Part shown: positions 1-4,529 of the stretch, one piece after another
Layout of the letters: the number at the start of each line of letters is the position of its first letter
How positions within the stretch are numbered: the stretch's first letter is position 1
Origin: a virus
Taxonomy: Duplodnaviria > Heunggongvirae > Uroviricota > Caudoviricetes
Virus record (IMG/VR): IMGVR_UViG_3300029060_000152
Coordinates: 1 to 4,529 of that record
Reading direction: 5' to 3' (one strand)
DNA: 4,529 nt
Translations under genes and position numbers: made by a program
Notes under the pieces: generated by a model
The model's input: only the letters and a program-made list of their open reading frames with translations
Told to the model about the DNA's origin: nothing
Databases searched by the model: none

Positions 1-10
1 AAAGACTCAT
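1..10 (-). CDS. 5' end (3 codons, M-S-L) of the next leftward gene, continuing beyond the window; product unknown (by position, a second replication gene such as a helicase loader)
   Basis: Minus strand reads GGGGG-TAA-TC-ATG-AGT-CTT: ATG at 10..8 lies 2 nt after the TAA stop (15..13) of the upstream replication gene, a typical coupled junction. Only 10 nt are visible, so identity is inferred from operon position. Confidence 0.3.
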
Positions 11-12
11 GA

Positions 13-954
13 TTACCCCCTGAATCCTGCCGGGATCTGGCTGTAGTCCACGTTGTCGTAACTGGCTTTGAAGTACGGGTCTTCGCGTTTTTCGGTGTAC
101 GTGCTTACGGACGGCGATAAGCGCAGGGAAAGCTCATCCCATTTTTCCCGCAGCTTCGACGGGCTGAGCACGTTACGGCACCAGAACGGATCGCGGCTGA
201 CGCGGCTGTACATCTCGCAGATTTGTTTGTGAGTACGACCATCCTGCACACACATCAGGCGAATTTCGTTTGCCCAGGCTGTCCAGTTCGGTTCTTTGGG
301 ACGAACCACCTCGCCGTCACATTCGGCAGCCTGCTCGTACAGGGCGATGATTTTTTTCCAGAGCCACTGTGCGCAGGTCAAATCATCCTGCGTCCCCCAC
401 TGGCGCTTTTTAGGGCTGAATACAACCGCATCAGGATGGCGAGTTAAAAAATCCTGTTCAGCCGTCTGCGTGTCCGGTTGCGAAGCGTCCGGACGAGAAG
501 GTTTTTTATCTGACGGATCATGTTTTGATTTTACTGACGGATCCCCGCCAGATTCTGACGGGTGAAAACCCGCTTTTTTGCCAGATTTCGACGCATCAAA
601 TTTTGACGGGTCAGATTTTGATGCGTCAGATTTTGACGGGTCAGAATCTGACAGTTGAGAAAATGCCGCAGCCTGAAGCTTCGCAACGTTAAGCTGATAA
701 ACATTCGACGCATTGCGGTTACCCTGGCGACGCGCCTTACGCGTTAACCAGCCTTCTGCTTCCAGCCGTGCGATAGCCGTTCTGACTGTACTCATCCCCG
801 CGCCAATCTGGCGGGCAATGGTTTCAATCGATGGCCAGCACACACCTTCGTCATTACTGAAATCAGCCAGGCGGGCCATAATTGCCACGCTGGATAATTT
901 CATGCCTGACGCTGCGCAACCATCCCATACATAGCCGGTTAATTTAGTGCTCAT
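13..954 (-). CDS. Phage replication initiation protein (replisome organizer, O-like role): N-terminal winged-HTH domain, low-complexity Ser/Asp/Pro/Lys linker, C-terminal domain of unknown fold
   Basis: 313-aa ORF with ATG at 954..952 preceded by GAGG (minus strand AGAGGTCGGTCATG). The N-terminal 90 aa (…LSSVAIMARLADFSNDEGVCWPSIETIARQIGAGMSTVRTAIARLEAEGWL…) matches from memory the HTH_36-type domain of phage and plasmid replication initiators. The linker (SDSDPSKSDASKSDPSKFDASKS) is encoded by the iteron array. Last gene of the cro-CII operon, as O is in lambda. Confidence 0.85.
   Translation of the reverse strand: MSTKLTGYVWDGCAASGMKLSSVAIMARLADFSNDEGVCWPSIETIARQIGAGMSTVRTAIARLEAEGWLTRKARRQGNRNASNVYQLNVAKLQAAAFSQLSDSDPSKSDASKSDPSKFDASKSGKKAGFHPSESGGDPSVKSKHDPSDKKPSRPDASQPDTQTAEQDFLTRHPDAVVFSPKKRQWGTQDDLTCAQWLWKKIIALYEQAAECDGEVVRPKEPNWTAWANEIRLMCVQDGRTHKQICEMYSRVSRDPFWCRNVLSPSKLREKWDELSLRLSPSVSTYTEKREDPYFKASYDNVDYSQIPAGFRG
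507..656. repeat. Iteron-like direct repeat array (putative phage origin of replication) inside the replication-initiator gene
   Basis: Five head-to-tail 15-bp units on the + strand: 582..596 cagatttcgacgcat, 597..611 caaattttgacgggt, 612..626 cagattttgatgcgt, 627..641 cagattttgacgggt, 642..656 cagaatctgacagtt. A sixth copy at 549..563 (cagattctgacgggt) and further CTGACGG cores at 509..515 and 534..540. Same layout as lambda ori within the O linker-coding region. Confidence 0.6.
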
Positions 955-1302
955 GACCGACCTCTATTTCCCTGAATTTACGACGAAACTGTTCGAGCGG
1001 ACTGAAGCACTCATGCTCATAGCCTTCGCGGAGGTAGATAACCCGTTGTGTTTCCGGTTCCCAACGAATGACTCTGACGGGCACTCCGTAGTGATCTTTG
1101 AACCAGCGGTTAACTTGTCGCAAAGGACTGTCTCCTTCTGCCGGTTGAAATCCCCCACAGCCCACTCTGCAAAGCTGTGGGTTACAATTTCCCTGTCACC
1201 TGGTACATTCACTGCATAGCAATATTCCACCTTCGCTTTTCCACCCGGTACAGGAAGCGCAATCAGTTGCGAGCGACGGTAGTGTGTTGTTAAACTGTTC
1301 AT
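944..1302 (-). CDS. Small hypothetical protein with a reading-frame switch: N-terminal part in frame A (from ATG 1302), C-terminal part in frame B (ending TAA 946..944); frameshift, indel or assembly error suspected
   Basis: Frame A starts at ATG 1302..1300, overlapping the upstream TGA (ATGA junction), and is protein-like through …HSFAEWAVG, then degrades into an S/N/K-rich tail to 964. Frame B is open only from 1195, has no SD before its first possible start (GTG 1165), yet reads protein-like (…[47 protein letters not shown]…) and ends 11 nt inside the replication gene start. Both frames are open across 964..1195; a G5 run (1152..1156 as ccccc on +) is a plausible indel site. Confidence 0.45.
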
Positions 1303-1862
1303 GCGTTAGTTTCTCCACAACCAGAAGCAATCGACGCCACGACGCCCGGAGCTGCACACTCGCGGGCGTCATTACTTTCTGAAATGCAAAAAATTTTGTA
1401 GACAAGTGCTGCATGCTCCTGCAGCTTCGAAATTGAGAGATACAGCTCGTCGTTAATTGCTGTCTTCTCATGCGGTTCCACTACANNNNNNNNNNNNNNN
1501 NNNNNTGAACGAATCTGTTTTGAATAACTGCCGATCTGTTCAATGACTTCCAGCAGACGCTGGTTAATATCGGCGTTGTCCACATCCTCGACGTCAGGAA
1601 GAGACACAAAGACGCCATTTGCAGACTGCGCCACAGCATCAGCAATGAAATGAGTGCCACCAGCACGCTGTAAAACCATTGCCCATCCCAGCGGGAAAAT
1701 CTGATCGCCATCTGCACGAAGGCGGTTGAATAAAGCGTTTTCTGTTACATCGAGCCAGTCAGCCGCTTCAGCGTAACCACCCGGCAACGCCGCGATAGTT
1801 TTTCTGACAGCTTTCACGTACCACTCAGGTTGTTTTTCCACTTTCCAATGATGCTTACCCAC
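1299..1862 (-). CDS. CII-like phage regulatory protein (resembles the phage 186 CII / Phage_CP76 family from memory); interrupted by an assembly gap, so length and frame continuity are unverified
   Basis: GTG start at 1862..1860 sits 6 nt downstream of a strong SD AGGAGG (+ strand cctcct 1869..1874) and overlaps the cro-like stop (minus strand GTGGGTAA). Second gene of the rightward-type operon, where cII sits in lambdoid phages. The N-terminal segment (…[25 protein letters not shown]…FIADAVAQ…) recalls 186 CII-type proteins. The 20-N gap falls inside the ORF, and 20 is not a multiple of 3, so the apparent in-frame continuity is arbitrary. Confidence 0.55.
1486..1505. other. Assembly gap (run of 20 N)
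   Basis: Twenty consecutive n characters at 1486..1505; the true size of the missing sequence is unknown. Confidence 0.98.
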
Positions 1863-2115
1863 GGCTTACCTCCTGTTCCTGTGGTTTAAACCCATTCTGG
1901 TTTTGGCTAGATTGAAAACGTGCCGGATAAAGAATCTGCATTTCGCTGATTTCACCCTTAAAAAAATTGGCCAGACGTTCTGCAAGATCGATAGATGGAA
2001 TTTGTTCCAGTCTTTCAATACGACTCAGCGTCGCTGGATTGACCTGAACGCCCGCAGCAACATGCTGCAAAGTAAATCCGTGCGCCTTACGCACATTCCG
2101 TAATGGTGATTGCAT
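1855..2115 (-). CDS. cro: Cro-like HTH (XRE-family) transcriptional regulator, first gene of the operon divergent from the repressor
   Basis: 86-aa ORF with ATG at 2115..2113, preceded by SD GGAGG (+ strand cctcc 2120..2124). HTH signature …GFTLQHVAAGVQVNPATLSRIERLEQIPSIDLAERLANFF…. Sits divergent from the CI-like gene across a 97-bp operator-rich spacer. The symbol is a functional analogy, not a sequence identity claim. Confidence 0.8.
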   Translation of the reverse strand: MQSPLRNVRKAHGFTLQHVAAGVQVNPATLSRIERLEQIPSIDLAERLANFFKGEISEMQILYPARFQSSQNQNGFKPQEQEVSRG

Positions 2116-2129
2116 ATAACCTCCACATA

Positions 2130-2212
2130 TTGCGTGATGAGCATATTATTTCACGCAAATATTTTGCGCAAGTTGATTTGCTTAACGCGCAATAAAGAAA
2201 TGTAATAAACGC
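2130..2212. promoter_or_regulatory. OR-like operator and divergent promoter region between the cro-like and cI-like genes
   Basis: TTGCG/CGCAA half-sites: TTGCGTGA 2130..2137 is the inverted repeat of TCACGCAA 2151..2158; palindrome TTGCGCAA 2164..2171; 15-bp site TTGCTTAACGCGCAA 2178..2192. Leftward promoter candidate (minus strand): -35 TTGCGC (+ 2171..2166), 17-bp spacer, -10 TAATAT (+ 2148..2143). Rightward promoter candidate: -35 TTGCTT 2178..2183, 17-bp spacer, -10 TGTAAT 2201..2206, placing the transcript start at or next to the cI ATG (2213). Confidence 0.65.
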
Positions 2213-2905
2213 ATGAACATAGGAAATCGAGTCAGACAACTTCGCCAGGCGAAGAACATGAAAATCGCCGATCTCGCTGAAGCAATAGGAGTGGATGCGG
2301 CGAATATCTCGCGCCTCGAAACAGGTAAGCAGAAACAATTCACTGAACAAGCCCTGAGTAATATTGCCAGGAGCTTAGATGTTGATATTGCTGATCTCTT
2401 TACCTCAGACCTCAAAAGTAATACTGTATGTAAAAACAGTATTAGTGAGGATGTTGCGCAGGTGAAGGATGTATTCCGTATTGAAATGCTGGATGTCAGT
2501 GCCAGTGCGGGAAATGGCCTTATCCAGGGCGGTGATGTCATTGATGTGATTCATGCCATTGAATACAGAACTGATAATGCTGTATCGATGTTTGGTGGAC
2601 GACCAGCAAATCACATTAAAGTTATCAACGTTCGTGGGGACAGTATGTGTCCAACCATTGAGCCAGGAGATCTCATCTTCGTTGATATCAGTATCAATCA
2701 GTTTGATGGGGATGGTATATATGTATTTGGTTTTGATGATAAAATTTACGTCAAACGACTGCAAATGATACCTGATAAACTGCTGGTAATTTCTGATAAT
2801 CAGATTTACCGCGAATGGGGAATTACCAGCGAAAACGAACACCGGTTTATGGTCTTTGGAAAGGTCTTAATCAGTCAGTCACAGACCCTTAAGCGACACA
2901 ATTAA
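2213..2905 (+). CDS. cI: CI-like prophage repressor: N-terminal HTH_XRE DNA-binding domain plus C-terminal LexA/S24-family autopeptidase domain (SOS-inducible)
   Basis: 230-aa ORF. HTH: …VRQLRQAKNMKIADLAEAIGVDAANISRLETGK…. S24 domain with Ser in VRGDSMCPTIEPGDLIFV (Ser144) and Lys in YVKRL (Lys181), the same 37-residue Ser-Lys spacing as LexA, and a candidate Ala-Gly cleavage site at Ala99-Gly100 (DVSASAGNG). No SD upstream of the ATG. Followed by an intrinsic terminator. Confidence 0.9.
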   Translation: MNIGNRVRQLRQAKNMKIADLAEAIGVDAANISRLETGKQKQFTEQALSNIARSLDVDIADLFTSDLKSNTVCKNSISEDVAQVKDVFRIEMLDVSASAGNGLIQGGDVIDVIHAIEYRTDNAVSMFGGRPANHIKVINVRGDSMCPTIEPGDLIFVDISINQFDGDGIYVFGFDDKIYVKRLQMIPDKLLVISDNQIYREWGITSENEHRFMVFGKVLISQSQTLKRHN

Positions 2906-2926
2906 CCCCCTACCTCAACATCAATT

Positions 2927-2950
2927 AGCCACCAGAAGGTGGCTTTTCAT
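2927..2950 (+). terminator. Rho-independent terminator downstream of the cI-like gene
   Basis: Perfect 7-bp stem AGCCACC (2927..2933) / GGTGGCT (2938..2944) with 4-nt loop AGAA, followed by TTTT (2944..2947, the first T shared with the stem), 22 nt after the cI stop codon. Confidence 0.65.
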
Positions 2951-2960
2951 TACCCACCAA

Positions 2961-3014
2961 ATTGCTTATCTCGCAATAAAACACTTGCATAATGCGCAAC
3001 TTCATTTTATCTTT
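2961..3014 (+). promoter_or_regulatory. OL-like operator pair with a candidate rightward early promoter
   Basis: Two 15-bp sites matching the OR copy: TTGCTTATCTCGCAA 2962..2976 and TTGCATAATGCGCAA 2985..2999 (both TTGC-N6-CGCAA). Promoter hexamers are ambiguous: CATAAT at 2988..2993 is a possible -10, or -35 TTGCAT 2986..2991 with -10 TATCTT 3008..3013 (16-bp spacer). Position matches OL/PL in lambdoid phages. Confidence 0.55.
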
Positions 3015-3423
3015 CTCTCCAGACCTACAAACAAGGTACTAACAAAATTTGGTTGTAACACGGCGTATGGCACATGCGTCGTTAGCGGTCTGGGGACGTT
3101 AAAGGGGACAATCCACTCCTTGCTCGGGCAAACAAACCAGGTAGCCGGAATGTGCAAGTCAATGAGGATGCTGATAAGACGCCTAACCAGCGTGGCGATC
3201 CGGTTTGACGCCTGGGAAGAGACCAGGGTGCAACGATGAGGGCATTTATGGAACCGCGACAAAGTGTGGTGCCGTAACTGGCTAAGTGCTCTCAGCGTTG
3301 TGGTAATCCGCGAAATGGCGCGGCGGTAAGTATGGCGGGGTTACTCTTTCCCCGTTGAGGACACCGGATTGTCAGGTTGACCATACGCCTGAGTGACAAC
3401 CCCACCACAACAGCCACTGCTTT

Positions 3424-3470
3424 GGCGGTACCAGTTTGTACACTTGCTTCCGGCTGGTACCGCTCTTTTT
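3424..3470 (+). terminator. Strong hairpin plus T-tract: intrinsic terminator or antitermination-controlled element in the early-left leader; the tail resembles a boxA sequence
   Basis: Perfect 10-bp stem GCGGTACCAG (3425..3434) / CTGGTACCGC (3454..3463) with a 19-nt loop, followed by TCTTTTT (3464..3470). The sequence CGCTCTTTTTACAA (3461..3474) resembles boxA (GCTCTTTAACAA type) as recalled from memory. Confidence 0.5.
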
Positions 3471-3474
3471 ACAA

Positions 3475-3557
3475 AACAGAGAAGAGCATCACCGGACGAC
3501 GGGCTCATAACCCAATCCATCCGGGCGGCAGTCACCGCAGGTGTTCTTCTCTGTTTT
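3475..3557. other. Long imperfect inverted repeat (about 16-bp stem in RNA) of unknown function in the leader of the rightward genes
   Basis: AACAGAGAAGA (3475..3485) is the exact reverse complement of TCTTCTCTGTT (3545..3555). Pairing extends through 3486..3490 / 3540..3544 with two G-U wobbles, enclosing about 49 nt. Flanked by T-rich sequence on both sides. Confidence 0.4.
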
Positions 3558-3607
3558 GTGGAGAAACCAACCGACCTTGCAGGGTCGATATGATGAGGAG
3601 CAGCAAA

Positions 3608-3970
3608 ATGGCTAGCGAACGCAGTACTGATGTGCAGGCATTTATCGGGGAGCTGGACGGCGGCGTATTTGAAACCAAAATCGGCGCTGTTCTCAGTGAA
3701 GTCGCTTCCGGTGTGATGAACACGAAAACCAAAGGTAAGGTCTCGCTCAACCTGGAAATCGAACCATTTGATGAGAACCGTGTGAAAATCAAACACAAAC
3801 TCTCATATGTTCGCCCGACTAACCGCGGGAAAATTTCCGAAGAAGACACCACCGAAACGCCGATGTATGTCAATCGCGGTGGTCGCCTGACTATTCTGCA
3901 GGAAGACCAGGGACAATTACTGACTCTTGCCGGTGAACCTGACGGAAAACTCCGCGCAGCAGGTCATTAA
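3608..3970 (+). CDS. Hypothetical phage early protein, about 120 aa, function unknown (possibly YfdP-like of CPS-53-type prophages; unverified memory)
   Basis: ATG at 3608 is preceded by SD AGGAG (3596..3600) with a 7-nt spacer; in-frame alternative starts are ATG 3590 and 3593. Stop TAA 3968..3970. The ORF-track start at 3377 is a TTG and gives an implausible N-terminal extension. Confidence 0.7.
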   Translation: MASERSTDVQAFIGELDGGVFETKIGAVLSEVASGVMNTKTKGKVSLNLEIEPFDENRVKIKHKLSYVRPTNRGKISEEDTTETPMYVNRGGRLTILQEDQGQLLTLAGEPDGKLRAAGH

Positions 3971-4035
3971 TATCGTTCTTAATTAACCGATTATTTATCT
4001 CATCACTGAATATCTTTATATAGTGAGGACTTATT

Positions 4036-4529
4036 ATGTCTCAGAACTTAGACGCAACCGCAATTAATCAAATCCATGCCCTTATTTCTGCTCAGGGTGT
4101 TAATGAAATTATCAGTAAGATTGGTGCCGATGCTGTGGCATTGCCTGAGAATTTCCGCATTCATGATCTGGAGAAATTTAATTTAAATCGCTTCCGTTTC
4201 CGTGGTGCGCTTTCCACTGCCAGCATCGATGACTTTACCCGTTATTCTAAAGATCTTGCAGATGAAGGCACCCGCTGCTTTATCGATGCCGATAATATGC
4301 GTGCCGTCAGTGTGATTAACCTGGGTACTATTGATGAACCAGGTCACGCAGATAACACCGCCACTCTCAAACTGAAAAAGACAGCACCGTTCTCTGCTCT
4401 GTTGTCTGTTAATGGCGAGCGTAACTCCCAGAAGTCACTGGCAGAATGGATTGAAGACTGGGCCGACTACCTTGTGGGCTTTGATGCTAATGGTGACGCT
4501 ATTCAGGCAACAAAAGCGGCTGCGGCAGT
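4036..4529 (+). CDS. Conserved phage protein of unknown function, 3'-truncated by the window end (resembles the DUF2303 / YfdQ-like family from memory)
   Basis: ATG at 4036 preceded by SD GAGGA (4025..4029) with a 6-nt spacer. Open to the window end (164 codons: [98 protein letters not shown]…). Absent from the ORF track only because it has no stop in the window. Confidence 0.8.

Follow-up and report, generated by a model that had tools for sequence, protein, structure and literature searches.

A probable in-gene iteron origin in the linker-coding segment of a lambda-O-like initiator gene

In phage lambda and the Stx phages, the replication origin is established to lie within the initiator gene: the middle of O contains four or six iterons together with an AT-rich tract (PMC7466680). 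In-gene origins have also been inferred for P22 and for phage L, in which gene 18 contains six imprecise copies of the 11-bp sequence TGTCCAACGGA (PMC8022706). The lambda iterons occupy nucleotides 349-433 of O with spacings of 20, 24 and 23 bp, and lambda ori encodes approximately residues 117-160 of the protein. Iteron plasmids such as pSC101, F, R6K and P1 (oriR) pair a winged-helix Rep protein with phased direct repeats beside an AT-rich unwinding element. The short repeats of P1 oriR bear GATC sites, and their methylation matters.

We analysed a stretch of 4,529 nucleotides of viral DNA, here called the window. Its open reading frames and domain matches identify it as the part of an E. 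coli lambdoid prophage that governs immunity and replication. The principal genes are:

13..954, minus strand: initiator open reading frame, 313 aa (ORF list, Pfam HTH_36, phrog_391)
1299..1862, minus strand: CII-like gene
1855..2115, minus strand: cro-like gene
2213..2905, plus strand: cI/LexA-like repressor gene

A small DUF4222 gene is also present in the window. The 3' neighbours of the initiator gene are a PerC-like yfdN and, two genes downstream of the initiator, the phage's own Dam methyltransferase gene. No P-type helicase loader lies directly downstream of the initiator, and we found neither a helicase nor a loader gene in the complete genome of Shigella phage SfIV.

The 313-aa initiator has a 100% identical counterpart in Escherichia phage Kati, and it shares 99.4% identity with gp41 of the complete phage SfIV. 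In annotations it goes under the names "helix-turn-helix domain-containing protein" and, in SfIV and Kati, "primosomal protein". A Pfam search places HTH_36 at residues 23-70 (4e-11), and the protein matches phrog_391, "replication initiation O-like", at 8e-136. A preliminary description of this DNA had called the gene an HTH-type replication initiator, and the winged-helix N-terminal domain together with the phrog_391 match bears this out. The first kilobase of the initiator is matched in 3357 of 5426 complete E. coli genomes, with further matches in Shigella, Salmonella, Klebsiella, Pantoea, Providencia and others. In the literature on this initiator family, we found no report of binding, replication or origin mapping. 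Plasmids with the initiator as their sole replicon were also sought, and the PLSDB matches were mostly large records or phage-sized circles. The 16-kb NZ_CP148542.1, a lambdoid fragment, was not usable because its initiator gene carries a frameshift in the linker.

We modelled the initiator with AlphaFold, using 30 homologues as input. The protein consists of two domains joined by a linker:

661..954, minus strand: N-terminal winged-helix DNA-binding domain, residues 1-98, the presumed iteron reader (HTH_36, AlphaFold)
121..471, minus strand: C-terminal lambda-O-like domain, residues 162-278 (BLASTP, tblastn, AlphaFold)

In the model, the N-domain has helices at residues 43-50 and 54-66 and a β-hairpin wing at 70-73/85-88. 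A fold search returned generic MarR-, ArsR- and Fur-type winged-helix proteins as its closest solved folds, while a search of solved structures by sequence gave no close homologue of the initiator. No Rep_3-type domain was detected with Pfam. The linker, residues 102-161, is modelled with pLDDT below 50 and without secondary structure, and is predicted to be disordered. The C-domain is helical, with a pLDDT of approximately 85-95. BLASTP aligns residues 70-277 of the initiator with residues 78-270 of lambda O at 31% identity (E 7e-26), and in a tblastn search residues 166-277 of the C-domain are 39% identical to lambda/434 O; the identity to phi80 gp15 is 35%. The N-domain and linker form a single inherited module, which occurs with a C-domain of either the lambda-O type or the Phg_2220_C type; its junction with the C-domain falls directly after the conserved DNA described below.

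The linker-coding part of the gene contains two kinds of short repeat, one in tandem and one dispersed. The tandem array and the 11-bp cores are:

582..656, unstranded: five phased 15-bp units, starting at 582, 597, 612, 627 and 642 (repeat search)
641..651, unstranded: 11-bp quasi-palindromic iteron core TCAGAATCTGA, with perfectly palindromic arms TCAGA/TCTGA
626..636, unstranded: 11-bp iteron core TCAGATTTTGA
611..621, unstranded: 11-bp iteron core TCAGATTTTGA
596..606, unstranded: 11-bp iteron core TCAAATTTTGA
581..591, unstranded: degenerate 11-bp core CCAGATTTCGA, 2 mismatches
548..558, unstranded: dispersed 11-bp core CCAGATTCTGA, 1 mismatch, 33 bp from the array

At 582-645, Tandem Repeats Finder detects a period of 15 (4.3 copies, 81% matches, score 86), and it can also read this stretch with a period of 30 (88% matches, score 100). 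Each 15-bp unit encodes one five-residue S-D-x-S-K repeat. The region's coding product is residues 99-150, including DSDPSKSDASKSDPSKFDASKS, and the array with its dispersed copies (518-651, residues 102-146) lies between the winged-helix domain and the C-domain. The five exactly phased repeats and their place in the linker-coding part of the initiator, both proposed in the preliminary description, are thus as described: the last unit ends at 656, and all of them fall within codons 99-161 of the 313-codon frame.

The same description took CTGACGG as the repeat core and listed further copies outside the array. These copies exist, with exact matches at 510, 534 and 555 (the last overlapping the dispersed core at 548-558), and TTGACGG occurs at 603 and 633 within the array. 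The window holds six CTGACGG matches against 0.41 ± 0.62 expected, a count reached by none of 200 dinucleotide shuffles. As a core, however, CTGACGG is conserved only in the dispersed copies. In the tandem units, its CGG falls within 4 bp that vary between homologues, and the core is instead the 11-mer TCARAWTYTGA. This quasi-palindrome is exact at 596, 611, 626 and 641 and has five matches with at most one mismatch, compared to 0.38 expected; in total we count four exact and three degenerate copies. Judged by exact copies in the complete 39.8-kb SfIV genome, the 11-mer cluster is unique to the initiator gene.

A single scan of GTDB genomes yielded 80 loci, and the 73 with a distinct full N-domain were aligned by codon. 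These homologues come from Enterobacterales: Escherichia, Shigella, Citrobacter, Enterobacter, Kosakonia, Pantoea, Erwinia, Yersinia, Rahnella, Providencia, Proteus, Morganella, Edwardsiella and others. The alignment delimits one further feature:

472..660, unstranded: linker-coding segment, residues 99-161, under nucleotide-level purifying selection, the proposed origin (codon alignment)

Third-position conservation is 0.53 in the N-domain (residues 2-97), rises to 0.78 in the linker (residues 99-161) and returns to 0.51 beyond residue 162. Amino-acid conservation over the same three parts is 0.83, 0.68 and 0.61. Codon entropy at conserved residues is 0.19 in the linker versus 0.82 in the N-domain; beyond residue 162 this measure covers two codons and is not informative. 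The linker differs from the N-domain both at third positions (Mann-Whitney p = 1.7e-13) and in codon entropy (p = 4e-9), and the N-domain values indicate that its synonymous sites are near saturation. In 32 of 63 linker codons the third position is better conserved than position 1 or 2, which is the case for 6 of 96 N-domain codons. At third positions, each of the 72 other homologues resembles the window more closely in the linker than in the N-domain. This inversion of codon-position conservation is unusually clean.

Individual codons show the same constraint. Serine codons are fixed as TCA at S112 (64/64), S117 (69/70) and S143 (60/60), the third position of the S133 TCA codon is conserved at 1.00, S135 is TCT in 62 of 64 homologues, and F130 is always TTT (63/63). 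Since these invariant third positions adjoin the freely varying bases of a 4-bp spacer, a recent transfer of the segment is argued against. Given that the linker surpasses the N-domain in third-position conservation and falls below it in amino-acid conservation, the feature under selection is the DNA. The preliminary description had suspected that the DNA repeat rather than the peptide is selected and had proposed looking for homologues that keep the DNA while the peptide varies; across the 73 homologues, that is the pattern. The constrained segment, at about 472-660, is wider than the extent of 507-656 given there. We regard the presence of a cis-acting DNA element under selection as practically certain. 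For lambda, a scan of viral contigs for O returned only copies of 99-100% identity, so the codon test was not measurable there, and lambda serves here only for comparisons of layout, stability and fold z-score.

The alignment also defines the unit that is conserved. Stacking 289 tandem units from subfamily-1 homologues gives a conserved TCA-R-A-W-T-C-T-G-A followed by four poorly conserved bases, and at least four copies of TCARAWTYTGA with at most one mismatch are present in 61 of 73 homologues. Read in reverse, the array is a run of TGA-N4-TCA found in essentially every homologue, with N4 variable and the TGA/TCA half-sites kept across genera. In the coding frame, TGA-N4-TCA reads [..T][GAx][xxx][TCA] and therefore forces X-(D/E)-x-S. 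Under this constraint the peptides differ (SDPSK, SDASK, IDPSN, VEGLT, SERSE) while the DNA frame stays fixed, and the linker peptide is SDxSK, DPSNI/DPSTV or SERSE depending on the subfamily.

The unit itself changes with the N-domain. Subfamily 1 has the unit TCARAWTCTGA. Subfamily 2 (MSSKLHGLVWEG...) has YCAA-NNR-TTGA followed by (C/G)4, and its N-domain differs in the predicted recognition helix and wing. Because this different N-domain carries a different unit, site and reader change together. A third type (L018) has TGAACGTTCA. Tandem-unit copy number ranges from 0 to about 9 across homologues and varies by whole units; P0007, for instance, is 10 residues shorter and P0009 10 residues longer. 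Some natural variants (P0034, P0029 and P0068) have no tandem units and keep the two GATC-bearing repeats alone. The tandem array may be accessory, or prophages of this kind may be defective.

These GATC-bearing repeats lie beside the tandem array, in its AT-rich flank:

534..543, unstranded: first GATC-bearing 10-mer, CTGACGGATC (GATCCGTCAG on the coding strand), near-invariant
510..519, unstranded: second GATC-bearing 10-mer, CTGACGGATC, near-invariant, 24 bp from the first
498..537, unstranded: A+T-rich tract, candidate DNA-unwinding element, A-rich on the coding strand

In the first 10-mer, the codons are D138 GAT (73/73), P139 CCG (68/73), S140 TCA (64/64) and V141 GTA (67/70). In the second, D146 is GAT in 66 of 66, P147 is CCA or CCG in 72 of 73, and the third position of S148 is conserved at 1.00. 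Of the homologues, 49 place the two 24 bp apart and 8 place them 18 bp apart, and the GATCCRTCAG pair is unique to the initiator gene in the 39.8-kb SfIV genome. Both N-domain subfamilies share the GATCCGTCAG repeats despite their different tandem units, an observation that counts against the N-domain as the sole reader; a factor other than the N-domain may act on one of the two repeat classes. We also compared the GATC repeats by eye with the DnaA box and set that candidate aside, as the match to TTATCCACA extends to just 5 of 9 bases. The 30-mer at 503-532 is the least stable in the gene, with 73% AT and a nearest-neighbour dG of -34.6 versus a gene mean of -42.6 ± 2.8. It is promoter-distal to the repeats, and the two 10-mers sit in this AT-rich part.

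We propose, with a probability of roughly 0.8, that positions 472-660 of the window are the phage's replication origin and are bound by the N-domain of the initiator. The winged-helix N-domain, probably as a dimer, would bind the array of 11-bp quasi-palindromes, with four or five sites every 15 bp and two or three more 30-33 bp further on. The resulting nucleoprotein complex would destabilise the adjoining A+T-rich tract (498-537) with its two GATC-containing 10-mers, and the lambda-O-like C-domain would then recruit the helicase machinery of the host. With a period of exactly five codons, the DNA sites would dictate the S-D-x-S-K repeat of the disordered linker.

Much of this layout is shared with lambda. 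In both phages, the array lies in the initiator gene between the parts that encode the DNA-binding N-domain and the C-domain, the repeats are dyad-symmetric with at least four sites, a promoter-distal A-rich or AT-rich tract follows the iterons (in lambda, at L082 1122-1166), and the C-domains are homologous. The likeness to lambda ori drawn in the preliminary description therefore extends to the order of repeats and AT-rich tract, to the linker position and to the lambda-O-homologous C-domain. As in lambda and the Stx phages P27 and 933W (six iterons), repeat number varies, adding or removing residues (PMC7466680).

The locus also differs from lambda. The window has an 11-bp core with an exact 15-bp period, whereas lambda iterons are about 18-19 bp long and 20-24 bp apart. 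The N-domain belongs to HTH_36 (PF13730) and lacks PF04492, whereas lambda O matches Phage_rep_O (PF04492) at 5.7e-36. A P gene does not follow the initiator, and, unlike lambda, the AT-rich part of the window origin contains two invariant GATC sites. Because the N-domain family, the size and spacing of the iterons and the absence of P all differ, this is not a strict lambda-family ori. The best reading is that the element is an in-gene iteron origin of the kind seen in lambdoid phages.

Gene 18 of P22 and phage L offers a second parallel, in which a distantly related or unrelated lambdoid initiator carries its own short repeats in its own coding sequence; in phage L the repeat unit is likewise 11 bp (PMC8022706). 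The repeat sequence and initiator family differ, and gene 12 of P22 and L specifies a DnaB-type helicase, whereas the window phage encodes neither a helicase nor a loader. With iteron plasmids, the locus shares a winged-helix initiator, phased repeats and an adjoining AT-rich candidate unwinding element. Plasmid iterons, in contrast, measure about 17-22 bp and are located outside the rep gene, and the Rep_3-type domain is the one that Pfam did not detect in our initiator.

Several observations count against the origin model. The tandem units are absent in some natural variants (P0034, P0029 and P0068). With a 15-bp spacing, compared to 20-24 bp in lambda, successive sites face almost opposite sides of the helix. 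In addition, the AT-rich tract is modest, with 73% AT versus 83% in lambda, and a P-type helicase loader is not encoded.

A bolder version of the origin model, which we hold only tentatively and think rather unlikely, is that the locus represents a distinct and very widespread origin type that combines a cis-element in five-codon register, methylation-gated firing and loader-free helicase recruitment. Dam methylation of the two invariant GATC sites by the phage enzyme may gate firing, the lambda-O-type C-domain may recruit the helicase directly without a phage loader, and YfdR, a DnaA-binding protein of the same prophage type, might take part.

Could the selected DNA serve regulation rather than initiation? 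Bound by the initiator or by another protein, the array might be an autoregulatory roadblock or operator within the gene, or a site for "handcuffing" in copy-number control, with the true unwinding site elsewhere. Constraint at the nucleotide level shows selection on the DNA, not its purpose, and variants without tandem units exist. Plasmid iterons, moreover, act in both initiation and control. A second cluster of the motif is nevertheless absent from the complete SfIV genome, and the stability minimum directly adjoins the array. Position and polarity match lambda ori, and the N-domain and linker travel as one module. We therefore consider a purely regulatory site improbable and favour an origin at 472-660.

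The quasi-palindromes also raise the question of whether the region acts as a structured mRNA or a single-stranded DNA fold-back, with a role in translation, stability or priming, and not as a double-stranded array for protein binding. The region folds far better than its shuffles (z = -7.29), and homologue linkers have a median z of -4.0 compared to -0.65 for N-domains. However, the experimentally defined lambda ori reaches the same level (z = -7.49). Because palindromic iterons give the same score in lambda ori, a strong fold z-score does not discriminate between the two explanations. The features of the array itself argue for protein binding: the arms of the 11-mers are 1-5 nt apart, too short to fold alone; the half-sites are conserved in sequence, beyond mere complementarity; and the long predicted helices use spacer bases (for example CGCA/TGCG) that homologues do not keep. 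The region has no Rfam match at gathering thresholds. A functional RNA or single-stranded structure is, in our judgement, very unlikely.

The codon data also bear on the idea that this is only a low-complexity coding repeat, prone to slippage and under selection as a flexible peptide linker, with the DNA repeat a by-product and the likeness to iterons coincidental. The number of five-residue units does vary, between 0 and about 9, as it would in a simple coding repeat, and the linker is predicted to be disordered. Selection on a peptide, however, does not fit synonymous sites that are far more conserved than their flanks while the amino acids are less so. Nor does it fit the two serine positions of the unit, which have fixed and different codons across genera (TCT in 53 of 57 and TCA in 64 of 64), or a TGA-N4-TCA frame that is kept although the peptide differs between subfamilies. 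We consider this explanation extremely unlikely. An overlapping gene in another frame behind the synonymous constraint, suggested by open reading frames at 525..692 (plus strand, 55 aa) and 531..713 (minus strand, 60 aa) that overlap the region, was rejected as scarcely credible, since the five alternative frames are open over the linker in 0, 0, 0, 5 and 24 of the 73 homologues and none is consistently open.

The principle of an in-gene iteron origin is textbook. The origin of this very widespread initiator family appears to be unmapped. The constraint imposed by the DNA sites explains the odd, conserved peptide repeat of a disordered linker, and the locus is a clean example of a protein product shaped by a DNA site within its coding sequence. 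As a general approach, the contrast in codon entropy could help to detect in-gene origins among other phage initiators. For the phages themselves, the defined 190-bp segment, as the proposed origin, is a direct target through which replication of serotype-converting Shigella phages such as SfIV could be studied or blocked.

The C-terminal domain of the initiator is homologous to the P-binding C-terminal domain of lambda O, yet no P-type gene follows it. Neither positions 1-12 of the window nor positions 10869-12010 of the related locus L001 contain a P-, DnaC- or DnaB-type gene after the initiator, and the whole genome of the complete Shigella phage SfIV carries no recognisable replication gene besides the initiator itself. 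The genes that accompany the initiator, together with the yfd genes considered below, are as follows.

944-1123, minus strand: small DUF4222 gene, overlapping the initiator gene around its start codon
Downstream of the initiator: PerC-like gene (yfdN)
Downstream of the initiator: phage Dam methyltransferase gene (PF05869)
3608-3970: yfdP, carried by the prophage
4036-4529: yfdQ (DUF2303), carried by the prophage
L001 17446-17982: yfdR, present in this related locus

In two further loci, L024 and L012, the PerC-like yfdN and the phage Dam methyltransferase likewise neighbour the initiator. Most annotated relatives also have the DUF4222 gene alongside the initiator, even where the C-terminal domain is a different one.

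Two GATC sites (516-519 and 540-543), located where the proposed origin is AT-rich, are invariant, or nearly so, across the 73 codon-aligned homologues from Enterobacterales. Taken with the Dam-family methyltransferase that the phage itself encodes, this conserved pair suggests from sequence that initiation could be under methylation control. On the plus strand, antisense to the initiator gene, is a terminator-like hairpin (559-572; CGGGTGAAAACCCG, then TTTTTT) with the tandem array on one side of it and the dispersed sites on the other. Its stem is only weakly kept in the homologue consensus.

A DnaC-like ATP-binding protein is encoded after the initiator gene in NZ_CP148542.1, a 16-kb circular "plasmid" record that is a lambdoid prophage fragment extending from the immunity genes through the lysis genes. 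The initiator gene of this record (1675-2634) belongs to the second N-domain subfamily and is broken by frameshifts within the linker. The record may be an element of the lambda-dv kind, or it may reflect an artefact of assembly.

Elsewhere in the window, the cro-like and cI/LexA-like genes diverge from an intervening stretch (2128-2194) with inverted repeats of the form TTGCG...CGCAA that resemble operators. Such repeats occur again directly downstream of the repressor gene (2962-3007), and the arrangement looks like an OR/OL pair. We also observed a terminator-like hairpin at 2927-2944 and, inside the repressor gene, a short 9-bp tandem repeat, TGATGTCAT, present in 3.3 copies (2533-2562). 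The CII-like gene (1299-1862, minus strand) includes 20 consecutive N, masked or unknown bases, at 1486-1505.

The product of yfdR reportedly binds DnaA, and its overexpression with its neighbours reportedly inhibits chromosomal initiation (PMC4776307). For a phage equipped with an initiator alone, this reported binding and inhibition may matter.

Follow-up and report, generated by a model that had tools for sequence, protein, structure and literature searches.

The closest described counterparts of the locus analysed here are the switches of the lambdoid phages lambda, 434 and P22. In these phages, cI and cro diverge from a ~100-bp spacer, the repressor combines an HTH domain with an S24 domain that carries an Ala-Gly cleavage site and a Ser/Lys dyad, dyad operators overlap PR, PRM and PL, and a second operator cluster, with neighbouring sites 22-24 bp apart, lies beyond cI. 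The operator is 17 bp long in lambda and 14 bp in 434, and the lambda PRM transcript is leaderless. Their OR holds three tandem operators spaced by about two helical turns, the middle one being positioned for activation of PRM, and CI and Cro fill shared operators in opposite orders of preference, from which bistability results. Phage 933W has two sites at OL and three at OR. Its lambdoid switch, found in Stx-type phages, departs from lambda in the occupancy of the operators: the 933W repressor is reported not to bind adjacent sites cooperatively and to have unusual relative affinities (PMC3317979). Finally, the lambdoid phages HK022 and HK639, which lack N, carry at the very start of the PL transcript a put RNA, described as 73 nt long with two stem-loops (PMC9378689).

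The window, that is, the whole stretch of 4,529 nucleotides analysed (virus record IMGVR_UViG_3300029060_000152), is the immunity region of a lambdoid E. coli prophage of the mEp460/Stx2a_1447/SfII type. In the stretch that was searched (positions 1800-3650) it is 99.9% identical to the 42-kb phage PhiR40_1. The gene arrangement, the repressor domains, the overlap of dyads with PR, PRM and PL and the second operator cluster described above for lambda, 434 and P22 recur in it, with the promoters being predicted ones. The order is cro, OR, cI, a terminator, OL and PL, and then an early-left operon (Table 1), and the divergent cro and cI genes are separated by 97 bp. Matching genes in public phage records are annotated as cI and Cro, the latter in PhiR40_1, SfII, mEp460 and Stx2a_1447. 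Past cro lie a CII-like gene and an O-like replication gene, and past the cI terminator the early-left operon includes yfdP and yfdQ. Two differences from lambda concern gene content: the window's ORF list contains no N, a gene likewise absent from the related SfII, SfV and SfIV, and the window is without rex genes, so that OL lies ~800 bp from OR. An Rfam match to mir-5880 at 579-653 is an artefact caused by iteron repeats.

Table 1. Features of the immunity region, in positions of the window.
Feature	Positions	Strand	Description
cro	1855..2115	-	ORF; 86-aa HTH_3 protein (Pfam E 5.8e-10); first gene of the rightward operon
OR site A, TTGCGTGATGAGCAT	2130..2144		TTGCG-N6-GCAT; one-mismatch match; matrix score 15.5
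Predicted PR -10	2143..2148	-	TAATAT (TAAYAT in relatives); 17 bp from the TTGCGC -35
Core TTGCGCAAGT	2164..2173		Invariant in 12/12 aligned sequences; two overlapping half-sites
OR site C, TTGCTTAACGCGCAA	2178..2192		Exact match; matrix score 17.4
Predicted PRM -10, TGTAAT	2201..2206	+	Invariant
cI	2213..2905	+	230 aa; N-terminal Cro/C1-type HTH, C-terminal S24 autopeptidase
cI intrinsic terminator	2927..2950	+	GCCACC-AGAA-GGTGGC then TTTT; terminator scan
OL2, TTGCTTATCTCGCAA	2962..2976		Exact match; matrix score 16.9; upstream of the PL -35
OL1, TTGCATAATGCGCAA	2985..2999		Exact match; best matrix score, 20.9
Predicted PL -10, TATCTT	3008..3013	+	17 bp after TTGCAT; conserved as tTAtctT, with constant spacing to OL1
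Structured RNA of the PL leader	3060..3303	+	Covariation; covariance model match of 142 bits
Terminator-like hairpin	3424..3470	+	13-bp stem then UCUUUUU; in the PL leader, upstream of yfdP

The first-pass annotation had pointed to three near-identical sites flanking the repressor gene, and their positions are exact. TTGCNNNNNNCGCAA occurs three times in the window (site C, OL2 and OL1), always on the plus strand, against 0.09 copies expected, and none of 200 dinucleotide shuffles reached three; allowing one mismatch adds site A. The motif is best expressed as a 15-bp dyad, TTGC-N7-GCA(A/T), whose TTGC half-site, 7-bp centre and total length set it apart from the operators of lambda and 434. 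A position weight matrix was derived from the sites of relatives only, leaving out the window and its near-identical copies. It gives the four sites the scores listed in Table 1, while the runner-up 15-mer in the window reaches 9.3 and shuffle maxima have a 95th percentile of 12.3. Scores of at least 15.5 are expected by chance 0.013 times per window and 0.12 times per 42 kb. A chance origin of the sites is rejected by the shuffles and by these exact matrix statistics. Applied to the 42 kb of PhiR40_1, the matrix returned the same four sites at the top, followed by a score of 12.1, with no others at or above 15.5; the pattern as first annotated has one extra exact match there, inside rha, with a GC-rich centre and a matrix score of 10.0. 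Both halves of the dyad are equally constrained, with 1.79 bits per column at motif positions 2-4 and 12-14, GCA(A/T) being as conserved as TTGC.

The footprint of OR was read from 13 loci with cI genes 66-100% identical, representing eight enterobacterial genera (Escherichia, Shigella, Citrobacter, Salmonella, Klebsiella, Pseudescherichia, Buttiauxella and Trabulsiella). Across them the half-sites are kept at fixed positions while the surrounding DNA drifts: the invariant columns are TTGC, GCAT, TTA, TTGCGCAAGT, TTGC, CGCAA and TGTAAT, and the N7 centres and the spacers vary. Site C is free of mismatches in all 13 loci, starting 35 bp upstream of the cI ATG except in L017, where the distance is 36 bp. 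Its left half is the predicted PRM -35 (TTGCTT), and the site spans -35 to -21 of that promoter. Site A, with TTGC and GCAT invariant in 13/13 loci, begins 83 bp before the cI ATG (84 bp in L017) and overlaps the last 2 bp of the predicted PR -10 as well as the predicted PR start; in this -10 region, the GCATnTTA columns are invariant in a 12-sequence footprint. The invariant core contains the predicted PR -35, TTGCGC, on the minus strand (2171-2166). No conserved full 15-bp site includes it, the abutting 15-mers scoring at most 0.7 in the window, and the neighbouring interval 2149-2163 varies among the relatives, three of which have a one-mismatch site starting 56 bp before the cI ATG.

The half-site pairs previously marked within 2130..2171 therefore fared unevenly, since 2130-2144 is a full fourth site and 2164-2173 is invariant, while CGCAA at 2154-2158 is lost in the SfII, Salmonella and Klebsiella relatives, as is the 8-bp-arm palindrome TTGCGTGA/TCACGCAA. 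In place of the three tandem sites of lambda, OR consists of two conserved full sites 48 bp apart plus the invariant core, and OL has two sites. The genetic-switch architecture that the first-pass annotation had read from the locus is thus supported by the gene layout and by the sites at both OR and OL, with the exception of the three tandem full sites at OR.

The overlap of the sites with promoter elements, another of the original claims, is upheld by the conserved hexamers found at the significant and positionally conserved sites A and C and at OL1, and weakened by how little these hexamers resemble the consensus. Against the sigma-70 consensus, the predicted PR, PRM and PL hexamers agree at 7-8 of 12 positions; a consensus scan called none of them, so that their assignment rests on conservation and geometry. 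The sole OR promoter called by the scan, TCCACA-16-TATTAT (2122-2149), was discarded, because it is unconserved and its -35 is the cro Shine-Dalgarno sequence read on the complementary strand. All three predicted promoters have a TTGC half-site as their -35 hexamer.

At the start of cI, the distance from TGTAAT to the ATG is 6 nt in 12 of 13 loci and 7 nt in L017, and no Shine-Dalgarno sequence precedes the gene. Read from this arrangement, the predicted PRM start is probably the A of the cI ATG (2213), which would give a leaderless cI mRNA, a further likeness to lambda. A start ~8 bp further upstream, following the geometry of lambda, was rejected, as no conserved -10 is found between CGCAA and ATGTAAT. 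The protein has the domains of a lambdoid repressor (Peptidase_S24, 5.8e-19; HTH_26/HTH_3, 1e-10 to 1e-11). Its GDSM and VKRL motifs align with the corresponding motifs of UmuD, and Ala99-Gly100, Ser144 and Lys181 are invariant in 12 relatives. CI is not close to solved repressors, in which it differs from those of lambda, 434 and P22: no close solved structure was found for CI or Cro, the best PDB matches of CI being UmuD and SinR at E ~1e-4, and CI resembles the HK022 repressor in the C-terminal domain only (51% over residues 81-228). The terminator that follows cI folds with -12.3 kcal/mol (z -4.7), and a hairpin with a T-run is present in 11 relatives, the stem sequences differing.

Beyond this terminator, OL2 and OL1 form the second operator cluster (2962-2999). 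The left half of OL1 is the predicted PL -35 (TTGCAT), and all 11 aligned sequences keep the TTGC and GCAA of OL1 unchanged. An OL2 homologue lies 22-24 bp from OL1 in 10 relatives, so that the OL alignment reads TTGC...GCAA twice and then tTAtctT, the TTGCAT-17-TATCTT promoter being conserved. An alternative PL -10, CATAAT (2988-2993), was discarded, since it would need a 20-bp spacer and reads CATATC in SfII.

Heteroimmune phages indicate which protein genes the motif belongs with. The cdtI/Ayreon phages and LLS have the same backbone with another cI/cro pair and other palindromes at both OR and OL, and in phage Turner, whose cI is 44% identical, GGTTGT/ACAACC repeats replace the motif; the operator is thus specific to the immunity module, as in lambda. 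In cdtI/Ayreon the DNA on the cII side is still ~98% identical to the window although cI/cro and the palindromes have been replaced, and the motif therefore tracks cI/cro and not its neighbours. A segment of CI inside the Pfam HTH match, AN(I/V)SR(L/V)ETGKQK, is kept in 10 motif-sharing relatives and differs in Turner and cdtI, and is taken to be the putative CI recognition helix. These comparisons show that the sites covary with the cI/cro module and with this putative helix.

The DNA specificity of this immunity type has apparently never been described. The six site strings have no occurrence in the literature searched, nor are these operators described there under SfV, SfII, mEp460 or e14 (the SfV and e14 genome papers of 2002 and 2004 fall outside the search). 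Together with the lack of a close PDB relative of CI or Cro, the absence of the strings leaves the locus outside the characterised immunity types. To our knowledge, the operator is unlike the published consensus of any characterised type (lambda, 434, P22, 21, HK022, 933W, N15 and others), and both the repressor and the operator sequences of 933W are unrelated to those of the window. The specificity of the LLS repressor has been stated to be unknown (PMC12315714), a statement that does not apply here, as that repressor is unrelated.

Taken together, the sites very probably represent the operators of a lambda-type CI/Cro on/off switch in this prophage. CI dimers would bind the TTGC-N7-GCA(A/T) dyads through the N-terminal helix-turn-helix, and Cro, by analogy with other lambdoid phages, would probably recognise the same dyads; as no similarity between CI and Cro is detectable, this common site recognition is an assumption. 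Occupancy of site A would cover the PR -10 and start, turning off cro and the rightward early genes, whereas occupancy of site C would cover the PRM -35 and spacer and limit cI transcription, either as negative autoregulation or as shut-off by Cro. Similarly, a protein on OL1 would cover the PL -35 and spacer and keep the leftward early operon off. Because CI has a LexA-like S24 domain with the Ala-Gly site and the Ser/Lys dyad, DNA damage would lead to RecA-stimulated self-cleavage of CI, which would free the operators and induce the prophage. We infer the pairing of these proteins with the sites, along with the promoter assignments and the leaderless cI message; we also infer cooperativity, or OR-OL looping over ~800 bp, and bistability. 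In the absence of a conserved full middle site at OR, the OR1-OR2 cooperativity and the OR2-dependent activation of PRM known from lambda are not simply transferable.

This last point leads to the alternative that fares best, which is possible although on balance doubtful: the sites would be operators, but of a switch unlike that of lambda, with no activating OR2, the strongest OR site on PRM and cI under purely negative autoregulation. Lysogeny would then be stabilised by OR-OL looping over the ~800 bp, by the CII-like protein or by a candidate weak site within cro (2080-2094). The best-consensus OR site does sit on the predicted cI promoter, from -35 to -21, an awkward place in a maintenance promoter if autoregulation is anything but purely negative, and the variable interval 2149-2163 holds no 15-mer above 0.7. 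The whole OR is an imperfect palindrome with 32-nt arms centred on 2161. In addition, seven diverged relatives carry, within cro codons 8-12, a site with 0-1 mismatches that starts 133-134 bp upstream of the cI ATG; among those with cro codons compared, Leu TTG never changes at this place, while a neighbouring Leu codon varies. Against such a switch, the invariant TTGCGCAAGT may still serve as a weak site to which binding spreads cooperatively from C (centres 21 bp apart) or from A, the promoter assignments are themselves predictions, and the candidate at 2080-2094 of the window scores 9.3, within the chance range.

Two further explanations would separate the sites from CI and Cro altogether. 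Binding by the CII-like activator (YmfL, of the Phage_CP76 family) or by a host factor is very unlikely. The CII-like gene adjoins cro, and the left part of the motif has a superficial TTGC likeness to the TTGC-N6-TTGC recognised by lambda CII; however, the repeats are inverted and not direct, they lie at PR, PRM and PL rather than at a promoter of the PRE type, which would read back through cro, the motif follows cI/cro in cdtI/Ayreon while the cII side stays almost unchanged, and we know of no E. coli factor with a TTGC-N7-GCA(A/T) consensus. It is equally improbable that the repeats amount to -35-type elements (TTGC..) common to three related promoters, with an incidental second dyad half. 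The predicted -35 hexamers of PRM, PL and PR do all start with TTGC, and the motif as first annotated is partly -35-like; but GCA(A/T) is just as conserved, yet falls in the promoter spacer, for whose bases sigma-70 has no preference, site A (at the PR start) and OL2 (upstream of PL) are not at a -35, and heteroimmune relatives keep the places of the promoters with other palindromes.

The CI/Cro switch itself is an ordinary one of the lambda type, and the more unusual element is the nearby leader RNA, which belongs to the operator-controlled operon and not to the operators. In the window it starts ~40 nt downstream of the predicted PL start, and in two of the loci (L028 and L058) 7-8 nt after the predicted PL -10 hexamer. 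Of its ~245 nt (3060-3303), the core (3060-3228) comprises four helices and a pseudoknot and is followed by a long helix ending in GTTGTGG. Across an alignment of 41 sequences, paired cells make up 96.5%, compared with 31-51% in slid controls, and both partners have changed in 11 pairs. The RNA has no Rfam family match, ARAGORN gives no result, and its invariant 19-mer was not matched in the literature search. It is present in 1376 of 5426 complete E. coli genomes (25%), where it is unannotated, and recurs in the unrelated P1-like and epsilon15-like phage types: in P1/P7 a tRNA gene and ban flank it, with ban downstream, and in the epsilon15-like phages it adjoins tRNA genes and is fused to a tRNA-Arg gene. 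The pawZ sequence of K-12 (CPS-53) was dismissed as a relative, being an unrelated tRNA fragment.

With the put RNAs of HK022 and HK639, the leader RNA shares its place at the start of an early operon in an N-less lambdoid phage, and the terminator-like hairpin downstream folds with -21.2 kcal/mol (z -3.5). The two stem I strands of HK022 putL and of the annotated putL-like RNA of HK639 are the same as those of its first hairpin, ACGGCG...ATGCGTCG (3060-3082), and a GGA(A/T)GA-type loop occurs further on in all three RNAs. In contrast to the ~70-nt, two-stem-loop put RNA, the core in the window measures ~170 nt, with its four helices, pseudoknot and additional long 3' helix, and only the first hairpin can be aligned to put; the covariance model of the leader RNA (R1) has no match in HK022, HK639 or LLS at E up to 10. 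An RNA of the HK022 put type lets transcription pass terminators in cis through contact with the zinc-binding domain of the RNA polymerase beta' subunit. By analogy with put, the leader RNA may be put-like, possibly an enlarged form that modifies RNA polymerase, and it may constitute an undescribed class of phage RNA. The joint reading, in which a switch without a lambda-type OR2 (TTGCGCAA core) is combined with a PL leader of an undescribed phage RNA class, is quite conceivable and is put forward tentatively.

More than 900 complete E. coli genomes carry this immunity type near full length; it is further present in Stx2a-converting phages (Stx2a_1447, WGPS2), the Shigella serotype-converting phage SfII and mEp460. 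With the TTGC-N7-GCAA operator and the site map, immunity groups become predictable from sequence; the map shows which prophages in one cell have a common repressor, and it supports the design of reporter and induction experiments for Stx phages. An OR that is not of the three-site kind provides a natural test of the need for OR2-type positive autoregulation in stable lysogeny. Finally, should the leader RNA prove to be a put-like antiterminator, it would account for the read-through of early terminators in this large group of N-less lambdoid phages.

The 15-bp sequence TTGCNNNNNNCGCAA, which the first-pass annotation described as three near-identical sites flanking the repressor gene, is present exactly at 2178-2192 (site C), 2962-2976 (OL2) and 2985-2999 (OL1), against 0.09 copies expected by chance, and none of 200 shuffles gave three. 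Among the half-site pairs placed at 2130..2171, 2130-2144 (site A) matches with one mismatch, whereas 2149-2163 varies among relatives. According to a position weight matrix built from 28 distinct sites of relatives only, the window being excluded against circularity, the four window sites score 20.9, 17.4, 16.9 and 15.5 and the next 15-mer 9.3 (95th percentile of shuffle maxima, 12.3); by exact enumeration, sites of at least 15.5 are expected 0.013 times per window and 0.12 times per 42 kb. The same four sites are the top matches in the complete PhiR40_1 genome, where the fifth scores 12.1, so that the motif does not recur at similar frequency elsewhere within the phage. In information content the motif is a dyad with symmetric arms, TTGC-N7-GCA(A/T), and G/C is favoured more weakly just inside either arm.

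From the perspective of gene content, the architecture is a well-known lambdoid immunity region (see table), whose regulators are already labelled cI and Cro in the public records of its relatives. These include, over 1800-3650, the lambda-like siphovirus PhiR40_1 (99.9% identity), mEp460 and the Stx2a-converting phages 1447 and WGPS2 (96-99%) and Shigella phage SfII (91%), and most of this segment is found in more than 900 complete E. coli genomes. Within the CII-like gene ymfL, 1486-1505 consists of 20 masked bases (N). The O-like replication gene carries iteron-like direct and inverted repeats at 505-656 (CAGATTTTGACGGGT and similar, 15-bp spacing), probably the replication origin; these repeats account for an Rfam mir-5880 match, which was rejected as spurious.

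Genes, invariant operator-region blocks, predicted promoter elements and leader-RNA hairpins
Feature	Position	Strand	Remark
O-like replication gene	13-954	minus	
Small ORF	964-1302	minus	
CII-like gene	1299-1862	minus	Phage_CP76/YmfL family
cro	1855-2115	minus	86-aa HTH_3 protein
cI	2213-2905	plus	230 aa, Cro/C1-type HTH and Peptidase_S24
Stretch without convincing ORF	between cI and yfdP		~700 bp
yfdP	3608-3970		
yfdQ/DUF2303	after yfdP		start only
TTGC	2130-2133		invariant, 12-sequence consensus
GCAT	2141-2144		invariant, 12-sequence consensus
TTA	2146-2148		invariant, 12-sequence consensus
TTGCGCAAGT	2164-2173		invariant, 12-sequence consensus
TTGC	2178-2181		invariant, 12-sequence consensus
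CGCAA	2188-2192		invariant, 12-sequence consensus
TGTAAT	2201-2206		invariant, 12-sequence consensus
PR -35 TTGCGC	2171-2166	minus	predicted; then 17-bp spacer
PR -10 TAATAT	2148-2143	minus	predicted; TAAYAT in relatives
PRM -35 TTGCTT	left half of site C	plus	predicted; then 17-bp spacer
PRM -10 TGTAAT	2201-2206	plus	predicted
PL -35 TTGCAT	left half of OL1	plus	predicted; then 17-bp spacer
PL -10 TATCTT	3008-3013	plus	predicted
Hairpin P1	3060-3082	PL strand	
P2		PL strand	around a variable hairpin
Hairpin P4		PL strand	loop UCACC with GGUGU: pseudoknot (loop-to-3')
Hairpin P5		PL strand	GAAGAGA loop

Thirteen non-identical loci were compared, drawn from phage records (SfII, Stx2a_1447, Salmonella phage 118970_sal3 and Klebsiella phage Kp4878-1) and from a genome scan (Shigella, two Citrobacter species and C. 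amalonaticus, Pseudescherichia, K. spallanzanii, Buttiauxella and Trabulsiella), with repressors 66-100% identical to the window's cI. The cro-cI spacer is of near-constant length and the alignment therefore essentially gapless; one locus, L017, has an extra base. Sites A and C start 83 and 35 bp 5' of the cI ATG in 12 of the 13 loci (84 and 36 bp in L017). Outside the invariant blocks of the consensus from 12 sequences, 2149-2163 and the middle 7 bp of every site vary freely. On the 3' side of cI, 11 loci keep a hairpin and T-run, with a stem sequence that differs between loci, two TTGC...GCA sites 22-24 bp apart, and tTAtctT exactly 17 bp past the TTGC of the second site.

The motif also follows the repressor. 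The phages cdtI and Ayreon, whose flanking DNA is ~98% identical to the window, carry a different cI/cro pair and, at matching OR and OL positions, TGTAC../ATACAT.. palindromes; phage LLS combines the same yfdP/yfdQ backbone with an unrelated repressor and ACTAAGT-type palindromes, and phage Turner (cI 44% identical) has GGTTGT/ACAACC repeats. The sites might be supposed to be read by the CII-like protein encoded next to cro or by some host factor, but the CI segment AN(I/V)SR(L/V)ETGKQK, which lies within the Pfam HTH match and is taken to be the recognition helix, is kept in the ten relatives with TTGC-N7-GCAA and differs in Turner and cdtI, which argues for recognition by the CI helix-turn-helix.

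What appears uncharacterised, as far as the literature could be searched, is the operator specificity of this immunity type, because none of the six site strings was found in the literature search, papers on SfIV and SfII go no further than noting the existence of a switch and the lack of N, cII and cIII homologues, and a solved structure exists for no close relative of CI or Cro (at E about 1e-4 to 1e-3, the best matches are UmuD, SinR and a designed variant of 434). Only the C-terminal domain of CI resembles a studied repressor, that of HK022 (51% over residues 81-228).

The overlap of the sites with -35 and -10 elements of divergent promoters, like the rest of the promoter anatomy and the likely mechanism, is inferred from geometry and conservation; a consensus promoter scan called none of PR, PRM and PL, because only 7-8 of 12 positions match. 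PR would start near 2136, ~20 nt 5' of the cro ATG, and site A would span the end of its -10 element and its start, the placement of a classical repressing operator. The outer base of site A is T, not A, in every locus, apparently because it also serves as position 5 of the PR -10 hexamer. On the opposite strand, the invariant TGTAAT lies 6 nt from the cI ATG (7 nt in L017, among the 13 loci) and no Shine-Dalgarno sequence precedes cI in 2201-2215; from these features a leaderless cI mRNA is predicted, whose first nucleotide should be the ATG's own A, like that of the lambda PRM transcript. Since site C covers -35 to -21 of PRM, its occupancy would be expected to stop cI transcription. The PL assignment receives independent support from L028 and L058, metagenomic phages of the same operator type, in which the conserved leader RNA (see below) starts 7-8 nt past the -10 hexamer. 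Finally, Ala99-Gly100, Ser144 (GDSM) and Lys181 (VKRL) of CI, which do not vary among relatives, align to the active-site motifs of UmuD, for which reason SOS-dependent self-cleavage would be the expected route of induction.

Several features set the region apart from lambda. No conserved full operator lies between A and C (15-mers around TTGCGCAAGT score at most 0.7 in the window), and three relatives have a one-mismatch site starting 56 bp 5' of the cI ATG. Whereas lambda CI activates PRM from about -42, sites A and C are centred at -76 and -28 from the predicted PRM start, and a putative weak site would lie at -49. Unlike lambda, the window lacks rex genes, so that OL, here with two sites, is merely ~800 bp from OR. 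In seven diverged relatives, a site with 0-1 mismatches falls within cro codons 8-12 (TTGCGNAARTCGCAT on the cro strand), reading, where codons were read, TTG CGN AAR TCG CAT, with the Leu TTG fixed and a neighbouring Leu codon variable; its window counterpart at 2080-2094, the palindrome GTGCGCCTTACGCAC in the same codons, scores 9.3, not significant alone, and may be a weak extra operator 3' of the PR start. The whole window OR (2128-2194) is an imperfect palindrome centred at 2161 (32-nt arms, 72% complementary), and site A thus mirrors site C. Given these differences, a regulatory logic other than that of lambda, such as purely negative autoregulation of cI, is possible though less likely than not; that the sites are operators is not in doubt.

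The 600-nt PL leader lacks an N gene and comprises a mosaic of three non-coding modules, all conserved; the first (3060-3303, core 3060-3228) specifies, on the PL strand, a structured RNA. Exact matches to its invariant 19-mer GGTAGCCGGAATGTGCAAG, which the literature search did not find, occur in at least 120 viral contigs. A structure of four helices plus the pseudoknot (see table) was drawn by hand and evaluated on 41 representatives: pairing holds in 96.5% of cells, compared with 31-51% when partners are slid, and covariation supports it, 11 pairs being altered on both sides. The strand follows from the G-U pairs. Under a covariance model the window obtains 142 bits; the model locates one copy only in the 42-kb phage, and it also has a match in the PL leader of the Klebsiella relative. 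The RNA occurs in 1376 of 5426 complete E. coli genomes (25%); no annotated feature underlies it among the 40 matches listed, and Rfam 15 gave no match for the window or four other representatives. In epsilon15-like phages (phiV10, SPN1S) a tRNA-Arg gene follows it directly, and in P1/P7 it is flanked by a tRNA gene on one side and ban on the other. At 562-677 of the P7 locus (L019), 5' of terB/tciA, there is a near-threshold Rfam STnc100 sRNA match (43 bits, gathering score 47).

The ~115-nt module at 3297-3411, closed by GTTGTGG/CCACAAC and 89% identical to DNA of other Stx2a prophages, folds as a three-hairpin cloverleaf-like shape with a z of just -1.1. The genuine tRNA-Arg gene of epsilon15-like phages starts at a GTGG matching that of the module, in which ARAGORN found no tRNA. 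Between the leader RNA and yfdP lie a terminator-like hairpin (3424-3470, 13-bp stem followed by UCUUUUU, z -3.5) and a very stable 98-nt hairpin (3468-3565, -49 kcal/mol, z -6.9) common to SfV, ST64B and LLS. As regards known antiterminator RNAs, the strands of P1 are those of stem I in HK022 putL and the annotated HK639 putL-like antiterminator RNA (ACGGCG/ATGCGTCG), and the place too is shared, where the PL transcript of an N-less lambdoid phage begins; the window RNA cannot be aligned to either past this first hairpin, and its covariance model has no match in HK022, HK639 or LLS. The hairpins 3' of the leader RNA would be compatible with its being a cis-acting antiterminator, which is offered as a lead rather than as a result.

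Follow-up and report, generated by a model that had tools for sequence, protein, structure and literature searches.

A probable untranslated PL leader carrying an array of structured RNAs between cI and yfdP of a lambdoid prophage

What can some 600 nucleotides without a recognisable gene do in the early-left region of a temperate phage? The question is raised by the interval between the repressor gene cI and yfdP in a caudoviral sequence (IMG/VR record IMGVR_UViG_3300029060_000152, positions 1 to 4,529; this whole 4,529-nucleotide stretch is called the window, and all coordinates refer to it). The initial annotation had described positions 3000–3607 as free of genes and highly structured, and had offered three explanations, namely a non-coding RNA, a leader that is long and regulated, or a decayed gene remnant. 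Leader and non-coding RNA are correct together: a cI-controlled PL operon opens with this segment, which is made up of conserved structured RNAs, and homologues of its 3′ part have been detected as the small RNAs sRNA-17 and KilS. The favoured reading, to which we assign a probability of roughly 55%, is that about 3020–3607 is the untranslated leader of a cI-repressed PL operon and carries an array of non-coding RNA cargo ending in a terminator. It builds on operators, a terminator, module boundaries, paired structures, strand and distribution, all observed in this analysis.

The cI gene is followed by a hairpin (2927–2950, plus strand; AGCCACC-AGAA-GGTGGCT) and then by TTTTCATT; this element is terminator-like when read on either strand. 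Next come two OL operators (2962–2999), TTGCTTATCTCGCAA at 2962–2976 and TTGCATAATGCGCAA at 2985–2999. Their description as OL-like holds: the window contains TTGC-N7-GCAA, a 15-mer, at exactly three sites, 2178 (between cro and cI), 2962 and 2985. The predicted PL promoter (2985–3013, plus strand) has its −35 element, TTGCAT (2985–2990), inside OL1, and a 17-nt spacer leads to the −10 element TATCTT (3008–3013). It was identified visually and through comparison across immunity types, and lies below the threshold of the consensus promoter scan, which found none in 2850–3700. At the same site, other immunity types have stronger promoters, e.g. TTGACA-17-TACATT. Transcription would start near 3020. 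The order of cI stop codon, hairpin with T-run, operators and promoter is common to all immunity types compared. At the other end of the segment lies yfdP, the first gene of the early-left operon (RefSeq WP_000135680.1), with its Shine–Dalgarno sequence GAGGAG at 3595–3600 and its ATG at 3608 (3595–3610, plus strand).

Between these borders there is no credible gene, as first proposed. The six-frame listing of 3000–3607 returned only reading frames with TTG or GTG starts: 84 aa (2985–3239) and 66 aa (3393–3593) on the plus strand, 86 aa (3002–3262) and 41 aa (3292–3417) on the minus strand, a 5′ extension of the yfdP frame from 3377, and a minus-strand shadow frame overlapping yfdP (3341–3796). 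A Pfam search of all ORFs in 3000–3607 gave zero matches, and the RefSeq/PGAP annotation of the cI–yfdP interval in an identical chromosome is empty. Hypothetical proteins are annotated in the segment in some phage records, and PHROG families exist for two of its ORFs; these are families of unknown function, seemingly built from the same ORF calls. Homologous segments differ by single-nucleotide and other non-triplet indels and by substitutions that compensate within stems, with double compensatory changes at 13 and 11 pairs in the two alignments tested. The decayed-gene explanation was rejected because the Pfam search found no protein similarity, base pairs are under selection and compensated, and modules are conserved across unrelated phage types.

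Composition and folding are in line with an RNA. The G+C content is 0.528 in 3000–3607, 0.421 in cI and 0.484 over the whole window, so the GC-richness noted by eye is real. The putative 588-nt transcript (3020–3607) folds with −235 kcal/mol (z = −5.2); dinucleotide shuffles averaged −196 ± 7.5, and 0 of 100 did as well, which bears out the description of the segment as highly structured. When modules were compared with mononucleotide shuffles, z was −4.6 for the hypervariable hairpin, −5.7 for the terminator and −7.0 for the long hairpin. The core and cassette RNAs described below reach only about −1.2 each by the same measure, and their structures therefore rest on conservation (in the core also on covariation) and not on energy. 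The two strong hairpins first noted correspond to 3425–3434/3454–3463 and 3471–3495/3535–3559, and compensatory changes were found in the core, the terminator, the long hairpin and the small hairpin. A search with cmscan against Rfam 15 at E ≤ 1, run on the whole window, gave no family in the segment (C4/IsrK, DicF, T-box, riboswitches, AgvB/AsxR and GOLLD/ROOL included). The only match, to mir-5880 at 579–653, is spurious and caused by 15-bp tandem repeats. ARAGORN predicted 0 tRNA or tmRNA genes in the window, and a full-text literature search with sequence strings of core, cassette and long hairpin retrieved no paper.

The 5′-most module is the core RNA (3054–3236, plus strand), a member of an unnamed structured family defined by a covariance model and covariation. 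The window scores 146.5 bits against this model, R1 (E = 2e-46). Across the family the core measures 163–190 nt and forms five helices; two pseudoknots are putative. Hairpin P1 (3061–3068/3074–3081) carries the loop GGCAC; P2 (3090–3093/3137–3140) closes a variable insert; a 19-nt invariant strand, GGUAGCCGGAAUGUGCAAG, occupies 3140–3158; P4 (3179–3182/3190–3193) has a 7-nt loop; and P5 (3211–3215/3223–3227) has the loop GAAGAGA. The putative pseudoknots pair 3070–3073 with 3152–3155 and 3185–3188 with 3202–3205. The family is defined by P1 with its GGCAC loop, AGCGGUC, P2, GGUAGCCGGAAUGUGCAAG, the P4 loop YUMACCA paired with GGUK, and P5 with its GAAGAGA loop, and every one of these features is present in 3054–3236. 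In the core alignment, 95.9% of cells are paired and 13 pairs show double changes, giving a covariation score of 0.258; slid alignments served as control and scored 0.03–0.065. G–U pairs fit the plus strand only, and a same-strand tRNA adjoins the core in 43 of 125 instances. The 19-nt strand is invariant in 22 of the 23 species-level genomes that were found with an independent anchor. The core is thus kept by purifying selection, not decaying, because this strand is invariant and the five helices are compensated across three unrelated phage types; the strand itself points to a probable conserved host partner. Candidates compared with known motifs did not convince: GGCGGTAC (3423–3430) and the GGTAGCC of the core resemble the RfaH ops element GGCGGTAGCGTG by eye and miss key positions, and likenesses of the 19-mer to CsrA, SRP-RNA, 6S or 5S motifs were discarded.

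The core RNA is an unannotated and widespread RNA in E. coli genomes. It occurs in 1833 of 5426 complete genomes (34%), has no Rfam family, has never been annotated, and is restricted to Enterobacteriaceae and Erwinia. Its carriers include P1, Stx2-converting phages and epsilon15-like phages. In at least 59 of 124 IMG/VR core instances it lies within the layout of cI, terminator, operators, PL and leader, with at least seven operator/promoter types, and in these at least seven immunity types it starts 0–60 nt past the predicted PL start. A terminator-like hairpin is found 100–650 nt 3′ of the core in 112 of 124 instances. The core is single-copy, with one place per phage record; the window, which takes in the first 2 kb of the PR operon, matches once. 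P1 has it between tRNA-Ile and ban, which follows directly, with none of the remaining leader modules and without a strong terminator beyond; in P1-like phages the adjoining tRNA has a CAU anticodon. In epsilon15-like phages the core is fused to tRNA-Arg; a TTGACA box lies about 100 nt 5′ of the core, and box, core, tRNA and a terminator form one unit. Phages SfV and SfII have no intact core; protein-coding inserts occupy its site, while cassette, terminator and long hairpin are retained. It is also absent from phage Evi and from the Rac prophage of K-12. The description that suits the core best is that of an accessory, exchangeable RNA gene. That the 5′ third of the segment is such a widespread family, shared with P1 and epsilon15-like phages and associated with tRNA genes, was overlooked by the initial annotation.

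Two further modules follow. The hypervariable hairpin domain (VD; 3231–3300, plus strand) has a long closing helix, CAACGAUGAGGGCA... paired with ...GUGCUCUCAGCGUUG, round a variable interior. Ends of the form CAAC...GTTGTGG are found on 79 VD instances. The closing helices, of 17–18 bp, are retained by differing sequences, with variants such as GAGAGCA/UGCUCUC, AAGAGCA/UGCUCUU, GAGAGCGCAC/GUGCGCUC and AAAAGGCG/CGCCGUUU, and the interiors range from 47 to 133 nt. A search of all phage records for antisense targets of the interior at 3240–3288 returned homologous loci only. The cassette RNA (3297–3411, plus strand) occupies what may be called a tRNA slot and has an acceptor-stem-like helix, GUUGUGGU/ACCACAAC; elsewhere the slot is taken by tRNA-Arg(UCU), in epsilon15-like phages, or by the body of sRNA-17, in mEp460-type prophages. 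Only 23 of its 124 IMG/VR instances have a core upstream; about 100 contigs and phage Evi have the cassette without the core. Its sequence is about 85–100% conserved in more than 120 contigs, and its consensus fold has 31 pairs, four of them with double changes. GUUG at 3297–3300 is able to join either of two mutually exclusive helices.

The cassette is followed by the intrinsic terminator tL (3424–3470, plus strand), consisting of GCGGUACCAG, a 19-nt loop, CUGGUACCGC and then UCUUUUU. All 10 of 10 base pairs form in its stem (3425–3434/3454–3463), which the DNA continues with TCTTTTT, and homologues show compensatory changes from A–U to G–C and from C–G to A–U. The loop is unusually large at 19 nt, and the consensus scan missed tL for that reason. 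One base past its U-tract begins the long hairpin (3471–3559, plus strand), with 25-nt arms, about 20 basal paired positions and two inner hairpins; as helix 2 of the alignment it is 98% paired, with two pairs showing double changes. By analogy with the hairpin of the lambda N leader, it is possibly an RNase III-type site. A small hairpin, CGACC-UUGCAG-GGUCG (3570–3589, plus strand; helix 6), sits just 5′ of the yfdP ribosome-binding site and has double compensatory changes in four of its five pairs. The conserved leader has its 3′ boundary here; beyond it, the first genes differ among homologues. The modularity of the segment, and the fact that one of its hairpins is an intrinsic terminator, had been overlooked at first.

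The leader has homologues from which small RNAs have been described. sRNA-17 of E. coli K1 RS218 is a 193-nt RNA identified by RACE and northern blotting (Sun et al. 2020; PMC7719688). It was placed on the present locus by means of its supplementary alignment and primers, and lies on the cI-to-yfdP strand because of the orientation of the RACE primers. It begins with CGUUGUGG and reaches as far as the U-tract of the terminator homologous to tL, which is its mapped 3′ end, while its 5′ end is known by the RACE result only (PMC7719688). In the RS218 lysogen a core-to-cassette amplicon gave a signal and the RNA stops at the terminator; yfdP, with about 0.5 reads in the wild-type lysogen, is essentially silent (PMC7719688). 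The RS218 locus is the same one, in a prophage of mEp460 type whose core, hypervariable hairpin, terminator and long hairpin are identical, but the 193-nt body (GAAUGCGCAGGCUGAUGCGCGAAAGAC...) is absent from the window, where 3301–3403 is another cassette. The window would count as a ‘degenerative’ copy in the terms of PMC7719688, since its cassette differs from the sRNA-17 body. CGUUGUGG is nevertheless present at 3296–3303, the corresponding 5′ ends being known for homologues only. The published account treats the core as the ArcA-regulated promoter region of sRNA-17 and not as an RNA, and does not recognise the 3′ end of sRNA-17 as the terminator of a PL leader (PMC7719688).

KilS (b4833) is a terminator-ended piece of the kilR 5′ UTR in the Rac prophage of E. 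coli K-12. It is a discrete 98-nt RNA, Hfq-associated (Hfq RIL-seq) and verified by northern blotting in published work, in which its 5′ end is ascribed to an independent promoter rather than to processing; kilR is silenced by NusG-dependent termination (PMC5793797). KilS likewise comes from the early-left leader of a lambdoid prophage, directly 5′ of the first downstream gene, and combines the 3′ arm of a hairpin of the hypervariable type (…GGGAGUGCGCCUCCGGUUGU) with the homologous terminator GGCGGCAUCAG…CUGAUGUCCGCC-CUUUUU. It differs in that Rac has neither core nor cassette, in that KilS may have its own promoter, and in that the small ORFs ydaG and ydaF and the opposite-strand sieB lie between racR and the hairpin; as these genes intervene after racR, the KilS module is mid-operon in Rac. 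The window shares with the KilS and sRNA-17 type the leader position from repressor gene to first downstream gene, the strand, and the homologous GGCGG...CCGCC-CUUUUU terminator, which aligns with compensatory changes; its own 3′ end is predicted. KilS and sRNA-17 thus turn out, on sequence comparison, to be probable terminator-ended tails of homologous modular PL leaders. Discrete lysogen RNAs ending at the terminator, with silent genes downstream, come from the work of others on homologues, and are carried over to the window by analogy. Another operon-leader RNA, DicF of the Qin prophage, is alike in being excised from an untranslated stretch of an immunity-region operon (dicB), and P1 has a ‘dicF-like region’ in the same ban operon as its core copy; the sequences are unrelated, however, and the Rfam DicF model has no match in the window. 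The prophage sRNAs Pas, AgvB and AsxR belong to the late-gene region and are unrelated.

In the favoured reading of a terminator-gated leader with RNA cargo, we infer the transcription start, the processing, the logic of insulation and read-through, and any function in trans. Transcription would start about 7 nt past the −10 element TATCTT; in a lysogen, read-through from cI may contribute. The transcript would fold module by module into the pseudoknotted core, the hypervariable hairpin and the cassette RNA, and most polymerases would halt at 3424–3470, giving a primary RNA of about 450 nt. Cleavage within or close to the 3′ arm of the hypervariable helix, or re-initiation of the 3′ part there, could then yield two products: a core RNA of about 240–280 nt, and a cassette RNA of about 175 nt, with the terminator hairpin at its 3′ end, that would be the counterpart of sRNA-17 and KilS. 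Terminator and 25-bp hairpin together would insulate yfdP-yfdQ-yfdR...xis-int from read-through of the repressor gene and from promoter leak; on induction, the part of strong PL transcription that escapes the terminator would express yfdP...xis-int, with the long and small hairpins setting the stability and translation of the yfdP message. The modules behave as cargo because they occur separately: the core alone in P1, the cassette without the core, and SfV and SfII without the core. The accessory-cargo hotspot suggested early on for this interval matches the modular RNA content found.

This picture is complicated by two points. Passive read-through as the only route to xis and int expression is an assumption, and a strong terminator ahead of an operon without N invites an active antitermination mechanism. 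Moreover, a 165-nt pseudoknotted core at the PL start of many immunity types exceeds what ‘cargo’ strictly needs. A tentative alternative, clearly less probable than the cargo reading, is that the core (3054–3236) is a cis-acting processive antiterminator like HK022 put or Bacillus EAR that replaces the missing N; the nascent core would bind its own polymerase and carry it past 3424–3470 and later terminators. Such a core would possibly be a new class of RNA, an N-independent put/EAR-like antiterminator acting on the host elongation complex, which we regard as just as tentative. In its favour, an N gene is unannotated in the early-left operon of this prophage, Stx2a_WGPS2 and mEp390. HK022, too, is an N-less lambdoid phage with an RNA element just 3′ of PL, followed by terminators and early genes, and the position of the core 0–60 nt past the PL start in at least seven immunity types is that of putL (PMC9378689). 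Terminators at variable distance, then co-oriented genes, follow the core in both lambdoid and epsilon15-like settings, and spacing that varies in this way suits processive action better than attenuation. Put-like RNA antitermination has also been suggested for a relative without N, its CI being nearest to that of an mEp460-type phage (PMC12315714).

Several observations speak against it. Put acts in cis to suppress termination, and mutations in the zinc-binding domain of rpoC block it. HK022 put measures about 70 nt, consists of two stem-loops (V-shaped, with a short triplex) and occurs at both PL and PR (PMC9378689), whereas the core has 163–190 nt, five helices and putative pseudoknots, and is present once per phage with no copy on the PR side. 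Model R1 had no match in the HK022 immunity region (20000–32000) at E ≤ 1, and short-word blastn against HK022 gave chance 8–14-mers only, none of them between PL and nun, so that neither sequence nor model similarity connects the two. The temperate phages SfV and SfII have the same terminator, long hairpin and yfdP-type operon but no intact core, and Evi and K-12 Rac lack it too. In the RS218 lysogen the RNA stops at the terminator and yfdP is essentially silent (PMC7719688). P1 has the core right before ban with no strong terminator beyond, and the frequent fusion to tRNA genes would be unexpected for put. If the antiterminator were real, it would be used by N-less lambdoids at PL, by P1 before ban and by epsilon15-like morons past the post-tRNA terminator, and the invariant 19-nt strand might be a surface that binds polymerase or Nus factors.

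The lambda PL leader offers what we take to be a further parallel, with OL/PL, an RNA element near the 5′ end and a large hairpin before the first ribosome-binding site. The likeness is partial: judged by eye, the P5 loop GAAGAGA loosely resembles boxB (GAAGA loop) and the tail CGCUCUUUUUACAA loosely resembles boxA (CGCUCUUA). Unlike in lambda, an N gene is unannotated here and the first gene lies behind an intrinsic terminator, tL, whose own 3′ arm and U-tract make up the boxA-like string. P1 and epsilon15-like phages, which have the core as well, share no candidate binding protein.

It is improbable that the modules are relics of a phage tRNA operon, made up of decayed tRNA genes and their processing helices that persist by hitch-hiking and recombination and are functionless today beyond the terminator. 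The exact occupation of the cassette slot by tRNA-Arg(UCU) in epsilon15-like phages, the abutting of the core by tRNA-Ile(CAU) in P1-like phages, the resemblance of cassette and hairpin helices to acceptor stems, a T-arm-like stretch GGTTCGATTCC in one hypervariable interior (L097), and the lack of any ARAGORN tRNA in the window would all suit such an origin. The invariant core strand with its five compensated helices in three unrelated phage types, and the high conservation of the cassette (about 85–100% in >120 contigs), do not suit a lack of function. tRNA-adjacent phage RNAs of unknown function have precedents in GOLLD, ROOL and the T4 species 1 and 2 RNAs. These are likewise structured, conserved phage or prophage RNAs that often lie beside co-oriented tRNA genes; GOLLD and ROOL are much larger than the core, which has no Rfam match and is found only in Enterobacteriaceae and Erwinia.

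Still less probable is a leader that acts as a ligand- or tRNA-sensing riboswitch or attenuator, with the core deciding whether the tL hairpin forms. A conserved pseudoknotted RNA does lie upstream of an intrinsic terminator, its UCACCA loop pairs with GGUG in a manner reminiscent of tRNA 3′-end recognition, and GUUG at 3297–3300 can take part in two mutually exclusive helices. Rfam riboswitch and T-box matches are absent at E ≤ 1, however, 190 nt separate core and terminator (elsewhere variable modules, even a whole tRNA), P1 has no strong terminator, and a conserved alternative pairing between core and terminator arm was not seen. That the functional RNA is encoded by the minus strand, as the primer names of PMC7719688 would suggest if taken literally, or that a protein gene has left a frameshifted remnant here, is hardly credible: although PMC7719688 lists a sequence starting with AAAAGAGCGG and states the negative strand of RS218, that sequence is the reverse complement of a terminator, the 5′-RACE primers and northern probe of the same study are antisense and its 3′-RACE primers sense to the cI-to-yfdP strand, and G–U pairs and tRNA orientation fix the plus strand; hypothetical proteins in some phage records and PHROG families for two ORFs stand against blank Pfam and PGAP results, non-triplet indels and stem-compensated substitutions.

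The terminator-gated leader has consequences for several lines of work. A covarying RNA of 165–190 nt in 34% of complete E. coli genomes is a new target in the best-studied bacterium. Two published sRNAs, KilS and sRNA-17, are unified as tails of homologous PL leaders, and the supposed ArcA-regulated ‘promoter’ of sRNA-17 proves to be a conserved RNA. The expression of xis, int and further early-left genes past the leader terminator in N-less lambdoid phages is made testable by a defined candidate cis element, for which SfV, SfII, Evi and Rac provide natural core-less controls.

The window corresponds to the immunity region of a lambdoid E. coli prophage of the SfV/mEp460 type. Pfam-supported genes on the minus strand encode a replication protein (13–954), a CII-like protein (1299–1862; broken by 20 masked bases, N, at 1486–1505) and Cro (1855–2115); on the plus strand, the equally supported gene for the S24-peptidase repressor cI (2213–2905) is followed by its terminator (2927–2950). 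Within the replication-protein gene, a 15-bp unit (CAGATTTTGACGGGT) is repeated 4.3 times in tandem at 582–645; the repeats look like origin iterons inside an O-like gene and account for the window's only Rfam 'hit', a spurious match to mir-5880. The OL-like operators of the initial annotation are borne out: the 15-mer TTGC-N7-GCAA occurs at 2962 and 2985, its sole further copy (2178) lies between cro and cI, and the second operator shares bases with a predicted promoter (TTGCAT-17-TATCTT). Since the cI terminator is followed by operators and promoter and then by the segment 3000–3607, this segment is the leader of a repressor-controlled early-left operon, in agreement with the earlier suggestion of a long regulated leader. 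The operon comprises yfdP, yfdQ, yfdR and an exonuclease gene, with xis and int further on in related phages; no N gene is annotated in it. With a probability of roughly 55%, we regard the segment as a terminator-gated leader that carries exchangeable RNA cargo.

The segment had been described as GC-rich, highly structured and devoid of protein-like frames, and each of these points holds. Its ORFs are TTG- or GTG-started and 41–86 aa long; the other frames are an upstream extension of yfdP and a shadow ORF that overlaps yfdP on the minus strand. None matches Pfam, and for a chromosome with 100% identity to this region RefSeq has no annotation between the repressor gene and yfdP. Two PHROG matches are to families of unknown function that seem to derive from these very ORF calls. 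The ORFs matched by phrog_3651 and phrog_33599 are 3341–3796 (minus strand, antisense to yfdP) and 3393–3593 (plus strand, across terminator and long hairpin), and both families look like products of spurious gene calls. The GC content is 0.528, compared with 0.421 for cI and 0.484 for the window. A putative 588-nt transcript folds with −235 kcal/mol, against −196 ± 7.5 kcal/mol for dinucleotide shuffles (z = −5.2). This signal stems mainly from three elements, namely a 70-nt hairpin domain (z = −4.6), the terminator (z = −5.7) and an 89-nt hairpin (z = −7.0); both strong hairpins seen initially are present.

The 5′ third of the segment holds the core RNA (3054–3236; including helices P1, P2, P4 and P5), which belongs to a widespread RNA family not described before. 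BLAST of the segment returned homologues of 3047–3303 outside lambdoid phages. In P1 and P7, the element is placed directly between tRNA-Ile(CAU) on its 5′ side and ban on its 3′ side; phiV10/epsilon15-like phages have it directly 5′ of tRNA-Arg(UCU), in a small opposite-orientation unit between terminase and portal genes that has its own terminator and a consensus TTGACA box ~100 nt upstream. The copy in phage P1 (ban operon; L004 282–383, 839–2499) belongs to an operon that also has tciABC, a 'dicF-like region' and three tRNA genes, and BLAST gave a second match of lower strength in P1 records. Scanning IMG/VR with a 16-mer gave at least 120 loci and at least 102 distinct 270-nt versions; among the matches listed, 43 of 125 instances have a tRNA gene that abuts the core on the same strand, either Arg-UCU (+164) or Ile-CAU (−171). 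An independent check of 185,579 species genomes, anchored in a different part of the element and confirmed by a covariance model, yielded 23 true matches. Enterobacteriaceae or Erwinia account for 22 of these, and 22 of the 23 hold the exact 19-mer GGUAGCCGGAAUGUGCAAG. The 23rd match, a full-scoring core (168.6 bits) with the enterobacterial sequence on a 1753-bp contig labelled as a Bacillota MAG (JAIIAN010000430.1), is probably contamination or mis-binning. Of 5426 complete E. coli genomes, 1833 contain the core, which is annotated in none of them; 554 of the copies are on plasmids. Rfam 15 contains no match, and a full-text literature search by core sequence strings found no paper.

The core structure was derived by hand and tested on a non-redundant alignment of 34 sequences. 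Standard pairs fill 95.9% of cells and 13 pairs are changed on both sides; the covariation score of 0.258 compares with 0.03–0.065 when partners are slid by 1–3 columns, and none of 500 shuffles matched the observed values. Pairing is thus kept by compensatory change, which supports the non-coding RNA that had been offered as an alternative. A putative pseudoknot co-varies (loop CACC with GGUG; AACC with GGUU in the window's lineage); a second, between the P1 loop GCAC and GUGC, is invariant and so offers no covariation to judge by.

The last hairpin of the core is followed by a hypervariable hairpin (3231–3300), whose long closing helix is lineage-specific in sequence with pairing retained, and whose interior measures 47–133 nt. 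The terminal sequence of the helix is ...CGUUG|UGG, and tRNA-Arg of epsilon15-like phages starts (+1) at the very next base. In the window, this tRNA slot holds a 115-nt cassette (3297–3411) with the closing helix GUUGUGGU/ACCACAAC. The cassette is a highly conserved RNA in its own right; just 23 of its 124 IMG/VR instances have the core upstream, and on ~100 IMG/VR contigs it occurs without the core in kil-type leaders, mostly ahead of kil. Phage Evi carries it in such a leader with a different 5′ module. Other copies are at L127 2501–2616, L128 2501–2623 and L188–L291 of the comparison loci, and one, at 85% identity, is in the record of Actinobacillus phage vB_Apl-pPE4, which is surprising as the element is otherwise enterobacterial. 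GUUG at 3297–3300 can pair with either of two CAAC strands, one in the hypervariable closing helix (3231–3235) and one at the 3′ terminus of the cassette helix (3404–3411); as two helices compete for it (3296–3304 region), the sequence suggests a possible folding switch or processing determinant.

Further downstream, compensatory changes keep the terminator (3424–3470), a long hairpin (3471–3559) and a small hairpin (3570–3589) ahead of differing first genes (94.9% paired, 11 double-changed pairs, score 0.175 compared with 0.03–0.06 for slid controls). Among the matches listed, 112 of 124 cores have a terminator-like hairpin 100–650 nt downstream. The P5 loop GAAGAGA (3216–3222) may loosely resemble lambda boxB, and CGCUCUUUUUACAA (3461–3476, from the 3′ arm of the terminator across the U-tract into the long hairpin) boxA/rrn boxA; the latter string is retained as CUCUUUUUACA in divergent homologues.

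Homologous leaders give rise to small RNAs. The 193-nt sRNA-17 of E. coli K1, mapped by 5′/3′ RACE and northern blot (PMC7719688), maps, by the supplementary alignment and primers of that paper, to the cassette and terminator of this leader in its mEp460-type form. Relative to the cI-to-yfdP strand, the 5′-RACE primers are antisense, the 3′-RACE primers sense and the northern probe antisense; sRNA-17 therefore lies on the window's plus strand, from CGUUGUGG to the U-tract, ending at the terminator. Its 'ArcA-bound promoter' fragment (primers matching ~3046–3293) is the core RNA. The GTTA-N-GTTA 'ArcA site' (3082–3101, GTTAGCGGTCTGGGGACGTTA) falls within the conserved core, and the ArcA regulation claimed by Sun et al. 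2020 (PMC7719688) may need re-reading. Normalised yfdP reads were 0.5 in the wild-type lysogen versus 47 when the cassette was swapped for a resistance marker (PMC7719688). Upstream of kilR, the Rac prophage of K-12 has a homologous hairpin with terminator; the annotation of this stretch is an sRNA, KilS (98 nt; Hfq RIL-seq, northern; MG1655 1418405–1418502, minus strand; L292 2406–2503), and kilR is silenced by NusG-dependent termination (PMC5793797). In KilS, the 3′ half of a hypervariable-type hairpin is joined to a terminator homologous to that of the window. It follows that KilS and sRNA-17 are leader-derived RNAs of one kind, a kinship drawn in neither of their papers.

The main rival, which we consider unlikely, is that the core acts in cis as an antiterminator resembling put, the antiterminator RNA of HK022, or EAR. 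The core is placed right after PL, the promoter of the early-left operon, in at least seven immunity types, N is absent, a terminator stands in front of xis/int, and core–terminator spacing is distance-independent; Casjens and colleagues stated that an N-less lambdoid phage with a CI closest to the mEp460 type 'may have' put-like RNA antitermination (PMC12315714). However, the core is unlike put in size, fold and sequence, there is one copy per phage, no strong terminator follows it in P1, and Evi and Rac are without it. In an RS218 lysogen, core-containing transcripts appear to end at the terminator. SfV (L293 960–1600) and SfII (L003 3090–3760) keep terminator, long hairpin and a yfdP-type operon, with protein-coding inserts where the core would be: orf33 (99 aa) or a 68-aa ORF, plus an opposite-strand ORF. 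Both carry a third cassette type, and a truncated stretch of the core's first hairpin survives in SfII (ACACGGTGCATGTGTCGT). The remaining readings are all weak: a riboswitch or attenuator, a relic of a tRNA operon, an RNA on the minus strand (the core's G–U pairs are compatible with the plus strand only) and the pseudogene that the initial annotation had allowed for (no Pfam match, no RefSeq annotation).

The terminator-gated leader combines the structures, strand, operators, terminator and modularity observed here with RNA ends and downstream silence demonstrated in the homologues, which the window may share by analogy. Transcription from a presumed start at PL, with low read-through from cI in lysogens, would produce a structured RNA of ~450 nt, mostly ending at 3470, that may be processed into the core RNA and a terminator-ended cassette RNA, either of which might conceivably act in trans. 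Terminator and long hairpin would insulate the early-left genes, and escape from termination after induction would permit their expression.

The 3′ part of the leader (cassette and terminator) is a new member of the KilS/sRNA-17-type prophage leader sRNAs, and the layout as a whole resembles that of the lambda N leader. The core represents a new RNA family, with nearest analogues that are functional rather than homologous: put in position, and the tRNA-adjacent phage RNAs with no known function in tRNA linkage.

Follow-up and report, generated by a model that had tools for sequence, protein, structure and literature searches.

A hairpin at positions 3424-3464 of the plus strand, together with the T-tract that directly follows it, is very probably a Rho-independent terminator that forms the 3' end of a small RNA derived from the early-left (PL-type) transcript of a prophage. 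The window analyzed here, a stretch of 4,529 nucleotides, covers the immunity and early region of an SfV/SfII/ST64B/mEp460/cdtI-type lambdoid prophage. The predicted RNA extends from ~3296 to ~3469 (~174 nt) and consists of a structured 5' domain, termed module B, and a hairpin identical to that of sRNA-17 from E. coli K1 RS218. A widespread leader sequence is thereby placed in the DicF/sRNA-17 group of prophage sRNAs, with the terminator hairpin as the common 3' module. At least part of this leader occurs in 4738 of 5426 complete E. coli genomes; it carries no RefSeq annotation, and in phage records it is miscalled as small 'hypothetical proteins'. The comparison also joins two literatures, as sRNA-17, published as a novel orphan sRNA, is structurally a relative of DicF, and it removes a tempting but unsupported reading of the T-tract as a boxA/nut site.

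The hairpin and its place in the early-left leader

The minus strand of the window carries an O-type replication gene (13-954), a CII-like gene (1299-1862; phrog_101), a small ORF between these two, and a Cro-like gene (1855-2115). On the plus strand, a CI-type repressor gene (2213-2905; phrog_4/phrog_6201) with its terminator at 2927-2944 is followed by a yfdP homolog (3608-3970; phrog_204, E 1e-49), which is the first gene of the early-left operon, and by the start of yfdQ. The yfdP assignment also agrees with the annotations of K-12 CPS-53, SfV, mEp460 and phiSTEC1575, and an in-frame ATG at 3590 offers an alternative start. A matching gene order is annotated in SfII, SfV, ST64B, phiSTEC1575 and mEp460. 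Over 2906-3607, E. coli E138 and phage PhiR40_1 are both 100% identical to the window. The leader between the repressor gene and yfdP comprises ~600 nt without a supported gene, and the hairpin lies within it, 140 nt upstream of yfdP. From its position after the cI-type repressor gene, the region 2962-2999 is presumed to hold the early-left promoter and operators. Two operator-like inverted repeats of the form TTGC-N7-GCAA can be read from the plus strand there (2962-2976 and 2985-2999), along with a CATAAT at 2988-2993, and the TTGC..GCAA motif recurs in the cI-cro divergent region (2130-2195); a consensus promoter scan called no promoter at 2962-2999. The ARAGORN scan found no tRNA or tmRNA in the window. 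Rfam searches of the whole window (E<=1) and of 3280-3610 (E<=10) returned noise only, namely a miRNA-like match on repeats of the O gene and matches to the hairpin ribozyme and MIR537 at E 2.8-5.

The preliminary description of this DNA reported a perfect 10-bp GC-rich stem followed by TCTTTTT, and both are present exactly as described. The two arms, 3425-3434 (GCGGTACCAG) and 3454-3463 (CTGGTACCGC), are complementary at 10 of 10 positions and stand 19 nt apart. With G-U pairs included the stem reaches 13 pairs, the loop measures 15-19 nt, and the predicted folding energy is -21.2 kcal/mol (RNAfold). None of 200 shuffled sequences was equally stable (-9.8 +/- 2.5 kcal/mol; z -4.65). The T-tract TCTTTTT occupies 3464-3470 on the plus strand, directly 3' of the stem, with a predicted release site at ~3466-3470. 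On the minus strand no T-run follows the hairpin, so the terminator signal is strand-specific. The transcribed strand thus combines a GC-rich stem with a U-rich tract, as intrinsic terminators do, but the loop is longer than the 3-8 nt typical of them. A consensus terminator scan does not list this hairpin because its loop exceeds the 3-8 nt that the scan allows. DicF-family hairpins are in general long-looped. A loop of this length together with a tract of five U's suggests a modest termination efficiency.

The family to which the hairpin belongs was explored by scanning IMG/VR with a 16-nt motif from module B, which gave about 115 genuine loci, and with a 21-nt motif from the downstream module C, which gave more than 120 loci, about 119 of them extractable; hairpins were tabulated only for the module C set and for non-canonical variants. 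Against genome contigs (596 Gb) the 16-nt motif is too short, and its matches there were mostly chance occurrences in GC-rich genomes, with E. albertii as the only genuine one. Almost every locus has, after module B or before module C, a hairpin whose GC-rich base (mostly GGCGG/CCGCC) gives way to a run of five or more T's. More than ten hairpin types that are unrelated in sequence occupy this one position across more than 200 viral loci, among them the canonical DicF, window, ST64B and P1 types. Stem-base variants are compensatory and preserve pairing, for instance GGUGG/CCACC.

Because a GC-rich base and at least five T's are kept across unrelated variants, we favor an intrinsic terminator over a hairpin that only stabilizes RNA. 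Were the hairpin purely a processing or stability element, the transcript would be read through completely and its 3' end trimmed back to the stem-loop. The long loop and the mere five consecutive U's would suit such an element, RNase III and RNase E are known to shape DicF (PMC10448788), and the U-tract of a read-through RNA is able to pair with GGAGAAA (3560-3566) and thereby extend the stem of module C. This account is nevertheless unlikely given the retention of the terminator signature in many sequence-unrelated hairpins, and the title of Faubladier et al. (1990) names transcription termination as part of DicF 3' end formation.

Relationship to DicF and sRNA-17

Positions 3297-3419 are nearly identical, almost base for base, to the ~120 nt upstream of dicF in the Qin prophage of K-12, and in the 190-nt long DicF of Qin, the structured 5' part is the homolog of module B (3296-3416). 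In the alignment with Qin, the hairpin occupies the place of the DicF terminator directly after this domain. The two hairpins have in common the 5' side UUUGGCGGUAyCAGUUU (UUUGGCGGUA(U/C)CAGUUU) and the 3' side CCGCyCUUUUUA, which includes the stem base and the U-tail. Both lie in a repressor-controlled early operon before the next gene. In contrast to DicF, the window element lacks 19 nt that include the DicF 5' seed UUUCUGGUGACG, its loop differs, and it is followed by module C and yfdP, whereas Qin has another closed-stem domain and dicB. The Rfam DicF model (RF00039; gathering score 48 bits) gave no match on 3280-3610 even at E<=10, and it found nothing in the window, mEp460, SfV, ST64B, P1 or the Rac-like locus. 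As a positive control, DicF of Qin scored 76.7 bits, and the model recognizes canonical DicF only. Antisense complementarity to the ftsZ translation start is also lost: the duplex with the ftsZ leader reaches -24.8 kcal/mol, compared with -38.5 kcal/mol for DicF, and is weaker than 98% of shuffles. A DicF-like control of ftsZ by the predicted RNA was therefore rejected, and the targets and role of DicF are not transferable to it, since both the 5' seed and the ftsZ complementarity are absent.

Two species of DicF have been described, one of 190 nt whose 5' end depends on RNase III and one of 53 nt whose 5' end depends on RNase E, and both derive from the dicB-operon transcript (PMC10448788). 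On the Qin sequence, a count of 190 nt back from the DicF end reaches the base of the stem that closes module B. Terminated ydfABC-dicF and read-through ydfABC-dicFB-ydfD transcripts were both detected at the DicF terminator; the latter accumulates only when RNase E is inactivated, and the wild type shows the dicF-terminated transcript (PMC10448788). This account of the DicF 3' end invokes no antitermination factor (PMC10448788). The preliminary description had argued that the genes beyond the hairpin could be reached only through antitermination, and the coexistence of terminated and read-through transcripts at dicF makes that requirement unnecessary.

The second relative is sRNA-17, a 193-nt RNA of E. 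coli K1 RS218 that was defined by 5' and 3' RACE and Northern blot and is encoded in an mEp460-like prophage (PMC7719688). Its full-length, RACE and Northern primers are given in Table S2 of that study (Front Microbiol 2020; PMC7719688). On mEp460 these primers delimit a 194-nt interval with the 5' end at CGTTGTGG, which corresponds to window position 3296, and the 3' end in the T-tract of the hairpin. The 3' full-length primer is identical to window positions 3438-3469 and the complementation primer to 3442-3469, which maps the sRNA-17 3' end to 3469, inside the T-tract. From the orientation of the RACE and Northern oligonucleotides, it follows that sRNA-17 has the plus strand of the window as its sense strand. 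The hairpin of the window is identical to that of sRNA-17, and so corresponds to a genuine RNA 3' end in a prophage that has the identical sequence. The earlier proposal of a terminator on the early-left transcript ahead of the first genes gains support from this end, which lies within a U-tract as in intrinsic terminators, although the evidence comes from the literature on another prophage. For the window prophage itself, the assignment of the sRNA 3' end would follow from RS218, where RACE registers ends made by termination and by 3' processing alike.

Besides the hairpin and T-tract, the two loci share the start sequence, the upstream module A, the downstream module C and yfdP. They differ in the 5' domain, which is a module B' in RS218 and mEp460 and the Qin-type module B in the window. 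The Northern probe, the 5' RACE primer GSP2 and both 3' RACE primers of the published study have no match in the window. Because module B' is replaced by module B, the predicted RNA is a new combination of known parts.

The authors of the RS218 study treat sRNA-17 as an independently transcribed, ArcA-regulated and trans-acting RNA, propose that it has its own promoter in the stretch equivalent to module A rather than a processed 5' end, and do not discuss a relation to DicF or a role as terminator or attenuator (PMC7719688). The primers of their promoter fragment map to window positions 3047-3068 and 3274-3296. Given its kinship with DicF, sRNA-17 may instead owe its 5' end to processing. In the RS218 deletion mutant, module B' was replaced by a cassette of unstated orientation and the hairpin was kept; yfdP rose from 0.5 to 47 reads (about 95-fold) and yfdR from 0 to 8.5 (PMC7719688). 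As suggested by the same kinship, the increase in yfdP likely stems from an effect in cis on the operon and not from regulation in trans. It could reflect read-through from the cassette, or a hairpin that is a weak terminator on its own.

A terminator that ends a small RNA would work at this locus as follows. The RNA would be cut from the early-left transcript or end within it; polymerases stopping at the hairpin would release it, and the hairpin with its U-tail would provide a stabilizing, probably Hfq-binding, 3' end. The 5' end would be generated by processing at the base of the closing stem, the equivalent of the place of RNase III action in Qin. By analogy with DicF, termination may be incomplete and factor-independent, with some transcripts continuing past module C to yfdP-yfdQ and the remaining genes of the operon. 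With incomplete termination, the hairpin would both yield the sRNA and attenuate yfdP and the genes downstream of it.

Three other phage-related RNAs were considered as possible identities and set aside. The Pas sRNAs are located in late or structural regions. HnrS/EcOnc10 is a 66-nt RNA with its own intrinsic terminator, and nothing in the accessible part of its description ties it to this locus. svsR belongs to the lambdoid prophage NC-SV, where its place is the 3' end of cI, not the hairpin.

The boxA-like string

A boxA-like string at 3461-3474 on the plus strand overlaps the T-tract; CGCTCTTTTTACAA is made up of the last four bases of the stem and the T-tract. Read as a nut-like site, the T-tract would act as a boxA that recruits NusB/NusE, with or without an N-like factor encoded elsewhere, and would let polymerase pass terminators. 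The string CGCTCTTT at 3461-3468 matches seven of the eight bases of what we take to be the lambda boxA (CGCTCTTA). As in lambda nutL and rrn boxA, a short CGCTCTT string lies 3' of an early promoter. A structured element comes after the string. We consider this reading very improbable on several grounds. The resemblance does not exceed chance, as CGCTCTTW occurs once in the window and at least once in 20% of shuffles. Even with three mismatches allowed, neither strand of the whole window matches the 13-nt boxA consensus YGCTCTTTAACAA; chance alone would give 2.5 matches. There is thus no nutR-like partner, and the rightward operon shows no second boxA within the 4.5-kb window.

An N-type gene is likewise missing from the leader. 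The preliminary description saw no N-like ORF between promoter and hairpin, and this observation holds: the sole plus-strand ORF between the promoter region and the hairpin (2985-3239, TTG start, 84 aa) matches no PHROG, and indels of 1, 2 and 3 nt interrupt it in homologs. By the ORF list and PHROG, the leader contains no supported ORF upstream of yfdP and no arginine-rich N-type protein, and such a gene with a second, rightward nut site was not found within 4.5 kb.

Comparison with related loci also bears on the nut-like reading, which the preliminary description had made dependent on conservation of the match in related prophages. YGCTCTTW is carried by only 47 of the 119 related loci; 71 have a T-tract without it and one has no T-tract. 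The match is thus not conserved, and on this ground and on the statistics the boxA/nut reading is refuted. In loci with an identical stem, the T-run is preceded by CTC (46 loci), TCC (33) or CCC (8). The counterpart bases are CCGTCC in SfV and SfII and CCGCCC, CCGACC, CCGCAC or CCAGCC in others, and the CCGTCC, CCGCCC, CCGACC and CCGCAC variants all keep the stem. CGCTCTT thus arises from the 3' stem arm (..CCGC) and a C-to-T (G-U) variant of the family consensus CCGCCCTTTTTA / CCGCCCTTTTT, the T's at the stem base being G-U alternatives to consensus G-C pairs. Half of the boxA-like motif is base-paired in the stem, with CGC(U) among the paired bases. The string is a by-product of the G-U variant at the stem base and has no separate function.

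A large hairpin had also been noted at the place where boxB would stand in a nut site. A large structure is indeed present there, but it is a three-way junction of ~100 nt that starts at the T-tract, and it does not resemble the short hairpin a few nucleotides 3' of boxA that we take lambda boxB to be.

RNA modules around the hairpin

BLAST comparison with phage genomes shows that the leader is a mosaic of RNA modules. Module A (3047-3295, plus strand) is a conserved block at the start of the leader and is 78-82% identical to tRNA-adjoining DNA in P1 and in O157 typing phage 9 and phiV10. Its homolog in P1 lies after tRNA-Ile and before ban, and in the phages of the typing phage 9/phiV10 type directly upstream of tRNA-Arg. 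Indels of 1-3 nt among the homologs argue against coding, and module A is therefore regarded as non-coding.

Module B folds into a four-way junction on the plus strand, supported by alignment to Qin, a Rac-like phage and phage P1. Its helices are designated P1 (3297-3304/3404-3411), P2 (3308-3312/3319-3323), P3 and P4, and it contains a conserved 19-nt loop and a candidate pseudoknot, GUAUGG/CCAUAC. In the alignment, 93.5% of cells are paired and seven pairs are changed on both sides, one of them in the candidate pseudoknot. Four of 500 shuffles reached this number of compensatory pairs and none reached the observed pairing or covariation score, while slid controls were 31-54% paired. By BLAST, module B also occurs in Rac-like and other prophages, 3' of the repressor gene. 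The match in phage P1 overlaps the annotated 'dicF-like region' of the ban operon, where a covarying module B homolog is followed by a strong terminator hairpin just 3' of a repressor-controlled promoter; the hairpin sequence (GCCCATCTTCGGGTGGGC) is unrelated to that of the window, the closing stem is different, and tRNA genes come after it. Where the window has module B, typing phage 9 has a genuine tRNA-Arg(UCU), flanked by module A on one side and a DicF-type hairpin on the other; this arrangement is consistent with a leader processed into several RNAs.

Module C (about 3465-3566, plus strand) is a conserved Y-shaped RNA with a three-way junction, defined by fold and covariation. The inverted-repeat search finds its arms at 3471-3495 and 3535-3559, and the region 3415-3610 folds with -87.8 kcal/mol (z -7.36). 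A long stem (3471-3491/3539-3559) carries two arms, one with the invariant sequence CGACGGGCUCAUAACCCAAUCCAYCCGG and one with a variable GCGG..CCGC helix. Among 18 aligned sequences, 98% of cells are paired and eight pairs are compensatory; these values and the covariation score were reached by none of 500 shuffles, and slid controls were 36-49% paired. No Rfam family matches module C in the searches of the whole window (E<=1) and of 3280-3610 (E<=10). A coding reading of 3393-3593 (phrog_33599, function not assigned) was rejected on the compensatory base-pair changes and on homolog lengths that vary among 102, 103, 104, 105, 106 and 110 nt; the ORFs annotated over module C are probably miscalls.

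These modules are exchanged between phages. The block 3423-3607 is also found in SfV, SfII and SfIV, directly upstream of yfdP (BLAST). Locus L060 joins module B to an ST64B-type hairpin, SfV joins another upstream domain to the window-type hairpin, and in locus L312 module C directly follows the promoter/operator region.

The modules leave room for a regulatory role, which might include antitermination in cis. A put-like RNA would be the most specific form of such a role, with module B or C binding the transcribing polymerase in cis, conferring terminator resistance and replacing N. Like the put sites of HK022 and HK639, the modules are structured RNAs within the early leader of an N-less lambdoid phage, and they are conserved, covarying structures without known function. 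The early-left operons of SfV, SfII and mEp460 have no annotated N, yet xis and int beyond the leader need to be expressed. Module C adjoins the promoter/operator region in L312, as putL does, and in P1 module B and its terminator stand just after the C1-controlled ban promoter and before a long operon. The preliminary description proposed comparison with a put covariance model, and this comparison gives no support. A model built from HK022 putL, HK022 putR and the annotated putL-like RNA of HK639, three sequences only, so that remote relatives could escape it, was searched with filters off against the window and six related loci. It recovered its three sources at 63-99 bits and found nothing above noise in the leaders of the window, SfV, ST64B, Qin and P1; the sole match in the window (E 4.4) lies on the minus strand inside yfdP. 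The leader thus holds no match to the profile of the two-stem, ~74-nt put RNA in sequence and structure as captured by this three-sequence model, a result that bears on membership of the put family and not on functional analogy. The window elements are, moreover, larger than put and lie after or around the terminator.

The experimental record also speaks against a put-like function. Module B' in RS218 does not block 3' end formation at the hairpin, and module B of Qin lies ~0.8 kb from its promoter. Wild-type Qin shows the dicF-terminated transcript, with read-through only when RNase E is inactivated (PMC10448788). There is no experimental hint of polymerase modification, and simpler roles fit equally well: the modules could signal processing, be cut by RNase III or control translation of yfdP. 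A put-like RNA is accordingly improbable here.

A broader proposal, slightly less improbable but still speculative, is that the leader forms an 'RNA operon' of swappable closed-stem modules that include a new cis-acting class and tRNA-shaped processing handles. It would begin with module A, continue with a tRNA or a tRNA-shaped module B, B' or B'' and a DicF-type terminator hairpin, and close with module C. RNase P or RNase III would use the tRNA-shaped modules as processing handles, thereby releasing sRNAs with swappable targeting hairpins. Module C would be the most plausible candidate for the new class of cis-acting leader RNA, which would govern read-through or expression of an early operon without N. 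If true, this RNA would be a functional analog of put or of the lambda N-leader.

Rfam has no family for modules A, B or C, all of which would merit curation. As a separate observation on their distribution, the closed-stem domain that follows DicF in Qin is homologous to the domain that precedes the hairpin in SfV.

Conserved modules of the leader

Module A is a conserved non-coding block of about 250 nt that occupies positions 3047-3295 of the window, 2501-2685 of the P1 locus (L002) and 2501-2745 of the locus from O157 typing phage 9 (L003). Its invariant stretches include ACGGCGTATGGCACATGCGTCG and AACCAGGTAGCCGGAATGTGCAAG. The block adjoins tRNA genes in P1, where it lies at the ban operon, and in phiV10-type phages, and it corresponds to the 'sRNA-17 promoter' fragment in the study of E. 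coli K1 strain RS218. Neither module A nor module C had a match among Rfam families. Module C (3465-3566, plus strand) is a conserved Y-shaped RNA structure located directly 3' of the terminator and 5' of yfdP. More than 120 IMG/VR loci carry this structure, whose covariation is strong, with eight compensatory pairs and 98% pairing. An ORF of 50-66 aa (phrog_33599) is sometimes annotated across this structure.

tRNA-like shape and module order

The predicted fold of module B (3296-3416) resembles an oversized cloverleaf with a closing stem and three arms, and a loop-loop pseudoknot is possible. In typing phage 9, the exact slot of module B is taken by a real tRNA-Arg(UCU) gene (L003 2742-2818), flanked by module A and a DicF-type hairpin. 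Together, the cloverleaf-like module and the tRNA in its place suggest that early leaders carry tRNA-like processing handles.

A closed-stem domain (GTGGTGAATGCGGCTGAGCGCACGCGG ... CACCTGGAGGCACCAGGCAC) follows DicF, the small RNA of the cryptic prophage Qin (L010 2941-3095), and is homologous to the domain preceding the hairpin in SfV, SfII and ST64B (SfV-type locus L006, 2358-2480). Shuffling affects both which leader modules are present and how they are ordered.

Genes flanking the leader

A recent study (PMC12803456) locates the sRNA svsR at the cI 3' end in the lambdoid prophage NC-SV of E. coli NC101. The cI 3' end of the window and its terminator (2927-2944; region about 2850-2950) might represent a counterpart of svsR. 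The true start of yfdP is uncertain, because two in-frame ATG codons (3590 and 3593) precede the one used here (3608) and the longer form is annotated in phiSTEC1575.

Within the O-type replication gene, GACGGGTCAGATTTTGA-like units are directly repeated at 525-660 and are probably origin iterons. These repeats also account for a match to the Rfam miRNA family mir-5880 (579-653), which was rejected as spurious. A stretch of 20 consecutive N (1486-1505), representing masked or unknown bases, falls within the minus-strand CII-like gene.
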